Positions 1 to 64,000 of a stretch of 64,000 nt of DNA are shown piece after piece. The stretch lies in the IMG/VR virus record IMGVR_UViG_3300022200_000021. One strand, given 5' to 3'. Each line of letters opens with the position of its first letter. Positions within the stretch are counted from its first letter, which is position 1. Position numbers and translations under genes: made by a program. This DNA comes from an uncultured virus (IMG/VR IMGVR_UViG_3300022200_000021). Lineage: Duplodnaviria; Heunggongvirae; Uroviricota; Caudoviricetes. The notes beneath the pieces were generated by a model. The model had not been told where the DNA came from and ran no database searches. It saw only the letters and a list, made by a program, of their open reading frames with translations.

Positions 1-117
1 GATGTAATGATGTTTCCACAACAACAAGAGTTAGAGTTAAAGAAAAAAGAACTAGGAAAAAATTCAATTGCAGTAACTCAACTATTAGACGAGCCTGACG
101 AGGATGAAATTGCTTAA
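1..117 (+). CDS. 3' end of a hypothetical protein (partial)
   Basis: Open frame from position 1 (DVMMFPQQQELELKKKELGK...DEDEIA) to a TAA overlapping the next ATG. Confidence 0.6.
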   Translation, partial: DVMMFPQQQELELKKKELGKNSIAVTQLLDEPDEDEIA

Positions 118-971
118 TGGGATGGTTTCGTAAAATAAGAGCAGGTTTAGTAAAACAACCTCGCGAGAGTTTTACAGGAGAAGATGGTAATATCTTCTTT
201 GATATTGATACTGGATCATTTTTTTTAAGCGACGGTGTTACTCCTGGAGGGATTCCATTAGGAGCAGGTGGCAGTGGAGTAACTACAACCGATCAGCTAG
301 TTGAAGGGGTTACTAATTTATTTTACACAGATGATCGAGTTATTAATGTATTTAATCAGGAAGTTGTAAATGCTGGCTATATTACATTATCTTCATTAAG
401 TGCATCCGGTGACTTAAATTATGATAATACTACTGGTACATTCAGTGTTAATACATACAGCTCTACTGATTTTGATGTTGATTTTTCCATTAAAACAGCA
501 GACGACTTAGCAGAAGGTATATTAAACCAATATTATTCAGATGCAAAAGTTGATGACAGATTAGCTGTATTAAGTATTGATAGTTTAGGAGATGTATCGT
601 TAACATCGGAAACAGATAACGATGTGTTAATGTATAACAGCAGCACTAACTCGTTTGTAAATACAAGTATTAACTTGTACGGTGGTGTAGCGAATCAAGT
701 ATTAGTTAAAAAATCTGATACTGATTATGATTATGTATGGGAAGATATGATTTTACAGCAACCTATTTATACAAAATTAATAGACGATGCTTCTACTGTA
801 AATGTAACTTATTTAGGTGAAGCTGTTCCTGAAAGTTTAGAAAGTGATTTTGTATGGAGAATACAAAAAATTGTATTTGATGTTTATGGAAATGTAGACG
901 AAGTAAGATTTGCCGCAGGCGGATCTTTTACTCAAAGTTGGAATGATAGATTAGGATTAACATACTTATGA
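117..971 (+). CDS. Putative virion/tail fibre-associated protein
   Basis: N-terminal GEDGNIFFDIDTGSFFLSDGVTPGG motif and repeated TxDxLxEGxxNxYY units typical of phage fibre proteins. Confidence 0.55.
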   Translation: MGWFRKIRAGLVKQPRESFTGEDGNIFFDIDTGSFFLSDGVTPGGIPLGAGGSGVTTTDQLVEGVTNLFYTDDRVINVFNQEVVNAGYITLSSLSASGDLNYDNTTGTFSVNTYSSTDFDVDFSIKTADDLAEGILNQYYSDAKVDDRLAVLSIDSLGDVSLTSETDNDVLMYNSSTNSFVNTSINLYGGVANQVLVKKSDTDYDYVWEDMILQQPIYTKLIDDASTVNVTYLGEAVPESLESDFVWRIQKIVFDVYGNVDEVRFAAGGSFTQSWNDRLGLTYL

Positions 972-1390
972 AAATAGCATTTTATATAGCCAAACATGGC
1001 AAATTTGAAGATAAGATTATTTCATTTTTAACTAAATCACCGTACTCTCATGTTGAAATGGTATTTAGTGATGGAATTTGTGCAAGCAGCAGTCAACGTG
1101 AAGATGGTGTTCGATTTAAAAAAATTAATATTTACAATGGCAAGTGGGATGTATACGAAGTTAAGGATATTTTTTGCGAACGATTAGTTCGGCAATGGTT
1201 CGTTGACAATGATGGGGATAAGTACGACTGGACTGGAGCTGTTGGATCTTGGCTAGGGATTGACTTATACAAAGAAGATCGTAAATTTTGCTCACAGTCA
1301 TGTGCAATTGTGCTAGACAGATTTAGAAATCAAACTCCAGCTAGTTTATATAAAGACTTAATGGACAACGGTATTATTTTCAAGGATTAA
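968..1390 (+). CDS. Permuted papain-like (NlpC/P60, YiiX/YebB-type) amidase
   Basis: PYSHVEM (His) precedes KYDW and KFCSQ (Cys), the permuted catalytic order. Confidence 0.7.
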   Translation: MKIAFYIAKHGKFEDKIISFLTKSPYSHVEMVFSDGICASSSQREDGVRFKKINIYNGKWDVYEVKDIFCERLVRQWFVDNDGDKYDWTGAVGSWLGIDLYKEDRKFCSQSCAIVLDRFRNQTPASLYKDLMDNGIIFKD

Positions 1391-1391
1391 T

Positions 1392-1811
1392 ATGTCGGTT
1401 AAAATTGCAGGGTGTTGGGAACGCGGATGGGATACTGCTTGGCAAGAATATAATTGGTGGGTTCATCCTTTAAAAGAATTTGGAATTTCTGAATTTTATA
1501 TGAATCCTATCACTGGAATATCTAAATCAAATGTAATAGAGTTTAATAACATTCTTGAAATAATAAATTCAGTTACCGATCACACGTGCGTATATTTAGA
1601 TGAATCTGCTACAACAAATTTAGTAGACTTTGTTCATCCTACAAATGCGTTATATATTATTGGCAGGACGTCGTATAGTCCGTATGTTGCACATTTTAGA
1701 CCTGGTATTGATCAAGCTGTAAAAATTCCTTCTTTAGCAAATAACGGCGGATTTTGGGGGCATCAAGTGGCAACAATGATTCTATATGATAGATACGTTA
1801 AGGAATTATAA
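1392..1811 (+). CDS. SPOUT-family (SpoU/TrmL-like) methyltransferase
   Basis: LVDFVHPTNALYIIG...AVKIP...QVATMILYDR resembles the SPOUT knot motifs. Confidence 0.6.
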   Translation: MSVKIAGCWERGWDTAWQEYNWWVHPLKEFGISEFYMNPITGISKSNVIEFNNILEIINSVTDHTCVYLDESATTNLVDFVHPTNALYIIGRTSYSPYVAHFRPGIDQAVKIPSLANNGGFWGHQVATMILYDRYVKEL

Positions 1812-3502
1812 TGGCTGTTATTATTACAGATAATCGAACTGTTGTTGATCAAGCAGACTCTACTACCGGTTGGGGTGGGAGCAACTCACCTCAAGTATAT
1901 ACTACACAACCTAGCCCAGTTGAATCGACTGGTTGTTTAGGAATGGACGTATCTACTACAACAGACGAACTTTACTTTACACTAGGTACTTCTGCTAATT
2001 TAACAGATACGTTAGTATATGTTTGGGTATTACCAAACGGTGCATTAGACACAACTGTTGCAGGAGGTGTACAAATTGTTCTCGGTGACAGTACAAATAG
2101 GAACGGGTATCACACAGGGGGATCAGATTTTGCTAGTTTTAGACATAATAGCGGTCCTGTAGCTTGGCAGTGTTTAGTTATCGACACTGGTAATTTACCT
2201 ACTAACAGCACAAGTTTTGCCGGCACACCTGCTAGTATCACTCTTTCAGCGATAACACAAATTGGTTCTGCATTTACTACTGTATCAAAAGCAATTGGTG
2301 GTTTAGAAAATTGTTTTACAGATATTATGTTTTACGGTAATAACGGTTTAACTATTACTGGAGGAGGCACTGGTACTGAAGGTAAGTTTTCAGAAATTGC
2401 TGCGTTAGATCGTACTACTTCAGGGCATCCAGGAACAGGTGTTGCAAGTTCAACTGGTGGAGCATATGGAATTTGTCGAGAACTAGGTACAAAATTGTTT
2501 GGCTTACAAGGGCCGTTATTTTTCGGCGACGCTGCTGGAACAGGATCTTTAGACTTTGAAGATACTGATGTTAGTGTTGTATTTGAGAATTACGGGATCG
2601 GCACTAACAAATATGGGATTACAATTCAAGGAAATGCAACTGGGACTACGAGTTTTGTATTAGGTACTCGCACAGGAGCAGGTACTGGTTCGAATGGATG
2701 TAGTGTTGTAGTACCTGTCGGAGTAGGTGGATATTTAACTGCTTCAAATGCCAATATAGACACGTTCGGATTATATGCGTGTACATTAAATAATTTCGAT
2801 CAAGGTGTAACTTTTTCTAGTTCGTCAAGTTCGCATGAGGTTTTTGCTACATCGTTTGTCGGCTGTTCTCAAATTGGTATTGGAACTATTGTGTTTAAAA
2901 ATAACATTATTTCCAATTCAACTGCAACCGGTAATACGGAAGCTGCTGTTTTAATGAATAGCACTTCTTCTGTTAGTGATTTAACTTTTATCAGTGGAGG
3001 TACAGGACATGCAATTGAAATATCAAGTGCTACTGCTAACCAGGAGTTTAGTTTAATTAACTTTGAATTTCAAGGGTATGCTGGAGCAAATGGCGGTACC
3101 GGTAACGAAGCAATTTTAAATACTTCAGGGCAACCGATAATTATAAATGTAACAAATGCTTCTGGTTTTGTATCTGTTGATACAACTAATAGTACTGGAA
3201 CTGTAACTATTGTCAACAATGTTAATGTTACTATAGAAATCTTAGATGCTAGTACAACTCCAATTCAAAGTGCTGTAGTAGCTGTATATGCTACTTCTGA
3301 TTCTTCAGAAATATTTAACAATACAACTGATAGTAGTGGTCAAGTTTCATTTACTACGTCAGGAGGTACTGACTTGTTCATCCGTGTTCGTAAAAGCACT
3401 TCTGGAAGTACTCGGTATGTTCCATTGGAAACTATTGCATCATCGGGATCGGGTTTATTTTTAACCCTTACATTACAGGAAGATTTAATAGCGAGTGTTT
3501 AA
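1811..3502 (+). CDS. Gly/Ser/Thr-rich virion protein with beta-rich repeats and a C-terminal Ig-like domain
   Basis: Composition and structural gene context; C-terminal PIQSAVVAVY...TTDSSGQVSF pattern. Confidence 0.5.
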   Translation: MAVIITDNRTVVDQADSTTGWGGSNSPQVYTTQPSPVESTGCLGMDVSTTTDELYFTLGTSANLTDTLVYVWVLPNGALDTTVAGGVQIVLGDSTNRNGYHTGGSDFASFRHNSGPVAWQCLVIDTGNLPTNSTSFAGTPASITLSAITQIGSAFTTVSKAIGGLENCFTDIMFYGNNGLTITGGGTGTEGKFSEIAALDRTTSGHPGTGVASSTGGAYGICRELGTKLFGLQGPLFFGDAAGTGSLDFEDTDVSVVFENYGIGTNKYGITIQGNATGTTSFVLGTRTGAGTGSNGCSVVVPVGVGGYLTASNANIDTFGLYACTLNNFDQGVTFSSSSSSHEVFATSFVGCSQIGIGTIVFKNNIISNSTATGNTEAAVLMNSTSSVSDLTFISGGTGHAIEISSATANQEFSLINFEFQGYAGANGGTGNEAILNTSGQPIIINVTNASGFVSVDTTNSTGTVTIVNNVNVTIEILDASTTPIQSAVVAVYATSDSSEIFNNTTDSSGQVSFTTSGGTDLFIRVRKSTSGSTRYVPLETIASSGSGLFLTLTLQEDLIASV

Positions 3503-3505
3503 TTT

Positions 3506-4873
3506 ATGAGTGTTTCAATTTTAGGCGGCGACTTAACTGTTTATTTTACATCTGATACCGGTGGCTCAAAACAAATTGTTTGGACAGGTAGTAGTTCAGC
3601 TTCTGCAACTAGATCAGTTAATGAAGTGTACTCTGCAATGTTAGACTTATTTGATAATTCTACTGTTGGAGTAGGTGATTATATGGATGAAGGGTTTCCA
3701 TTTAAAGCAATTACTCCTACTTTATATTATTACGGTCGAATTGAAACAAATGACCCATATGCATGGTTTATTGATCCAATTACAATTGAGCATTTAACTG
3801 AAGGTACTATTGAAACCGTAGGATGGGGTCGTGTAGTTGACTCTAACACAGGAATAGTTGTAATCTCAGGATCTACTTTTATGAGTATAGATTCATCAGA
3901 TGTCGGAGATACTATCTCATATAATAACGGTGGTGATACAGGTACGTTACTTTACGTTGATCCTACTTCATACGAACTTTGGATTAGACCGGCAGATTCA
4001 TCTTCTGCTAATAATTTTTTCCGAACGCTCGACACCTTAACTATGACAACTTCCGGACACACTGCTAACATAAGTGAGCCGACTCCGGCTACAGGTAATT
4101 TTGTTTGGAAAAATATTTACTCTATTGGTACTATTCAAGGAAGTGAGCAAGTGTATTTGTCACAAAGTTTTGAAATACTGCCATCATATTGGCCTGTTGG
4201 GCATATGAATCGATTAATTGCAACTACTGAGTTTGGTAATATTATCAATAGCGGCTATGTATCTGCATTCATACGGAGTCAAAATCAATTATATGATTAC
4301 TTTTTGCTAGATACAAATGCTGGAAGTGCTATAGTTGCTCCTTTATCATCTGATAATGATTTAAATAACCAAACAACCGGAGCTATTAGTAGTAACGGCA
4401 TTACTATTAATTTTTCAGGTACATATACTGCTGATATTAATAACGACACTACTAACGAATCATATTCAATATTAATCGATTGTGCATCTAATAGTTTATC
4501 GTATGTATATGAATATTTAAAATATGTTACTGCATATGAAAGTGCAAATACATATGCTGGTGTTGATAGCTCTATTTACACTGGCATAACATCTAAACTA
4601 AGTTACACATCATTAAGCGGTGTTAAACCATTGTCTGGAAGTATTGCTACTGGTGTAACATCAGGTGCTAAAGGAATTGTTGTTTGTGTAAATACAACTG
4701 ATTTATATGCAACGATTCACAGCACACAAGGAACATTTATAAACGACACAAACGGTGAGATATATGGTTTTAGAGGAACTCGTATATTCTTTAGTTTAAT
4801 TTGGAAACCGTTTGTTACTACTGCAGACCACACCGTAAAAGTTAAATTTCACTGGAAAGAAGTAGTTCAGTAA
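3506..4873 (+). CDS. Putative virion structural protein
   Basis: Ser/Thr-rich, beta-strand character; tightly coupled to neighbours. Confidence 0.45.
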   Translation: MSVSILGGDLTVYFTSDTGGSKQIVWTGSSSASATRSVNEVYSAMLDLFDNSTVGVGDYMDEGFPFKAITPTLYYYGRIETNDPYAWFIDPITIEHLTEGTIETVGWGRVVDSNTGIVVISGSTFMSIDSSDVGDTISYNNGGDTGTLLYVDPTSYELWIRPADSSSANNFFRTLDTLTMTTSGHTANISEPTPATGNFVWKNIYSIGTIQGSEQVYLSQSFEILPSYWPVGHMNRLIATTEFGNIINSGYVSAFIRSQNQLYDYFLLDTNAGSAIVAPLSSDNDLNNQTTGAISSNGITINFSGTYTADINNDTTNESYSILIDCASNSLSYVYEYLKYVTAYESANTYAGVDSSIYTGITSKLSYTSLSGVKPLSGSIATGVTSGAKGIVVCVNTTDLYATIHSTQGTFINDTNGEIYGFRGTRIFFSLIWKPFVTTADHTVKVKFHWKEVVQ

Positions 4874-4874
4874 T

Positions 4875-5585
4875 ATGTTAAACACTATATTTTGGGGATA
4901 CTGGCACGGCTGGGACGATAATCCTGAATTAGGTTTTTTCGGTACTAGAAAGTGTGCATTTGACGGTGTTAATCGTCTAATTATCGTTAGTGACTCGACT
5001 ACTCAGTTAGACATTAAACAGGATGTATACTCTGATTGGAAAGAATGGGTTCTTACATTAGACAACACTAAATTTCCTGCTGCTATTCGTACTACAGGTG
5101 GTGACCCAATTTCTGGTACTTCTCAATTTACAGGTGATATTTATTTTTTAATTAATGGTTGGAGATTAATGTACGATCCTCGCCAAACGGCTGTTACAGG
5201 GGTGTTATATTCCGACGACTATGATACTGCGTACTATTTAAAACCTACATTAGAACCATTATATCCAGCAAGGGTTTCATCCATTGTAAATACGTTTCAA
5301 TTAAACAGCTCTACATCTGCTGCAGTATCTGCTCAACAAGTATGGGAATATGCTAATCGAACATTAACAGCTACAACTTCTCCGAGTGCTACTGAAATTA
5401 GACAAGAAATTGATGCTAATTCTACCAAACTTCAATCGATTAATAATGATTTACAAATTATGTTAAATACTATGTCACCAGAAGACTTGTGGAACTTCTT
5501 ATTATCTAATCCACTTGCACAAGGTTCTGCTGGTGAAAAACTAAAACAGGTATTAACGACTAGTAATTACCTTGCATTTAAATAA
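4875..5585 (+). CDS. Putative virion protein
   Basis: 236 aa ORF in the structural cluster; AQQVWEYANRTLT repeat type seen in phage structural proteins. Confidence 0.45.
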   Translation: MLNTIFWGYWHGWDDNPELGFFGTRKCAFDGVNRLIIVSDSTTQLDIKQDVYSDWKEWVLTLDNTKFPAAIRTTGGDPISGTSQFTGDIYFLINGWRLMYDPRQTAVTGVLYSDDYDTAYYLKPTLEPLYPARVSSIVNTFQLNSSTSAAVSAQQVWEYANRTLTATTSPSATEIRQEIDANSTKLQSINNDLQIMLNTMSPEDLWNFLLSNPLAQGSAGEKLKQVLTTSNYLAFK

Positions 5586-5607
5586 CTCTATATAGGATAT
5601 TGTCATC

Positions 5608-5862
5608 GTGAAAAAACATACTAGAAGTATTTTAGAAGAATTAAATAATCTTCGACCTACTCATGATAATGATTATTCAATTGATACTACTGCTAATAAC
5701 ATTATTAAATCATCTATTAATTTATTAGCAAGGATTCATAAAATATACGATGACGAAACTGCCTTAGACTTAGAACGTAGATTTATTAATTCTATTAGAA
5801 CAGGTGATCCTCAAAAATTTAAACGAGGAATACAAAAAGTTATCAATAATAAAGGATTGTAG
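5608..5862 (+). CDS. Hypothetical protein
   Basis: AGGA RBS with GTG start, 84 aa. Confidence 0.6.
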   Translation: MKKHTRSILEELNNLRPTHDNDYSIDTTANNIIKSSINLLARIHKIYDDETALDLERRFINSIRTGDPQKFKRGIQKVINNKGL

Positions 5863-5864
5863 CA

Positions 5865-6512
5865 ATGGATATGTTTAAATTGTATGAGGATTTTGTAGAT
5901 TCATCGTGGATTGACCAAATCGTCTTACAAAATAATAATGTAGATGTAACTCTTGTTTTGCTCAACGGTCGACGGTATTTGATTAAAAATGTAGGTCCTG
6001 AGTTATTTGATCAGTGGGTTAATGCTGAGAGTAAAGGAAAATTCTTTCATTACAACATAAAACATAATCATGCTATTTCACGATTAATAGGGCCTTCATC
6101 TACTCCCATTATACCTACTACTACAAAAAGAAACGCATCAGTTCGACAAACTATGAAGTCATTACCACCTAAATCTGGTGGAGAGAAAATACCACATAGT
6201 AAAATTGTATACATCAATAAACTGTTAAAACATGCTGATACACTTTTTGGGAAAGAAAAAAACAAACAATTATCAGATATCGGTGATTTAATAATACGAC
6301 TAGCTAAAAAAGGTTTGGATGTATCTACTGTTAAAAGTAAATGGCTTTCCTCTGCAAGAGAAAAAGATAAGTTTATTTCTGACTCTACATATCGATCAAT
6401 TTCAAATATGTTAACAGAATATCATATATCATGGAATAATTTAGGAGTTAGATTTTCACTTGTTGAATCTAAAGGAAAAAAACTTTATCATATTACAAAA
6501 TCATATATCTAG
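5865..6512 (+). CDS. KTSC-domain protein with a basic C-terminal domain
   Basis: SSWIDQI...GRRYLIKNVGPELFDQWVNAESKGKFFHYNIK matches the KTSC pattern. Confidence 0.65.
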   Translation: MDMFKLYEDFVDSSWIDQIVLQNNNVDVTLVLLNGRRYLIKNVGPELFDQWVNAESKGKFFHYNIKHNHAISRLIGPSSTPIIPTTTKRNASVRQTMKSLPPKSGGEKIPHSKIVYINKLLKHADTLFGKEKNKQLSDIGDLIIRLAKKGLDVSTVKSKWLSSAREKDKFISDSTYRSISNMLTEYHISWNNLGVRFSLVESKGKKLYHITKSYI

Positions 6513-6532
6513 GTTAAATTAACATAAAAAGA

Positions 6533-6538
6533 TAAATA
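6533..6538 (+). promoter_or_regulatory. T4-like late promoter motif TAAATA (representative copy)
   Basis: TAAATA recurs just upstream of structural or cargo genes at 6533, 7457, 8611, 9796, 30577, 44351, 45997, 48045, 53132, 53623, 62088, and on the minus strand at 31864-31869 and 40754-40759. Confidence 0.55.
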
Positions 6539-6599
6539 CTTACATACAAGTTCGCAGAGAAAGCGAATTTGCCATTATTAAAGAATAGGAGAATTAGCA

Positions 6600-6923
6600 A
6601 TGGCAACTTTTGAAAGAGTAAACGGCATTGGTCACGAATTAAACACTTTATACAGTACTTTACAATTAAAAGTATTTAAAGTTACTGTATCAGCTGCATT
6701 AACTACCGGTATCGGTGGTACTGCTGAAGCATTAGCTCGTGAGTTCGGCACTACAGGTGCTTTATTTGAATTTACCACAAATGGTAAAGATATGATTATT
6801 ATTGGTGACGGTCATGCACTGGATGCTGATATTGTTAAAATTCGTGCAGATCAAGTATTAGGTGTAGATAATACAGTTGTAGTTGAAGCAACTTCACTGG
6901 TAGGTATTACTGCTACTGCATAA
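6600..6923 (+). CDS. Small, probably abundant virion protein
   Basis: Late motif, 5' hairpin TTCGC-AGAGAAA-GCGAA, AGGAG RBS and its own terminator. Confidence 0.55.
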   Translation: MATFERVNGIGHELNTLYSTLQLKVFKVTVSAALTTGIGGTAEALAREFGTTGALFEFTTNGKDMIIIGDGHALDADIVKIRADQVLGVDNTVVVEATSLVGITATA

Positions 6924-6960
6924 AGATTCCTACTACCTTAGGAACGGTGTGTTACACCAC

Positions 6961-6994
6961 AAAAAGGCTTACATTTTTGTAAGCCTTTTTTTTT
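6961..6994 (+). terminator. Intrinsic terminator
   Basis: AAAAAGGCTTACA-TTTT-TGTAAGCCTTTTT followed by a T-run. Confidence 0.85.
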
Positions 6995-7049
6995 GATGCT
7001 GTTACTAAATATTTTATATAATACATTACATAACACAAATGAGATTAAA

Positions 7050-7439
7050 ATGAAATTCCAACTATATACTTTAATAGATATTACCGAAACACACGGTCGT
7101 AGAGGAGATGCTGACTACATTGTAAATCAGCAACAAAACTTTTTAACTGTATTACAAACTATTGGATTACGTGTTAACCCAATTTATTCAGTTAGTCCTA
7201 TTAAGTTTACAGATAAACCAATAAACTACAAATTAGGATCAGCATATAAAGATCAGCATCAAATATGGTCATTTATTTTTGAAATCGAACATGAAAATGC
7301 ATTAAGTGTAGAAATGCTTCGATCTGATTTTAATTTAATACCCATCATATTAGGATTAGACGAAACTGCTCCGATTAAAATTCCATCATTCAATACCTTA
7401 GATAAAAAGATGGCAAATATTCACTTTGATAATTATTAA
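7050..7439 (+). CDS. Hypothetical protein (start likely 7050, MKFQLYTLIDIT)
   Basis: The track start at 6993 lies inside the terminator; there is an in-frame ATG at 7050. Confidence 0.6.
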   Translation: MKFQLYTLIDITETHGRRGDADYIVNQQQNFLTVLQTIGLRVNPIYSVSPIKFTDKPINYKLGSAYKDQHQIWSFIFEIEHENALSVEMLRSDFNLIPIILGLDETAPIKIPSFNTLDKKMANIHFDNY

Positions 7440-7493
7440 AACCTTAATAATTCTGATAAATACATTTAAATTTAATTTAAGGGAATAATAACT

Positions 7494-7730
7494 ATGTCAA
7501 ATCCAACAGATCTTGAAAAAACAAATCTTGAAGCACATGTTGATTTATGCCATCAAAGATATAAAATTTTAGACTTTCGCCTTACAAAAATTGAATCGAA
7601 AGTAGAAGAAATTCACAGAGACATGTTAAATAGTAATAAGTCAATGACTAAAGTATTAATAGGTACTACTGGAACAATTATCGCAGGATTGCTTTCAACT
7701 GTTATAGTAATACTAATATCATTCAGCTAA
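7494..7730 (+). CDS. Coiled-coil protein with C-terminal TM helix
   Basis: LEAHVDLCHQRY coiled coil followed by a hydrophobic C-terminus. Confidence 0.55.
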   Translation: MSNPTDLEKTNLEAHVDLCHQRYKILDFRLTKIESKVEEIHRDMLNSNKSMTKVLIGTTGTIIAGLLSTVIVILISFS

Positions 7731-7740
7731 GAGAGCCCAT

Positions 7741-7995
7741 ATGAAAATCAGAGAACTATATCAAAAACAACCATCTCAAAGTTCTATTACCAAACTTATA
7801 CCTGGAAAAACAGCCACTATAAAAGACAAAAAAACAGGTACCGAGACTGAACTAGATTTAAAAAAAGATCCTAATGCGTTAACTAAAGATCCGAATACCG
7901 GTGAAGTTACATTAAATACTAAACCGTTATCTGGAGATGACGATAAAGATCCTAAGAATATAATCAAACCTGGTGATAAGGTTACTACAGCATAA
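7741..7995 (+). CDS. Hypothetical protein with MKIxE N-terminus
   Basis: ORF; begins MKIRELY. Confidence 0.55.
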   Translation: MKIRELYQKQPSQSSITKLIPGKTATIKDKKTGTETELDLKKDPNALTKDPNTGEVTLNTKPLSGDDDKDPKNIIKPGDKVTTA

Positions 7996-8201
7996 TGAAA
8001 TTAAACGAATTAATCCCTAATTTTTTCATTTTTACAACAAATGAAGAATCTAAAATGCTCGAAAATATGGGGGATAAACTTACTGATTTTAGTTCGTTTT
8101 CAGAGCATGACCAAATTATATTAAATAGTTTAGTTAAAAAAGATCTAGTTAAAAAAGTTTTTATAAATTCTAACCAACTGGTAATTAAAAATGTTAAATG
8201 A
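7995..8201 (+). CDS. Hypothetical protein with MKLxE N-terminus
   Basis: TAATG-coupled ORF; begins MKLNELI. Confidence 0.55.
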   Translation: MKLNELIPNFFIFTTNEESKMLENMGDKLTDFSSFSEHDQIILNSLVKKDLVKKVFINSNQLVIKNVK

Positions 8202-8613
8202 CCGTATTGCTGAAAATTTAGACCAATTTCTCACAGAAGAACTCGAATATGTTACAATCCCATCTGTAGTAAATGGGTGTATTAAAATTAGAAACTTTAC
8301 AATAGTGTCTAATGATAACAAATTCTATATCTATAACCGTAGCAATATCTGCGTAGCATGTACTTATTTTAAGTCAACAGCGTTAGCTATTACAAAGCAA
8401 CTCGCATTTAATAAAGAAATATCAAAAACATTGTTAAACTATGATCAAGAACTAATTAAACTGCATAACGAATCGTTGTTTTATGAAAACATTCTTAAAA
8501 ACTCTACAGATTTTGAAACTATTAGTATAATTGAAACTAGATTAGAGTTATCAAATGCTAAAGCTGCTCAAATTAATAAAAAACTAGAAAAGGTAATTTT
8601 CGGTATAGCATAA
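8191..8613 (+). CDS. Hypothetical protein
   Basis: Coupled ORF, 140 aa. Confidence 0.55.
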   Translation: MLNDRIAENLDQFLTEELEYVTIPSVVNGCIKIRNFTIVSNDNKFYIYNRSNICVACTYFKSTALAITKQLAFNKEISKTLLNYDQELIKLHNESLFYENILKNSTDFETISIIETRLELSNAKAAQINKKLEKVIFGIA

Positions 8614-8646
8614 ATATATGTATATCAGTATTTACAGGAAATAAAA

Positions 8647-9387
8647 ATGAACATTAGAGATTTTTCAAAACCGTTAACTGCGGAATTATTAAACAATTCT
8701 CTTGCTAAACAGTTTGGACAGAAAATTAACTTGTCAAAGTTTACTACAGAGGAATTACAAGATGTACGAAATAAACTACGGACTAAAATGAGTCAAACAC
8801 AGACTACAGAAAGCTATGATACAACACATTCGTTGTCCCATCAGAAAAATGTATTGTTTTTAAATGTGTTAAATGCAGAATTAAAAGAAAGAACCTATAT
8901 TCAACTCGAACATGCACAAAATCGCATAGTAACAGAAGGCGAAGAACAACGTGCAGAAATTATCATGGCTGCAAAAGATATGGTTGATCGAGTTACTGGA
9001 TGGATGGAAGATTCAGGTGAAATGAGAACTGAGTCGATGCTTGATTTAGCTGATGCTATTAGAGATGAATTAGGTGATCAAGTTGCTGAACAATTTGTAT
9101 CTAGTGTAAGACCTGCTTTAGAACAAATGTATGATACATTAGAACAAACTCGAAAAGTATTAGATCAAAATGTTTCAGTATTAGCAGGTGAAGGTGAAAT
9201 GCCTGTTCCACTAGGTTCCGAAGAAGAACCTAATATGGAAGAGCCAGCAAACATGGAAGCTCCTATGGAACCTATTGAAACTGACGATTTTGCATCAGCT
9301 GAGGCTAGTGCAGGCGGTGCTGAACCTATCGGTCGTGAAAAACGCGAATCAGTCGATTATAATGCTCGTCGGTTAAAAAAAAAGTAA
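8647..9387 (+). CDS. Acidic helical protein, prohead core/scaffold-like
   Basis: Late motif, AGGA RBS, Glu-rich helical sequence with an acidic low-complexity stretch; ends in A-AAA-AAG-TAA. Confidence 0.5.
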   Translation: MNIRDFSKPLTAELLNNSLAKQFGQKINLSKFTTEELQDVRNKLRTKMSQTQTTESYDTTHSLSHQKNVLFLNVLNAELKERTYIQLEHAQNRIVTEGEEQRAEIIMAAKDMVDRVTGWMEDSGEMRTESMLDLADAIRDELGDQVAEQFVSSVRPALEQMYDTLEQTRKVLDQNVSVLAGEGEMPVPLGSEEEPNMEEPANMEAPMEPIETDDFASAEASAGGAEPIGREKRESVDYNARRLKKK

Positions 9388-9698
9388 CTGAAGATATAGA
9401 CACATCTGCTCTTACATTTTTAATAACACACTTGAGAGATAGTAATTATAAAAATATTTCATTTAATAAATTAAATAAGTTATTTAAAAATTTGTCAGAT
9501 GAAACATTAACTCCTGAGCTATTTAAAACAATGTATGACCATGATCCTGAAATACAATCATTAGTATCTAATTTTAATAAAGATGCTATTGTTATAAAAT
9601 CACCCGATGAAACTGATTTAGCTGTTCAAGATCAAGAAAATAGTGGGGAAAATACTGTTTCCCAAATGGCAAAACACGCAACTGATTTATCCAACTAA
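9363..9698 (+). CDS. -1 frame extension of the 8647 ORF (probable frameshift product)
   Basis: Frame is open from 9363 (...KKKVTEDIDTSALTFLITHLRDSN...) with no ATG or RBS near its start. Confidence 0.55.
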   Translation, partial: CSSVKKKVTEDIDTSALTFLITHLRDSNYKNISFNKLNKLFKNLSDETLTPELFKTMYDHDPEIQSLVSNFNKDAIVIKSPDETDLAVQDQENSGENTVSQMAKHATDLSN

Positions 9699-9700
9699 TG

Positions 9701-9727
9701 AAAATGCGAGATTAATCTCGCATTTTT
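9701..9727 (+). terminator. Intrinsic terminator
   Basis: AAAATGCGAG-ATTAAT-CTCGCATTTTT. Confidence 0.75.
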
Positions 9728-9828
9728 ACATATCTGCTACAGTATTAACTATATCAATTATTAAGTTAATGTAGTTTTAAATCACATAATTCTGATAAAT
9801 ATATACTATATACTTTGGGAGAAATACT

Positions 9829-11448
9829 GTGGCAGTTGTATCTATAAGCAGAATACAAGTTCGAAGAGGGAGAAAAAATCAAGGCGAGGGTTTACCGCAA
9901 TTAGCAAGCGGAGAACTTGGATGGGCAATTGACTCTCAAGAATTATATATTGGTAACGGTGCAGTATCAGAAGGAGCACCGTATGTAGGAAACACTAGAC
10001 TGTTAAGCGAGAATGACAACATTTTCGATTATGTTAGTAACTACGCATATAAGAAAAATAACAGTTTTATTCAAACCGGGTCTTCAACTGACTTTCCAAT
10101 TTATAGATCGTTGCAAGATAGGCTTGACGATCGTGTTAGTGTTCGTGCGTTTGGTGCATTAGGAATTGGTGGTGATGAGACTGAAGAACTGCAAAGGGCT
10201 ATTGATCAACTGTTCTTAAATCCAGCAACAAAAGGATCTACTCAAAGTCGAATTGAACTATTCATAGAAGCAGGTATTTATAAATTATCAAATTCCTTAT
10301 TTATTCCTCCAAATTCAACTATAATTGGAGCTGGAATAGATAAAACTATTTTTGAAACTATCGATGATTCATTTCCAGCATTTGTAACAATCGACGAGTC
10401 GTGCGATATAGGTTCTTACGTTCCATCGCAACCTGTATCATATCTTTCACAACCACAAAATATACTATTATCAAACTTTACAATTAAAACTGTTGGGAGC
10501 ACTGCATTACATTTAGATAGTTGTAGACATAGCTATTTTGAAAACATAAAAGTACAAGGTGTTTGGGATTTTGATAATCAAAGTAGTTCGCAGGCTCCGG
10601 CAATTATATTAGAAAGTTTTAGTTCTTCTGTAACGTGTTCTTATAACTATTTCAAATCAATAGTTATTAATAACTATTATTCTGGAATATATTCAGATCA
10701 CGATATTGATAATAACAATTGGGATTACTGCGTATTTGATACATTAGATTGCGGGGTAATGTTTGGTGAAAACATTACATTAGGTGCTAGTGGAATGCAG
10801 TTCGGCCCTTCTACAAATAGTATTTCTAACAGTACATTTGATCGTATTCGAACAAATGCCATAAAAATTACTGAAGGTCGGAATAACTTTAGTTCGTTTA
10901 ACAAATTCTTTTCTATTGGCAACGATGGCGGTTCTTCTTCTAACGCATTATATCCAGTATTATCATTTTTAAGAGAAAGTAATACCAGCAGTAACGATTG
11001 GTTTTCAAGATCAAGCGACCTCGGATATAACCCTTCATATTTGCTACATATTCCCTATATAACAGAAATCGATGCTCCTGCGATTACTGAGTTAAATCAA
11101 ACTCACGTAATATCAATTAATGAATATACTGAGCCTGTTAAGTTGTTTAGACTCCCTGCTAATAATGTTACAGGGTATGTAATTGATTATTTTTATAAAA
11201 GTAGTGTAGTTAATGCATATCGTTCTGGAGTTATAACACTAGTATCTGATCCATACAATAATACTTGGAGTGCAAGTGAAGAATATGACTTTACCGGAGA
11301 TTCAATATATTCTGAAAATTTAACATTATTTCCACAACATTTTGACGAAAATACTAATTTAATTGTTGATACTATTGCTATAATGATTATAAACTTAACA
11401 AATAGTGACAATGCAATGTTTCATTATAAAGTTACTATTAAATCTTAA
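9829..11448 (+). CDS. Tailspike-like beta-helix (pectate-lyase fold) virion protein
   Basis: N-terminal RIQVRRG...LASGELGWAIDSQELYIGNG; VSVRAFGALG..DETEELQRAID and AGIYKLS motifs. Confidence 0.7.
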   Translation: MAVVSISRIQVRRGRKNQGEGLPQLASGELGWAIDSQELYIGNGAVSEGAPYVGNTRLLSENDNIFDYVSNYAYKKNNSFIQTGSSTDFPIYRSLQDRLDDRVSVRAFGALGIGGDETEELQRAIDQLFLNPATKGSTQSRIELFIEAGIYKLSNSLFIPPNSTIIGAGIDKTIFETIDDSFPAFVTIDESCDIGSYVPSQPVSYLSQPQNILLSNFTIKTVGSTALHLDSCRHSYFENIKVQGVWDFDNQSSSQAPAIILESFSSSVTCSYNYFKSIVINNYYSGIYSDHDIDNNNWDYCVFDTLDCGVMFGENITLGASGMQFGPSTNSISNSTFDRIRTNAIKITEGRNNFSSFNKFFSIGNDGGSSSNALYPVLSFLRESNTSSNDWFSRSSDLGYNPSYLLHIPYITEIDAPAITELNQTHVISINEYTEPVKLFRLPANNVTGYVIDYFYKSSVVNAYRSGVITLVSDPYNNTWSASEEYDFTGDSIYSENLTLFPQHFDENTNLIVDTIAIMIINLTNSDNAMFHYKVTIKS

Positions 11449-11479
11449 TTAAACTATATAATACACTTTTAGGATAAAA

Positions 11480-11911
11480 ATGTTCAATTCTACTTATGAA
11501 GATCGAATATTAATTTGGAGAAATTTTAGACTGGAATTAGAAACATCTTCTGATCCAATACGCGATGCAATTAACTTTTACAATGCTGCGCCACTTAGTC
11601 AACTGCAAACTGACCCATATGATCAATCGTCATGGCCATCTGCGTGGGAACTATTAGATTACAATTCATATTGTGAATTTACCAAAATATTAGCAATCTA
11701 TTACTCATTATCATTACTTAATCGATTTAAAGAATGTGTCTTTTCATTAAAGTTTATGAATGATCATTCAACTTCAAAATATTTTTATTTGCTTTTTATA
11801 AACGATTGTGTTGTAGGGTTCGAAAATGACCAAGCAATACATGTATCAGAATTGCCAAATACATTGTCAGTTTCTGAGTCGTTTAACTTGTCGACTAAAA
11901 TAAATCATTAA
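11480..11911 (+). CDS. Hypothetical protein
   Basis: AGGA RBS, 143 aa. Confidence 0.6.
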   Translation: MFNSTYEDRILIWRNFRLELETSSDPIRDAINFYNAAPLSQLQTDPYDQSSWPSAWELLDYNSYCEFTKILAIYYSLSLLNRFKECVFSLKFMNDHSTSKYFYLLFINDCVVGFENDQAIHVSELPNTLSVSESFNLSTKINH

Positions 11912-11956
11912 ATTTAAACACTAAATATTTAAAATATTTTTCAACAAGGAATTATT

Positions 11957-13597
11957 ATGTCAGAACAGATTATGATCGTTAAACGCGATGGGGTCGAAGA
12001 ACCATTAAACATTGAAAAGATTCATTTTGTAGTAGAGGAGGCATGTGCAAATCTTGCAGGAGTAAGTGCTAGTCAAATTGAAATGAATGCAAATTTACAA
12101 TTTTATAACAAAATGAGTACCCATGAAATACAAAAAATCCTTATTAGGTCTGCTAGTGATTTAATATCATTAGAATCTCCTAATTATCAATATGCTGCTG
12201 CTCGTTTAATGAGTTATAATTTAAACAAACAGGTGTACGGACAATATCGACCGGTTCCTTTGTATGATATTATTGTTTCTAATGTTAATCGAGGAGTGTA
12301 TGATAAATCATTTTTAGATATGTTTTCTAAAGAAGACATAGAAAAATTAGAATCAATGATCCATTATAATCGCGATGAAAACTTTACATATGCAGGGTTA
12401 AGACAAATTGTTGACAAATATTTAGTTCAAGACAGATCAACTGGACAAATTTTTGAGACTCCTCAAATAATGTACATTATGATTGCTGCTACTATGTTTT
12501 CTCAATACGATAAAGCATCTCGTATGCATTATATTAAAAAATATTACGACGGACTATCATTATTTCATATTAATATTCCAACCCCTGTAAATGCAGGCGT
12601 TAGGACTCCTGTACGGCAGTATGCTAGTTGTGTGCTAGTTGATAGCGACGATACGTTAAACAGCATTTTTTCAAGTGATATGGCTATTGGTCGGTATACT
12701 GCTTTACGTGCAGGTATAGGTATTAATTCTGGAAGAATTAGAGGAGTAAACTCTAAAGTTAGAGGAGGAGAAGTTGCACATACTGGCGTTATTCCATTTT
12801 TAAAGAAATTTGAATCTACTGTTAAATGCTGTACACAAAACGGTGTTAGAGGTGGAAGTGCAACTGTTCATTTTCCAATTTGGCATCAAGAAATTAAAGA
12901 TATATTAGTTTTGAAAAACAACAAAGGTACTGAAGATAATCGAGTTAGAAAATTAGATTATTCTATTCAAATTAATAAAACTATGATTGAGAGATTTCTC
13001 AGTAATGGAAATATTACTTTATTTTCCCCTCATGACGTTCCAGATTTATACGAAGCGTATTTTGGAGACCCTGATGTATTTTCTAAATTATATTCTGCAT
13101 ATGAAAAAAATTCAAATATTAAACAATCAGTAGTTCCTGCTGTTGAACTGTTTTCTACTTTAATTAAAGAAAAAACTGAAACTGGCAGATTGTATATAAT
13201 GTTTACCGATCATTGTAATAATCATAGTTCATTTTTAGATACTGTTTATATGAGTAACTTGTGTTTGTCCGGTGATACTATTATCCATGCTATTGTAAAT
13301 AATACCGAACAAGCTATTACATTAGAACAAGCTAATACACATTTTCATAATGGCGAAACTATTGATGTACTATCGTTTAACGAATACACTCAAAAGTCTG
13401 AATACAAACGGATTTCTAACAGTGCGTTAACTAACACTTCTGCTAAGGTAATGAAAATTACAGACTCAACGTCCGGTAAATCCATTATATGTACACCAGA
13501 GCATAAAGTTTATACTGAAAATAGAGGTTATGTGTTAGCAAAAAACTTGACAGAAACCGACAAATTACGTATAATAAATAATTTTTCACAAGAATAA
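11957..13597 (+). CDS. nrdA: Class Ia RNR alpha, piece 1 (aa 1-435, with ATP cone) fused to split-intein N-part 1
   Basis: IVKRDG ATP cone, QYASCVL (C225 equivalent), QNGVRGG; ...YMSNL|CLSGDT...CTPEHK intein blocks A and B. Confidence 0.95.
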   Translation: MSEQIMIVKRDGVEEPLNIEKIHFVVEEACANLAGVSASQIEMNANLQFYNKMSTHEIQKILIRSASDLISLESPNYQYAAARLMSYNLNKQVYGQYRPVPLYDIIVSNVNRGVYDKSFLDMFSKEDIEKLESMIHYNRDENFTYAGLRQIVDKYLVQDRSTGQIFETPQIMYIMIAATMFSQYDKASRMHYIKKYYDGLSLFHINIPTPVNAGVRTPVRQYASCVLVDSDDTLNSIFSSDMAIGRYTALRAGIGINSGRIRGVNSKVRGGEVAHTGVIPFLKKFESTVKCCTQNGVRGGSATVHFPIWHQEIKDILVLKNNKGTEDNRVRKLDYSIQINKTMIERFLSNGNITLFSPHDVPDLYEAYFGDPDVFSKLYSAYEKNSNIKQSVVPAVELFSTLIKEKTETGRLYIMFTDHCNNHSSFLDTVYMSNLCLSGDTIIHAIVNNTEQAITLEQANTHFHNGETIDVLSFNEYTQKSEYKRISNSALTNTSAKVMKITDSTSGKSIICTPEHKVYTENRGYVLAKNLTETDKLRIINNFSQE

Positions 13598-13710
13598 GGA
13601 AATACACAATGAGTTTAATTATAGAATATTTAGATGCCCCTATTGAAGTTTACGATATAACCGTCGAGGATAATCATAATTTTTATGCAAATGACATTCT
13701 TGTACACAAT
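13262..13710 (+). mobile_element. Split intein 1 (IntN 13262-13594, 111 aa; IntC 13609-13710, 34 aa)
   Basis: Cys1, TxxH, VYDITVEDNHNFYANDILVHN|C; sits immediately before the radical Cys; resembles the NrdA-2 split intein as I recall its sequence. Confidence 0.92.
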
Positions 13711-13866
13711 TGCCAAGAAATTACGTTACCTACTACTCCATTGCAACACATCGATGACATCGGCACTACTGAAAAACGATTAGTAAAAGTTAAGAAATCA
13801 GATATGGATAAGTACAATGAGTACAAAAAATCGATTGGTAATTATTTACAAGATCGTTCTATTTAA
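13609..13866 (+). CDS. nrdA: RNR alpha piece 2: IntC1 + CQEITLPTTPL (C439/E441 equivalents) + basic tail
   Basis: HN|CQEITLPT aligns with E. coli NL-CLEIALPT; own AGGA RBS. Confidence 0.92.
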   Translation: MSLIIEYLDAPIEVYDITVEDNHNFYANDILVHNCQEITLPTTPLQHIDDIGTTEKRLVKVKKSDMDKYNEYKKSIGNYLQDRSI

Positions 13867-13877
13867 AAGGAAATATA

Positions 13878-14825
13878 ATGAATGAATTATACAGTTTTGT
13901 AACAGAGTGCGATAACGACGATGAGTATGTGTATTTTGAAGAAGACGTTATTGTAAGTAAAGATTCTCCTGCAATTGCTCTTTGCATTTTATCTGCTATT
14001 AATTTAGGATCTATTAAACATTTAGATCAATTAGAAGAACTGTGCGAGTTAACTGTACGGTCTTTAGATGAATTGATAGATTATCAGGAATATCCTGTTA
14101 AAGCGGCTGAAATTGAAACTAAAGCTCGAAGATCTCTAGGAATCGGATACGTAGGGTTAGCACATTACTTAGCTAAACATCATGTGAAATATGATGATCC
14201 AAAGGCTTGGAAATTAGTACACGATTTATCTGAGGCATTTCAATATTACTTATTAAAAGCAAGTAACAACTTAGCTAAAGAAAAAGGCCCTTGTTTGTAT
14301 TTTAACCGTACAAAATATTCAAAAGGAATCTTACCAATTGACACTTACAAAAAAGATGTTGACTTAATTGTTCCACATTCTCTTGCTTACGATTGGGAAA
14401 GTTTAAGAGCTGATATCGTTACACATGGCTTACGTCATTCAACATTATCTGCACAAATGCCTAGTGAATCGTGCTTAAACTGGGAACATAAAATTTTAAC
14501 AAATAAAGGGTATTTAAACTTTCACGAAATTTGTGAAATGAATCATATTAGTTGGTATCGAATTGAATTAAATAATGCTATAGGATGGTTTACGTTAGAA
14601 GAACCGTTAATAGTTCCAACTCTTGAAGGGAATAAAGAAGTAACTAAAATTTATTTCAACGGTCATAAAGAAGTTGTATCGATTACTTTAGATAATGGGA
14701 AAGTAATTAAATGTACACCGACTCATAAATTCTTAGTTCGAACAGAAAATAACCAAACATTATGGAAGCATGCAAGTGAATTAAATGAAAATGATGATAT
14801 TATTGAATTAAACTTAAAGGATTAG
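13878..14825 (+). CDS. nrdA: RNR alpha piece 3: acidic head + AIALCILSAINLG (C462 equivalent)...AQMPSES + split-intein N-part 2
   Basis: RRSLGIG and GLRHSTLSAQMPSES|CLNWEH...CTPTHKF; own AGGA RBS. Confidence 0.93.
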   Translation: MNELYSFVTECDNDDEYVYFEEDVIVSKDSPAIALCILSAINLGSIKHLDQLEELCELTVRSLDELIDYQEYPVKAAEIETKARRSLGIGYVGLAHYLAKHHVKYDDPKAWKLVHDLSEAFQYYLLKASNNLAKEKGPCLYFNRTKYSKGILPIDTYKKDVDLIVPHSLAYDWESLRADIVTHGLRHSTLSAQMPSESCLNWEHKILTNKGYLNFHEICEMNHISWYRIELNNAIGWFTLEEPLIVPTLEGNKEVTKIYFNGHKEVVSITLDNGKVIKCTPTHKFLVRTENNQTLWKHASELNENDDIIELNLKD

Positions 14826-14932
14826 TAATGAAAGTTAAAAAAGTAGAGTTTTTAAATGAAGTGTTACCAACGTATGACATCGAAGTTCCTGATGTTCATC
14901 ATTACGTTGTTGAGAATTTAATCTCGCATAAC
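14472..14932 (+). mobile_element. Split intein 2 (IntN 14472-14822, 117 aa; IntC 14828-14932, 35 aa)
   Basis: Cys1, TPTH block B, TYDIEVPDVHHYVVENLISHN|S. Confidence 0.9.
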
Positions 14933-15343
14933 AGCTCAGTTGTGTCTAATGCAACTAACGGTGTAGAACCTCCTAGAGGGTTTTTATCTGTTAAAAAATC
15001 AAAAAAAGGACCACTAAAGCAAATTGTACCTCAATATCAAACACTTAAAAACCATTATACTTTACTGTGGGATATGCCTTCAAATAAAGGATATTTAAAT
15101 ATAATGGCAGTTATGCAAAAGTTTTTTGATCAATCTATTTCAACTAACTGGAGTTATAATCCAACTCAGTATTCTAACAATGAAATTCCAATGAGCGTGT
15201 TAACTGAAGATTTACTACAATCATATAAGTATGGATTAAAAACAGTTTATTATTCAAATACATACGATTATAAAACTGACCCAAGTGAAATTGACGATTC
15301 TGCTACTGATTCAGATGAAGAATGTAGCGCATGTAAACTGTAA
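14828..15343 (+). CDS. nrdA: RNR alpha piece 4: IntC2 + C-terminal domain
   Basis: HN|SSVVSNATNGVEP, DQSISTN, KTVYY (Y730/Y731 equivalents), C-terminal CSACKL. Confidence 0.93.
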   Translation: MKVKKVEFLNEVLPTYDIEVPDVHHYVVENLISHNSSVVSNATNGVEPPRGFLSVKKSKKGPLKQIVPQYQTLKNHYTLLWDMPSNKGYLNIMAVMQKFFDQSISTNWSYNPTQYSNNEIPMSVLTEDLLQSYKYGLKTVYYSNTYDYKTDPSEIDDSATDSDEECSACKL

Positions 15344-15353
15344 GGAATTATAA

Positions 15354-16457
15354 ATGGCTAAAACTATTTTCAATAATAAAAACATAGATTTTACTAAAGA
15401 ATATATGTTTTTTGGTGAGGATCAAAATACACAAAGATATGATGTTTTTAGATTTCCCGTATTTGACAAATTAAATCAAACAATGTTAGGATACTTTTGG
15501 AGGCCTGAGGAAGTTAGTCTCCAAAAAGATCGAGCAGATTATGCTGAATTTAGACCTGAACAAAAGCATATTTTCACTAGTAACTTGAAGTATCAAATCT
15601 TATTAGATTCTGTACAAGGTAGAGGTCCATGTACTGCATTTTTACCATTTATCAGTTTACCTGAATTAGAAGGTGCTGTTGTTACTTGGGACTTTTTTGA
15701 AACAATTCATTCTAGATCATATACTCATATTATAAAAAATATTTACCCTGATCCTAGTGAAATTTTTGATACTATTTTAAATGATGAAGAGATTATTAAA
15801 CGTGCATCAAGTGTAACTAAAAATTACGATTCATTCATAGATGCTGCTAATAATTTTATCTATAACAAATCTGGAACATTACGGGAAGTTAAGAAAAAAC
15901 TATTTCTTGCAATGATGAATGTTAATATCTTAGAAGGATTAAGATTTTATGTATCATTTGCGTGTTCATTTGCATTTGGTGAATTAAAACTAGTCGAAGG
16001 TTCGGCTAAAATTATTAGTTTAATTGCAAGAGATGAAGCACAACATTTAGCTATTTCTACACATATAATTAAATTATGGGCTCAGGGAAAAGACGATCCT
16101 GAAATGGTTAGCATTATTAAAGAGTGCGAAGATGAAGTTTATCAAATGTGGGAAACTTGTATTGCTGAAGAAATGGCATGGGCTGATTACTTATTTAAAG
16201 ATGGTTCGATTATAGGTCTAAACAGCACATTGTTACACCAGTACAGTAAATATATTGCAAATCGAAGACTTAAATCTATTGGATATAATCCAATGTTTGA
16301 TGCACCGATTAATAACAACCCGTTACCGTGGACTACACACTGGTTGTCTAGTTCAACTTTACAAAATGCTCCTCAAGAGACAGAAATTGAAAGTTATATA
16401 GTAGGCGGTATTAAACATGACTTAAATATAAATAATTTTTCAAATTACAAACTATAA
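15354..16457 (+). CDS. nrdB: Class Ia RNR beta subunit
   Basis: FWRPEEV, DSVQGR, ETIHSRSY, EGLRFYVSF, RDEAQH, APQETEIESY. Confidence 0.97.
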   Translation: MAKTIFNNKNIDFTKEYMFFGEDQNTQRYDVFRFPVFDKLNQTMLGYFWRPEEVSLQKDRADYAEFRPEQKHIFTSNLKYQILLDSVQGRGPCTAFLPFISLPELEGAVVTWDFFETIHSRSYTHIIKNIYPDPSEIFDTILNDEEIIKRASSVTKNYDSFIDAANNFIYNKSGTLREVKKKLFLAMMNVNILEGLRFYVSFACSFAFGELKLVEGSAKIISLIARDEAQHLAISTHIIKLWAQGKDDPEMVSIIKECEDEVYQMWETCIAEEMAWADYLFKDGSIIGLNSTLLHQYSKYIANRRLKSIGYNPMFDAPINNNPLPWTTHWLSSSTLQNAPQETEIESYIVGGIKHDLNINNFSNYKL

Positions 16458-16482
16458 ATATTTTTATACAAGGAAAAACTAG

Positions 16483-16707
16483 ATGCATAATATAATTGTA
16501 TGGAGTAAAGATCAATGCCCGCAATGCGAGCAAGCAGTTTCATTTTTAAATTCTAAAAACTTAGAATTTGAAATTAGAAAAATAGGCAATGGATGGTCTA
16601 AAGAGGATTTATTAAGTGCTGTTCCAAGTGCAAGATCTGTTCCTCAAATTTTCGTCGATGATATGCACATTGGCGGTCTTAATGAATTATTAAAATTTCA
16701 ACTTTAA
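16483..16707 (+). CDS. Glutaredoxin
   Basis: CPQC, SVPQIF, IGG. Confidence 0.92.
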   Translation: MHNIIVWSKDQCPQCEQAVSFLNSKNLEFEIRKIGNGWSKEDLLSAVPSARSVPQIFVDDMHIGGLNELLKFQL

Positions 16708-16719
16708 ATAGAGGTTAGT

Positions 16720-17007
16720 ATGCTGTTAGATGTACCATATAAACAAAACGATATCATTTCATTAAAATTAACTTCCGGTGAAGAAGTTATTGGAAGATTT
16801 GAGAATGAAAGTTCTACTGCTGTTGTAGTAGCAAAAGCAATGTCTCTTTCTATTAATCAACAAGGCGTAGGATTAACTCCCTATATGTTTTCAGTCGATT
16901 TAGACAATTCTTTTAAAATTAACACATCGCATATTATTTCAATTGTCAAAACAACAAAAGAAATTGCATCAGCATATATGCAACAAACTTCAGGACTTAC
17001 ATTATAA
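16720..17007 (+). CDS. Sm-like fold phage protein
   Basis: SLKLTSGEEVIG...AYMQQTSGL pattern common in T4-like phages. Confidence 0.55.
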   Translation: MLLDVPYKQNDIISLKLTSGEEVIGRFENESSTAVVVAKAMSLSINQQGVGLTPYMFSVDLDNSFKINTSHIISIVKTTKEIASAYMQQTSGLTL

Positions 17008-17010
17008 ATT

Positions 17011-17301
17011 ATGACATTACCGGTACATAGAAGAACAGATAATTGTACAGGACACGGATGCTGGCCTCCTAGACCTCCTTCGTCATGGAGTCCAGATGTG
17101 TTTGCAAACAATTTAAATCAAATTAGATTAACAGATTCTTATGTTGTTCATTGTTGCGGTAATGGGTGTCATTCAGGAGTAGTTGCAGATGGCAGTGAAA
17201 CTGTATTTGCAAATAACTTAGAATATGCTCGTCAAAGCGATCCTATCTCATGCGGTAGTCGATGCAACGAGCATAGTCCAGATGTATTTGCAGGAGATTA
17301 A
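17011..17301 (+). CDS. PAAR spike-tip protein (gp5.4-like)
   Basis: CTGHGCWPP, SPDVFAN, GSETVFAN, DPISCG, SPDVFAG. Confidence 0.88.
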   Translation: MTLPVHRRTDNCTGHGCWPPRPPSSWSPDVFANNLNQIRLTDSYVVHCCGNGCHSGVVADGSETVFANNLEYARQSDPISCGSRCNEHSPDVFAGD

Positions 17302-17303
17302 AA

Positions 17304-18932
17304 ATGGTCGATACTAACATCCATGCATCGCCTAATGCAGATCGAACTATGCGAGAAGAATATTTCTTGGAAATTAATGAATCTGCTGATGTAATTCAAG
17401 AGTACACAAACGGTGATAAATTATTACATAGTGGTACAAATGTTAGAGAATTTCCATATCGTAGCATTATTCGAGGCGACTACGAATCTGAATATGGGGG
17501 TTTGATACCGTGGCTTAGATTGGAGCGATTTAGAACTCATCTATTAGACAATGTATTAAGTTGGAATAATAAAAAATTACCAGAATCTTTGTGGAATTTA
17601 GCATTAAATAATTATATTAACAATAATGTTGCAATTCTTACACATGAATTACAACGCTGGTATTTTCAATACAATTGGTATCATGTTGAAACTTTACCAT
17701 CTAGTCACGACTTTTTTGATAATTTAAGATTACTGTCTGTGTTTACATACGAATGGCAAGGTTTTAATCAATCAGAGAAACATACAATTACAGTAAATCC
17801 AGCAAGTCGACTAGAAGAAGAAACAGTATCGCTCAATGGTGAATCTTGGGTATATGTAAAAGATTACAGTTACACTTTTATCGAAGCTGGACTTTATGAA
17901 TACTTTAAAATAGGTGAAGCGGGTGAATTTGCTGGGTACATGCCTGAATATGAAAAATTTGACATAAGTACAGATTTATATGAACAAGTTGAAATCGATG
18001 GTGAAATAATCGATGTATACTACACAACTAAGTATTCTCCATCACATTATGATATTGGGTTACTTACTAATTTAATATTTCATTTAAACCAGTTACGATC
18101 ACTAAAATACGACTATAGCAATTTAGATGATGTTTTAACAAAGAATTGGTTATATTTAAAAGTATCAAGCCCATGCATAGAACCTATTGGAGAGGATGAA
18201 GTTCGAAGCTCTATGCCTTACTACAACGAAGTTTATATTAAAAATCAATTAGCTGATCAGTATTTGCTGTGTGTTCTTGATACGGACCCGTGTGTGAATC
18301 AATATCCTACAGAATTTATAGGACAAAATAATGTGTTCAGCGATCCTGATTTTCTAGTTAGAGAAAAACTATACGGTCAAAATCCTGCAGGTGGGGTTTT
18401 TATTGATGAATTTGACGAATGTAGCGAAGATACAATTCAAAAACTTGCAGAAACTGATGACCCATTTGGCAAAGGTGAAACTATGCGACCGTATTCACTA
18501 GGCTATCAATTTTTAGATAAAGTGTTGTTTTATGAAATAGAAACCAGTCCGTACTATCGTAATAATCCTAAAAATCCAAGAATTGTACCAGGTGTAGAAT
18601 ACGTTTTTGAAAGTGCAAACGGACAACCTAATGAAGGTGTTTTAGAACCGTTTAGTATAGTACCTATGAGATTAAGATTAGAAGCTGTTTATGAGATTCG
18701 AGATGGGTCTAAAGTTCTAATGTTAGACAGCAACGCATTTGATATTGAAGAAAAAATAGATGAAGTTCGTGCATTATTATTTCCTACAATCTTAGATGGT
18801 AGGTTATCAGTGTTTGAAGAAAATCATAGCTCTACTCCAAAAAATGCAAAAACTATCGACTATTTAGTAAATGTCGTAAAAGAATTTACATACGAAGATT
18901 TAAATTTCATACCACCGACTGAGGGTAATTAA
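17304..18932 (+). CDS. Large acidic hypothetical protein
   Basis: 542 aa ORF coupled to PAAR; no motif recognised. Confidence 0.6.
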   Translation: MVDTNIHASPNADRTMREEYFLEINESADVIQEYTNGDKLLHSGTNVREFPYRSIIRGDYESEYGGLIPWLRLERFRTHLLDNVLSWNNKKLPESLWNLALNNYINNNVAILTHELQRWYFQYNWYHVETLPSSHDFFDNLRLLSVFTYEWQGFNQSEKHTITVNPASRLEEETVSLNGESWVYVKDYSYTFIEAGLYEYFKIGEAGEFAGYMPEYEKFDISTDLYEQVEIDGEIIDVYYTTKYSPSHYDIGLLTNLIFHLNQLRSLKYDYSNLDDVLTKNWLYLKVSSPCIEPIGEDEVRSSMPYYNEVYIKNQLADQYLLCVLDTDPCVNQYPTEFIGQNNVFSDPDFLVREKLYGQNPAGGVFIDEFDECSEDTIQKLAETDDPFGKGETMRPYSLGYQFLDKVLFYEIETSPYYRNNPKNPRIVPGVEYVFESANGQPNEGVLEPFSIVPMRLRLEAVYEIRDGSKVLMLDSNAFDIEEKIDEVRALLFPTILDGRLSVFEENHSSTPKNAKTIDYLVNVVKEFTYEDLNFIPPTEGN

Positions 18933-19226
18933 ATGACAAATGAAGAAAAATTAAATTCACTATTAAACGCAATTAACGAAGTTGAAACATTCAACGACGG
19001 CTCAGTAATTATTAGATGGAAATCAAATGTAGCACACGAAATTAACGGTGTAAATATTATTAATGCGTCTGGTAGTCAAATTATATCAGGGCATCAAGTT
19101 CATATGAATCCTGTATTGCCAGTTGCATTAAAAACTATTAAATTTCAAGACATTCAAAAGCAATTAGATATTGCAGTTTATAATACAAAAAGACCAAAAA
19201 CAACTGAAGATTGTGGATGTAACTAA
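18933..19226 (+). CDS. Hypothetical protein
   Basis: Coupled ORF. Confidence 0.55.
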   Translation: MTNEEKLNSLLNAINEVETFNDGSVIIRWKSNVAHEINGVNIINASGSQIISGHQVHMNPVLPVALKTIKFQDIQKQLDIAVYNTKRPKTTEDCGCN

Positions 19227-19822
19227 TGTTTAACAAAGTATTAGTCGATGTCGACGGTGTATTACTTAACTGGGATGAATATTTCCATGAATGGCTTAAT
19301 TTAAAAGGATCTTATAAGATAAAAAACGAGAATGCGTACTATCCTTCAGATCGTTATGAAATTCCAGTAAATACTGCTATTAACTTTGTAAATGAATTTA
19401 ATAACTCGTCGTGGATTGGATTTTTACCTGCATTAAGAGATGCTAAACAAGGTATCGATACTCTACGTAGGAATGGATTTATAATTGAATGTATTACTAG
19501 TTTTTCAAATGATGTGTATTCCGTTGCATTAAGGGAAAAAAATTTAAAAAATGTCTTTGGTTATTACGCATTTAATAGTATAATATGTTTACCATGTAGC
19601 TCTAGCAAGTATAATTCATTAAGTAGGTATAAAGATACTAATATGTTTTGGATTGAAGATAAATGGGAAAATATTTTTGATGGATTATCGCATAATTTAC
19701 AACCAATTATTTTAGATCATAAATATAACAGAGAAATCGAGCATTCTAACGTACATAGATTTAGTACATGGAAAGAAATTACAAATTTTATTTTAACTAC
19801 TAAACAATACAATGACCCCTAG
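19226..19822 (+). CDS. HAD-family 5'(3')-deoxyribonucleotidase-like protein
   Basis: DVDGVL, ITS, WIEDK motifs. Confidence 0.8.
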   Translation: MFNKVLVDVDGVLLNWDEYFHEWLNLKGSYKIKNENAYYPSDRYEIPVNTAINFVNEFNNSSWIGFLPALRDAKQGIDTLRRNGFIIECITSFSNDVYSVALREKNLKNVFGYYAFNSIICLPCSSSKYNSLSRYKDTNMFWIEDKWENIFDGLSHNLQPIILDHKYNREIEHSNVHRFSTWKEITNFILTTKQYNDP

Positions 19823-20129
19823 ACAAGAAACAATCGCATATTTTGAATCCTTAACACATCGTATTATAGATTATGTAACTGTAAAAGATCAAGCAGTTCG
19901 ATTTATAAAAAAACAAAATAGAATCTCCGAATCTAAAGCATCATCTGCTGTTGTTTTAGCATTGCTTTGGTTGGCACAACATAAAAATGAATTGCTAACT
20001 GAGCAAGACATTATTATGTTTTGCGGTGGTGACTTGTCAAAAGGAAACTTATCTATTGTAAGTTGCTTTGCAGACTTAAATAAGTTATCATTAAAAGAAG
20101 TTTTAACTATTGCTATTTCAAATGAGTAA
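19812..20129 (+). CDS. Hypothetical protein
   Basis: Coupled ORF. Confidence 0.55.
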   Translation: MTPRQETIAYFESLTHRIIDYVTVKDQAVRFIKKQNRISESKASSAVVLALLWLAQHKNELLTEQDIIMFCGGDLSKGNLSIVSCFADLNKLSLKEVLTIAISNE

Positions 20130-20268
20130 AAAAATTAAATCTCAACAAAGGCCTAAGGATTACTTTTCTAAGTTTGATCCTCCAATTTCTTGGTGGAAAG
20201 AACGAAAGATCCTCGATAGAAAAGCTCGAATTGACTTAGATTATAAATATAAAAATAAGTTTTATTAA
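20122..20268 (+). CDS. Small basic protein (48 aa, not in track)
   Basis: MSKKIKSQQRPKDYFSKFDPPISWWKERK...; overlaps the end of the upstream gene. Confidence 0.4.
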   Translation: MSKKIKSQQRPKDYFSKFDPPISWWKERKILDRKARIDLDYKYKNKFY

Positions 20269-20269
20269 G

Positions 20270-20700
20270 AATTCGTTGACCTGTTATTAGGGATATTGCG
20301 GACGCGGAGTGCGATTCTCCGCCACCTCCACCATAAGCACTATTAAGTGGTAATCGGGAGATAAGGTATCTTCCAGCATAGCAAATTAAAAACCTAAGAC
20401 GAGTATCGTAATGCGTTAGTTAATGAATAGTGCTTACGATGGGGGTGACATAGTTTCGACGTGGTATGTTTGGTAATAGTGAGAATCGGTTAATACGGAA
20501 AACCGTTGTTAATGTATGCTTGAATATTAGTATTCGCGGAATTAACATAAGTCTAATTAGATTAGACAAAGAAGTAATTAATGTAAATGACAATAAAACA
20601 TTTACCCCTGAACTGAAAATTGAAGGATTGTTTTCCGATCTGGAAATGGCTGCTTAATAACCAGCAGGTTCGCGGATTGTAAGTATCCGGTCAACAGAAC
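20270..20700 (+). ncRNA. ssrA: Circularly permuted (two-piece) tmRNA
   Basis: Acceptor piece: T-arm GCGGAG-TGCGATT-CTCCGC, then CACCTCC-A-CCA ending at 20333. Intervening segment 20334-20440. Coding piece starts GGGGGTG at 20441 (7 bp acceptor stem with G3-U70). Tag VNDNKTFTPELKIEGLFSDLEMAA plus two TAA at 20583-20660. Outer boundaries are approximate. Confidence 0.93.
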
Positions 20701-20709
20701 TACTTATGC

Positions 20710-20739
20710 CGTTGGGGGAGAAATCCCCCAACTTTTTTT
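20710..20739 (+). terminator. Terminator of tmRNA
   Basis: GTTGGGGGA-GAAA-TCCCCCAAC followed by T7. Confidence 0.9.
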
Positions 20740-20758
20740 CACATATAGGTTATTTTTT

Positions 20759-21175
20759 ATGTACAGTTACAATTGTGTAATAAATAAAATAGTAGACGGT
20801 GACACAGTTGATATTAACATCGATTTAGGGTTTGGAGTCTGGCTTTATAATGAAAGGGTGCGAATAGTTGGGATTGATGCTCCTGAATCTAGATCTTCTG
20901 ATTTAGTTGAGAAACAGTTTGGATTATTATCTACTAAACGGTTAAAAGAAATCTTTAATAATGGTTCTACAGTTGTACTAGTGTCTAATCAATTTAAAGG
21001 TAAATTTGGAAGAATTTTAGGCGACTTTTTAGTAGATGCAGTGTCTGTTGCTGAAACAATGTTATCAGAAGGATATGCTGTTCCGTATGTTGATAGTAAA
21101 GAAGAAAGGGATGTTTTACATTTACAAAATAGAGCTAAACTGATTAACGAGGGATTAATTGTAATAAATGAATAA
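20759..21175 (+). CDS. Staphylococcal nuclease (thermonuclease) family
   Basis: IVDGDTV, RVRIVGIDAPE, KFGRILG. Confidence 0.9.
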   Translation: MYSYNCVINKIVDGDTVDINIDLGFGVWLYNERVRIVGIDAPESRSSDLVEKQFGLLSTKRLKEIFNNGSTVVLVSNQFKGKFGRILGDFLVDAVSVAETMLSEGYAVPYVDSKEERDVLHLQNRAKLINEGLIVINE

Positions 21176-21581
21176 AATTAACATTATTTCATACCCTGAT
21201 AACTTATTTAACGAGTCGTTTCAAGTATTATTGTTATACCCTAGTATAGAATTAAAAGAAAATGTACAAGACATTTTACTAAATAAAATTGACAAAAACA
21301 TAAATATTTACTATTATAATAGTTTAGAAAACACAACTGAAGAAATTAACTGGTTATTATCGTCGTTTAACATGTGTGATATAGCTATTATTGATGTAGA
21401 TAACACATCTGGATGTGTGCGAGATTTGCTAAGTTTTTTAATTAGTAAATCGAAAACTTTTTGGTTATCAAAAGCAACAAAAAGTATATATAGTATTATA
21501 AGTAATAATAAAATAATTTCATTAGACATACTAACAAGTATCTTAGGAGGTACGATTGAAGAACAAACGAAGTTACAATAA
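21168..21581 (+). CDS. Hypothetical protein
   Basis: Coupled ORF. Confidence 0.55.
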   Translation: MNKINIISYPDNLFNESFQVLLLYPSIELKENVQDILLNKIDKNINIYYYNSLENTTEEINWLLSSFNMCDIAIIDVDNTSGCVRDLLSFLISKSKTFWLSKATKSIYSIISNNKIISLDILTSILGGTIEEQTKLQ

Positions 21582-21801
21582 AGTAAAAGGTCTTTCTGTA
21601 GAAGTTAGAAATAACGACGTAAACTTTGCATTAAGAAAACTTAAAAAACTAGTACAAAAAGACAGACTTTTACAACTGTTACGTGAACGTGAGTTTTACA
21701 CTAAACCTAGTGTACAACGTAAAAAGGATAAAGCCGCAGGAAGAGTTCGACATTTGAAAAAGATTGAAAAAGATTCAATTAGATCGAAACGGCTTTTTTA
21801 A
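21556..21801 (+). CDS. rpsU: Ribosomal protein bS21
   Basis: VEVRNNDVNFALRKLKK...REFYTKPSVQRK; AGGAGG with TTG start. Confidence 0.9.
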   Translation: MKNKRSYNKVKGLSVEVRNNDVNFALRKLKKLVQKDRLLQLLREREFYTKPSVQRKKDKAAGRVRHLKKIEKDSIRSKRLF

Positions 21802-21822
21802 CCACGCATTGTGCGTATTGTA

Positions 21823-21873
21823 GAGTGCCAATAATGGGCTCATTTTTATCTTGCTTAATAAAGGAGAAATTTT
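21823..21873 (+). promoter_or_regulatory. ROSE-like RNA thermometer upstream of groES
   Basis: TCTTGCTT-AATA-AAGGAGA sequesters the SD with a bulged G; preceded by hairpin GAGTGCCA-ATAA-TGGGCTC. Confidence 0.7.
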
Positions 21874-22158
21874 ATGATGAAACCAATTCGTGACAAAATT
21901 CTTGTCAAACCTTGTGAAACTGAAACAAAAACATCTGGTGGTTTATTTATTCCAGACAACGCTAAAGAAAAACCAATCAAAGGGGAAGTATGTGAAGTAG
22001 GCAGTGGTCGAGTTACTGCCGATGGACAAATTGTTCCTCTCGAAGTATCGATTGGATATACTGTTATCTTTAATAAAGGGGCAGGTATTAAAGTATCCGA
22101 AGATGGGGTTGATTATCTAATTTTAGATGAATCACAAATTTTAGCAGTTGTACAGTAA
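21874..22158 (+). CDS. groES: Co-chaperonin GroES
   Basis: KPIRDKILV, TSGGLFIPDNAKEKP, VGSGR. Confidence 0.97.
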   Translation: MMKPIRDKILVKPCETETKTSGGLFIPDNAKEKPIKGEVCEVGSGRVTADGQIVPLEVSIGYTVIFNKGAGIKVSEDGVDYLILDESQILAVVQ

Positions 22159-22165
22159 CAAATAG

Positions 22166-23806
<1,641 letters not shown>

Positions 23807-23851
23807 ATGATAAATAAAAATAAGCAGTAATGCTTAATATGTAATAGCTTT

Positions 23852-23911
23852 AACACTTATAGCGAGTAAGAAAAATATGAAGCCAAGTCGCCTTGCTATA
23901 AGTGTTTTTTT
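23852..23911 (+). terminator. Long stem with T-run after groEL (terminator or processing site)
   Basis: AACACTTATAGCGAG (23852-23866) pairs with CTTGCTATAAGTGTT (23892-23906), followed by a T-run. Confidence 0.55.
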
Positions 23912-23912
23912 A

Positions 23913-23968
23913 GATTAAGTGCTTTCAGGCTTAATCATATATCTTGCTTAATATAAGGAGAAATTAAA
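23913..23968 (+). promoter_or_regulatory. ROSE-like RNA thermometer upstream of hsp20
   Basis: TCTTGCTTA-ATA-TAAGGAGA SD hairpin with bulged G; upstream hairpin GATTAAGTGCT-TTC-AGGCTTAATC. Confidence 0.8.
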
Positions 23969-24430
23969 ATGAAAAAAGTAACTTCATTAGACTTACCTGC
24001 GTTTTACAGAGCATCAATCGGCTTTGATCAATTATTTAATACATTAGATCGACATTATTCGAGTAATCATTCATCAGGGTATCCTCCCTATAACATTTGT
24101 CAACTTAATGAAAATGAGTATCTTATTTCATTAGCAGTTGCCGGGTTTAGCATGGAAAACTTGGAAATTACATATCATCAAAACACCTTAAAAGTCGTTG
24201 GAACTTCACCTAGAGTAGACGACAATGTGCAGTACTTACATCGAGGTATTGGTGGTCGCAATTTTCAAAGAGAGTTTACCTTAGCTGATCATATCGAAGT
24301 TAAATCTGCTAAACTAAATATTGGTATGTTAGATATTCATTTAGTAAGAAATGTACCTGAAGAACTGCAACCTAAACAAATTAAAATTAGTCAAGTCGAT
24401 GACAATGTATTAACATTATCAAAAAACTAA
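23969..24430 (+). CDS. Small heat-shock protein (IbpA/Hsp20)
   Basis: IGFDQLF, YPPYNI, LAVAGF, YLHRGI, FTLADHIEV, VPEE. Confidence 0.95.
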   Translation: MKKVTSLDLPAFYRASIGFDQLFNTLDRHYSSNHSSGYPPYNICQLNENEYLISLAVAGFSMENLEITYHQNTLKVVGTSPRVDDNVQYLHRGIGGRNFQREFTLADHIEVKSAKLNIGMLDIHLVRNVPEELQPKQIKISQVDDNVLTLSKN

Positions 24431-24437
24431 TTACTAT

Positions 24438-24469
24438 ATACGCCCTTTAGAAATAAAGGGCGTATTTTT
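24438..24469 (+). terminator. Intrinsic terminator
   Basis: ATACGCCCTTT...AAAGGGCGTAT followed by a T-run. Confidence 0.8.
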
Positions 24470-24491
24470 ATACTTCCACTAAGGATTTACA

Positions 24492-24791
24492 ATGACTACC
24501 GAAGCTGTATTAGATACTAAAACTAAAAAGTCACTTAAAAAACCAAAAAAATATAAAGTTGTGTTTGTGAATGACGACCAAACTCCGTTTGAATGGGTTA
24601 TTAACATTTTAATAAATGTGTTTAAACACTCTGAACAATCTGCAATAAACTTAACTTCAAAAATCCACAACGAAGGCTCAGCTATTGTAGGTGTTTATCA
24701 CTTTGAGATTGCTGAACAAAAAGCATCAGAAGCACAACTGTTAAGTAGATCTCACAGATTTCCATTACAAATTAAATTAGAGGAAGAATGA
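24492..24791 (+). CDS. clpS: N-degron adaptor ClpS
   Basis: YKVVFVNDDQTPFEWV, IHNEGSAIVG, FPL. Confidence 0.93.
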   Translation: MTTEAVLDTKTKKSLKKPKKYKVVFVNDDQTPFEWVINILINVFKHSEQSAINLTSKIHNEGSAIVGVYHFEIAEQKASEAQLLSRSHRFPLQIKLEEE

Positions 24792-25324
24792 TGTCTACAT
24801 TAGCTAAAGCTATTTGGGAATTACACAAAGAAGCAGAAAATCAACTTTTTGTTAAAGATTTGCTTAATAATAATATTAATACTGCCGATTACGTTGTTTT
24901 TTTGCAAAATAGATATCTTATATACAATACTTTAGAATCTTTTATAACACTACATAATTTATTTAAAGATCATACCGAATTATATCGAACTAACTATATA
25001 TCTGAAGACTTATTAGAGCTAAATCCATACGATAAACCTCCTAAAATCTTAACTAGTACTACTGAGTATATTACATACCTATACTCTATCAGCAATAATG
25101 TACATAAACTGTGGTCACATATATATGTTCACTTTATGGGTGATTTAAATGGAGGTCAACTGTTAGCATCTCGCACTCCGGGTAGTGGAAAAATGTATAC
25201 ATTTGACGGGGATGTTGACGCTTTAAAATCATTTATTAAATCTAACTTAGACGACACAATGGCTGACGAAGCTAAAACGTGTTTTAAGTTTATTATTAAT
25301 GTTTTTCGTCAATTGTATGAATAG
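24788..25324 (+). CDS. Heme oxygenase
   Basis: Proximal LHKEAE His; distal HIYVHFMGDLNGGQ. Confidence 0.88.
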   Translation: MMSTLAKAIWELHKEAENQLFVKDLLNNNINTADYVVFLQNRYLIYNTLESFITLHNLFKDHTELYRTNYISEDLLELNPYDKPPKILTSTTEYITYLYSISNNVHKLWSHIYVHFMGDLNGGQLLASRTPGSGKMYTFDGDVDALKSFIKSNLDDTMADEAKTCFKFIINVFRQLYE

Positions 25325-26003
25325 TGAAATATGGGACTTATTAGAAAAATGTGCAGAGTCTGCAGTTACATGCGTTAATACATATGCAACTGAAATCCCT
25401 GTACATACATTACCATTTAATTCTGTTACTTCAATAAATCGAAGTTGGACTAACGATTACATAAGTCGAGCACATCTAAATATTATCGATGCTAGAACTA
25501 CAAAAAAATTATGGATGATGCATTTATGCATTTTTCCAAGTCATACTAATAATAGCCCAATTTTTGGGTTTGATGTTATAGCCGGTGCTAACAAAGTAAC
25601 TGGCTTATTTTTGGATGTTAGTCCAGGGTCTGCCGGAGCTAACCATTTAGTATCTTCTCAATATTATTCTTTAGTAAAAAATACATCTGTTTCTAAAGAA
25701 CGAGTTCTTCCAGAATGGGCAAAGAATATCTTTAGCGATCGTATAATTGCTGCTGGCAACATTCAAAATATTGCAGAAGTATCTCTACTTATTCATTTAA
25801 TGTTAAAAGTGTTAAATCAATACTTAACATCTATTCAGATGTTTAACAACACAGAACTGTCGGAAACTGTAATTAAAAAACATAATTTTTATTGTCATAA
25901 TCAAAAACAAAATCCAAAAACACCTGCAGTATTAAAAAAGTTAGGATTTTCAGACAATGAATTAGAATATTTTTCAGAAAATGTGCTTTTTCCGCAAATT
26001 TAA
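25317..26003 (+). CDS. Ferredoxin-dependent bilin reductase (PcyA/PcyX-like)
   Basis: MMHLCIFP, PIFGFDVI, RVLPEWAKNIFS, YCHNQKQNPKT; likely start 25317. Confidence 0.85.
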   Translation: MNSEIWDLLEKCAESAVTCVNTYATEIPVHTLPFNSVTSINRSWTNDYISRAHLNIIDARTTKKLWMMHLCIFPSHTNNSPIFGFDVIAGANKVTGLFLDVSPGSAGANHLVSSQYYSLVKNTSVSKERVLPEWAKNIFSDRIIAAGNIQNIAEVSLLIHLMLKVLNQYLTSIQMFNNTELSETVIKKHNFYCHNQKQNPKTPAVLKKLGFSDNELEYFSENVLFPQI

Positions 26004-26040
26004 ATGATAAATATTTTCTTTAACTATATTAATTTAATTT

Positions 26041-26289
26041 ATGAAAAGCAATACATGCAAAGAGTGTAACCGAGTTACTATTAAAACAAAATCAATGCCT
26101 GCATTTGTAGGTTACATTTATCTTTCAAAAGATGAACGATTACAAGATCTTTTGAACGATCCGAGACAATTTATACCAATACAAATTATCTCTACAGACT
26201 TAAACAATCCAGACTTATCTGACTCTGCATCATTTAAAACTTTAATTATTCAGAAAACAGAAATAATTTCCATTGAAGATAAAAATTAA
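26041..26289 (+). CDS. Hypothetical protein
   Basis: ERLQDLLNDPRQFIP. Confidence 0.55.
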   Translation: MKSNTCKECNRVTIKTKSMPAFVGYIYLSKDERLQDLLNDPRQFIPIQIISTDLNNPDLSDSASFKTLIIQKTEIISIEDKN

Positions 26290-26301
26290 TTTAAAAAAGT
26301 G

Positions 26302-26330
26302 TTGACAAATCTTTTATTCAGCATTATACT
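26302..26330 (+). promoter_or_regulatory. Sigma70-type promoter
   Basis: TTGACA-17 nt-TATACT with an AT-rich upstream region. Confidence 0.85.
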
Positions 26331-26336
26331 ATACAC

Positions 26337-26940
26337 AATTAAAAAATTACAGGCAATCTTTAAATACAAAATTTAGGCACAAAGTTAGGCAAGTTAGTAC
26401 AGGCAAATCTCAATGGCATCTATCACATCATACTTAGGCATTTAAACAAACAGAATTAAGGTTGGCACGCCGATTGTAATAGTGCTGCGTAATGTCACAT
26501 TATCGAGAGTGTGGTCTATGCGTAATTTGGCTGTCTGTTGTCAGACTATAATACACTATCCTTTACAGGACGATGATTAGGGTAATGCCTAGTTTGTTTA
26601 TAGTATAAAAGTTTTTGACGTTTGATCCCTATGAAATACACAGTCACCTGAAAGTATTTCTTAAAATTCGTAGCGGCATAGGTAAGGTACAGAGCCTAAG
26701 GGAGAGTCACAAAGTCCGCTGACAAACTCATGTGCGAAGCGACTCACAGAAAAATCTTTTTGTCACTCTAGCTTGCTAGGGTGACCTATGGCTAACGATC
26801 TACAGAAAGTATCATAAAAGAAATAATTAAAAAATTATAATTATTCTAAAAAAAATAAAAAATATGAGTTACGTAATGTCTGTTTTGACGAAGTCACAAA
26901 CAAGACATCAGTAACGAAATACGTTGATGAAATCAACGGT
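26337..26940 (+). ncRNA. Candidate large structured ncRNA and/or replication origin
   Basis: About 600 nt without a tracked ORF downstream of a strong promoter; locally GC-richer; AGGCA array and many hairpins. Confidence 0.55.
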
Positions 26941-26979
26941 TAATAGTAATTAAATAATTTTATAATGTAAAGGCTTAAT

Positions 26980-27711
26980 ATGACTAAACAATCAATGCTT
27001 GAAAGCATATGTGAAACAATAGCAATGAGTGAGTCGTATAGTGCTCATGAATTAAACATAGATCCTATAGCTATATGTTTATATTATGGTAGTTTATCTT
27101 ATTCTTATTCTACAATGTATAGTAATCTTGTTGATATTGTATATAAAATTAAAGAAGAACATCCTATTGAAACATTAATAGATTGTGATGCTGTTTGTAG
27201 ATTTAATGATGATGCTCAATGTATTAGAAAATACTTTAAAAATAAGTTAACATTAAAAGCATTAAATGGAGATAATATTTCAGACTACTGGAAAGCTGTA
27301 GCAGAAGTGCTTACTAGTCCTACTAAGATCACTGTTAATTCTATAGGTCTTATTATAAAAATGCCAACATTTTTTAAAGAAGATAATGAATACAAACAAC
27401 TTTCATGTACATATATTTCTGCAGAAGCTTCGGGTAGCTACGAAGTTAATGAAGTATCATTAGATTATGTAAAAACTATAATAAAAAGCCGTAAAAACAA
27501 TAAATGCGATCAATTTATTTTTAAAGATCGAACTAATCGATTATATAAAATTAGCACAGTTGATCATACTGCAACTGTGCTTCTTAACAGTGTAGTGAAT
27601 CGTACTATTACATTTCATAATGCAACAGTGTATCCATTACGATTATCTGATGTGTCAGATTTTCTCATATTGGAAATTATGAATTTTGAAAAAATTTCAA
27701 TTAAGGATTAA
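26980..27711 (+). CDS. Hypothetical protein
   Basis: 243 aa ORF. Confidence 0.6.
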   Translation: MTKQSMLESICETIAMSESYSAHELNIDPIAICLYYGSLSYSYSTMYSNLVDIVYKIKEEHPIETLIDCDAVCRFNDDAQCIRKYFKNKLTLKALNGDNISDYWKAVAEVLTSPTKITVNSIGLIIKMPTFFKEDNEYKQLSCTYISAEASGSYEVNEVSLDYVKTIIKSRKNNKCDQFIFKDRTNRLYKISTVDHTATVLLNSVVNRTITFHNATVYPLRLSDVSDFLILEIMNFEKISIKD

Positions 27712-27713
27712 CA

Positions 27714-27890
27714 ATGACTAAAACAGTCTCATATAAAACTGAAGAAATATTCACTAAAATTGACGGTGATGATAAAAATGTATTATTAAATATCCCTCCA
27801 GATATTATGGAAAAAATGGGATGGCAAGCTGGAGATGCATTATTAGTGTCAGTAAACGATGATGGTGAAATTATAATACAGAAAAAATGA
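27714..27890 (+). CDS. AbrB/MazE-like DNA-binding protein (58 aa, not in track)
   Basis: LLNIPPDIMEKMGWQAGDALLVSVNDDGEIIIQK; AAGGA RBS. Confidence 0.75.
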   Translation: MTKTVSYKTEEIFTKIDGDDKNVLLNIPPDIMEKMGWQAGDALLVSVNDDGEIIIQKK

Positions 27891-27940
27891 ATATTACAAA
27901 TAAATAACACTATTAAACGAATATATTTTAAAGGAAATTA

Positions 27941-28162
27941 ATGGCAACACAAAAAGATTTAATAGAAGTAATTGGAACAATTACAGATATCTTACCTAAC
28001 CAAATGTTTAAAGTTAAATTAGATGATCAAGATCATACCGTAATATGTTATTCTAGTGGTAAAATGAGGAAATTTAACATTAGAATAGTACTCGGCGACA
28101 AGGTAAAGCTTGAAATATCCCCATATGATTTATCAAAAGGACGTATTAGTTTACGTTTATAG
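27941..28162 (+). CDS. infA: Translation initiation factor IF-1
   Basis: LPNQMFKVKL, SGKMRKFNIRIVLGDKV, SPYDLSKGRI. Confidence 0.96.
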   Translation: MATQKDLIEVIGTITDILPNQMFKVKLDDQDHTVICYSSGKMRKFNIRIVLGDKVKLEISPYDLSKGRISLRL

Positions 28163-28192
28163 TAGACAATACGTGCATTTATATTATATAAT
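28163..28192 (+). promoter_or_regulatory. Sigma70-type promoter
   Basis: TAGACA-18 nt-TATAAT. Confidence 0.6.
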
Positions 28193-28226
28193 ATTATTTT
28201 ACACAACATAACAAAGAGAAAAAACT

Positions 28227-28544
28227 ATGATGAATTATCTTCCAGGTGAATATTGGAAAACTCGTATTAACGATGCACCACATAATGTTAATGGATTTAA
28301 TGGAACATGGAATATTTCAGCTCATCAGAACATTCCAAGTCCTGTTAGGAATTATTTGTCTGAATATTTTTATTCATATACTAAATTATCAAGAGTTCCA
28401 ATGGATGAAATTAATAAAGCATTAAATGAAGTTTGGGAAGGTCCAGGCTCTATGGAATTATTAATTAAAAAAACAGAAGAATTAATCAAAGAACGTCTTG
28501 ATAAAGCTATTGTTAACAACAAAATTATCAAAGATGACGATTGA
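28227..28544 (+). CDS. Hypothetical protein
   Basis: ORF after promoter. Confidence 0.55.
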   Translation: MMNYLPGEYWKTRINDAPHNVNGFNGTWNISAHQNIPSPVRNYLSEYFYSYTKLSRVPMDEINKALNEVWEGPGSMELLIKKTEELIKERLDKAIVNNKIIKDDD

Positions 28545-28989
28545 TTTTAAAGGTGGAACAAAGTTAAAACAACAATGTATTACTGATATGTACAATTTAG
28601 GTGTTAAAATGTTAATGCCTAAATTACAAAATAAACTTTATATTGAAATAGAGTTTGTTACAGGTCTTAAAAAAAACACAGGTATCGACGCAGTGTGTGC
28701 ATGGGAAGATACTAATCATCGACCACGATGGTTTTCCATAGAAGTAGATAATTCTTTAGGATTGAAAGAATTATTAATTGCATTAGCACACGAATTAGTT
28801 CATGTAAAGCAATATGCTAGAAATGAACTTAAACAATTAATTAAAACAAATCAATTAACATGGCATTCTAAGGTGTTTGATGTTTCATCTACTTCCTACT
28901 CAAACTATCCGTGGGAAGTAGAAGCATTTGAAAAGGAACAGCAAATATTTAAAGAATGGTATTCAAATAACCAACATAGGTTGAAATAA
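28534..28989 (+). CDS. HExxH zinc metallopeptidase-like protein
   Basis: LAHELVHVKQY...YPWEVEAF; likely start 28534. Confidence 0.75.
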   Translation: MTIDFKGGTKLKQQCITDMYNLGVKMLMPKLQNKLYIEIEFVTGLKKNTGIDAVCAWEDTNHRPRWFSIEVDNSLGLKELLIALAHELVHVKQYARNELKQLIKTNQLTWHSKVFDVSSTSYSNYPWEVEAFEKEQQIFKEWYSNNQHRLK

Positions 28990-28990
28990 T

Positions 28991-29245
28991 ATGGCTAACG
29001 AAGAAAATATAAAAAACATAGCAGAGATTGCACAAAGTACCGATTTTTCATTTGAAGTAAAATGGGAGAAGTTATCGTGTTCTAAAGAAGAACTCTTTGA
29101 AAAAGTGTCAGCTAGTGTATTAAATGATTTTGAGTCAATACAAGATGACCAAAAAGTTGTTGTTATGCTCGCAACTTTAGTAAAAACATTAGTGGAAAAT
29201 ATTTTGTTAAAATCAGCATTAAATGATAGTAAAGAACATGAATAA
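28991..29245 (+). CDS. Hypothetical protein
   Basis: Coupled ORF. Confidence 0.55.
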   Translation: MANEENIKNIAEIAQSTDFSFEVKWEKLSCSKEELFEKVSASVLNDFESIQDDQKVVVMLATLVKTLVENILLKSALNDSKEHE

Positions 29246-29483
29246 TTTAAAAACTACATATAGCGACACGTGTGAAGTGTATAATGTTGATAAAAATCAA
29301 ACTGTCACAGCAGAAATATTAGATTTTTATCCAAAACAAACATTATCTGTAGCATTGCAACGAAGTTTAAAATTAGTTCTCAGATACAATGAGAAATTTG
29401 ATGAATATCAAGCATCAATGGCTGGCTTTAATCTTACTAGCAAAGGCCCAACTGAAACTGTAACATATCAAGGTAGAAAATAA
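29238..29483 (+). CDS. Hypothetical protein
   Basis: Coupled ORF, likely start 29238. Confidence 0.55.
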
Positions 29484-29484
29484 A

Positions 29485-30078
29485 ATGACTAATCTAGTAC
29501 CAATGGTAATCGAGCAAAGTCCACGTGGCGAACGTGCTATGGATATTTACAGTCGATTATTAAAAGATCGTATTGTAATGTTATGTAGCGAAGTTAATGA
29601 TCATGTTGCTAACTCTATTGTATCCCAATTGTTATTCTTAGAATCAGAAAATTCTGAAAAAGATATTTACTTGTATATTAATTCACCTGGTGGTGTAATT
29701 ACTTCAGGATTAAGCATTTATGACACTATGCAATTTATTAAACCAGATGTTCAAACTATTGTAATGGGTCAAGCATGTTCAATGGGCTCTTTTTTAGCGC
29801 AGGCAGGAGCACCGGGTAAACGTAAAATGCTACCTAATGCAAGACATTTAATTCATCAACCATTAGGAGGGGCACAAGGACAAGCAAGCGATATTGAAAT
29901 ACATGCTAAAGAAATTGTTAGAATGAAGAAAACATTAACAGAACTATATGTTAAGCATAATTCAAAAGGCAAAACATTTGATGAATTAGAACATGATATG
30001 AATCGTGATAATATTATGACTGCTGAACAAAGTTTAGAATATGGTTTAGTAGACGAAATTGTTATTAATAGAGGTTAA
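29485..30078 (+). CDS. clpP: Clp protease proteolytic subunit
   Basis: [22 protein letters not shown] (Ser), IHQPLGG (His), RDNIM (Asp). Confidence 0.98.
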
Positions 30079-30079
30079 T

Positions 30080-30370
30080 ATGTTAGAAGAAAAAGATTAT
30101 AAAGTAGCCAACTGTGATATCCCTTCATTACCAGACTTATCTGAAATATTACTTGAAAAAGTAGCGATAGTTACCTTTAAAAAGTTAGATGGTAGTAACC
30201 GTGTAATGACATGTACAAAATCACTTAATGTTATTCCAAAAGAACACCATCCAAAAACAAATAAAGAGCCAGCTCCTAATACAGTCAATGTTTGGGATCT
30301 CAATGCTAACGGCTGGAGAAGTTTTAAGTATGATCGAATTAATAATATTGTTTTTGAGGATGATAAATAG
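30080..30370 (+). CDS. WYL_2/SH3-barrel phage protein
   Basis: VTFKKLDGSNRVMTCT...VWDLNANGWRSFK. Confidence 0.75.
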   Translation: MLEEKDYKVANCDIPSLPDLSEILLEKVAIVTFKKLDGSNRVMTCTKSLNVIPKEHHPKTNKEPAPNTVNVWDLNANGWRSFKYDRINNIVFEDDK

Positions 30371-30403
30371 TAATGCAATGCTCCTTATTGTAGATATGGA
30401 TTT

Positions 30404-30574
30404 ATGAAACTTATAATTATTATACTATTATTATGTTTTACACAAGGATGTGCTTCTTTTCAGACGCAATATGAAAAGTATACCACTACTGAGTATATGC
30501 TTACTGTGAATTGTGTTTATAGTTACAGCGAGTTTGGCCCTTGCAAATTAGGGATTAAATATATCGGCGATTAA
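30404..30574 (+). CDS. Small lipoprotein-like protein (56 aa, not in track)
   Basis: MKLIIIILLLCFTQG-C lipobox-like signal. Confidence 0.5.
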   Translation: MKLIIIILLLCFTQGCASFQTQYEKYTTTEYMLTVNCVYSYSEFGPCKLGIKYIGD

Positions 30575-30587
30575 GATAAATAGATAT

Positions 30588-30968
30588 ATGATGGAAGATA
30601 TATTTAAAATGGAATTAGTTGCTCCTTACTTAGCAACCTTAATAGGATTAGTTATGTCTTTAGCCGTTAAAGACGTTTCAACATCGTTTGTTAAAGGTCT
30701 CTTATTTAAGTATAATCCTTTATTTAATGAAGGTGATACTGTACTAATTGACGACGAATACGCTATTATTGTAAAGATTGGTGTTAAATACTCAATATTT
30801 GGTGTAGTAAAGCCAGACGGTAATTATATTTGGAGGTTTGTACAAAACGATCAAATAAATTCATTAAAGCTGGAAAAGGTAGTAAGAGAACAAACTAAAG
30901 CAATTAATACCGAACCAGCTATAATGAAAGAAATTAGCGCACTTCTTAAAAGACGTAATTTTAAATAA
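30588..30968 (+). CDS. Small membrane protein with MscS-like beta domain
   Basis: TM segment followed by FNEGDTVLIDDEYAIIVKIG. Confidence 0.5.
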   Translation: MMEDIFKMELVAPYLATLIGLVMSLAVKDVSTSFVKGLLFKYNPLFNEGDTVLIDDEYAIIVKIGVKYSIFGVVKPDGNYIWRFVQNDQINSLKLEKVVREQTKAINTEPAIMKEISALLKRRNFK

Positions 30969-30976
30969 TATCTAGT

Positions 30977-31822
30977 TCACTTAAATAGGGTAAACCCAAC
31001 TACAGTATTAGCACCTTTTTGTAAAATTTGTGTACCAATATCTTTAATAGTAGAGCCAGAGGTTGCTTTGTCATCAACTACTAATATATTAGCTCCAGTA
31101 AAACCAAACATTTCATTTATTTCAATAAAATTGGAGATAAATCTTCTCCAATGACCACCATTTCTCATTGCTTTTATATTAAACGGTTTACCATTTTGTT
31201 TGTCAATTTCTCTGCGTAACTCTTCTCTTTCTTTTTCTGGTAAATTACCTGAAATTTTAATTCTGGAAGTGTCAGTAGTTTTCTTAGCAACATCTCGATG
31301 ATACACTATTACATTAGGATAAACATCACGAATTGCTTCGGCATAATCATGTGCAAGACTAGATGAAGAAGGTGCAACAACAATCGCATCAAAATATGGA
31401 AACCCATTATTACTTGATATAATTTTCATAGCTTTTGCAGTATAATCAGCACATGCAGAAAGCAAATTAGTATATTGCTCGTCATTACCGACCATTTTAT
31501 TTTTAATTAAATTAACAATACTGTCTTTTGTTTTTTTTGCATCTAACGATGTACTATAACATGAATATACTTTAAAAGATGATTGGTGTGGAGTTAACTC
31601 GTACGGGGTATTTTTTGCATCTTTTCCAAAACGAGTAGAAATTTGTGGTTTATCATATTCGGGATTTTTCTTTTTAAATTTACTGCCTGTAGATGCAGGA
31701 ATCATTTTTAAAGGCATTGCAGTAGGTTTCATATCGATATCAGCATAATTTTCCTCCTCACCTTGATCATCGACTCTAGTTTTTTTAATTATATTTTCAA
31801 ATAATATATCTAACTTTCTCAT
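30977..31822 (-). CDS. Type I phosphoribosyltransferase-domain protein
   Basis: ILVVDDKATSGSTI PRPP-binding loop; VVAPSSS. Confidence 0.8.
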   Translation of the reverse strand: MRKLDILFENIIKKTRVDDQGEEENYADIDMKPTAMPLKMIPASTGSKFKKKNPEYDKPQISTRFGKDAKNTPYELTPHQSSFKVYSCYSTSLDAKKTKDSIVNLIKNKMVGNDEQYTNLLSACADYTAKAMKIISSNNGFPYFDAIVVAPSSSSLAHDYAEAIRDVYPNVIVYHRDVAKKTTDTSRIKISGNLPEKEREELRREIDKQNGKPFNIKAMRNGGHWRRFISNFIEINEMFGFTGANILVVDDKATSGSTIKDIGTQILQKGANTVVGFTLFK

Positions 31823-31851
31823 TTGACTTCCTTATAAAATAAATATATAAT
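31823..31851 (+). promoter_or_regulatory. Sigma70-type promoter
   Basis: TTGACT-17 nt-TATAAT. Confidence 0.8.
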
Positions 31852-31889
31852 ATATACAAAGTATATTTATGTTATAACACGGAGTTTTT

Positions 31890-32231
31890 ATGAAAACTAT
31901 AGTCGCTGGTGGAAGAGACTTTACAGATTTTAACTTTTTATCAACTATATTAGATAAAAAAGCAAATTCAATTACAGAAATCGTATGCGGCGGTGCTAAA
32001 GGTGCTGATGCAATGGGTAAAAAGTGGGCAGAATTGCGTAATGTTCCTGTAAAAATGTTCCCTGCAGATTGGAAAAGATACGGCAGAGGCGCAGGTCCTA
32101 AGCGTAATACAGAAATGGCAAACTATGCTGAACAATTAATTGCATTTTGGGACGGTGAATCAAAAGGAACTAAACATATGATTAATCAAGCTAAAAAACT
32201 TGGATTAGAAGTTCAAATTATAAATTATTAA
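31890..32231 (+). CDS. SLOG-family (YspA/DUF2493-like) protein
   Basis: IVAGGRDF, CGGAKGAD, AGPKRN, FWDGESKGT. Confidence 0.88.
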   Translation: MKTIVAGGRDFTDFNFLSTILDKKANSITEIVCGGAKGADAMGKKWAELRNVPVKMFPADWKRYGRGAGPKRNTEMANYAEQLIAFWDGESKGTKHMINQAKKLGLEVQIINY

Positions 32232-32245
32232 CTTAGTACAACTAT

Positions 32246-33268
32246 ATGAAAAATTATTACAGTTTATTACACCAGGTGTTGCAATATGGAAATCATATTG
32301 ATAACGATAGGACTTCTGTCGGAACACTTAGTTTGTTTGGACAACAGTTGACGTTTGATTTGCAAAATAATCAATTCCCGTTACTTAGTGGAAAATACAC
32401 ATCATTTAAATTAATCGCGGGTGAGTTATTATGGATGTTATCAGGATCAACGAATAACGAAGATCTTGCCAAAATTTGTAATTTAAAAGAAAATCAAGAC
32501 ACTATATGGAAAGAATGGGCAGTATATGATAATAATCATTCAGGTGAATTAGGCCCAATTTACGGACATCAATGGAGATCATGGAAAACTCCAAACGGGC
32601 AAACAATAGATCAAATAGAACAAGTTATTCAATCATTAATTGAAAGACCAGCAAGTAGACGACATATTGTGTCAGCATGGAATGTAGCAGACTTACCAGA
32701 TGAAACACAATCCCCACACAATAATGTATTAAATGGTAAAATGGCATTAGCTCCATGCCACTGTTTTTTTCAGTTTTATACTAGTCAAATTCCTACAATT
32801 GAAAGAGCTAGGCTAACAAACGACACCGAATATGTTGATATGGTAAGAGATCGATTATCAAAATGTAGTAGTGTTGTGTTAAAAACAGAAGAATACATAA
32901 TTAATATGGATTTGGATGAAAGGAATATTCCAAGATATGCACTTTCTTGTCAATTGTATCAAAGATCTTCAGATTTGTTTTTAGGATTGCCATATAATAT
33001 TGCTAGTTATTCCTTGCTAACGTATATGATTGCACATATAACAAATATGATCCCCCATACATTTATTTGGACAGGAGGTGATTGCCACATATATAAGAAT
33101 CACATCGAACAAGTTACGGAGTTATTGTCTAGGGATACATACAATTTATCTGATCCAAAACTATATATAACAAACACTGTTAATAATATTAATGATTTTA
33201 AGTTATCCGATTTTAATGTTGTTAATTATAATCCATTAGGAAAAATTTCTGCTCCTGTAGCAGTATAG
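32246..33268 (+). CDS. thyA: Thymidylate synthase
   Basis: DRTSVGT, ELLW, LGPIYGHQWR, ALAPCH, YQRSSDLFLGLPYN, HIY. Confidence 0.97.
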   Translation: MKNYYSLLHQVLQYGNHIDNDRTSVGTLSLFGQQLTFDLQNNQFPLLSGKYTSFKLIAGELLWMLSGSTNNEDLAKICNLKENQDTIWKEWAVYDNNHSGELGPIYGHQWRSWKTPNGQTIDQIEQVIQSLIERPASRRHIVSAWNVADLPDETQSPHNNVLNGKMALAPCHCFFQFYTSQIPTIERARLTNDTEYVDMVRDRLSKCSSVVLKTEEYIINMDLDERNIPRYALSCQLYQRSSDLFLGLPYNIASYSLLTYMIAHITNMIPHTFIWTGGDCHIYKNHIEQVTELLSRDTYNLSDPKLYITNTVNNINDFKLSDFNVVNYNPLGKISAPVAV

Positions 33269-33269
33269 C

Positions 33270-33476
33270 GTGACTACTATGTTTATAGATGTTATAATAA
33301 CTATAGTATTATCATTTTCCATTGGAGCATTGCTAGTTTCAGATACAGTTATAGATTTAATTTTTATGTTAAGATTAGCAAGTTCGTTTTTATATACAGA
33401 ATATGCCCTATATAAATCTATAGGTAAAATATTAAAACATCATAGACTAACCCATAAGAGATTATACAAAAAATGA
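33270..33476 (+). CDS. Small membrane protein
   Basis: Hydrophobic ORF filling the gap between genes. Confidence 0.4.
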   Translation: MTTMFIDVIITIVLSFSIGALLVSDTVIDLIFMLRLASSFLYTEYALYKSIGKILKHHRLTHKRLYKK

Positions 33477-34246
33477 AAGTAAGAATAGAATCAGATTTAC
33501 ATTTAGAATGGTATGATAAAGAACCATTTTGTTTAGACAGTTCAGAAGATGAACAAAATACTATACTAATTCTAGCAGGAGATATTTGCATTTTATCCAA
33601 AATTAAAAAGTTTGAATATTTTTTTAATGATGTAACTACACGATTTAAACATGTTTTATATGTATTTGGTAATCATGAATTTTATAAAGGTTCAGTTAAA
33701 CTAGTTAATGATTATATTAGTCAATTGAGCTATCCTAATTTAACTGTACTTAATCGATCTTACATTGACATTGAAAACTACCGATTTTTAGGTAGTACTA
33801 TGTGGTCGGACTATAATAACTATGATGAATTAACTGCGTTTATAGTTAGAAAACGAATGAATGATTTTCACTGTATTAGAACAGGATCATATGGAGTGCC
33901 ATATATGAGAAAATTTGATCCTAAAGATGCATTTGTTGAATTTAATAAAACTATTGAGTTTTTTAAAAAATCGTACTCAACTGAGCATACTAATATTGTA
34001 ATTACACATCATGCTCCTAGTTTTAAATCAATTGCAGAAAAATTTAAAAATTCATCAATTAATCACGGTTATTGTTCAGATTTGTCCGAACATATATTAC
34101 AGTATAACCCAAAGTTATGGATTCACGGACATATACATGAATCAGTGAGTTATGAAATTGGAAATACTCAAATTGAAAGTAATCCCAAAGGATATCCCGG
34201 TGAGCTTAAAGATACTAGTTATTTTACTAAAGTACTTGAAATTTAG
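33473..34246 (+). CDS. Calcineurin-like metallophosphoesterase
   Basis: SDLH, AGD, GNHE, THH, HGHIH. Confidence 0.92.
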   Translation: MKVRIESDLHLEWYDKEPFCLDSSEDEQNTILILAGDICILSKIKKFEYFFNDVTTRFKHVLYVFGNHEFYKGSVKLVNDYISQLSYPNLTVLNRSYIDIENYRFLGSTMWSDYNNYDELTAFIVRKRMNDFHCIRTGSYGVPYMRKFDPKDAFVEFNKTIEFFKKSYSTEHTNIVITHHAPSFKSIAEKFKNSSINHGYCSDLSEHILQYNPKLWIHGHIHESVSYEIGNTQIESNPKGYPGELKDTSYFTKVLEI

Positions 34247-34370
34247 CATTAGTTGTTATTGTGCGTAAATCTAATACTATCTGGATTGAAATTAAAATAC
34301 TATACGTTTTCAAAATAGTACCGATTGTTTTAATTTCATTATTTCCACAGTTTAAAAAAAATAAATAGCT

Positions 34371-34685
34371 ATGAAAAGAGAAAAACCTACGGTTGGAATA
34401 TCAACTTCTGCTGAATACGATAATGCAATTTGTTTTACAGTACAATGTGATTGCATGTCACACGAGCATTCAATAAATACATGGGTTGAAGTTAATGCTG
34501 AAAAAGATTTGCAGTGTGTGGAAGTAAGTTTTTATGTTCAAAAACAGTTTACATTTTTTGAAAAACTTAAATTCTTGTTTAGTGGTTCAAACACTATCGA
34601 TCATGAAATTATATTATCTAAACAAACAGCATTAAATTGGATATCTGCAGTTAAAGATGCTCTTGACTTTTTAGAGGAAAAATAA
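34371..34685 (+). CDS. Hypothetical protein
   Basis: ORF with CDC..H. Confidence 0.55.
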   Translation: MKREKPTVGISTSAEYDNAICFTVQCDCMSHEHSINTWVEVNAEKDLQCVEVSFYVQKQFTFFEKLKFLFSGSNTIDHEIILSKQTALNWISAVKDALDFLEEK

Positions 34686-35317
34686 TGAAAGTGTATGTAG
34701 GCCCATATATAACTTGGATAGGTCCGTATCAATTAGCAGAAATGTTAATGTGGTGGTATCCTAAACAAACTGACGAGTATGGTATTAAATGTTCAGCAGA
34801 TTGTGTTCATAAGTTCGGTGACTGGCTTGCTTATGGATTTAAAGAACGGATTGAAAGTAATCAAACAATATTGTATAACTTTTTAGAGTGGATACATTCT
34901 AAAAAGAAACAAAAAGTAAAAGTAAAAATAGATAAGTATGATACATGGTCTGCTGATGTAACTTTGGCGCATATCATTGTACCGTTACTTATTGAACTAA
35001 AAAAGGAAAAACATGGAGCTCCATTTGTTGATAATGATGATGTTCCAGATAACTTACGGAATAAAAATGAAAATCAACAATTTGACGATGTTGACGACAA
35101 CTGGTTTTTAAGGTGGGATTGGATCATAGATGAAATGATTTGGGCATTTCAGCAAAAATTAATCGATGGAGAAGATGAGTTTTTTAAAGAACTACCTAGT
35201 ACATCGGACAAACCTTTTAACTTTGAAATTGATAAGGAGAATCTAGATAAGTATCATGAACGAATTAATAATGGTCTTAGATTATTTGGTAAATATTATC
35301 ATTCCCTATGGACTTAA
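34685..35317 (+). CDS. Conserved T4-like phage hypothetical protein
   Basis: IDKYDTWSADVTLAHII, WDWIIDEMIWAF, GLRLFGKYYHSLW. Confidence 0.65.
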   Translation: MKVYVGPYITWIGPYQLAEMLMWWYPKQTDEYGIKCSADCVHKFGDWLAYGFKERIESNQTILYNFLEWIHSKKKQKVKVKIDKYDTWSADVTLAHIIVPLLIELKKEKHGAPFVDNDDVPDNLRNKNENQQFDDVDDNWFLRWDWIIDEMIWAFQQKLIDGEDEFFKELPSTSDKPFNFEIDKENLDKYHERINNGLRLFGKYYHSLWT

Positions 35318-35339
35318 ACTACTTAACAATAGAGACACA

Positions 35340-35573
35340 ATGAAACAAACAATTAGAGCACTAAAAGAAAAAATTAAACTGAAACAACGAATTAAATCTC
35401 GTAGATTAAACGATTTAGAATTAATGATTAGAGAAAATCGACATAGCGAAATGCGATATGCAACAGTTATAAGCTCCTACGATATGGATATTAACAAGTT
35501 AAATGATGATATTAAATGGGTTAAATTTATATATTATTGTAATACTGGAAAGTTATTAGATGATAACGAATAA
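35340..35573 (+). CDS. Hypothetical protein
   Basis: Likely start 35340. Confidence 0.45.
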   Translation: MKQTIRALKEKIKLKQRIKSRRLNDLELMIRENRHSEMRYATVISSYDMDINKLNDDIKWVKFIYYCNTGKLLDDNE

Positions 35574-35626
35574 TACTCGATCAAATTTACATTTACTAAC
35601 ACATAAACGATATTTTTTAAAAACAG

Positions 35627-35655
35627 TTGACATAATATTAACAAACATGTATAAT
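35627..35655 (+). promoter_or_regulatory. Sigma70-type promoter
   Basis: TTGACA-17 nt-TATAAT, perfect consensus. Confidence 0.88.
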
Positions 35656-35686
35656 ATAGTTTTTAACAAAATAAAAAAATAACTGT

Positions 35687-35980
35687 ATGAATACTACAGA
35701 TTCTTATGAAAAGTATGCGATAGATAAAATAGGGTATTTGTTAGATGATGAAATGATGCAAGAAATTCCTATGGAAGATCGTTTAGAAATTTTAGTTGCA
35801 TTATCTATAGCAATGCTAGATACTGAATATGAAGATAATTTTAGGATTTTTCCTAATACATATAATGGACATAAACAATACACAAAAATAAAAAATGAAG
35901 GTTGCTGTGGGTTTTTTGACAGTCAAATGAGATGTAAAAGTGGAAAATCATATTTATACGGGTTTAACTACGGGCATTAA
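35687..35980 (+). CDS. Hypothetical protein
   Basis: GCCGFFD...GFNYGH C-terminus. Confidence 0.6.
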   Translation: MNTTDSYEKYAIDKIGYLLDDEMMQEIPMEDRLEILVALSIAMLDTEYEDNFRIFPNTYNGHKQYTKIKNEGCCGFFDSQMRCKSGKSYLYGFNYGH

Positions 35981-36077
35981 ACAATGGAATTATTTATAGG
36001 GTGGATGCTAATTTCTTTTATATTAGGGTTCATTATTGGTAGAATTGTAACAATTCAAAAATTTTAATTGGAGAAAT

Positions 36078-36218
36078 ATGATGAAAATAGGTTCTAAAGG
36101 TTCAAAAGTTTCAGTAGAAGGTATGTCAACTGAAAAACTTCTTAACTTTAAAGGTAGAAAAAAGGATCAAGTTAAAATTAATAAAGAACTTCGTAAAAGA
36201 CAGGCAACACGTGCGTGA
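36078..36218 (+). CDS. Small basic protein (46 aa, not in track)
   Basis: GGAG RBS; MMKIGSKGSKVSVEGMSTEKLL... Confidence 0.5.
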   Translation: MMKIGSKGSKVSVEGMSTEKLLNFKGRKKDQVKINKELRKRQATRA

Positions 36219-36375
36219 ACTTTGTACATATTAGCCAATATTTAATAAACATTAACCAAGTATTTGCTATTAAAGAGTGGGTTGAAGAAGAATCAAATGT
36301 TAAATATACTCGATTTTTTTACAATCCACACGATTTTGTTGATGTTAAAGGGCATTGGATAAATTACATTAATAA

Positions 36376-36687
36376 TCACATTAAAGAGTTGTAAAATCCA
36401 GCTATTAGATTTAATTCATTTAATGATGCATTATTTTTTAACTTGTTAGCTCTATAGCTAATGACAATAATATTGTCAATTTCATACCCTTTAGTAGAAT
36501 CAATTCGATCAATGGAATACGAATTATCTTTTGGATTTCCAGTATTCCATTGTAATTTTATACCTAACACTGGACACGTTAACGGAAATGATAAGTTATT
36601 TAGATCTGTTAATGTTAGCGAAAATGGAATATTTCTTTTTTTTGCTGAATTTTTTAAATGATTATATAATTCTTTAATTTCTTTCAT
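36376..36687 (-). CDS. Small HNH-like endonuclease
   Basis: CPVLG...SIDRIDSTKGY..DNIIVIS..ANKLK. Confidence 0.7.
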   Translation of the reverse strand: MKEIKELYNHLKNSAKKRNIPFSLTLTDLNNLSFPLTCPVLGIKLQWNTGNPKDNSYSIDRIDSTKGYEIDNIIVISYRANKLKNNASLNELNLIAGFYNSLM

Positions 36688-36870
36688 AATATGACAAATA
36701 CTGAACTTGTAAATACACTTTTAATAATGTCAGTTAATTATTCAAACAACGAATCGTTGTCGATGTTATTGATTCTTGCCGCTGAACGAATCGAATCACT
36801 ACAACAAGAATTAAATATCAATTAACTATAGCCTTACATACATCACACTACTATTTATAGGATCGCTACT

Positions 36871-38172
36871 ATGCATACTTTGCCACACGAAATAATTAAA
36901 AATTTAGAATCAAATAATTCTAGACTTGCAAAAGAATCTATTTTAACACTTGCAATGAATGAGAATGTGGATACATTTTTTTCAGGTTTAAAAATGTGCT
37001 TGGATCCATTATTCACGTTTGGGATCAAACAAGTACCAGAGTCAACAGTTGATGGGCAGGGATTAGCATGGAATGTATTTGAAGATTTAGCAAACAAGTT
37101 AAATAATAGAGAATTAACAGGATATGCTGCTCGTGATGCAATTAAATTGTGCATGGATGTTGCAACTACAGTAGAATGGAATATGTGGTACAGACGCATT
37201 TTAACTAAAGATTTAAAATGTGGAGTTAGTGTAAAAACAGTTAATAAAGTAACTAAAACGTACCCAAAATATTCAATACCTGTATTTTCATGTCAATTAG
37301 CACATGACGGTGCTAATCACGAAAAAAAACTAAGTGGCAATAAACTAATCGAAGTTAAATTAGATGGCGTTAGGGTTATAACTGTTGTCAGGACAAACGG
37401 CATTGTAACAATGTATAGCCGAAATGGTAAAGAATTACAAAACTTTCCTAGAATAGCAAAATGGTTTAAAAATCATATTTCTTCACAGCTAACAGAAGAC
37501 ACTGTGTTTGATGGAGAAGTGATGAGTTCAACCTTTCAAGATCTAATGAAACAAGTACATCGAAAAACAAATGTTCAAACAAATGATGCAGTACTATATC
37601 TGTTTGATGTAATTAGTTTGAAAGATTTTAAAAATGGAAAGTCATTAGTTCCTCAAAAAGATAGGTCAACTAACTTATCGAGATTATCAAAATTGTTTAA
37701 TGATGAAATTATTCGAATAGTTGGAAATGAAGAAGTAGATTTAGATACACCTAATGGAAGTGATAGATTTAAAGAAATTAATCAATCAGCAATCGAGTTA
37801 GGATACGAAGGTATTATGGTAAAAGATCCTGATGCACCGTATGAATGTAAAAGAACACATTCGTGGCTAAAAATAAAACCATTTATTGAAGTTACATTAA
37901 ATGTTATTTCTGTTGAGGAAGGAACAGGTAAAAATATAGGAAGATTAGGTGCGTTAGTATGTGAAGGGATTGATAGTGGGAAAATTATTAAAGTTAATGT
38001 TGGATCTGGATTTACAGATGAGCAGAGAAATGATATATGGAACACTAATGTTATAGGGCATATGGTGGAAGTTCGTGCAGATGCAATAACTCAAAATCAA
38101 GATAGTACATACTCGCTACGATTTCCAAGATTTAAAACATTTAGAGGTTTTGAAATAGGCGAAAAGATTTAA
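36871..38172 (+). CDS. ATP-dependent DNA ligase
   Basis: EVKLDGVR, FDGE, EGIMVK, WLKIK, VGSG, SLRFPRF. Confidence 0.96.
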   Translation: MHTLPHEIIKNLESNNSRLAKESILTLAMNENVDTFFSGLKMCLDPLFTFGIKQVPESTVDGQGLAWNVFEDLANKLNNRELTGYAARDAIKLCMDVATTVEWNMWYRRILTKDLKCGVSVKTVNKVTKTYPKYSIPVFSCQLAHDGANHEKKLSGNKLIEVKLDGVRVITVVRTNGIVTMYSRNGKELQNFPRIAKWFKNHISSQLTEDTVFDGEVMSSTFQDLMKQVHRKTNVQTNDAVLYLFDVISLKDFKNGKSLVPQKDRSTNLSRLSKLFNDEIIRIVGNEEVDLDTPNGSDRFKEINQSAIELGYEGIMVKDPDAPYECKRTHSWLKIKPFIEVTLNVISVEEGTGKNIGRLGALVCEGIDSGKIIKVNVGSGFTDEQRNDIWNTNVIGHMVEVRADAITQNQDSTYSLRFPRFKTFRGFEIGEKI

Positions 38173-38180
38173 AAATAATT

Positions 38181-38924
38181 ATGAGACATTATAAAAGTAT
38201 TTTTATTTCAGATGTTCATTTAGGAACACGGGGTTGTCAAGCTGATGCTTTGTGTCTTTTTTTGAAAAATAATACATCTGATAATTTATTTCTAGTAGGT
38301 GATATAATTGACGGGTGGAAATTACGAAAAAAATGGTTCTTTCCACAATCGCATGCTAATGTTATTCGACGTATATTAACATTAGCAAAAAAAGGTACTA
38401 ATGTTTATTATATTATCGGAAATCATGACGAGGGAATTCGTAAATTTTTAAACTACGACATTAACATAGGAAGTATTCAAATTATAAACAGCTACGACTA
38501 TACAGGTGTTGATAATAAAAGATACCTTGTAGTTCATGGAGATATATTTGATAAATTAATGATAGATAAGTATAAGTGGATGATGCACTTAGGCGATACG
38601 TTGTATGAATTACTAATATGGGTGAATATTCATTTTAATTCGATTAGAAAACTTTTAGGATTAAAGTATTGGAGTTTAAGCAAATGGCTTAAAGATAATA
38701 CTAAGCAAGCTGTTAATTTTATCAATAAGTATGAAAATTATATTGCAGATTATTGCATTGAGAACAATTATAATGGAATAATTTGTGGACATATACATCA
38801 TGCAGAAATTAAAAAAATTAATGGTGTATTATATATGAACGACGGAGATTGGGTTGAAAGTGCCACAGCCTTACTTGAACATACAGATGGCACTTGGGAA
38901 ATTTACTATGACTCTAGCAAATAA
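38181..38924 (+). CDS. LpxH-like metallophosphoesterase (UDP-2,3-diacylglucosamine hydrolase family)
   Basis: SDVHLG, GDIID, GNHD, HGD, CGHIH, NDGDWVES. Confidence 0.85.
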   Translation: MRHYKSIFISDVHLGTRGCQADALCLFLKNNTSDNLFLVGDIIDGWKLRKKWFFPQSHANVIRRILTLAKKGTNVYYIIGNHDEGIRKFLNYDINIGSIQIINSYDYTGVDNKRYLVVHGDIFDKLMIDKYKWMMHLGDTLYELLIWVNIHFNSIRKLLGLKYWSLSKWLKDNTKQAVNFINKYENYIADYCIENNYNGIICGHIHHAEIKKINGVLYMNDGDWVESATALLEHTDGTWEIYYDSSK

Positions 38925-39621
38925 AATAACAATTGTTGTACCGTGTAAAAATGAAAGAGATTATATTCACAATCTTTTAAATAGTTTAAAAAAACAAAAA
39001 GAAATAGAAGGAGTTCGTATTATTATTGCCGATGCTTCGACGGATAATACTAGAGAAATAATTAAAAAATATAAAGGTGATTTACGGGTTGAAGTAATTC
39101 AAGGTGGTCCTGTATCAATTGCTAAGAATAATGGTGCAGCATTAGTTAAAACTCCTTATATACTTTTTATAGATGCTGATGTTATTTTCTTTAACTCTAA
39201 TACAATATACGATGCAGTACAAGCACTAGAAACTAAAAATTTAGATTTAGTCGGATTAAACATTAAATGTTATGATAATGATTTTAGAACTATTATAGGA
39301 TTTAAAATTTTCAATGTTATTAATAATATTATGAAATATAAAGTCCCATTTGCTGTAGGAGCGTTTATGCTTACTAGAAAAACAATCTTTGATAACTTAG
39401 GCGGCTTTCCTGCAAAATATTCTACTAGTGAAGATTTTTTTCTATCAAGAATGTATAATCCTAAGAAATTCAAAATTCTCAACCACTATTTTGGACAGGA
39501 TAGCAGACGATTTAAGAAAATGGGATATCTTGGAATGACTATATATCTTATTAAAAATTTCATAAATCGCAATAATGAAACGTACTGGACTAATTTAGAT
39601 AATAGAAAATACTGGGAATAA
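38908..39621 (+). CDS. Family 2 glycosyltransferase
   Basis: IVVPCKNE, STDNT, FIDAD, GGF, ED; likely start 38908. Confidence 0.88.
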   Translation: MTLANKITIVVPCKNERDYIHNLLNSLKKQKEIEGVRIIIADASTDNTREIIKKYKGDLRVEVIQGGPVSIAKNNGAALVKTPYILFIDADVIFFNSNTIYDAVQALETKNLDLVGLNIKCYDNDFRTIIGFKIFNVINNIMKYKVPFAVGAFMLTRKTIFDNLGGFPAKYSTSEDFFLSRMYNPKKFKILNHYFGQDSRRFKKMGYLGMTIYLIKNFINRNNETYWTNLDNRKYWE

Positions 39622-39627
39622 TATAGA

Positions 39628-39891
39628 ATGAAATCTAAGGAACAACAAATTAATCAATTGATAGCACTATTAAACAAATATGACGATAATATACATAATT
39701 TTAAATTAGGTGTATGTATTAATCGAGAAATTAAATTTTTTTTCGAGTTTAATAATTTTTCCATGTCAGGCTATTTAACAATTGATGTAGCAGTTGAATC
39801 AGCACATGAATATTTAAAATCAGTATGTCAGCAGCATTTAAAATTTGAACAAATGCGTGACGAATATAACAAAGTAATTCACTCGAGCTAA
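39628..39891 (+). CDS. Hypothetical protein
   Basis: ORF. Confidence 0.5.
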   Translation: MKSKEQQINQLIALLNKYDDNIHNFKLGVCINREIKFFFEFNNFSMSGYLTIDVAVESAHEYLKSVCQQHLKFEQMRDEYNKVIHSS

Positions 39892-40730
39892 TTATGTTCT
39901 AACCAATTAACTAATTTTTCGTACAATTTTTTGTTAAATATTTTCCAAACAGCAGTACGGTTACGATCATCTTTAATATTTGAAAACTTTTTCTTGTATG
40001 TATGATAGCTATCACTAGGGATTATTTTTTTACCAAATAGGCTGTCTAAACCATGTTTCACAGCAGTTAATTGATTTTGAACAGTTTGATAAGGATCGTC
40101 AAACTGTTTTGCATGTAAAATGATATCAGAAGCAACAGATTGTGCAAATGCATCAATTTCATATCTTAATGCTAAGTAGTTAGTGTCGTTGTCAGAATTT
40201 TTTAGATTACTAGGTTTAGCAGTTATTTGGTGGTCTTTGTTTTTAGTTCGAGCTAATTGAATCAAATGAGTTAGTTCGTGTGAAATTACTGATATTAATT
40301 CATCACGGGTAGTATTCTTGTTAACTTTTTGTGGAACCTCGAGATATAGCTCACATACTAGAAAGTAGTCTAAACTGTGCGGTGATTTGCTCAATTTGAA
40401 AGGTTTTTTTGAAAACCACCCAGAAACTGAAACATCGTCTGCAAATGTATTAGTATTAATAACTAGTCGTAACTTATGACCTAAATAGTGTTGATCTTTT
40501 ATGAAATTTAAATTATCTTTTAATACTTTGTTAATAGTAGGATGAAGGGTTTTGCGTAGGATTTCAAGTTTCCCTTTTTCTTCTTTAATTCGATCTCGCC
40601 GATCGTACTGAACACTTAATTGACCATTACTAACTATATTAAACCATTTGTCTACTGCTCGTTCGATTTTAGAAAAAATTTCATTACTTAATATAATTTT
40701 TTCTATTAATAGTTGTTTTAGTGATAACAT
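39888..40730 (-). CDS. HExxH metallopeptidase-like protein, paralog family
   Basis: SHELTHLIQ...YLALRYEIDAFAQ; minus-strand GGAG RBS and late motif. Confidence 0.7.
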   Translation of the reverse strand: MLSLKQLLIEKIILSNEIFSKIERAVDKWFNIVSNGQLSVQYDRRDRIKEEKGKLEILRKTLHPTINKVLKDNLNFIKDQHYLGHKLRLVINTNTFADDVSVSGWFSKKPFKLSKSPHSLDYFLVCELYLEVPQKVNKNTTRDELISVISHELTHLIQLARTKNKDHQITAKPSNLKNSDNDTNYLALRYEIDAFAQSVASDIILHAKQFDDPYQTVQNQLTAVKHGLDSLFGKKIIPSDSYHTYKKKFSNIKDDRNRTAVWKIFNKKLYEKLVNWLEHN

Positions 40731-40761
40731 TTGTACTCCTGTATAGTATTAACTATTTAGC

Positions 40762-40790
40762 TTGACAGAAGTAAAAAAATGCTATATAAT
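40762..40790 (+). promoter_or_regulatory. Sigma70-type promoter
   Basis: TTGACA-17 nt-TATAAT. Confidence 0.88.
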
Positions 40791-40822
40791 ATATACATAT
40801 ATGTTTTAATAAAAAATAAAAG

Positions 40823-41029
40823 GTGAAATTAATGACTGATATTATACTTGCTATTATTATAATTTGTAGTTTAGCAGTAATGGTTGGAATGACCATTTCA
40901 AATAATGAAATTACTATTAAAGATATTGAATGGGCTACTTCTGTTTGTGAAAAGAACGAAGGAATTAGCACAATTAGTTATAGCACTGTTACCTGCAAAA
41001 ATTCCGCAATGTTTAAAAAACCTGAATAA
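40823..41029 (+). CDS. Small membrane-anchored protein
   Basis: N-terminal TM segment; CEKNEG...C. Confidence 0.55.
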   Translation: MKLMTDIILAIIIICSLAVMVGMTISNNEITIKDIEWATSVCEKNEGISTISYSTVTCKNSAMFKKPE

Positions 41030-41203
41030 ATGATAGCATGTACATGTAGAAATATATCAGAAGAAGACTACCCGTCCCTTAGTGAGTTAATTAATAGACT
41101 TGAGGGAAGTGACCGAAAATGTTCTTTCTGCATTATCTATTACAAAAAAATGAAATCAACTAATAACGATAGTGAACATACAGAACAACATAGTTCACTC
41201 TAA
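41030..41203 (+). CDS. Bfd-like [2Fe-2S] ferredoxin-type small protein (not in track)
   Basis: MIACTCRNISE...KCSFC, i.e. CxC...CxxC. Confidence 0.55.
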   Translation: MIACTCRNISEEDYPSLSELINRLEGSDRKCSFCIIYYKKMKSTNNDSEHTEQHSSL

Positions 41204-41223
41204 CTTCTTATCAAGGAAATTAC

Positions 41224-43011
41224 ATGAATAATGATTTTAAAATTTTAAGTGACGCTTCCCATATTAGAAAGAGATTTTCTATGTATGGAGGAAGTCAAGT
41301 TTCTCAAGAAGAAACAGTGTTTGCAGATGCTGAATTTACAAAAGTAAATATTGTTGGGGGATTACTAAAGATTATTAATGAAATTATAGATAATTCGGTA
41401 GACGAACATGTAAGAACTAATCGCAAATATGCTAATAAAATTGATATTACTATAGATAATTATGGCATAGTTACAGTATCTGACAATGGAAGGGGGATCC
41501 CCAGCAATAAAATTGAAACTCCAGACGGTTTAGAATACCAAATGGTTGCAGCATTTACTAGGGCAAGAGCAGGATCAAATTTTGATGATTCTAATCGAGA
41601 ATCAATTGGTATGAATGGCGTAGGATCAATGATTACATTTGTAACAACGGAAATGTTTCATGCAACATCTTCTGATGGTACTACAGAAGTTCAATTAGTT
41701 GGTTCACGAGGTCAAATTAAGACAGTTAACACTAAAGCATCGTCGCATAAAGGTACAACTGTTAAATTTAAACCAGATTATAGTTTTTTTGGTATTACAA
41801 ATATAGATCAAGATCATGTTAAAATGATCGAAGAACGTGTAAAATCGTTAGCATTAGCGTTTGATACAATTAAATTCAAATTTAATAACCAAGTAGTTAA
41901 AGTAAAATTTGAAGACTTTTTTGGAAAATGCGATCAGTTTCAAACAGAAAAAGCATTGTTTGGTATTACAAAATCAGATGGAGCATTTCAAACATATTCA
42001 GTAGTTAATGGATTAGGCATTAAAGCAGGTACACACATTGACTACTTTACAAATGCTGTTATTTCCGAATTTAGGGAAGTATTAAAAAAGAAAAAGAAAG
42101 TTGATATTACTGCTGCTAGATTGAAACAACATTTAAGAGTTCATGCAATTATTAATAATTTCCCTGCATTAAAATTTGATTCACAAACAAAAGAACGAAT
42201 TACAAATTCCGCTACAGAGTGTCGAGATGCGATTGGCGAGTTTGATGTAACGAAGATAGTAAAAAAGCTTTTAACTAATGAAGAATTAATTGATGAAATT
42301 TGTGCGTACACTAGGCTACAGGAAGAATTAGCTGCTAAAAAAGATCTTAATAAGCTAGAAAAGAAAAAGAAAATAGCGTCTGATAAATACTTTCCTGCAA
42401 TTGGTGGCACAAAACGTATACTAATTGTTGAAGGTGACTCAGCTTCGGGCGGTCTTATTAAGTGTCTCGGTAGGAAAGGTAACGCATTTTATGCGTTGAA
42501 AGGAGTTCCACTAAACGTTCTAGAAGTGTCCCATCAAAAGTTTATGGCTAACAAAGAACTATCTGAGTTGTATGCTATTATAACTACTTTCCCAGAAGCA
42601 GAAATTTGTATCGCAACTGATGCAGATGCAGACGGCTCTAGAATTAGAGGTTTAGTGGCGTTATTTATGTTTAAGTTTTTTCCAGACCATTTAAATAACG
42701 GACTCCTTAAAATTCTAAGAACTCCGATTGCTATTGGAAAAAAGAATAACAAAGTTAAAGAGTGGGCATATACATTTAGCGACGTGTCAAAGTTAGATAA
42801 CAAATTAGATATACAATATCAAAAAGGATTAGGTTCATGGAGTGAAAGAGATTTAAAAGATATTATTGCAATTGATACTTTAGCAAGTATGTTACCTACA
42901 GTTTCAATTACAGATACAGAACTGTTTAATCAATGGTTTTCTGGAAGTACAACAACATTTAGAAAAGATCAAATTTTACAAGCAGCTCCATTTAATATAA
43001 TGCACATATAG
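41224..43011 (+). CDS. Type IIA topoisomerase, ATPase/TOPRIM subunit (T4 gp39+60-like)
   Basis: EIIDNSVDE, DNGRGIP, GMNGVG, EGDSA, DADADG, KGLGS. Confidence 0.95.
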   Translation: MNNDFKILSDASHIRKRFSMYGGSQVSQEETVFADAEFTKVNIVGGLLKIINEIIDNSVDEHVRTNRKYANKIDITIDNYGIVTVSDNGRGIPSNKIETPDGLEYQMVAAFTRARAGSNFDDSNRESIGMNGVGSMITFVTTEMFHATSSDGTTEVQLVGSRGQIKTVNTKASSHKGTTVKFKPDYSFFGITNIDQDHVKMIEERVKSLALAFDTIKFKFNNQVVKVKFEDFFGKCDQFQTEKALFGITKSDGAFQTYSVVNGLGIKAGTHIDYFTNAVISEFREVLKKKKKVDITAARLKQHLRVHAIINNFPALKFDSQTKERITNSATECRDAIGEFDVTKIVKKLLTNEELIDEICAYTRLQEELAAKKDLNKLEKKKKIASDKYFPAIGGTKRILIVEGDSASGGLIKCLGRKGNAFYALKGVPLNVLEVSHQKFMANKELSELYAIITTFPEAEICIATDADADGSRIRGLVALFMFKFFPDHLNNGLLKILRTPIAIGKKNNKVKEWAYTFSDVSKLDNKLDIQYQKGLGSWSERDLKDIIAIDTLASMLPTVSITDTELFNQWFSGSTTTFRKDQILQAAPFNIMHI

Positions 43012-43018
43012 GAAAACA

Positions 43019-44350
43019 ATGAATACACATACATTACCATTGGAAGACTTTTTCAAAGATGAATATATTTCATTTTCAGTTTATGATAATGTTCGTAAAT
43101 TAGGAAGTTATATTGATGGGCAAAAAAATGCTTCTCGTAAAATACTTCACACTGTTATTAGACAAAATATTGATAAATTTGTAAAAGTATCAAATTTAGG
43201 TCCTAAAGTTCAAGACTATGCACAATACTTGCATGGTTCTCTGGAAAGTACTATTGTAAATATGACTGCGGATTACGTAGGTTCGGGTAATAATTTACCT
43301 TTATTAGAAGGCGATGGTAATTTTGGTAGTACGTTTATTCCAGATGCTTCAGCTACACGTTACATTTTTGCAAGAATGAATCCCATTCTTAAATCAATAT
43401 TTATTAAAGACGATTATGAAATATTAAATCATCAATTATTTGAAAATGAATCTATTGAACCTAGATTCTACGTTCCTGTATTACCATTAATTGCAATTAA
43501 TGGATCGGAAGGTGTGTCAATTGGATTTGCACAGAAAATTCTGCCAAGAGATCCAAAACAAATCTTAAAGTGGGTTAAGCAACGAACAAAAATTAGAAAA
43601 CCTAAAGTTAATTTAACACCACATTGGAATGGAATGAAGTGTACTGTTGAATCAGGAGAGTTAGATACACAATGGATTATTAAAGGAAATTTTTATCGAA
43701 AGTCAAAACACAGATTAGTAATTGATGCCCTTCCAATTGGATATACATTAAAACAATATCAAGCAGTTTTGGATAAATTAGTTGATGATAAAGACATTAA
43801 AGATTACGACGACTTGTCAGATAACGACGAATTTTTATTTGAAATTCTAGTAGATAGACAGTTTAGCGAACGAGACGATGAGTGGATTCTTAATAAACTT
43901 AAATTAGTAAAAAAAATAACAGAAAACTTTACTTGTATAGATGAAGATAATAAAATAATTATATTTAATTCAATTGATGAGTTATTAAATGCATGGTATG
44001 AAAAACGGATTGAATTTAATAATTTAAGAAAGCAACATGTACTACAACAAATGCAAGTTGATTTAGATTATATTACAGCAAAGTCTATTTTTATATCAGG
44101 AGTAGTTAATGGTAAAATTGAGCTACGCAATAAAAAAGAGCAAGATGTTATTTTACAAGCAGAAAAATATAATCAACTGTTAACACCGTATATTCAAAAA
44201 TTCTTATCTCTCCCAATGAAGTCGTTAACTGAGGAAGAAATTGCTAAGTTGAATGCTAAATCTGCAGATTTGCACTCTAAAATTATAGAATATGGAACAT
44301 TTACTTTTGAAGAAATTTTACTTAAAGACGCACTTAACATTACTATTTAA
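43019..44350 (+). CDS. Type IIA topoisomerase, cleavage subunit (T4 gp52-like)
   Basis: IDGQK..RKIL, YLHG, GNFG, SATRY (catalytic Tyr), EP.FYVP. Confidence 0.95.
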   Translation: MNTHTLPLEDFFKDEYISFSVYDNVRKLGSYIDGQKNASRKILHTVIRQNIDKFVKVSNLGPKVQDYAQYLHGSLESTIVNMTADYVGSGNNLPLLEGDGNFGSTFIPDASATRYIFARMNPILKSIFIKDDYEILNHQLFENESIEPRFYVPVLPLIAINGSEGVSIGFAQKILPRDPKQILKWVKQRTKIRKPKVNLTPHWNGMKCTVESGELDTQWIIKGNFYRKSKHRLVIDALPIGYTLKQYQAVLDKLVDDKDIKDYDDLSDNDEFLFEILVDRQFSERDDEWILNKLKLVKKITENFTCIDEDNKIIIFNSIDELLNAWYEKRIEFNNLRKQHVLQQMQVDLDYITAKSIFISGVVNGKIELRNKKEQDVILQAEKYNQLLTPYIQKFLSLPMKSLTEEEIAKLNAKSADLHSKIIEYGTFTFEEILLKDALNITI

Positions 44351-44364
44351 TAAATAGTAATACT

Positions 44365-44622
44365 ATGCTCAAAAAATTACACACATGGCAAAAATATGTA
44401 GTTATTAGTAACATTGTAGTTATACTATGCTTTGTTGGGCTTTACGTATTTACATTACATGACAAATTTATATTGTCTACAGCCTTGTTTTCAGTAATAT
44501 GGTGTACTTGGACGCTGTTTCATACGTTAAAAGTTTATAAGATACTAACATCTGCGTCGAAAAATATTACCAAAATATATACTGAAATAAAAAATATTCG
44601 TAAATCATTTAGTAATGATTAA
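44365..44622 (+). CDS. Two-TM membrane protein
   Basis: Two hydrophobic segments. Confidence 0.5.
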   Translation: MLKKLHTWQKYVVISNIVVILCFVGLYVFTLHDKFILSTALFSVIWCTWTLFHTLKVYKILTSASKNITKIYTEIKNIRKSFSND

Positions 44623-44648
44623 TTTAAACTTTAAATATAGGATAAATC

Positions 44649-45284
44649 ATGTTTAGTTTTTTTAAAAAATCAAAAAAAGTAGTAGAATTGCCAGTAGTAG
44701 AAGATATTCCAGTTACTCCTGACGTTGAACCACAGGAACAAAAGCCGATTTGGTCAATTGATAAGACATTTAATTTTGAAATGGGACATCGTGTATGGTC
44801 TCAAAAGTTGGAGCATGAGGATTTAAGTATAACAACAGATTGTGCATGTAAACATTTACATGGACATTCATACGAAGTAAAAATTGAGTTATCATCATCT
44901 GAATTAGACCAGTCGTTTATGGTAACTGATTTCAAAAATTTAAACTTTATGAAACAGTTTTTAGATGAAATATTAGATCATAAATTTATGGTTGATATTA
45001 ATGATCCAAATTGTATGATAATTACTACAGTAAGTCCGTATGATATTGCAATTAAAGAAAACTTTCTTAAAAATAAGATTATTCATTTAGGAGCTGAATT
45101 TCCGGTAGATGATGAAAATTTACAATTACACCGTGATAGTTTTGTTATTGTTGATTTTTGTCCTACAAGTGAAAACATTTGTAAATTTTTAAAAGATTAT
45201 GCACAATCAAAAATCGGTAATATAGCAACTGTATCTGCAGTAGAATTATGGGAAACTAAAAAAAGTCATTGCAGATATGGGTAA
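44649..45284 (+). CDS. queD: 6-carboxy-5,6,7,8-tetrahydropterin synthase (QueD/PTPS)
   Basis: FEMGHR, CKHLHGHSY, DF, LDH, PTSENI, WET. Confidence 0.88.
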   Translation: MFSFFKKSKKVVELPVVEDIPVTPDVEPQEQKPIWSIDKTFNFEMGHRVWSQKLEHEDLSITTDCACKHLHGHSYEVKIELSSSELDQSFMVTDFKNLNFMKQFLDEILDHKFMVDINDPNCMIITTVSPYDIAIKENFLKNKIIHLGAEFPVDDENLQLHRDSFVIVDFCPTSENICKFLKDYAQSKIGNIATVSAVELWETKKSHCRYG

Positions 45285-45287
45285 AAC

Positions 45288-45995
45288 ATGGGAAAAAGAT
45301 ATGTAGTTTGCCTAAAGTATGGAGAGAAATATAGCTCAACGTATGTAAACAAATTATATAACATGATCCAACGTAATTTAACATTGGATCATGAATTTGT
45401 ATGTTTTACTGACAACGACTTTAAAATTAATAAGAACATTAGAGTTGAACCACTATCATTAGAATATGATATTACAGGTTGGTGGTTTAAAACTCTAATG
45501 TTTAATCCCAATAATGTATTAAAAGGTACTATTCTCTTTTTAGATTTAGATCTAATTATATTTAAAAATATAAATTACTTGTTTACATATAATCCTTATG
45601 AATTTTTAATTATCCGAGACTTTAATCGATGTGTGATTAGAAATTATGAGAAGTTTAATTCAAGTGTATTTAGATTAGAAACAGGACAGCATAGTTACGT
45701 TTATACTGAATTTATGAAAAATCCTAAAAATGTAATGAATCGATTTTTAGGTGATCAAGATTGGATTAGATATTCAATTAAAAAGAATTATGAATTTTGG
45801 CCCGATGAATGGATACAAAGTTATAAATGGGAAATGCGTAACAAATCTCCGTTAGAAAAAGGAATTAAAGGAAAACGTGATTTTATAAAAAACGGAGATC
45901 CTATAATAAAAAAAGAAACTTCTATTGCAGTGTTTCATGGAGATCCAAATCCTCACAATTGTAAAGATCAATGGGTAATTGATAATTGGATTTAA
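45288..45995 (+). CDS. GT-A fold glycosyltransferase
   Basis: CLKYG.KY, WWFK, FLDLD, FNSSV, GDQDWI, VFHGDPNP. Confidence 0.8.
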   Translation: MGKRYVVCLKYGEKYSSTYVNKLYNMIQRNLTLDHEFVCFTDNDFKINKNIRVEPLSLEYDITGWWFKTLMFNPNNVLKGTILFLDLDLIIFKNINYLFTYNPYEFLIIRDFNRCVIRNYEKFNSSVFRLETGQHSYVYTEFMKNPKNVMNRFLGDQDWIRYSIKKNYEFWPDEWIQSYKWEMRNKSPLEKGIKGKRDFIKNGDPIIKKETSIAVFHGDPNPHNCKDQWVIDNWI

Positions 45996-46007
45996 CTAAA
46001 TACTGTA

Positions 46008-46829
46008 ATGAAAGTAAAAGATATCTTAGAAGCACGAAAACATTCGATATTAAATCCAAAAATATCTATTAATCAGCATATTAAAGATTACTTAGAAAAA
46101 GCAGGTACATTGCCTAACTCGACTATTAAAAATGCGTTTATTTCATTTACAAACATTGAGAAGTTAGGAATCAATCCTCAAACATCATACAACACTCCAG
46201 TTGGAATATACGCATATCCACTTGAATATGTATATAACATTATGAAAGATGGCAAATCTGCTTATTTTTTACCATTTGCAGGAACATCTCCGTATGCTAA
46301 TTTGTTTTCAGTTTCTGGAAATATTATCGATTTGCCATCAATATCCGAAGAACAAGTTTCTCATTACTACAAAGTCATAGAAGAACGTATTATCTATTCT
46401 TGGATTACTCAATACCTTGCACAAATGAAAGAAATTGACTATGAAATTAGTATCGAAGATGTTGATACATCATTTTTAGTAGAATATATAAACGAGTTGA
46501 AACAAAAAGTCTTTAAAACAGCGTTAAGATCAAAGTTACCAGGTGGTAGATTTTGGGCGTTTTGTTACGCAGTTCAGCATATTCCTTATTTACCAACACC
46601 AAAGTCAATTCCATCTGCACTAACTGTATTATTCACAAAACATCTTGGAATAGATGGTTTTATTGATAATACTGGAATCATACATCATAATGAACCGATT
46701 CAAGCACTTTTCTTTAAAACTTCTATCATTAAAAATAGAAAATTAGTAGATAACAAATATTCACCAATACAACCCACTAAAGCACAATTAGCACACGACG
46801 AAGAAGAATCTAATTGGGGATCGTACTAA
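46008..46829 (+). CDS. Hypothetical protein with MKVxD/ILE N-terminus
   Basis: Late motif 5 nt before the ATG; KLGINP..YNTPVGIYAYPL and GIIHHNEPIQA. Confidence 0.6.
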   Translation: MKVKDILEARKHSILNPKISINQHIKDYLEKAGTLPNSTIKNAFISFTNIEKLGINPQTSYNTPVGIYAYPLEYVYNIMKDGKSAYFLPFAGTSPYANLFSVSGNIIDLPSISEEQVSHYYKVIEERIIYSWITQYLAQMKEIDYEISIEDVDTSFLVEYINELKQKVFKTALRSKLPGGRFWAFCYAVQHIPYLPTPKSIPSALTVLFTKHLGIDGFIDNTGIIHHNEPIQALFFKTSIIKNRKLVDNKYSPIQPTKAQLAHDEEESNWGSY

Positions 46830-46903
46830 TGTATATAATGTAATCAAATTGATACATATATTTATGCAGCAATTCAATGGTTAAATCGAACTTACAAAAA
46901 CTA

Positions 46904-46933
46904 TTGACAAATCAATAAAAACTACAGTATAAT
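46904..46933 (+). promoter_or_regulatory. Sigma70-type promoter
   Basis: TTGACA-18 nt-TATAAT. Confidence 0.8.
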
Positions 46934-47013
46934 GTACACTATGTTGTATAGTACACATTACCTCTATGCTTAACATCAATCAAGCGCAATTCACTAACTT
47001 GGAAAAAATAATC

Positions 47014-48033
47014 ATGTTTAATCAAAATATCAAACGTCTAGGGTTTGCTTGTAAAATATCAGAAAAAGTAAAAAATAAAGTAGTTGCTGTACCTAATTTA
47101 AATTTTAAATCTACAACAGTTAAATGGTTATCTGAACAAACAGCATATGGTGTAAATGAACGGTTATGGTACTTAACACAGCATAACTTACTTGCATTAA
47201 AAAATGCAATTGAATATGTTTCAAAATTAGATCAAAGTTTAAGAATGTATCGTATAGGAAGTGATTGTCTTCCATTATATACTCATGAGCAGTTTCAACC
47301 GTTTTGGAAACAATCAGATGTTAGATCTCTATGCGAATCTGAATTATCAAAAATTGGAAAAATTGCAAGAGATAATGATATTAGATTATCAATGCATCCA
47401 GGTCAATTTACTGTTTTAGCAAGCGATAATGATGCTATTGTTGAAAATTCAATTAAAGAATTTGAATATCACACCGACATTGCTCGATGGATGGGATATG
47501 GAAAACAATTTCAAGATTTTAAAATTAATGTTCATATTTCAGGTAAACGTGGGCCTGATGGTATTAAACAAGTATTACCTAGACTATCGTCTGAAGCAAG
47601 GAATTGTATAACTATTGAAAATGACGAAAATAAATGGGGTATCGATGCTAGTTTAGAACTAGCTAATGATTGTGCATTAGTATTAGATATTCATCATCAT
47701 TTTGTTAACACTGGAGAATATATCAAACCAAATGACAGTCGATATCTACGTATTATAGATTCGTGGAACGGAGTAAGACCGGTAATTCATTATAGTTATA
47801 GTAGACACGAATTTGTAGGTCATATTGAAAATGACTTTCCAAATATGCAACTGTTGAAAGAGTCTGGATGTAAACGACAAAAGTTACGAGCGCATAGTGA
47901 TAATTACCCAAATCATACAGTAAATGAATGGGCATTGTCCTTTTCAAATACTGCCGATATTATGTGCGAATCAAAAAATAAAAATCTTGCAACAACTGAA
48001 CTTTATAATAAGTTTAAAGATCAGTTGATGTAA
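47014..48033 (+). CDS. uvsE: UV damage endonuclease
   Basis: RLGFAC, RLSMHPGQF, IENDE, DIHHH, HYS, RAHSD, MCESK; likely start 47014. Confidence 0.93.
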   Translation: MFNQNIKRLGFACKISEKVKNKVVAVPNLNFKSTTVKWLSEQTAYGVNERLWYLTQHNLLALKNAIEYVSKLDQSLRMYRIGSDCLPLYTHEQFQPFWKQSDVRSLCESELSKIGKIARDNDIRLSMHPGQFTVLASDNDAIVENSIKEFEYHTDIARWMGYGKQFQDFKINVHISGKRGPDGIKQVLPRLSSEARNCITIENDENKWGIDASLELANDCALVLDIHHHFVNTGEYIKPNDSRYLRIIDSWNGVRPVIHYSYSRHEFVGHIENDFPNMQLLKESGCKRQKLRAHSDNYPNHTVNEWALSFSNTADIMCESKNKNLATTELYNKFKDQLM

Positions 48034-48105
48034 CCAATTTTGCATAAATATTTCTATCTACAATAAACGTGCAATACATTGTACTAAAAATATAGGAAAT
48101 ATTTA

Positions 48106-48546
48106 ATGCATTTGAGTGAAATTATACATGGAGTAGTGCAATCTTATATTGCAGAAAATAAGCAAAAAAAGCCAATATATGATTTTATCAATCCATTGCC
48201 AGTTGCAAAAGGTAAAATTGTTTCAGATACAATGGATATAATCGACGAAGTGTATGAATATATGTATCCTGACGTTCCATTTGTACAAAGGAATATGTTA
48301 TATGGAACACGAATGGAAGTGCCAATTAAATCTATTAAGTGTATTGAAGAAAAACTAAGCTCCGAGCATATTAAAAATATCGTGAAAAATAAAGGCGATT
48401 CTTTTGAACCGCCTTTGCTATATCTTGCTAATGAAATATACTATGCAGCTGATGGCAACCATAGAATTGTCGCTAGTTATCTTCAAGGAAAGAAAACAAT
48501 ATATTGCAATGTATTAAGTTTAGATTTTTTCAATACTGAGGACTAA
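48106..48546 (+). CDS. ParB/Srx-like domain protein
   Basis: PPLLY...YAADGNHR. Confidence 0.7.
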   Translation: MHLSEIIHGVVQSYIAENKQKKPIYDFINPLPVAKGKIVSDTMDIIDEVYEYMYPDVPFVQRNMLYGTRMEVPIKSIKCIEEKLSSEHIKNIVKNKGDSFEPPLLYLANEIYYAADGNHRIVASYLQGKKTIYCNVLSLDFFNTED

Positions 48547-48547
48547 A

Positions 48548-49588
48548 ATGAAAATAAAAGATGTAATAATCGAAGCAGTAGATCATAGAGAGCTGCAAGT
48601 TAAACTTAAAGCAGCAATTTTACAAGCAATGGACGATACGCTTCGAGCATTGGTTAATCGATTAGAGGAAGACGATCCTACTGACGAGTTATTAGAACCC
48701 CCTATAAGCATGAGATCAGAACTTAACTTTAACGATCCAGACTCACTTTTTTCTACAATGTTAGATGCAATGTCTAATAGAATATATGAAAAAACATTAG
48801 TTAGAGTTCGGTTTGATGCGTTAGGACCGTCAATTCAAGCAAAAGCTGTTGGAAATGAATATATAGTCGTTAATATTAGCTTAATAATGGATATGGTGTC
48901 TGTTGTGATAGACTCTATGCATATGATGTTAACAGATGTGTTAGAACTAGATAGTCTAGGGTTTAACTACGATGATGATGAAGAAGAAGAAGAAGATGAA
49001 GATGCATACATTCCAACAGTAGGTGAAGCGATTTCGGTATTGAAAAAAATGTTTAATACTTGGAATTTTATGTTTAGAGAATATCGAGACGTGACAATTC
49101 CTTTTGTAACAACTCTTATCCATGAAATTGGACATTTTATCCAAATTTCAAGACAACTGCATTATCAAAAAAACGTAGACGCACTTGAGTACAGATCCTA
49201 CTTAATGAAGGATAAGAAAAAGTTTGCGGAACTAATGAAAAACAAAGACACTGATTACAAATTTAAATTATATTATGCTAGTCCTCAAGAAATAGCTGCG
49301 TATGCACAAGAATCTGCTTATGGGATTATTTTAGAGATTTTAGGTACTGTATTAGATTCTTCACTTGAAAACAAAGATTCTGTACGTGATGTTTTATTTA
49401 AGTTGGATCAAGCAATATTAGGCTTGTCAAATAATACAACAAGTTATCAGATTATTCAAACGTATCGAGATTTTTTCTATAAACCTGCAAATAAAAAAGA
49501 GTTTGCTATCTATAAACGATTCATTAAAATTGTATATCAACAATTAACACAATATAGAGCTAGTTTAATTGATCGTATATCGGAGTGA
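48548..49588 (+). CDS. HExxH metallopeptidase-like protein, paralog family
   Basis: IHEIGHFIQ...YRSYL...YYASPQEIAAYAQ. Confidence 0.7.
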   Translation: MKIKDVIIEAVDHRELQVKLKAAILQAMDDTLRALVNRLEEDDPTDELLEPPISMRSELNFNDPDSLFSTMLDAMSNRIYEKTLVRVRFDALGPSIQAKAVGNEYIVVNISLIMDMVSVVIDSMHMMLTDVLELDSLGFNYDDDEEEEEDEDAYIPTVGEAISVLKKMFNTWNFMFREYRDVTIPFVTTLIHEIGHFIQISRQLHYQKNVDALEYRSYLMKDKKKFAELMKNKDTDYKFKLYYASPQEIAAYAQESAYGIILEILGTVLDSSLENKDSVRDVLFKLDQAILGLSNNTTSYQIIQTYRDFFYKPANKKEFAIYKRFIKIVYQQLTQYRASLIDRISE

Positions 49589-50569
49589 ATTATATTATGA
49601 AAGCAAGTGAATTTATACAGGAAGCAGGAAAAATATCTATCAAAAGTATTGCCCCACCGACTAATATCAGTTCAGAAGAAAAACAAAACGCATTTGCCAA
49701 CCTCACTCAAACAGAAATAGATCAATTAGGTTCTCCTAAATATATTTCAAAAGAAATGTGGCCGCAATTTAGAAAATGGTTGGTACAACGTAGTCTAGCT
49801 AGTAATCCATTGCTTAATCCTGAGCTCACAGCATACACTCCTGGCGAAACACTTGCATTATTTAAGCATCCTGAGATTGCTAACTGGCATCGAGAAATTG
49901 TTAAGTATGAAGTTCCCTCTAAATATAAAATGGTAGCATTTGTACCTTGTGGTAAAACTAAACCATGGGCAAATGCTGCTCGTGGAATATACAAAAGCTA
50001 TAACAGAATTATAAACGATAATAAATATCCGGTTTATTTTGTAACAGTGTCTGAACCATTAGGAATTGTTCCTAGTAGTTTATGGGGGGATTTCCCACAA
50101 TATGATAATCCCGGATTATTCACAGATGACACACAACAGTCTGGCGGCTTATTCACAGCAGACTGGAAAAAATATTACGGTACTGGTAAACAAAAAATGC
50201 CATTTGACACTGCTGCATATTCGCAATGTATCAAAATTTTAGGCGATGTAATTAATAAGTTTATTGAAAATAACTCTCAGGTTAAGTACGTTAGTTTTGT
50301 TGAAGATAAAATATTTAAAGTAGGTGCTACTAAAGTTGGAACACATAGCGCAATGCTATCACATACTAGTAAAATAGACCCTGAGAACCGTTATTTAAAA
50401 CGTGCAGCAGCTAGAGAAGAACCGTACAATTATATTGACCAATCATTAGCAACACATTTTAACAAAGAGAGGGATTTATGAATCACAGCGATAAAATTGT
50501 ATATCAACAATTAACACAATATAGAGCTAGTTTAATTGATCGTATATCGGAGTGCATTATATTATGAAA
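49525..50569 (+). repeat. 78 bp direct repeat (49525-49602 and 50492-50569, one mismatch)
   Basis: TAAAATTGTATATCAAC...CGGAGTG(A/C)ATTATATTATGAAA. Confidence 0.95.
49597..50481 (+). CDS. ArcS/DUF5591-like domain protein
   Basis: FVPCGKTKPW...VSEPLGIVP...PQYD; likely start 49597 (MKASEFIQE). Confidence 0.6.
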   Translation: MKASEFIQEAGKISIKSIAPPTNISSEEKQNAFANLTQTEIDQLGSPKYISKEMWPQFRKWLVQRSLASNPLLNPELTAYTPGETLALFKHPEIANWHREIVKYEVPSKYKMVAFVPCGKTKPWANAARGIYKSYNRIINDNKYPVYFVTVSEPLGIVPSSLWGDFPQYDNPGLFTDDTQQSGGLFTADWKKYYGTGKQKMPFDTAAYSQCIKILGDVINKFIENNSQVKYVSFVEDKIFKVGATKVGTHSAMLSHTSKIDPENRYLKRAAAREEPYNYIDQSLATHFNKERDL

Positions 50570-51559
50570 CTACATGAAGTAATTTCATATAGCAATTATA
50601 GAGATGAATTGTTATCACTAGTTGACAATGCGTTGCATGATACTGTTGCTTCTATTGGTGAGATATTCTATCAACAATATAGTAATCAAAAATTAATATC
50701 TTATGATGATTTTTATTTATTTTTAGATAAAACTTTACTACGGATTTTAAAAAATAATATTATAAAAAAGTTTAGATATTTTACAAAACATATATTAAAT
50801 ATGGAATTAGCAGATACATTAGAGATTCAATTTTCAAAAAATTTAACAGTACCTGGCCAAGCGTCAAACACTGAAATTTTATTAAATATAGATTTACTTG
50901 ATGCTATTTTGGAAAATTTAAAAAATAGTATTACACAAGAATTATTTAATCAAAATGATTTTGATGAAACTAATACAATTCATAACATCCAACGTGCATA
51001 CAAAACTATTAAATCTATTAAATTTAAAAGTCCTATTTACAAAATAAGTAATTCTGTTGCAAAACTAATTTATGTTTTTATACATGAATTAGTACATATG
51101 CAACAAGATTTAAAACAGAATAAACAATCAAAAGAATATCGATCATATTTAACTAATGATCAGCAAATCTTTAATAAAGCAATAGATTCAATTATGTCTG
51201 GTAAAAGGGACAAAAATGATTTAAAATTATATTTGTCTAGTCCACAAGAAATATCAGCATATGCAAACGAAGCAGTATTATACATCTTACATGAATTAAT
51301 TGAAGATAATATTAATTATGCTAGTATTGAAGATATAAAATTTTACCTTAAACGGTTATCAATCTTTATTAAAAATGGCAACTTTATGAAAGAAGAATAT
51401 TATAGTAGCATAATGGCAAACTATGCTTCTTATTTTGATAAGACTAATTATTCAGAATATAAAATATTTAAACGATTTTATAAGTTAGTCGGCAAGTTAT
51501 TATTAAATTATCGAGATAATCTCAAACAACTTTTAGATAAAAAACAGGAATTACAATGA
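50564..51559 (+). CDS. HExxH metallopeptidase-like protein, paralog family
   Basis: IHELVHMQQ...YRSYL...YLSSPQEISAYAN; likely start 50564. Confidence 0.7.
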   Translation: MKLHEVISYSNYRDELLSLVDNALHDTVASIGEIFYQQYSNQKLISYDDFYLFLDKTLLRILKNNIIKKFRYFTKHILNMELADTLEIQFSKNLTVPGQASNTEILLNIDLLDAILENLKNSITQELFNQNDFDETNTIHNIQRAYKTIKSIKFKSPIYKISNSVAKLIYVFIHELVHMQQDLKQNKQSKEYRSYLTNDQQIFNKAIDSIMSGKRDKNDLKLYLSSPQEISAYANEAVLYILHELIEDNINYASIEDIKFYLKRLSIFIKNGNFMKEEYYSSIMANYASYFDKTNYSEYKIFKRFYKLVGKLLLNYRDNLKQLLDKKQELQ

Positions 51560-51804
51560 ATTATTTAAATACAATGTATGGAAAAAAACACCAGCAGTCT
51601 TCCACTGATACTAAAAATCCTAACAGAGTTGCAGGTGGGTTAAAAGGGCAAGGAGTAGACCATTTTGAGCTACTAGGAGAAAATGGAGTTATTCAAAAAA
51701 TACCTACTCAACGATATGTTCAAGCACTTGAAGCACAATTACGAGTACAACGCGAAGCATTAAGTCGAATAGAGAAAAAAATGTATAGTATACGGCAAAC
51801 ATAA
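51556..51804 (+). CDS. Hypothetical protein
   Basis: Coupled ORF with C-terminal coiled coil. Confidence 0.55.
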   Translation: MNYLNTMYGKKHQQSSTDTKNPNRVAGGLKGQGVDHFELLGENGVIQKIPTQRYVQALEAQLRVQREALSRIEKKMYSIRQT

Positions 51805-51816
51805 CGGAATACCAAT

Positions 51817-52662
51817 ATGAAAATGATAGAAATAACTGACGACATGATTAACGAAGGTTGGAAGGATTTAGCAGCAAGTTTAGGGATTGGTGCAGCAGTT
51901 ACTGCAGGAGCAGGTGCTGGGTTAATGAAAGTTAAAGACTATAATCATCCAGACTTTACTAAAGACCCTACTTATCAAACTTATTCGCAAGAAGAATTGG
52001 ATAAAATTAGAAATCCAACATCTCAAGAAAAATCTCCCAAGATAGACTCAGTGTCTAAAAGTACACCTAAATCAAATGCAGATCAGCCTAAAACAGTAAA
52101 GACTACTAAACAAGCAGCTACTGTTAAATTATTAACTAAGCAGCCCAGTGAAAAAACATTGTTAGATGCTGCGAAAAAAGCTGGAATCAAAGGAACAGAA
52201 TTAGCAGCATTTATGGCACAAGCAGCACACGAATGCCAAAATTTTACTAGAATGGTTGAAACTAATCCTAGGATTAAAAGTTATTTAAAAAATAAAAGTT
52301 TAGGTAATAAAAATTTAAATGATGCAAAACGATTTATCGGTAGAGGTTATTTTCAACTTACTGGTAGATGGAACTATAATTGGATGGGTAAATTGTTAGG
52401 TGACGATTTTACTAGTACTTGGACAAATGCAAATAAATTATCTGAACCTGAAACTGCTGCAAAAGTTGCTATAATGTATTGGAAAAAAAGAGTAAGACCA
52501 CATGTAACTGATTTTACAGATATTAAACAAGTAACTAAACGTATTAACAGTAGCTTAAATGGGTTAGACGATCGAACTAATAAGTATAACAAATATGTTT
52601 CCTCTATGAATACAACTGTTGCTAACAATACTTCTACTGCAACTGCAAAATCTGGATCATAA
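51817..52662 (+). CDS. Glycoside hydrolase family 19 (lysozyme/chitinase fold) muralytic enzyme
   Basis: AAFMAQAAHE, FIGRGYFQLTGRWNY, VTKRIN..LNGLDDR. Confidence 0.9.
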   Translation: MKMIEITDDMINEGWKDLAASLGIGAAVTAGAGAGLMKVKDYNHPDFTKDPTYQTYSQEELDKIRNPTSQEKSPKIDSVSKSTPKSNADQPKTVKTTKQAATVKLLTKQPSEKTLLDAAKKAGIKGTELAAFMAQAAHECQNFTRMVETNPRIKSYLKNKSLGNKNLNDAKRFIGRGYFQLTGRWNYNWMGKLLGDDFTSTWTNANKLSEPETAAKVAIMYWKKRVRPHVTDFTDIKQVTKRINSSLNGLDDRTNKYNKYVSSMNTTVANNTSTATAKSGS

Positions 52663-53124
52663 ATGAAGATTGTAGAAATAACTAATCGAATCTATATTTC
52701 AGATCAGCAATGGAAAAAAGAGATTAAGAATAACGTCTATCCAGATGATCGATCTAGGGCTGCGGTTGCTGAAATATCTCCAGATGACTTTTTATTTCTT
52801 GCAGACGATAGCAACGGACAAGCATCAGACCGTGCATTACAGTACGGGCAATTTGATAATGAAAAATTTACAAGCGATTGGTTACCTACTTTAGATATAA
52901 CTATAGATGGCAAAGTTTATGATCATGAAGGACGAGCAAGAGCTACTATGATTAAAAAATCAAATATATCTAAAATGCCAATAATACTACGTTTGCCAGC
53001 TAACAATAGAGTTAAGTCTAAAGACGAATTTCCAAACATAATAACACAGCAATCTGGATCAAAGGCAAAACGGATTAACATAAAAGAATTGCTTTCTTAT
53101 AATTCGACAAATCCATTTAAATAA
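52663..53124 (+). CDS. Hypothetical protein, possibly ParB-like
   Basis: LPTLDI...VYDHEGRARA...MPI. Confidence 0.5.
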   Translation: MKIVEITNRIYISDQQWKKEIKNNVYPDDRSRAAVAEISPDDFLFLADDSNGQASDRALQYGQFDNEKFTSDWLPTLDITIDGKVYDHEGRARATMIKKSNISKMPIILRLPANNRVKSKDEFPNIITQQSGSKAKRINIKELLSYNSTNPFK

Positions 53125-53164
53125 TGAGAACTAAATACGATTATAACATCAGCAAGGAGTAATA

Positions 53165-53497
53165 ATGAAACAAACATTAATTAATATGAAAAATTGGATT
53201 ATTGAACGATCTAAAGAACGCACTACATTAGACGGATTAATATTATTGTCAGCATGTGTTGCATTTTTAATTGTTCAAGAGTTTACCCAGTATGTTGCAT
53301 ACTTTGGTATAGGTTATAGCTTATGGACTATGTGGAAAAAAGAAAAAATACAATTTATAGAAAAATTAGTCCCAAATATTGTAGAAAAACCTAAACCCAA
53401 ACCCAGAGCAAAATCTAAACCTAGAGCAACATCTAAGTCTAAAACAGCATCAAAGACTAAATCTGTATCTAAAACAGATACAGGTACTGCTGCATAA
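53165..53497 (+). CDS. Two-TM membrane protein with Lys-rich tail (holin-like?)
   Basis: ERTTLDG, hydrophobic hairpin, KPKP/KSK tail; AAGGAG RBS. Confidence 0.5.
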   Translation: MKQTLINMKNWIIERSKERTTLDGLILLSACVAFLIVQEFTQYVAYFGIGYSLWTMWKKEKIQFIEKLVPNIVEKPKPKPRAKSKPRATSKSKTASKTKSVSKTDTGTAA

Positions 53498-53525
53498 AAA
53501 ATAATTTTAAATACCTTTCTTTATT

Positions 53526-53556
53526 AAGAGATAGTGCAAGTACGCCTATCTCTTTT
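53526..53556 (+). terminator. Probable terminator
   Basis: AAGAGATAG...CTATCTCTTTT. Confidence 0.55.
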
Positions 53557-53676
53557 CATAATATAACTACTATACATTATTTTTGCTAGTATTTGCAGAA
53601 TGCAGCAAGTACGCATCCCAGATAAATATATTAAACATATTTCTAATAAATATACAGATTTTAATGGAGCAAAATA

Positions 53677-56600
53677 ATGGCAAAACAAGAAATTGATATC
53701 GGTGTTGAAGGTAATGACGGTACCGGAGATAGTATACGAGAATCATTTAGAAAAGTAAATGAAAATTTTAACGAATTGTATGCTGTTTTTGGTATAGGAG
53801 GCCAGATATCATTTACTGATTTAGGCGATGTTCCTGATGCATATAATAATAATGAAAATAAAGCAGTTATTGTAAAATCAGACGGGTCAGGATTAACTTT
53901 CTTAGAACTAGCAAGTAACAGCGCATTAGATAATACAGCCGATACTATTGGTTTTGATTTTACAGTTGATGGAAAATTAATAGTACGTCAACTTTCATCA
54001 AAATTAAGTAACGACCCGAAAGCAGAATTATCAAGCCCACTTAATGCAAATTCGTATGCTATTGCAAATGTAGAAGTATCATCTGATGCTATTGACTTGT
54101 TTAACAATGTTCATAATACTGATTTCACGTTAGATGCATTAGTTATTAACAAAGGGTATGCAGATCAAACATATCAAAAAAAACAAATTTCAGGAAGTGG
54201 AATTAGGATAGGTGATGAACCTCAAGATACTAGTAATTATATTTTAACTACATCTACAATTTCATCTGGATATTTATACATTCAAGATCATGGATTAACT
54301 TCTGAATATACCGGCGGAGCTTACATTTTTAACTCATCAGGTTCAGATCCTGCAGGTGTAGTTTCAGGTGAAATATATTATATACGTATACAAGATGAAA
54401 ACAATATTGGATTATATTCTTCTGCAGAAGATGCTATTAATAATGTTAATAGAATATTATTAACTGGCGGAACTGGAGAATTTACGTTAACAGACTTGTA
54501 CTACGATCCGTCGCTATTAGGAAACTGGTTATCTAATTCTGTACTTCCAAGATATGCAGTTGTACGGCGCCAAGGAGATACAATGGAAGGACCATTGTAC
54601 TTATCAGATCATCCTGGCGATTTGTCCGGCACAGGAACTCCTAACGATGCTACTGATTTGCAAGCAGCTACTAAATTATATGTTGACAATGCTGCAGTAA
54701 CTAGCAATGTTAATCTATTTGTAAACACATCCGGAGACGATCGTCAACTGTCAACTCCTATAGGTAGAGAAGGAAGATCACCCGGCTATGCATATCGAAC
54801 AATAAACGCTGCTGCTAGAAAAGCAGAAGAACTTATACTAGCAACTCCATACGAGCCCGGCCCTTATATACAAACAATTACATATGGTAATAATAGCAAT
54901 AATTCGACTATTATTACATCAGGAATGAGCTCCCCAATTTCCGGTCGTAATAATTCTAGAACACTTATTTTAAAAAATAAAGTGTTTATTGTGAATGAAG
55001 TTATTGGATTTATAAAATCTACTTATCCAAGTTTTTCTGACAATTACGATATTGAGCTATGTCAGAGAGATATAGAATTAATTTTAGAAAGTGTATCATT
55101 AGACTCGTTATCTGGAAACAATGCTAATTACTTATCTCGATGGGCTGGCATTCGATACTACTCAAATATTAGTTCTAGGAATGCAATTAGTAGACAAAAA
55201 GTACAAACTGTTGCTAGTATTGAATTTGTAAGAGATTTAGTAGTAGACTATATTTTAACAAATACTGCGGTAGATACTATGTATCAAACAAAGTATACAC
55301 AGTATATAAATGAAACTGTAGTACCTGACTTACAAGCAGCATCTGTAATAGAAGCGAAATTTAACGTAGTATTAACTGTAATCGAATCTGGAGTATTAGG
55401 AGCGCCTGGTGTTATTGACGGTGGAACTACATATAAAATTAATTTATCCAATGGCAATAATGGTCATGTTGACCAAGCAGATCCAATTAATACAGACATT
55501 ATACCTGGGAAAATAGTTAGAGGAAAACTTTCAGGAGCTGTTGGCAGAATCATCGACTATAAGTACGAAGCAGGGCCTAGAGCAGTTAGTTTACTTGAAA
55601 CAGATGAGATAGATGTTCAGCTATTAGAACCAATTGAGTTTGAAAATGGCGAAGAACTGGAATATGGTAATATTGTAAGAAATAATCATATTGCTATATT
55701 TGTTGAATCTGGCGTATATGAAGAAGATTTCCCTATACGATTACCTCCGAATGTATCAATCTGCGGGGACGAATTACGTAGATGTGTTATTAAACCTAAA
55801 AATAGAATATCTCAATCTATTTGGGCTGATATGTATTTTTATCGTGATGCAGAATTTGACGGTATGGTATTAGGTAAAAGTAATATAGAAACTATTACAT
55901 ACGATGCTCAAACTGATGTATATCGCATACCCGGTACATATACTGTAAGTTCTTACATTTCAGAGTTTTTTGGAAAAGATGCAGTATTTAGAATAACAGT
56001 AGGAAGCGGAGGTGAGATTTCAAATGTAGAAATATTAGAGTTTGGAACATCATTTCAAAAAGATGAAAGAATATTTATAAAAGATGCACAATTAGGTAAC
56101 AACGGTGCTGCAGATATTGTGTTAACTGTTACTAAAGTTCCAAATGGTGTTGAATATATAAATCCGTTAACTCAACGAGTTGACGGATACTTTGGCAGAC
56201 ATTATCTCACTGATCCAGCATTGACTAAAAATGTTGGCAGTGTCTATGAGAATGTTGGAAGATGGGTAGCTGCTACTGAAATTATTCGTGTTAACAAACT
56301 TTTTTTACAGGAACAAGCTACAAATTATGTAGAATATTTTTTCCCTGCATATGTACTATCTGGAGATTATTCAAGATCGATCTTTTTCAAAAATATAGGT
56401 CTTATTATTGATGGATTAATTAATGATTTAAATAACGGTGGCAATGAATATGCTTTAGAACTTCAAGGAAAATTCTACGATATTGCGAATCGTTATAATG
56501 CAACTTCTGAAATTAATAATTCAATTCGTTTTATAAACACGCTATTAACACAATTGTACAACGCAGAAGAACCGGTATTAACATATGGAACTGAATCAAC

Positions 56601-59600
56601 TAAAACATACGATCACGATATTTCATTAGGAATTGCTGATCCGTTTGAATGGGCTCCAAGTACGCTTTATAAAGAAAAAGAAGTTGTTAAAGTTTTAGCA
56701 TCGGGTGTATATTACTATTATGTTGCAACAAAAACACATACGTCATCATTAGAATTTGATTATTTAGAAAGTATTAATTATTGGAGAGAAATTGACGGTG
56801 TTTATGCTGCAACTGAAAATTTAATAGATACTATTGTTTATTGGTTTGATGGTGAATATAATCCTCCACTAAACAATAAAGACTTAGATGTATTTTTATT
56901 AAATGATGCAACTATGATTAGGAACATATCAGTTCACGGTCATGGAGGATTTATGGGAGTACTTGATCCTGAAGGCCAAGTATTAACAAAATCACCATAT
57001 ATTCAAGGATCTTCGTCGTTTTCAAAATCATCAAACAAACAATCATTCAGTGGTGGTATCTTTGTAGATGCATTTGTGGGAAATACTGCTGTTCAAGTAT
57101 ATGAAAAAATAGATGGAGATCCATTTAGAATTATGGTTCAGAGTTATGGATCTCAAGCAGAACCACAAGGATTATTCGTCCGTAGACCTGAAACACCTAG
57201 CGTGTTTTATATAGATGGAAAACGATTTCAAGTTAATGCAATTGCACAATATGATCCAGATTTAGGTATAGCAGAATTAAAATTAGATTATAGTTCAAAT
57301 AACAATCTTGGTTTTTCTGGAGTAACTAGTAGTTTATCTACAGGTGTTAACTTAAATGATTTATCTAGTCCAATTCCTATTACATTGCAAACTGCAGGTA
57401 ATAGATCAATATTAGGTAATGACTTTACTAATATTAACGATTTAGGTTATGGATTAGTAGTTGCTAATGGGGCATTGTCAGAACTAGTATCAATGTTTAC
57501 ATATTATTGCTGGGCATCATACTATTCAAAAAATGGATCACAAATTAGGTCTTTGTCTAGTTCAAGTTGTTACGGTGAATATGGATTAGTAGCAGATGGG
57601 TTTGACCCAAATGAAATTCCAGATGATATTTTTCTAGCTCAAGATATGGTTCAATCAGCTAGAACTTTTAATGCTAATGTTATTTTAACATTATCTGGGG
57701 GTGTAGTAGTTGAACAAGGGCAAGTATTAACGCAAGTGAGTAGCGGTGCTTTCGGCACAGTTGTAGTTGATTCAAGCGATACTTCAGGGTCAACTGTAAT
57801 TTATCTTATCAATGTTCAAGGAGCATTTGATTTAACTAATGAATTGGAAATTACTGAAACAGCACTTGGAGCTCCTACTTCTGTAGCATTAGGTGCAAAC
57901 AGTGTGCCAGTTTCAATTGATCCAGATGGGTACACAAACCAATTGGAAAAATTGTTCTTGTATGCATTCGATTTTAAAGATGTTCCATCATCAAGATCTG
58001 AATTTGACATATATCATGAAACTAAACAAATCTTTGCTAGATACGAAGTAGCAAACGTAGAAAAAACTAATGCGTGTGTAGGAAGATACGAAAATGTAGG
58101 AACATCGATTCCAGTTACTAAAGATGTAACTAATCCTCTTGCTAACAATGCAGTATTTACAATTTATAAAACTATTCACAATGGGTATTCTGCAGATATA
58201 ATTTCAAACGGTACAAACTTTACAGTAGGAGATACTATTACAGTTGACGGTAACTTATTAGGAGGTACTAGTGTAGAACATGATGCTATTATTACAGTAA
58301 CTGAAATTGATAATGGTGATCCTGTAGCATTAACTGGAATTATTACAGCATTTTCAATTGCAGGTACTATTAAAGTTGAAGCGTCGACTCCGATGTTTGA
58401 CGGTCGTGTATATAAATTGAATTTTTCTACTAGCGAAACTCAATTTAGTCGTAACGGTTTATTAGAAAATGTTCCATATGGTAAAATAATAAATTATAGA
58501 AGAAATCAAACACATATAATTTCAGATATTAAATCACAAGAATTAATAGCAATTAGACCGTCAACTGCTATAGTCTTTGATGAAAATACTGATACTGTAT
58601 ATCGTTCGATATCATTTTTAACTAGCGATAGTATAGGCAATGAATTGCCAGATGGAACTGCACAAGTTAGTTTTGATGAAGGTTACGACTATATTCGATT
58701 AATCATTGACAGTGCAAGAGCTCAAACTAGTGAATTAGCCGGCTCAGGTACAACTAAAGGTGCAACAATAGGAGATGTGCGGTTAGCACTGCAACCAGTT
58801 TCTGACACTAATGAAATATATCGATTAAACAATAATAGCAAGACACCTGAAGGATTTAGGCCATTAGGGTGGAGACCAGAAACATTAGTAGAAGCACCTA
58901 TTATATCATGGGGTGGAAAAACACATTATGTGTTTAATTATCGAGGTGTTGATTCAGAAGGAAACGAAGTCCCTGTTTCAGAAAATATAGCGTATGCACT
59001 TGTTGATCTAGAAGATATTGAAACTATTAACCAAACAGACTCTACAGGTATAGCACTTCCAGTTATCTACGGATCAGAAAATATTACTATTAGAGCAGGG
59101 TTGAAAGCAAATCAAACTGGAAACATTACTGTAGGTATTTCAACATGTCGAGTAACTGGGCATGATTTCTTAGACATAGGTACAGGTAGTTATAACAATA
59201 CTAATTTCCCAAATGTAATTTTCGGAAGCCCAAGTGAAAAAGACAGCTCTAAAGAAGTTACAGAAATTAATAAAGGCCGTGTATTTTATACATCAACAGA
59301 TCAGGATGGTGTTTTTAGAGCTGGAAGATTCTTTAGTGTAGACCAAGGTACAGGCACAGTTTCGTTTGCTGCTAACATTGCACTTTCCGATGTTGATGGA
59401 TTAGGATTCAAGCGTGGAGTTGTTATTACTGAATTTTCCACAGACACTGCAATGGCTGACAATGCATCTGATACAGTACCTACTGAAAGTGCCGTTCGAG
59501 GATACATTAATCGAAGACTAGGATTTGATACAAATGGAAATGTTATAGTTAATAAAATCGGCCCAGGTGCAATTGCAGCAGATGGCTCAACTATTTTAAC

Positions 59601-61536
59601 TGGAGATTTAAATGCTGGTAGTAACACTATTACTAATTTAAAAGCTCCTACTAACGATTCAGATGTTGCTACTAAAATTTACGTTGACGACTTGATATTA
59701 GCTAACAGTAGTAGTGAATTGTTAGCAGATATGAACGACGTTGATATTACAAATATATCAAATGGTCAGCTATTAATTAGTACAGGTTACAAAAAAATAT
59801 TTGTAATTTCAGGTTCGATTGTAAACGGTCCGTTTGAAGTTAATGATCAGATGGTAGGATCAGTTACTGGAGCAGTTGGTACTATTTTAGGAACTAGAGA
59901 TTTTCAAAGTTTAGGAACAAACTTAACTGAGATAATTTATACTCCAGTATCTGGAGTATTTAGTGATGGTAAACCTGAAGGAGATTCTCCTGCGGTGGAT
60001 ACTGTTCAAGTCGTCGGAGGAGCAGAAGCTGTAATATTATCAGGACCAGTTGATGAATGGGCGAATGCTGTACATGATAATTTAAGTGATATATCATTTA
60101 CAAATATTAATACATTAACTGTAGTTAATAACGAAGTTACTGAAAAATATTCGACAATTAATTTCCAAATTAAACCAAATACTATTGTTAATAGCGATGT
60201 TTCTGCAACAGCAGGGATTGTACAAAGTAAATTATTACTTAATGCAGCAACTACACGAAGTAATGCAACCGGACTCACGCAATCAGAATTAGGAGTTGCA
60301 TCGTTTAACAGCACGGTATTTACTGCATCAAATGGATGGATTTCTCTTGCTGACAATGGAATTGATTTTAATAAAATTGCCAGAATTGAAAATAATAAAG
60401 TATTAGGAAATTGGGCAAACGATACTGGGTCTGCACATATAGAGCAAATATCTTTTTCTACAGTAGTTACAGAAGGAGGCGCACTGCTCCCAAGTAACTT
60501 TACAACAGAAATACCAGCAGCACAAGATCCAGGCTCTGCATTAGTTAAATTGTCAACTGGTACTTTTGGAATAAGTAATATATCAATTACCGGCGAAGCT
60601 AACAGTTTAGTAAAAACAAATACAAACGGTAGTGTTCATGCTCGATCCTTAATAATAGGTAACGACTCTAGCTACGAAGTAATGTCGCTAACAGGTACTA
60701 TGTTAAATTTAAAAACTCCTTCTCAAGGTTTAATTTTAACTGCTGTCGGCGGGTCTGGAGGAACATCACCTACATATCCTGATGTAACTTTTTATGGAAA
60801 TTTGTCAATAGGCGACGATGCTGGATCACAGAGTGTATTGCAAAGCTTGTCAACTTACAATAACCAGAGTTTCTTATCAACTAATTGGATTTACAGCAGT
60901 TTTATTGAAGCACAAGAAGAAAAAACAGCAGCATCTACAGGAATTGCATTAGGAGCTGGAACAGGTAAAACAACTGCAGGACAAGTTGCAATTGTAACAG
61001 CAAATACTGGATCAAACTCTAGTGTTACACCGTTTATTTTTGACCGTACAGGTGTAAAACCAGACACTACAAATGTATATAACATTGGAGCATCAAATTT
61101 AGTATACAACACTGTATACGCAACATTGTTTAACGGGACTGCAACTACTGCTAGGTATGCTGACTTAGCTGAAAATTATTTAGCAGATAACTATTATACA
61201 TTTGGCACTGTTTTAATCTTTGGTGGAGAATATGAATTAACTACTACAAATATTAAATCTGATACACGAGTTGCAGGTATTGTATCTGAAAATCCTGCAC
61301 ACTTAATGAACTCGTCGTTAGATGGAAATTTTGTTATTCCATTAGCATTACAAGGTCGAGTAATGTGTAAAGTAGTAGGAAAAGTTAAAAAAGGAGATCT
61401 ATTAGTATCAAGCTCTATATCTGAGTATGCGTGTGCTATAGATTCTGCAATTCCAGGTACAATAATAGGAAAAGCACTAACAAATAAGTTCGATACCGAA
61501 CGTGGAATGATCGAAGTAGTTGTTGGTAAACACTAA
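53677..61536 (+). CDS. Giant (2619 aa) baseplate/tail fibre protein with a C-terminal chaperone-like (peptidase G2/IMC) domain
   Basis: N-terminal IDIGVEGNDGTGDSIRESFRKVNENF (T4 gp9/10-like); AATKLYVD repeats; C-terminal YADLAENY...GIVSENPAHLMN...LQGRV..KV. Confidence 0.8.
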   Translation: MAKQEIDIGVEGNDGTGDSIRESFRKVNENFNELYAVFGIGGQISFTDLGDVPDAYNNNENKAVIVKSDGSGLTFLELASNSALDNTADTIGFDFTVDGKLIVRQLSSKLSNDPKAELSSPLNANSYAIANVEVSSDAIDLFNNVHNTDFTLDALVINKGYADQTYQKKQISGSGIRIGDEPQDTSNYILTTSTISSGYLYIQDHGLTSEYTGGAYIFNSSGSDPAGVVSGEIYYIRIQDENNIGLYSSAEDAINNVNRILLTGGTGEFTLTDLYYDPSLLGNWLSNSVLPRYAVVRRQGDTMEGPLYLSDHPGDLSGTGTPNDATDLQAATKLYVDNAAVTSNVNLFVNTSGDDRQLSTPIGREGRSPGYAYRTINAAARKAEELILATPYEPGPYIQTITYGNNSNNSTIITSGMSSPISGRNNSRTLILKNKVFIVNEVIGFIKSTYPSFSDNYDIELCQRDIELILESVSLDSLSGNNANYLSRWAGIRYYSNISSRNAISRQKVQTVASIEFVRDLVVDYILTNTAVDTMYQTKYTQYINETVVPDLQAASVIEAKFNVVLTVIESGVLGAPGVIDGGTTYKINLSNGNNGHVDQADPINTDIIPGKIVRGKLSGAVGRIIDYKYEAGPRAVSLLETDEIDVQLLEPIEFENGEELEYGNIVRNNHIAIFVESGVYEEDFPIRLPPNVSICGDELRRCVIKPKNRISQSIWADMYFYRDAEFDGMVLGKSNIETITYDAQTDVYRIPGTYTVSSYISEFFGKDAVFRITVGSGGEISNVEILEFGTSFQKDERIFIKDAQLGNNGAADIVLTVTKVPNGVEYINPLTQRVDGYFGRHYLTDPALTKNVGSVYENVGRWVAATEIIRVNKLFLQEQATNYVEYFFPAYVLSGDYSRSIFFKNIGLIIDGLINDLNNGGNEYALELQGKFYDIANRYNATSEINNSIRFINTLLTQLYNAEEPVLTYGTESTKTYDHDISLGIADPFEWAPSTLYKEKEVVKVLASGVYYYYVATKTHTSSLEFDYLESINYWREIDGVYAATENLIDTIVYWFDGEYNPPLNNKDLDVFLLNDATMIRNISVHGHGGFMGVLDPEGQVLTKSPYIQGSSSFSKSSNKQSFSGGIFVDAFVGNTAVQVYEKIDGDPFRIMVQSYGSQAEPQGLFVRRPETPSVFYIDGKRFQVNAIAQYDPDLGIAELKLDYSSNNNLGFSGVTSSLSTGVNLNDLSSPIPITLQTAGNRSILGNDFTNINDLGYGLVVANGALSELVSMFTYYCWASYYSKNGSQIRSLSSSSCYGEYGLVADGFDPNEIPDDIFLAQDMVQSARTFNANVILTLSGGVVVEQGQVLTQVSSGAFGTVVVDSSDTSGSTVIYLINVQGAFDLTNELEITETALGAPTSVALGANSVPVSIDPDGYTNQLEKLFLYAFDFKDVPSSRSEFDIYHETKQIFARYEVANVEKTNACVGRYENVGTSIPVTKDVTNPLANNAVFTIYKTIHNGYSADIISNGTNFTVGDTITVDGNLLGGTSVEHDAIITVTEIDNGDPVALTGIITAFSIAGTIKVEASTPMFDGRVYKLNFSTSETQFSRNGLLENVPYGKIINYRRNQTHIISDIKSQELIAIRPSTAIVFDENTDTVYRSISFLTSDSIGNELPDGTAQVSFDEGYDYIRLIIDSARAQTSELAGSGTTKGATIGDVRLALQPVSDTNEIYRLNNNSKTPEGFRPLGWRPETLVEAPIISWGGKTHYVFNYRGVDSEGNEVPVSENIAYALVDLEDIETINQTDSTGIALPVIYGSENITIRAGLKANQTGNITVGISTCRVTGHDFLDIGTGSYNNTNFPNVIFGSPSEKDSSKEVTEINKGRVFYTSTDQDGVFRAGRFFSVDQGTGTVSFAANIALSDVDGLGFKRGVVITEFSTDTAMADNASDTVPTESAVRGYINRRLGFDTNGNVIVNKIGPGAIAADGSTILTGDLNAGSNTITNLKAPTNDSDVATKIYVDDLILANSSSELLADMNDVDITNISNGQLLISTGYKKIFVISGSIVNGPFEVNDQMVGSVTGAVGTILGTRDFQSLGTNLTEIIYTPVSGVFSDGKPEGDSPAVDTVQVVGGAEAVILSGPVDEWANAVHDNLSDISFTNINTLTVVNNEVTEKYSTINFQIKPNTIVNSDVSATAGIVQSKLLLNAATTRSNATGLTQSELGVASFNSTVFTASNGWISLADNGIDFNKIARIENNKVLGNWANDTGSAHIEQISFSTVVTEGGALLPSNFTTEIPAAQDPGSALVKLSTGTFGISNISITGEANSLVKTNTNGSVHARSLIIGNDSSYEVMSLTGTMLNLKTPSQGLILTAVGGSGGTSPTYPDVTFYGNLSIGDDAGSQSVLQSLSTYNNQSFLSTNWIYSSFIEAQEEKTAASTGIALGAGTGKTTAGQVAIVTANTGSNSSVTPFIFDRTGVKPDTTNVYNIGASNLVYNTVYATLFNGTATTARYADLAENYLADNYYTFGTVLIFGGEYELTTTNIKSDTRVAGIVSENPAHLMNSSLDGNFVIPLALQGRVMCKVVGKVKKGDLLVSSSISEYACAIDSAIPGTIIGKALTNKFDTERGMIEVVVGKH

Positions 61537-61565
61537 GATTAGTTGCTAACAATAAGGAATAAAAT

Positions 61566-62075
61566 ATGACTATACAATTAATAAATTTAGGGACTAGTCC
61601 CAATAGAGGTGATGGAGACCCATTAAGAATTGCATTTGATAAAATCAATGATAATTTTACAGAGTTGTACGAAACTACAGCTCTTACTAGTGAAACAGCA
61701 CAGCAGTCTCTTTCCGATATAATAACTAATGGAGTTCAAGAAAACATAACAGTGTCTTATAACGAAACTGATAATGTTATAGAGTTTTCTGTGCCAAATA
61801 CATTAAGCTCTTATATTAACGATACTGAATTTTTAGCTAATAATTCGTCCGATGATATTGTGTTTAATTCAAATCTAACAGTATTAGGTAATATAATAGT
61901 AGCAGGAGATTTAGTAATACAATTTAGTGTACCTGTTACTAGTAAAGGTCAAGTATTAGATACACAAGGAGCAATATCAGTAGACTCTACATACATATAT
62001 TATTGTGTAGAAACATACACAACAGGAGAAGCTGATATATGGAAACGGATTGCCTGGTCAACTGATACTTGGTGA
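61566..62075 (+). CDS. Baseplate/tail protein
   Basis: INLGTSPNRGDGDPLRIAFDKINDNF; C-terminal YIYYCV...WKRIAW. Confidence 0.7.
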   Translation: MTIQLINLGTSPNRGDGDPLRIAFDKINDNFTELYETTALTSETAQQSLSDIITNGVQENITVSYNETDNVIEFSVPNTLSSYINDTEFLANNSSDDIVFNSNLTVLGNIIVAGDLVIQFSVPVTSKGQVLDTQGAISVDSTYIYYCVETYTTGEADIWKRIAWSTDTW

Positions 62076-62113
62076 TAAGGTGTGCGATAAATATATAAAA
62101 ATAGGATACATAC

Positions 62114-63454
62114 ATGAGCAATAGATTTCCACTAGTGTTAGACACATCTAACAGTAACCAAGTTAAAGAACTTCCTGCAGGCGATAATCTAAATCTCCAA
62201 GACTCAAGCATAGTAAATGTACAAAACATTGATGCAATTGGTACTATTAATGCTGCTGCTATTACAGTTAATGGCAATAGTATTAAAGCACAAACAGTTT
62301 TAGATTTAGTAGATACTCCATCATCTTATACTGGAAATGAAGGGTCGTTTTTAAAAGTAAACGAAAGAGGAGATGGAGTTGAGTTTAGGTCATTAGAAAA
62401 TATGGGTCAAATATCTGTAACATCTATTATATTAAACGGTGTTATTATTCCAGAAACTCCTAATGTTGGACTAATAGGCACATCTGCTCGACCTTTTAGA
62501 GAAATTAACGCCACTGCATTAGTTGGTTCACTGTACTCGTCATCCGGTGAAATAATAGTAGATGCATTATCAGGAACCATTTCGTATAGTAAAATTGAAG
62601 ATGCTCCGTCATCGTTGTCAAACTTTGTCGATGATTTACAAGTAGTAACATCTAGCACATTAATAGCTGAAATTGAAAATATTAAAAGTTTAGCCGACTA
62701 TGTTCTGTTAGATATTAGAGGTGATATTTATAATGATGATAGCAGTAAATTAATAGATATAGGTACTAGCACTTATTTCGGTCATGTTGACGCAGAAAGT
62801 ATTCGGAGTAGAGAAGATAGAATTTCTTTAGGTATATTTGCAGGTGATGTTGATCAACAACCTAATGCAATAGCAATCGGTGTACAGTCAGGGTATCAAA
62901 ATCAAGAAAGACATGCTATCGCTATCGGAACATCTGCAGGGCAAATAGATCAAAATTCATACAGTATTGCAATTGGAGTAGAAGCAGGGTATCAGTTACA
63001 AGGCTCTAATTGTATTGCAATAGGAAATCGTGCAGGATTTACGAAGCAACATAGTAACTCGATAATTTTATCAACGTCGATATTAAATTCGTTAAACGAA
63101 GGTTTTTTTGTTGACCCTATTAGAGTAGAATCTACACAAAGTTTATTATTTTATAATCCAACAACAAAAGAAATTACACAAAATTCAGGAGTGCTACACA
63201 GCGATGTAGTAGGGTCAATTTACGCAGATGACTCTACACAAGTAGTTAATGTAGTAGACGGCTCGATATCATCACCATATGCTAATATATTTGAACTGTT
63301 ATCAGAACAGCTAGTATTAATGCCAGGATCAATCCCATCACAACCTGCTCCTGGAACAATAGCAGTATCGGATGGAATTAGTTGGAATCCAACTGGATCA
63401 GGATTACAACATTTAATGATTTATTTAAATAATATCTGGTTACAGATTGCTTAA
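62114..63454 (+). CDS. Tail fibre-like protein with YadA-head-like repeats
   Basis: Tandem roughly 16 aa (A/S/C)IAIG..(A/S)G..Q repeats. Confidence 0.65.
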   Translation: MSNRFPLVLDTSNSNQVKELPAGDNLNLQDSSIVNVQNIDAIGTINAAAITVNGNSIKAQTVLDLVDTPSSYTGNEGSFLKVNERGDGVEFRSLENMGQISVTSIILNGVIIPETPNVGLIGTSARPFREINATALVGSLYSSSGEIIVDALSGTISYSKIEDAPSSLSNFVDDLQVVTSSTLIAEIENIKSLADYVLLDIRGDIYNDDSSKLIDIGTSTYFGHVDAESIRSREDRISLGIFAGDVDQQPNAIAIGVQSGYQNQERHAIAIGTSAGQIDQNSYSIAIGVEAGYQLQGSNCIAIGNRAGFTKQHSNSIILSTSILNSLNEGFFVDPIRVESTQSLLFYNPTTKEITQNSGVLHSDVVGSIYADDSTQVVNVVDGSISSPYANIFELLSEQLVLMPGSIPSQPAPGTIAVSDGISWNPTGSGLQHLMIYLNNIWLQIA

Positions 63455-63466
63455 AGGGAAATAACA

Positions 63467-64000
63467 ATGGCAATAGAATTAATTAATATAGGATACATTG
63501 CAAACGACGGAACAGGCGATGATCTAAGAGAAGCATTTATAAAAGTTAATCAAAATTTTGAAGAACTTGATTTAAGAATCACCGGTGACGTAACTGCATC
63601 GAATATCGAAGGGGAAGGAGAAGGCATCTTTTCCCAAAAGTTAATATACGATTTACAATTTAAAAAATTAGTTAGTGGATCTAATGTAGTGTTAGAGTCG
63701 TCAGACTCTGCTATCACTATTAGTGTTCCAAATGAAAATCTTGCTAATATTACAATATCTGCAGATGAAAACTATATAAACTTAACTGCTAACTCTGAAC
63801 TGAAAATTGTAGGTGGGGATGGAATTAAAACTAAAATAGAAGGAGATTATCTTGTTATAGATAATACTGTTTCAAAATTAGAAACTGATCCGTTTCCTAA
63901 ATTATCTAACAGTTTAAATGCACAAGGGCATAATTTTTATACAGTGGGCATCATCGATGCTGCACGAGTTACAGGATCATTTTATGGAACATTAAATGGA
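63467..64000 (+). CDS. Baseplate/tail protein (3' truncated by the window)
   Basis: MAIELINIGYIANDGTGDDLREAFIKVNQNF. Confidence 0.75.
   Translation, partial: MAIELINIGYIANDGTGDDLREAFIKVNQNFEELDLRITGDVTASNIEGEGEGIFSQKLIYDLQFKKLVSGSNVVLESSDSAITISVPNENLANITISADENYINLTANSELKIVGGDGIKTKIEGDYLVIDNTVSKLETDPFPKLSNSLNAQGHNFYTVGIIDAARVTGSFYGTLNG

What the first reader, a model, noticed from the sequence alone, without database searches (positions are those of the whole stretch)
11957..15343. Ribonucleotide reductase alpha subunit built from four genes via two split inteins plus a non-spliced fracture
Seen: four ORFs separated by only 11, 11 and 2 nt. Pieces 1 and 2 join at SNL|CQE via split intein 1, where the +1 nucleophile is the radical Cys itself. 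Pieces 3 and 4 join at MPSES|SSVV via split intein 2. Pieces 2 and 3 have no intein between them. Predicted mature chains are 486 and 334 aa, about 754 aa after removing the extra tails, near a normal NrdA. The C225/N437 equivalents are on piece 1, C439/E441 on piece 2, C462 on piece 3, and Y730/Y731 plus the C-terminal CxxC on piece 4, so every gene contributes catalytic residues. Known: single split inteins occur in phage RNRs, and phage Aeh1 nrdA is split without splicing around mobE. Inference: the combination of both mechanisms, with no endonuclease left in any gap, is something I do not know to be described.
Basis: partly seen in the sequence, partly recalled or inferred. Interest (0 to 1): 0.92.

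Follow-up and report, generated by a model that had tools for sequence, protein, structure and literature searches.

The report
Four-gene phage ribonucleotide reductase large subunit
A large aquatic phage encodes the big subunit of its DNA-building-block enzyme as four small genes, most likely stitched into two chains by two split inteins and then held together by a pair of charged tails; each trick is known, but I found no report of them together in one gene.

Summary
Four co-directional ORFs (546, 85, 315 and 171 aa; gaps of 11, 11 and 2 nt) together encode one class Ia NrdA, followed by nrdB and a glutaredoxin. Contigs of four public runs show the same junctions with no indels.

Junctions 1 and 3 are split inteins with every splicing motif intact. 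One relative (L011) has both at the same sites with free-standing endonuclease genes in the gaps, so the empty gaps here are most likely derived.

Junction 2 has no intein. It lies in the same loop (between the C439 and C462 equivalents) as the mobE split of phage Aeh1 nrdA. Its basic C-tail and acidic N-tail resemble the Aeh1 and coliphage F2 tails in sequence; the Aeh1 tails were shown to be essential in 2010.

The layout is not unique. At least 19 other metagenomic protein clusters encode the 85-aa adaptor. Two contigs (L121, L122) have the same endonuclease-free four-gene layout, with a different intein one residue away at junction 3.

Verdict: a real, probably functional enzyme assembled by two trans-splicing steps plus one non-covalent clasp. 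It is a new variant of known kinds. Activity is untested.

The parts
11957..13261 (+). Piece 1 extein E1 (435 aa): ATP-cone, all-alpha domain and first part of the barrel. It carries C225 and N437 (its N434) and ends in SNL.
   Evidence: Pfam; E. coli R1 alignment; 72% identity to a contiguous NrdA.
13262..13597 (+). N-part of split intein 1 (111 aa plus stop). It starts CLSGDT and has block B as TPEH.
   Evidence: Pfam Intein_splicing; segment; homologous N-inteins in L011, L121 and L144.
13547..13575 (+). Perfect sigma-70 consensus (TTGACA-17-TATAAT) inside the end of intein N1, 34 nt before the piece 2 ATG. Candidate internal promoter.
   Evidence: 4 perfect sites in the window, all on the + strand, against 0.22 expected; 0 of 100 shuffles reach 4.
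13598..13608 (+). 11-nt spacer 1. The ribosome-binding site AAGGAAA overlaps the stop.
13609..13710 (+). C-part of split intein 1 (34 aa), ending VHN. The +1 residue is the thiyl-radical Cys.
   Evidence: Pfam; alignments A1/A2, (H33, N34 and C35 invariant in A2).
13711..13758 (+). Piece 2 extein core (16 aa) carrying the C439 and E441 equivalents.
   Evidence: this core abuts the next core directly in 78 of 80 relatives.
13759..13866 (+). Basic C-terminal tail (35 aa, pI 9.63, net charge +4) plus stop. Motif EKRLVKVKKSDMDKY.
   Evidence: Resembles the Aeh1 and F2 NrdA-a tails. Conserved in 19 other clusters.
13867..13877 (+). 11-nt spacer 2 with ribosome-binding site AAGGAAA. No endonuclease gene.
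13878..13973 (+). Acidic N-terminal tail (about 30-32 aa, pI 4.05, net charge -9).
   Evidence: alignment A3; 10 of 17 identical to the coliphage F2 NrdA-b tail.
13974..14471 (+). Piece 3 extein core with C462 (its C36), ending MPSES (E. coli T624 equivalent).
14472..14825 (+). N-part of split intein 2 (117 aa plus stop). It starts CLNWEH and has block B as TPTH.
   Evidence: Pfam (41 bits); homologue in L011.
14826..14827 (+). 2-nt spacer 3. The ribosome-binding site lies in the last codons of piece 3.
14828..14932 (+). C-part of split intein 2 (35 aa), ending SHN. The +1 residue is Ser (E. coli S625 equivalent).
   Evidence: Pfam.
14933..15343 (+). Piece 4 extein E4 (136 aa) with Y730/Y731 and the C-terminal Cys pair.
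15354..16457 (+). nrdB (small subunit), intact.
   Evidence: Pfam (E 1e-46).
16483..16707 (+). Glutaredoxin, the likely reductant for the C-terminal Cys pair.
   Evidence: Pfam (E 4.8e-12).

Best explanation
The four genes encode one functional class Ia RNR large subunit, assembled after translation in three steps.

Step 1: intein N1 on piece 1 binds intein C1 on the 85-aa piece 2. Trans-splicing joins SNL to CQE and gives a 486-aa alpha-a chain whose new junction residue is the thiyl-radical Cys.

Step 2: intein N2 on piece 3 binds intein C2 on piece 4. Splicing joins MPSES to SSVV and gives a 334-aa alpha-b chain.

Step 3: alpha-a and alpha-b stay separate chains. They assemble non-covalently into an Aeh1-type (alpha-a/alpha-b)2 large subunit, helped by the basic tail ending alpha-a and the acidic tail starting alpha-b. 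This subunit then works with NrdB2.

History: each break was made by a homing-endonuclease element, a HEG-bearing intein at sites 1 and 3 and a mobE-type cassette with its tails in the loop. All three endonuclease genes were later deleted, leaving tightly coupled genes.

What is shown: the anatomy, the motifs, the homologies and the states of relatives. What is inferred: splicing activity, orthogonality of the two inteins, tail function (by homology to the Aeh1 experiments) and the order of events.
For: Anatomy and catalytic residues.

Intein motifs are all present: Cys1, TxxH, and HN followed by Cys or Ser.

The exteins rejoin exactly. In 78 of 80 relatives (L012-L089) the gene has no intein segment and no loop fracture, and the flanks are colinear.

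L011 (69% identical) has both split inteins at the same sites, with a GIY-YIG HEG and a 355-aa ORF in the gaps and an unbroken loop.

The loop fracture is at the Aeh1 position. Crona et al. 2010 (PMC3045599, parts read) place C431 on NrdA-a and C31 on NrdA-b, show the tails are essential, and give tail pI values of 10.4 and 3.8. Here the tails have pI 9.63 and 4.05.

Tail sequence likeness: piece 2 against the Aeh1 NrdA-a end gives 21 of 45 identical, E 2e-9, running through EKRLVKVKKSDMDKY / EKMLFKVKKSEVDKF. Tail-only comparison with coliphage F2 gives 11 of 27 (E 2e-6) for the C-tail and 10 of 17 (E 6e-4) for the N-tail.

Tails are conserved and consistently charged: 20 of 20 homologous C-tails are net positive and 27 of 27 N-tails net negative.

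L093 has the same tails with a HEG between them. The C-terminal half of that HEG is 36-40% identical to Aeh1 MobE and to the F2 HEG.

L121/L122 have the same four-gene HEG-less layout at about 45% extein identity, and gap 3 of L121 keeps a remnant of a HEG 3' end.

The two inteins differ strongly: 33% identity for the C parts and only a local match for the N parts.

Each piece has a ribosome-binding site. nrdB and glutaredoxin are intact downstream. No second nrdA is found in the window or in the 90-kb record G001.
Against: There is no experiment on this enzyme or on these inteins.

The profile built from the aquatic tails finds the F2 and Aeh1 C-tails only weakly (E 0.71 and 6.1 at Z = 100,000) and does not find their N-tails. 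BLASTP finds no N-tail match to Aeh1. N-tail homology to Aeh1 therefore rests on position, charge and a short motif.

The genome is incomplete: G001 is rated 25% complete. Another RNR gene elsewhere cannot be excluded.

Loss of the HEGs, rather than their never having been present, is parsimony and not proof.

In Aeh1 the tails were needed for dimerisation of heterodimers, not for alpha-a/alpha-b binding, so their exact role here is open.
Confidence: 0.8

Rival explanations
1. The locus is a decaying nrdA, broken by selfish elements and no longer functional.
For: Dwivedi et al. 2013 (PMC3653736, passages read) argue this for the intein-riddled nrdA of some Campylobacter phages. Three breaks in one gene is a lot. 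The genome is incomplete.
Against: All catalytic residues and all intein motifs are intact. The tails and the 85-aa adaptor are conserved across 19 or more clusters down to 50% identity. The same layout is kept at about 45% extein identity. Every piece has a ribosome-binding site and no frame damage. nrdB and glutaredoxin are intact.
Confidence: 0.06
2. The middle fracture is a third, degenerate split intein. Its remnants still dock the two halves, Hint-like, but no longer splice.
For: Crona et al. 2010 raise this possibility for Aeh1. In another lineage (L133, L139, L163, L164) the tail at this same loop matches the last 40 or so columns of N-inteins (hhalign probability 80%, E 1.5e-5; reversed control 0.4%).
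Against: The window's tail family shows no profile likeness to N- or C-inteins (probability 0.4% or less). Pfam finds no Hint signal in the tails. There is no Cys/Ser at tail position 1 and no HN before the extein.
Confidence: 0.07
3. Pieces 2 and 3 are joined during translation, by frameshift or bypass, into one chain.
For: The gap is only 11 nt. Phage T4 topoisomerase gene 60 is a precedent for bypassing (recalled, and mentioned in a listing).
Against: The pieces are in different frames and have their own ribosome-binding site and ATG. The junction geometry differs among relatives: an 11-nt gap here, an 11-nt overlap in L121, and a whole HEG between the pieces in L093, F2 and Aeh1. In Aeh1 the N-terminal tail peptide starting with Met was seen by mass spectrometry.
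Confidence: 0.02
4. The stops are assembly or sequencing errors.
For: None beyond the general possibility.
Against: Identical junctions are found in G001 and L010 and in contigs of 4 runs from 3 studies, with no indels. The piece 2 and piece 3 proteins were seen on 7 and 8 contigs. Diverged relatives share the breaks.
Confidence: 0.01

Closest known systems
Phage Aeh1 nrdA-a / mobE / nrdA-b 'genes in pieces' (Friedrich 2007, recalled through citations; Crona 2010, PMC3045599, parts read)
   Same: The break lies in the same loop between the C439 and C462 equivalents. A basic tail ends the first chain and an acidic tail starts the second. The C-tail motif is shared. The expected product is an (alpha-a/alpha-b)2 beta2 enzyme, with chains of 486 and 334 aa here against 473 and 323 aa in Aeh1.
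   Different: No mobE is present (11-nt gap). Each half is itself made from two genes by a split intein. The N-tail likeness to Aeh1 is not statistically supported.
'Fractured genes' of Dassa et al. 2009 (PMC2677866, passages read): NrdA-1 to NrdA-7 split inteins, and gp41-7 without a HEG
   Same: The split intein is inserted directly N-terminal to the thiyl-radical Cys of NrdA. The sequences come from aquatic metagenomic phages. One reported locus (gp41-7) also lacks the endonuclease.
   Different: Those loci have one split intein per gene, usually with a HEG in the gap. Here two different split inteins sit in one gene, neither has a HEG, and there is also a non-intein fracture.
HEG-split nrdA of T4-like coliphages such as Escherichia phage F2 (NC_054913; annotated record)
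   Same: The tails resemble those of the window. The HEG is a mobE relative, 46.7% identical to Aeh1 MobE.
   Different: The HEG is present and there are no inteins. I inspected only F2 of the 32 records hit.
Metagenomic loci L121/L122 (IMG/VR contigs, unpublished as far as I can tell)
   Same: Four genes without HEGs: E1 with intein N1; intein C1 with core and basic tail; acidic tail with E3 and intein N2; intein C2 with E4.
   Different: Intein 2 is a different allele, inserted one residue earlier (after the E623 equivalent, +1 Thr). A further contiguous mini-intein sits in E1. The gaps are 64, -11 and 119 nt, with a HEG remnant in the last.
Brochothrix phage A9 nrdE in four ORFs (Dwivedi 2013, PMC3653736, passage read)
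   Same: A phage RNR large-subunit gene in four coding pieces.
   Different: Those pieces are joined by RNA splicing (three introns) plus an intein, not by trans-splicing of separate polypeptides.

Membership tests
Class Ia RNR alpha subunit (NrdA) | ATP-cone, all-alpha domain and ten-stranded barrel | tested here: met
   Pfam. The barrel profile positions 1-212, 215-392 and 393-522 are spread over pieces 1, 3 and 4.
Class Ia RNR alpha subunit (NrdA) | Catalytic residues C225, N437, C439, E441, C462, Y730, Y731 and a C-terminal Cys pair | tested here: met
   Alignments to E. coli R1 chains. Piece 2 carries C35 and E37 directly after the intein.
Class Ia RNR alpha subunit (NrdA) | Partner nrdB adjacent | tested here: met
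   ORF 15354-16457, Pfam Ribonuc_red_sm, E 1e-46.
Class Ia RNR alpha subunit (NrdA) | Ribonucleotide reduction activity | not testable with these tools
   Needs an enzyme assay.
Split intein (class 1 Hint domain) | Cys/Ser at intein position 1 and a block B TxxH motif | tested here: met
   CLSGDT with TPEH, and CLNWEH with TPTH.
Split intein (class 1 Hint domain) | C-terminal His-Asn followed by a Cys/Ser/Thr nucleophile | tested here: met
   VHN|C and SHN|S. H33, N34 and C35 are invariant in alignment A2.
Split intein (class 1 Hint domain) | Removing the intein restores colinearity with uninterrupted homologues | tested here: met
   78 of 80 relatives are uninterrupted at both sites.
Split intein (class 1 Hint domain) | N and C parts on separate polypeptides | tested here: met
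   A stop plus ribosome-binding site plus ATG lies between the parts.
Split intein (class 1 Hint domain) | Protein trans-splicing | not testable with these tools
   Needs co-expression and mass spectrometry.
'Fractured gene' arrangement (Dassa 2009) | Free-standing endonuclease gene between the split-intein halves | tested here: not met
   The gaps are 11 and 2 nt. It is met in relatives L011 and L144. The paper itself lists one HEG-less locus, gp41-7.
Aeh1-type genes-in-pieces NrdA | Break between the beta-strands bearing C439 and C462 | tested here: met
   Crona 2010.
Aeh1-type genes-in-pieces NrdA | Basic C-tail and acidic N-tail absent from uninterrupted NrdA | tested here: met
   pI 9.63 and 4.05. 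The tails are absent from 78 of 80 relatives.
Aeh1-type genes-in-pieces NrdA | Tail sequence homology to Aeh1 | tested here: inconclusive
   The C-tail matches (F2). The N-tail matches F2 but not Aeh1. The profile search is weak.
Aeh1-type genes-in-pieces NrdA | mobE between the halves | tested here: not met
   The gap is 11 nt. A mobE-related HEG is present in L093, F2 and Aeh1.
Aeh1-type genes-in-pieces NrdA | Tails required for activity and for (alpha-a/alpha-b)2 assembly | not testable with these tools
   Shown only for Aeh1.

The most novel reading that the evidence does not exclude
The basic and acidic tails are a conserved, portable 'clasp' that travels with mobE-family endonucleases between very different phages: Aeromonas and coliphage T4 relatives and aquatic large phages. 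The clasp makes a break in the catalytic loop harmless.

Once the endonuclease is lost, the break is inherited stably, as in this window. It can even heal in frame into a loop insertion, as in L105 and P0171.

Together with two mutually orthogonal split inteins, this gives a naturally evolved three-junction assembly line. Its 85-aa adaptor protein delivers the radical cysteine. The same four-gene solution arose at least twice, with different inteins at adjacent residues.
Probability: 0.45. Interest if true: 0.75.

Novelty: new variant of a known kind. Interest (0 to 1): 0.62.

Why it matters
It would be a natural case of one essential enzyme built from four polypeptides by two different post-translational routes. 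That shows how far a gene can be fragmented by selfish elements and still be kept.

It extends the Aeh1 tail mechanism from a single phage to a widespread, conserved family. In 2010 the tails had no database match.

It documents the later stages of a homing-endonuclease life cycle at three sites in one gene: invasion, endonuclease loss, and possibly re-fusion.

In practice it offers a pair of naturally co-evolved, presumably orthogonal split inteins plus a small heterodimerising tail pair for protein engineering.

Tried and rejected
- **Own assembly:** I used the nearest record, G001, instead.

- **Complex prediction on the two tails alone** (residues 51-85 of piece 2 against 1-32 of piece 3, with alignments): score 0.23 against a mark of 0.32, so no verdict.

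- **RNA runs:** no RNA holder listed, so nothing can be said on expression.

- **Profile of aquatic N-tails:** no hit in F2 or Aeh1. BLASTP of the N-tail against Aeh1 also found nothing.

- **Tail-only tblastn against the phage collection:** the N-tail gave only two chance-level Bacillus phage hits. The C-tail gave E of about 7-8, meaningful only because the F2 hit I inspected falls exactly on the end of its NrdA-a gene; all 30 listed hits have the same query range and identity, and most are annotated as RNR large subunit.

- **Search of 1.84 billion representatives with the L105 loop insert:** 4 hits, of which one was useful (P0171) and one was a repetitive protein.

- **Degenerate-intein origin of the window's tails:** rejected for lack of any profile signal.

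- **Structure prediction:** not used. The tails lack a paired alignment, and a fold of the known barrel would add nothing.

- **Intein site 3:** I did not check whether it is listed in intein catalogues.


Full report
**What is there**

The window comes from a large tailed phage. It encodes GroEL, Hsp20, thymidylate synthase, DNA ligase, topoisomerase II and a 2619-aa fibre protein. Its nearest held record is rated 25% complete at 90 kb.

At 11957-15343 four + strand ORFs of 546, 85, 315 and 171 aa follow each other with gaps of 11, 11 and 2 nt. Each has an AAGGA(A) ribosome-binding site. They are followed by nrdB and a glutaredoxin.

Pfam places the ATP-cone, the all-alpha domain and barrel positions 1-212 on piece 1, 215-392 on piece 3 and 393-522 on piece 4. 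Intein N parts end pieces 1 and 3, and intein C parts start pieces 2 and 4. Segment lengths are 435+111, 34+51, 198+117 and 35+136 aa.

Alignment to E. coli R1 chains gives:
- piece 1: C225 and N437, with the extein ending at L438;
- piece 2: C439 and E441;
- piece 3: C36 = C462, with the extein ending at the T624 equivalent;
- piece 4: S36 = S625, Y141/Y142 = Y730/Y731, and a C-terminal Cys pair.

**Are the stops real?**

The same arrangement, with identical protein segments, is in record G001 and in contig L010. The piece 2 and piece 3 proteins were seen on 7 and 8 contigs.

Contigs of four runs from three studies cover all three junctions, and no inserted or missing letters are listed. Two of those runs are flagged as a possible source and two are not. 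The run labels are freshwater and outdoor metagenomes.

No second nrdA lies in the window or in G001. The genome is incomplete, however.

**Junctions 1 and 3 are split inteins**

Both inteins have the full set of splicing motifs:
- intein 1: Cys1 (CLSGDT), block B TPEH, and terminal VHN followed by Cys;
- intein 2: Cys1 (CLNWEH), block B TPTH, and terminal SHN followed by Ser.

Of the 80 best IMG/VR relatives of piece 3, 78 (L012-L089, some cut by contig ends) show no intein segment and run straight through all three sites. The exteins here are therefore exactly colinear with a normal NrdA, at 68-73% identity to that of L015.

Locus L011 (69% identical) has both split inteins at the same two sites. 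A GIY-YIG endonuclease gene sits in gap 1 and a 355-aa ORF in gap 3, and the loop is unbroken. This is the 'fractured gene' form of Dassa et al. 2009. They reported seven NrdA split inteins at the site just before the thiyl-radical Cys, and one HEG-less gp41 locus (PMC2677866, passages read).

The two inteins of the window are far apart in sequence. The C parts share 10 of 30 residues, and the N parts match only around block B. This fits the need for them not to cross-react; that point is an inference.

**Junction 2 is an Aeh1-type fracture**

In uninterrupted relatives only a few residues separate the 16-18-aa core that follows C439 from the strand bearing C462. Here that loop holds a 35-aa basic tail, a stop, 11 nt, and an acidic tail of about 30-32 aa (pI 9.63 and 4.05).

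Crona et al. 2010 (PMC3045599; abstract, introduction and passages read) showed the following for phage Aeh1:
- mobE splits nrdA between the same two strands (C431 on NrdA-a, C31 on NrdA-b);
- the unique tails (pI 10.4 and 3.8) are unprocessed and essential for activity;
- the tails are needed for dimerisation of alpha-a/alpha-b heterodimers rather than for heterodimer formation;
- database searches with the tails found nothing at the time.

A tblastn of the window's C-tail hit the very end of NrdA-a in T4-like coliphages at chance-level E (32 records). In phage F2 the gene is split by an HNH endonuclease 46.7% identical to Aeh1 MobE.

Pairwise comparisons:
- tail only, window against F2: C-tail 11 of 27 identical (E 2e-6), N-tail 10 of 17 (E 6e-4);
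- piece 2 against the Aeh1 NrdA-a end: 21 of 45 identical (E 2e-9), including EKRLVKVKKSDMDKY against EKMLFKVKKSEVDKF.

Against this, the N-tail finds no BLASTP match in Aeh1. A profile of the aquatic tails reaches F2 and Aeh1 only weakly.

The tails show no profile likeness to inteins (probability 0.4% or less).

**How common is it?**

The 85-aa adaptor (intein C1, core and basic tail) has 43 other hits in the 5.8-billion-protein collection. Of these, 19 are small proteins of 79-109 aa with the same kind of tail, at 50-71% identity.

Among the best 120 relatives of piece 3, a motif-based sort finds (approximate):
- 6 clusters, including the window's, with acidic tail + E3 + intein N2;
- at least 24 with acidic tail + E3 + E4 (the Aeh1-like second half);
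- about 19 with intein C1 + unbroken loop + intein N2.

All 20 homologous C-tails are net positive and all 27 N-tails net negative.

Across the window and the 136 fetched loci that hold an RNR match, 88 of the 137 sequences show one uninterrupted match. The other 49 divide as follows:

| Sequences | State |
|---|---|
| 23 | Split intein at site 1 with an ORF of 120 aa or more in the gap |
| 6 | Split intein at site 1 with no such ORF |
| 6 | Contiguous intein at site 1 |
| 3 (L091-L093) | Contiguous intein 1 plus a tail fracture holding a HEG |
| 2 (L011, L144) | Two split inteins, each with a gap ORF |
| 1 (L127) | Contiguous intein 1 plus a HEG-less split intein at site 3 |
| 4 | A second kind of loop fracture |
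| 4 | The window, its copy L010, and L121/L122 |

The HEG of L093 shares its C-terminal half with MobE: 36% identical to Aeh1 MobE and 40% to the F2 HEG.

**A second, convergent four-gene case**

L121 and L122 (about 45% extein identity) have the same HEG-less order of four genes. Their intein 2 is a different allele, inserted one residue earlier: after the E623 equivalent, with +1 Thr.

L144 carries that allele with a 372-aa ORF in the gap. The 119-nt gap 3 of L121 still encodes a remnant resembling the end of that ORF. This is direct evidence that a HEG was lost there.

**Mechanism and history**

The most likely course is two trans-splicing reactions that yield 486-aa and 334-aa chains. These then assemble through the tails as in Aeh1 and work with NrdB and glutaredoxin.

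The anatomy and the homologies are shown. Splicing, orthogonality and tail function are inferred.

The patchy occurrence of the tails suggests that the tail cassette moves with its endonuclease and can outlive it. The tails occur in Aeh1, in some T4-like coliphages and in aquatic phages whose nearest relatives are unbroken.

Two contiguous forms in which both tails are fused into a loop insertion (L105; P0171) may be in-frame re-fusions. The opposite direction, an old loop insertion later invaded by a HEG, is not excluded.

**Novelty**

Each element is known. In five full-text searches I found no description of the following (the library lacks most subscription journals):
- two split inteins plus a tail fracture in one gene;
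- the HEG-free state at all junctions;
- homologues of the Aeh1 tails.

Noticed in passing
window 13547-13575, 35627-35655, 40762-40790, 46904-46933 (+ strand): Four perfect TTGACA-N16-18-TATAAT sites, all on the gene strand, against 0.22 expected (0 of 100 shuffles reach 4). Three lie ahead of + strand ORFs. One lies inside the end of intein N1, 34 nt before piece 2, so pieces 2-4 and nrdB may have their own promoter.
   Followed up: partly
G001 via L005: 1564-3366 and 374-1360 (- strand): The near-identical virus record also has its family B DNA polymerase in two genes joined by a split intein. The gap is 203 nt and holds no ORF of 150 aa or more (the list threshold). This lies outside the window.
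   Followed up: partly
L133 5998-6306, L139 5971-6258, L163 1-1467, L164 4816-6258: A second kind of fracture in the same NrdA loop. The C-tail matches the last 40 or so columns of N-inteins (hhalign probability 80%, reversed control 0.4%), and the next piece starts MKI(I/V)KKE, like a truncated C-intein. This looks like a degenerate split intein. L139 has a HEG in that gap.
   Followed up: partly
L105 284-1549; protein P0171: Continuous NrdA pieces whose C439-C462 loop holds a 70-aa insert resembling the basic tail, a linker and the acidic tail fused in frame. This may be a healed fracture or the ancestral state.
   Followed up: partly
L011 5906-6973, L144 7063-8181, L163 3487-4704: The ORFs in the site-3 intein gaps (355-405 aa) match no Pfam family at or above its cut-off (only a weak sub-threshold NAGLU hit for L011), and only PHROGs of unknown function (phrog_5104, phrog_23051). 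By eye they share a conserved C-terminal His- and Asn-containing motif ending KCSIT. This may be an undescribed homing-endonuclease family.
   Followed up: partly
L093 6306-7070: This HEG shares only its C-terminal half (about 134 aa, 36-40% identity) with MobE of Aeh1 and F2. The N-terminal half differs, which suggests a swap of nuclease domains on a common DNA-binding part.
   Followed up: partly
L121 3756-5900; L164 1248-6258; L141/L146: Further interruptions of the first extein. L121 has a contiguous mini-intein (PT-HINT match at residues 339-464). L164, L141 and L146 have breaks near reference residue 292-301, and L164 has several ORFs in between. Some nrdA genes are therefore in five or more parts.
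   Followed up: no
window 17011-17301, 22178-23806, 53677-61536: A PAAR-motif protein, a phage GroEL and a 2619-aa fibre protein are encoded in the window. These are context only.
   Followed up: no

What the first reader, a model, noticed from the sequence alone, without database searches (positions are those of the whole stretch)
26337..26815. Candidate undescribed large structured ncRNA behind a consensus sigma70 promoter
Seen: this is the longest ORF-free stretch in the window, with TTGACA-17-TATACT directly upstream and raised GC. Helices include CACATT/AGTGTG, GTCTG-TTGT-CAGAC, TCCT-TTAC-AGGA, GAAATAC/GTATTTC enclosing CAG-TCAC-CTG, AGCGG/CCGCT, GAGTC/GACTC, and GTCACTCTAG-CTTG-CTAGGGTGAC (CUUG tetraloop, G-U pair), the last flanked by two ACAGAAA repeats. 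TAGGCATT+TAAACAAAC (26435-26451) is complementary to AATGCCTA+GTTTGTTTA (26584-26600) in crossed order, implying a pseudoknot, a switch or intermolecular pairing. I recognise no named RNA family.
Basis: partly seen in the sequence, partly recalled or inferred. Interest (0 to 1): 0.8.

Follow-up and report, generated by a model that had tools for sequence, protein, structure and literature searches.

The report
Diverged Polynucleobacter-1-type phage RNA gene
The gene-free gap holds a promoter-driven gene for a large folded RNA that is a very diverged relative of a catalogued but unexplained RNA family of freshwater phages, and it carries that family's odd hallmark: two identical short sequences on either side of a hairpin.

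Summary
The central 145 nt (26460-26604) is a weak match to Rfam Polynucleobacter-1 (RF01718: 22 bits, cut-off 37). It shares an exact 23-nt core with 19 of 19 diverged viral loci that score above that cut-off.

The family RNA is about 400 nt, far longer than the 141-position Rfam model. I mapped an uncatalogued 3' half with a covarying pseudoknot (46 pairs, 96% paired against 80% in shuffles).

I also found an unexplained rule. Two direct repeats, ACUC+7-mer and AUCU+the same 7-mer, flank a hairpin.
- The 7-mer differs between genomes but matches within each: 59 of 61 distinct sequences exactly, and one bacterial copy.
- The window obeys the rule at 26742/26798. This is the only such pair in 64 kb.

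Results against the reading:
- The window RNA folds no better than shuffles (z about 0).
- A model of the 3' module does not detect it (3.9 bits).

Function is unknown. Most likely it is a stand-alone trans-acting RNA with paired binding sites. This scan has met relatives of this RNA on other DNA before.

The parts
26302..26330 (+). Sigma70-type promoter, TTGACA-17 nt-TATACT. The predicted start is near 26337.
   Evidence: 11 of 12 consensus positions, the best site in 25800-27200. That it is used, and the start point, are inferred.
26348..26440 (+). 5' leader with six GGCA motifs (26352, 26376, 26388, 26402, 26415, 26437). Three occur as AAnnTTAGGCA and two as TACAGGCAA.
   Evidence: It is the only 110-nt stretch of the window with 5 or more GGCA. 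Leaders of diverged relatives (L005, L187, L009/L013) also carry repeated TAGGCA. The role is unknown.
26460..26604 (+). 5' domain, a diverged Polynucleobacter-1 (RF01718) element. It comprises:
- P1: 26465-69 / 26481-85.
- P2-position hairpin: 26496-501 / 26508-13.
- P3: 26533-37 / 26542-46.
- P4: 26546-51 / 26598-603.
- Core hairpin: 26559-61 / 26568-70.
- P5: 26576-81 / 26588-93.
- 23-nt core: 26554-26576.
   Evidence: -: full-length alignment to the 141-position model, 22.2 bits, E 0.014 over 801 nt.
- family sequence profile, E 2e-8.
- the core is shared.
- the family helices covary.
26605..26740 (+). Middle region.
- Long hairpin: GAAATAC 26633-39 / GTATTTC 26654-60, enclosing CAG/CTG.
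- Two crossing helices: AGCGG 26672-76 / CCGCT 26716-20 and GAGTC 26704-08 / GACTC 26741-45.
- These have the same topology as the family's pseudoknot.
   Evidence: The helices are read from the sequence and appear in part in the energy fold. The region cannot be aligned to the family (no hit with the 3' profile). The equivalence to the family hairpin, pseudoknot and helix is inferred from order and topology only.
26741..26808 (+). Twin-repeat module.
- Repeat 1: GACTCACAGAAA, 26741-52.
- Hairpin: GTCACTCTAG-CTTG-CTAGGGTGAC, 26762-85.
- Repeat 2: GATCTACAGAAA, 26797-808.
   Evidence: -: the only ACTC+7-mer ... ATCT+same 7-mer pair on either strand of the window; 3 of 200 shuffles have one.
- The rule holds in 59 of 61 distinct relatives.
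- my covariance model aligns the module in the expected register, but at only 3.9 bits.
26866..26938 (+). Two further hairpins (GTTAC 26868-72 / GTAAC 26911-15, and CGTTGAT 26922-28 / ATCAACG 26932-38) behind an A+T-rich spacer (26815-26865). They may form the 3' end of the RNA.
   Evidence: Relatives also end with two hairpins after an A+T-rich spacer (columns 455-590), but theirs differ in sequence. The + strand has no T-run terminator. The 3' end is not determined.

Best explanation
The gap encodes a stand-alone non-coding RNA of roughly 470 to 600 nt (26337 to about 26810, perhaps to 26940). It is a strongly diverged homologue of the large RNA whose 5' domain Rfam lists as Polynucleobacter-1.

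Shown:
- The homologous core and the order of helices.
- Family-wide covariation for the 5' domain and for an uncatalogued 3' half: a long hairpin, a pseudoknot and a two-part helix.
- A 3' module in which two direct repeats (x-ACUC-N7 and x-AUCU-same N7) flank a hairpin. N7 differs between genomes but is the same in both repeats of one genome.

Inferred:
- Host RNA polymerase transcribes it early from the consensus promoter.
- The folded 5' and middle domains act as a scaffold.
- The RNA acts in trans. It presents the two identical single-stranded 11- to 12-mers to two copies of one genome-specific partner (an RNA by base pairing, or a protein).
- The GGCA leader repeats may form a second multivalent site.
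- It is not a leader that controls the next gene.
For: Homology of the 5' domain:
- RF01718 aligns over all 141 positions at 26460-26604.
- The exact 23-mer core occurs in 20 viral contigs. The 19 that are not identical to the window all score 39.6-79 bits.
- A profile of the family made without the window hits 26549-26591 with E 2e-8 over 64 kb.

A real structured RNA family:
- On 56 sequences, my 46-pair structure is 96.3% paired against 80.4% in shuffles (0 of 500 reach it).
- 31 pairs change on both sides.
- The covariation score is 0.477 against at most 0.078 when partners are slid.
- The pseudoknot pairs read CG:32/UA:24 and AU:33/GC:22.

Twin repeats:
- The 7-mer is identical in 55 of 56 aligned rows.
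- The rule is exact in 59 of 61 distinct sequences.
- It holds at up to one mismatch in 70 of 75 evaluable viral loci.
- It holds in a bacterial chromosome copy that scores 81.6 bits.
- It holds in the window.
- The 7-mer changes at least 14 times on a tree built without the repeats, in both repeats together.

Independent gene, not a leader:
- In 6 of 21 representative loci the next gene converges on the RNA.
- Flanking genes differ between the window (DUF6812 and an orphan ORF) and most relatives.
- In most relatives the order is late sigma factor, SbcD-like, SbcC-like, segE-type GIY-YIG, RNA.
- The window copy has its own near-consensus promoter.
Against: - The window copy is below Rfam's curated score and does not appear at E <= 1 when the whole window is searched.
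- Its folding energy equals that of shuffles, whereas a typical relative gives z -1.93.
- The 3' half is not detected by a sequence profile.
- It is also not detected by my covariance model of the twin module: not listed over 64 kb, and 3.9 bits, E 2.7 over 701 nt.
- No partner complementary to the repeats was found:
  - none in the aligned RNA;
  - none within 700 nt on either side in relatives;
  - none in the 64-kb window.
- I have no transcript data, so the start, the end and even expression are inferred.
- All relatives were fished with the exact core. The core's invariance is therefore by construction, and members with other cores were not sampled.
- The count of independent repeat changes could be inflated if a linked 60-nt block recombines between phages.
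- In the window the RNA and ORF 26980 lie on one strand with no clear terminator between them, so a long leader is not excluded for this genome.
Confidence: 0.6

Rival explanations
1. Cis-regulatory leader. The promoter at 26302-26330 drives one long mRNA, and the folded RNA is a 640-nt 5' untranslated region (riboswitch-like or protein-binding) that controls ORF 26980-27711.
For: - Weinberg et al. 2010 marked the motif as probably cis-regulatory ('y', table passage seen).
- The RNA and ORF 26980 share a strand, with no T-run terminator between them on the + strand and only a weak promoter-like site (9 of 12) at 26799-26827.
- In the bacterial copy an ORF starts about 40 nt after the last hairpin.
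Against: - Downstream genes are not conserved. In 6 of 21 representative loci the neighbour converges on the RNA.
- In 63 of 80 viral loci the nearest conserved downstream gene (baseplate hub) is on the other strand.
- Several downstream + strand genes have a TATAAATA-like box of their own (by eye; the T4 late-promoter consensus is recalled).
- ORF 26980-27711 has no relative beside any other family member (one search found only the identical contig).
Confidence: 0.13
2. A decaying or relic copy. The window holds a degenerate paralogue of the family RNA that no longer folds or functions.
For: - 22.2 bits against 39.6-81.6 for the others.
- At most 48% identity to any relative.
- No excess folding stability.
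- The middle region cannot be aligned.
- It lies outside the usual slot after the SbcC-like gene.
Against: - The 23-nt core is intact.
- P1, P3, P4, P5 and the core hairpin still pair, with 2 non-standard pairs marked.
- The twin repeats are identical at 7 of 7 positions plus the flanking base.
- The promoter matches 11 of 12 positions.
- Drift would be expected to break the repeat identity first.
Confidence: 0.1
3. DNA-level element. The promoter, the GGCA iteron-like repeats and the very A+T-rich stretch at 26815-26865 form a replication origin or protein-binding control region. In this reading the transcript serves as an origin RNA (R-loop primer), as at T4 oriF/oriG (recalled).
For: - Six GGCA motifs lie about 12-24 nt apart.
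- The order is promoter, then transcript, then an A+T-rich block.
- Most relatives sit next to recombination/replication genes.
Against: - Compensatory base-pair changes and strand-specific motifs point to selection on the RNA fold, which a mere R-loop does not need.
- TAGGCA is not enriched in the window overall (13 sites against 21.5 expected).
Confidence: 0.05

Closest known systems
Polynucleobacter-1 RNA motif (Rfam RF01718; Weinberg et al. 2010, Genome Biol 11:R31, PMC2864571)
   Same: - Same order of helices (P1 to P5 around a conserved junction).
- Same 23-nt core, CACUAUCC-UUUACA-GGACGAUGA.
- Freshwater phage and mobile-island setting.
- Function unknown in both.
   Different: - The window copy scores 22.2 bits, under the curated 37.
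- The real RNA is about three times longer than the 141-position model.
- Not in the model are a leader with GGCA motifs, a hairpin/pseudoknot/helix domain, and the twin-repeat module.
- I found nothing on these parts in the paper's main text or in the held supplements that name the motif. What I saw was a table row, the seed alignment and the drawing text.
GOLLD and ROOL, large ornate RNAs often carried by phages (recalled; cryo-EM preprint 10.1101/2024.12.08.627333 seen only as a listing and abstract)
   Same: Large, intricately folded, phage-borne RNAs with no known job. Self-association through loops has been shown for those RNAs, and the GGCA leader / UGCC loop pair here could in principle do the same.
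   Different: - No Rfam match to either.
- This RNA is smaller (about 0.4-0.6 kb).
- It has different motifs.
- Nothing here shows multimerisation.
Multi-site decoy or sponge RNAs and sibling small RNAs with identical seeds (CsrB/RsmZ, Qrr, OmrA/B; recalled)
   Same: The same short single-stranded sequence is presented more than once beside hairpins. This is how those RNAs bind several copies of one partner.
   Different: - The motifs are not GGA-type.
- No partner is known.
- There are only two copies, each with a fixed but different 4-mer (ACUC or AUCU) in front.
- This is a resemblance in design only, not membership.
Direct 'R'-type repeats used for strand transfer or template jumping by reverse transcriptases (retroviral R; DRT2 defence RNA; recalled)
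   Same: Two direct repeats bracket a structured segment and must stay identical to each other. This is the pattern of change seen here.
   Different: - No reverse transcriptase lies within 5 kb in 80 viral loci (clusters; the Pfam and PHROG names of 10 of them are).
- The bracketed unit has stop codons in all frames by eye.
- The idea is untested.

Membership tests
Polynucleobacter-1 RNA (Rfam RF01718) | Covariance-model score at or above the curated gathering score (37 bits). | tested here: not met
   - 22.2 bits, E 0.014 over 801 nt.
- Not listed at gathering.
- Not listed at E <= 1 over the whole window.
- Relatives score 39.6-81.6 bits.
Polynucleobacter-1 RNA (Rfam RF01718) | Conserved junction sequence around the small hairpin (consensus CACUAuCC-loop-GGAcGa). 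| tested here: met
   26554-26576 is identical over 23 nt to 19 of 19 diverged loci that pass the Rfam score. A family profile built without the window gives E 2e-8.
Polynucleobacter-1 RNA (Rfam RF01718) | Helices P1, P2, P3, P4 (enclosing), core hairpin and P5, in that order. | tested here: inconclusive
   P1, P3, P4, the core hairpin and P5 are aligned, with 2 non-standard pairs marked. The P2 part of the model falls in a 25-nt insertion. A hairpin (26496-26513) stands at that place but was not scored.
Extended family as defined here (RF01718 domain plus 3' half) | Twin direct repeats, x-ACUC-N7 and x-AUCU-same N7, 35-85 nt apart, flanking a hairpin about 190-250 nt after the core. | tested here: met
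   - window 26742 / 26798, N7 = ACAGAAA, the only such pair in 64 kb; 3 of 200 shuffles have one.
- 59 of 61 distinct relatives are exact.
- Bacterial copy.
Extended family as defined here (RF01718 domain plus 3' half) | Middle domain: long hairpin, then a pseudoknot (CCGUyrU with AryACGG in a helix loop). | tested here: inconclusive
   - The family is strongly supported.
- The window has two crossing helices of the same topology (26672-76 / 26716-20 and 26704-08 / 26741-45).
- It has no detectable sequence likeness.
Riboswitch or other cis-regulatory leader | Constant position upstream of one kind of gene, with an expression platform. | tested here: not met
   - Downstream genes differ.
- They converge on the RNA in 6 of 21 representatives.
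- The conserved downstream gene in 63 of 80 loci is on the other strand.
Any other Rfam family (tmRNA, RNase P, group I intron, 6S, GOLLD, ROOL and the rest of 4227 models) | A match at permissive threshold. | tested here: not met
   at E <= 10 over 26200-27000, RF01718 is the only match; 19 relatives show nothing else in the RNA except a weak manA-like match in one locus (18.9 bits, cut-off 55.2).

The most novel reading that the evidence does not exclude
The twin repeats are a programmable address. The RNA's two identical 11- to 12-mers are read by base pairing, each phage or island setting its own 7-mer. One possibility is that they are twin guides or seeds for a genome-specific nucleic-acid partner. 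Another is that they are strand-transfer repeats that let a polymerase jump from one to the other and copy the bracketed hairpin unit repeatedly. Either reading would make this orphan family a new kind of RNA-guided or RNA-templated device of T4-like phages and Polynucleobacter islands.
Probability: 0.12. Interest if true: 0.85.

Novelty: new variant of a known kind. Interest (0 to 1): 0.55.

Why it matters
Polynucleobacter-1 has been an orphan motif since 2010. Three results here bear on it.
- The catalogued 141 positions are only the front third of a roughly 400-nt RNA.
- That RNA is common in uncultured T4-like freshwater phages: 108 viral contigs and 69 metagenome contigs carry the exact core.
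- In most of them it sits in a fixed slot after the SbcD/SbcC-like recombination nuclease genes and a segE-type homing endonuclease.

The window copy shows how far the family can diverge and still keep its core and its twin repeats, so searches with the Rfam model under-count it. The twin-repeat rule, two sequences that must stay identical rather than complementary, is unusual for a structured RNA. It gives a concrete handle for experiments: find what reads the 7-mer.

If the RNA proves to be a decoy, guide or template, it would add a new class of phage-host RNA device. If not, it remains a well-mapped orphan.

Tried and rejected
- Expression data: no RNA holder was listed for 26290-26990, so read mapping was not run.
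- GenBank phages: no match to 26290-26860 by sensitive blastn.
- Genome collection scan with a 14-base degenerate core: 120 loci, none matched the family profile.
- Relatives through the downstream protein: only the identical contig.
- Rfam model on the nearest virus record G001: no match at E <= 1. Four metagenome records were not held and so were not searched.
- Leader pairing with the P5 loop (UAGGCA with UGCCUA): when the loop changes (for example to CGCCG) the leader does not compensate (by eye). Only GGC/GCC is constant, so this was not adopted.
- A helix joining the flanks of the two repeats (UGUUC with GAACA): it pairs in many rows but fails in a whole subgroup, so it was dropped from the structure.
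- Translated readings of the repeats (a codon followed by UAA or UGA; a 16-codon mini-ORF from the AUG in repeat 1 of L003): neither is kept in L006, nor in the window, L005 or L160 (by eye). Rejected.
- Extra copies of the 7-mer: none are consistent in phage copies. The bacterial copy has four.
- tRNA neighbourhood: no tRNA gene in the window or in 43 of 43 viral loci scanned out to 5 kb on each side.
- RNAalifold on the raw MAFFT alignment paired P1's flank with the 3' hairpin. I took this as an artefact of a shifted hairpin alignment and left it out of the structure.
- RNase P, T-box, hammerhead and anticodon-loop resemblances were considered from memory. None fits the conserved positions, and no Rfam model matched.

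Full report
**The observation.**
- The gap 26290-26979 (690 nt) is the longest ORF-free stretch of the window at cut-offs of 40 to 80 codons. Only four ORFs of 31-35 codons with GTG or TTG starts lie in it.
- G+C is 0.38 in 26337-26815 against 0.315 overall.
- TTGACA-17-TATACT at 26302-26330 matches 11 of 12 consensus positions, although the number of promoter-like sites in the region is as in shuffles.

By itself the sequence does not stand out as a fold.
- Minimum free energy is -105.7 kcal/mol against -106.6 +/- 5.2 for shuffles (z +0.17). For 26454-26830, z is -0.17.
- Exact inverted repeats of 8 or 9 nt are as frequent in shuffles.

**What the centre is.**
- Rfam at curated thresholds finds only a permuted tmRNA at 20270-20657.
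- At a permissive threshold on 26200-27000, the single match is Polynucleobacter-1 (RF01718). It covers all 141 positions at 26460-26604, with 22.2 bits against a cut-off of 37 and E 0.014.
- Over the whole window it does not reach E <= 1.
- The 23-mer at 26554-26576 occurs exactly in 20 viral contigs. One is identical to the window. The other 19 can be aligned to it by blastn only over 24-55 nt around the core, yet 19 of 19 score 39.6-79 bits on RF01718.
- A sequence profile of the family built without the window finds 26549-26591 with E 2e-8 in 64 kb.

So the centre is a very diverged homologue of a catalogued motif. By Rfam's own operational test it is not a member.

**The family is larger than its catalogue entry.**
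- A metagenome scan with the 20-mer gave 69 more loci. Together with the viral loci these make 61 distinct sequences in 22 clusters at 75% identity. The window is the outlier, with at most 48% identity to any other.
- Alignment of 56 of them shows conservation from about 100 nt before the core to about 330 nt after it. I left out the window, L005, L160, L176 and L187 as too diverged.
- I wrote a 46-pair structure. P1, P3, P4, the core hairpin and P5 belong to the Rfam part. The long hairpin, the pseudoknot between CCGUyrU and the loop AryACGG, and a two-part helix lie beyond it.
- On that structure 96.3% of cells pair against 80.4% in shuffles (0 of 500). Thirty-one pairs change on both sides. 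The covariation score is 0.477 against at most 0.078 with slid partners.
- The relatives were all retrieved through the exact core, so the core's invariance in this set is by construction.

**The twin repeats.**
- In the 3' module two direct repeats flank a hairpin: x-ACUC-N7 and, 56-74 nt later, x-AUCU-N7.
- The trinucleotides CUC and UCU always differ. The 7-mer and the base in front vary between genomes but agree within a genome.
- The 7-mer is identical in 55 of 56 aligned rows.
- Among the 61 distinct sequences, 59 are exact, 1 has one mismatch and 1 has none.
- A wider fetch returned 80 of 108 viral contigs, overlapping the first set. Of 75 evaluable loci, 70 obey the rule at up to one mismatch. 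Three more have UUCU in place of AUCU with an identical 7-mer. One has a different 8-nt twin. One has a deletion that removes the first repeat.
- On a tree built without the repeat columns the 7-mer changes at least 15 and 14 times in the two repeats, together except in one row. Recombination of the linked block could inflate that count, but each distinct 7-mer seen still needs a joint change.
- One of 401 sampled genomes of a bacterial order carries the core. That copy scores 81.6 bits, lies near a gene with a weak phage-integrase match, and obeys the rule with AGCGAAA.
- I found no complementary partner. None is in the aligned RNA, none within 700 nt on either side, and none in the window for its own repeat.

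**The window's 3' half.**
- Neither the sequence profile nor my covariance model of the module detects it. The model did not list it over 64 kb. It gave 3.9 bits, E 2.7 over 701 nt, in the right register. It finds L176 at 41 bits and L005 at 16 bits.
- Yet the window has GACTCACAGAAA at 26741 and GATCTACAGAAA at 26797 around the CUUG hairpin. This is the only pair obeying the rule on either strand of 64 kb, and only 3 of 200 shuffles of the window contain any.
That equivalence is inferred only.

**The leader.**
- Six GGCA motifs lie in 26352-26440. This is the only place in the window with five or more per 110 nt.
- TAGGCA is not a genome-wide motif.
- Diverged relatives also have repeated TAGGCA before P1.
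- The P5 loop of many members reads AUAUGCCUA.
However, when the loop changes the leader does not compensate, and leader-to-target duplex energies are not enriched across the family.

**Setting.**
- The window is part of a large uncultured phage. The nearest record is 90 kb and estimated 25% complete.
- Pfam names ClpS, Hsp20, heme oxygenase, a bilin reductase, ribosomal protein S21, IF-1 and a nuclease nearby. GroES/GroEL, ClpP and thymidylate synthase are read by eye.
- The RNA's neighbours here are a DUF6812 protein and an orphan ORF.
- In most relatives the RNA follows a late sigma factor, SbcD-like and SbcC-like nuclease genes and a segE-type GIY-YIG endonuclease. A baseplate hub gene lies on the other strand downstream.
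- No tRNA genes are near.
- In 6 of 21 representative loci the next gene converges on the RNA. This argues against a leader role.

**What is in print.**
- The only paper in the library that names the motif is Weinberg et al. 2010 (search).
- I saw its table passage: RNA 'y', cis-regulatory 'y', switch '?', Burkholderiales and fresh water or estuary. I also saw the seed alignment and drawing text in the supplements.
- A second search for structured phage RNAs found nothing on this family (listings only).
- Earlier notes of this scan describe relatives in other phages and a Polynucleobacter island as large orphan RNAs. My results agree. I did not retest theirs except for finding a bacterial copy of my own.

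**Verdict.** This is a real, very diverged copy of a partly catalogued orphan RNA. It is most likely a stand-alone trans-acting RNA. The function is unknown, and the twin-repeat identity rule is the best lead.

Noticed in passing
window 20270-20657 (+): A permuted (two-piece) tmRNA gene: RF04321 at 73.7 bits, with weaker alpha-proteobacterial tmRNA matches. ARAGORN did not call it.
   Followed up: partly
window 21556-21801, 27941-28162, 24492-24791, 29485-30078: The phage encodes translation and proteostasis parts: ribosomal protein S21, initiation factor IF-1 and ClpS by Pfam, and a ClpP-like protease and GroES/GroEL by eye.
   Followed up: partly
window 24788-26289: Heme oxygenase, a ferredoxin-dependent bilin reductase and a DUF6812 protein stand in a row just upstream of the RNA promoter, a pigment-type auxiliary cluster.
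   Followed up: no
L003:721-1164 (-) and 70 of 80 viral loci: A segE-type GIY-YIG endonuclease gene (PF19835, E 1.5e-32) ends about 100 nt before the RNA core, and its last codons overlap the RNA leader. The RNA gene or its invariant core may be its homing target.
   Followed up: partly
relatives, A1 columns 525-555; L212 at core +340 to +365: A hairpin with the conserved inner sequence GAGCG-AnA-GCGAA (tandem G-A next to a GNRA-closed mini-helix) follows the RNA in phage and bacterial copies. The window has other hairpins at that place.
   Followed up: no
L241 (viral contig locus), core +100 to +160: A natural deletion variant lacks the pseudoknot, the helix, repeat 1 and half of the hairpin, keeping only repeat 2.
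   Followed up: no
L212 (bacterial genome G052), core +194 to +357: The 7-mer of the twin repeats (AGCGAAA) occurs four times on the RNA strand within 160 nt, with no complement in 3 kb.
   Followed up: partly
window 40397-40440 (+): A hairpin gives a sub-threshold match to the histone 3' stem-loop model (27.5 bits, cut-off 34). It is probably just a stable hairpin.
   Followed up: no
window 26304-26320 and 26749-26765: A 17-nt direct repeat at 82% identity (GACAAATCTTTTATTCA / GAAAAATCTTTTTGTCA) links the promoter spacer with the stretch after repeat 1. Possibly chance.
   Followed up: no
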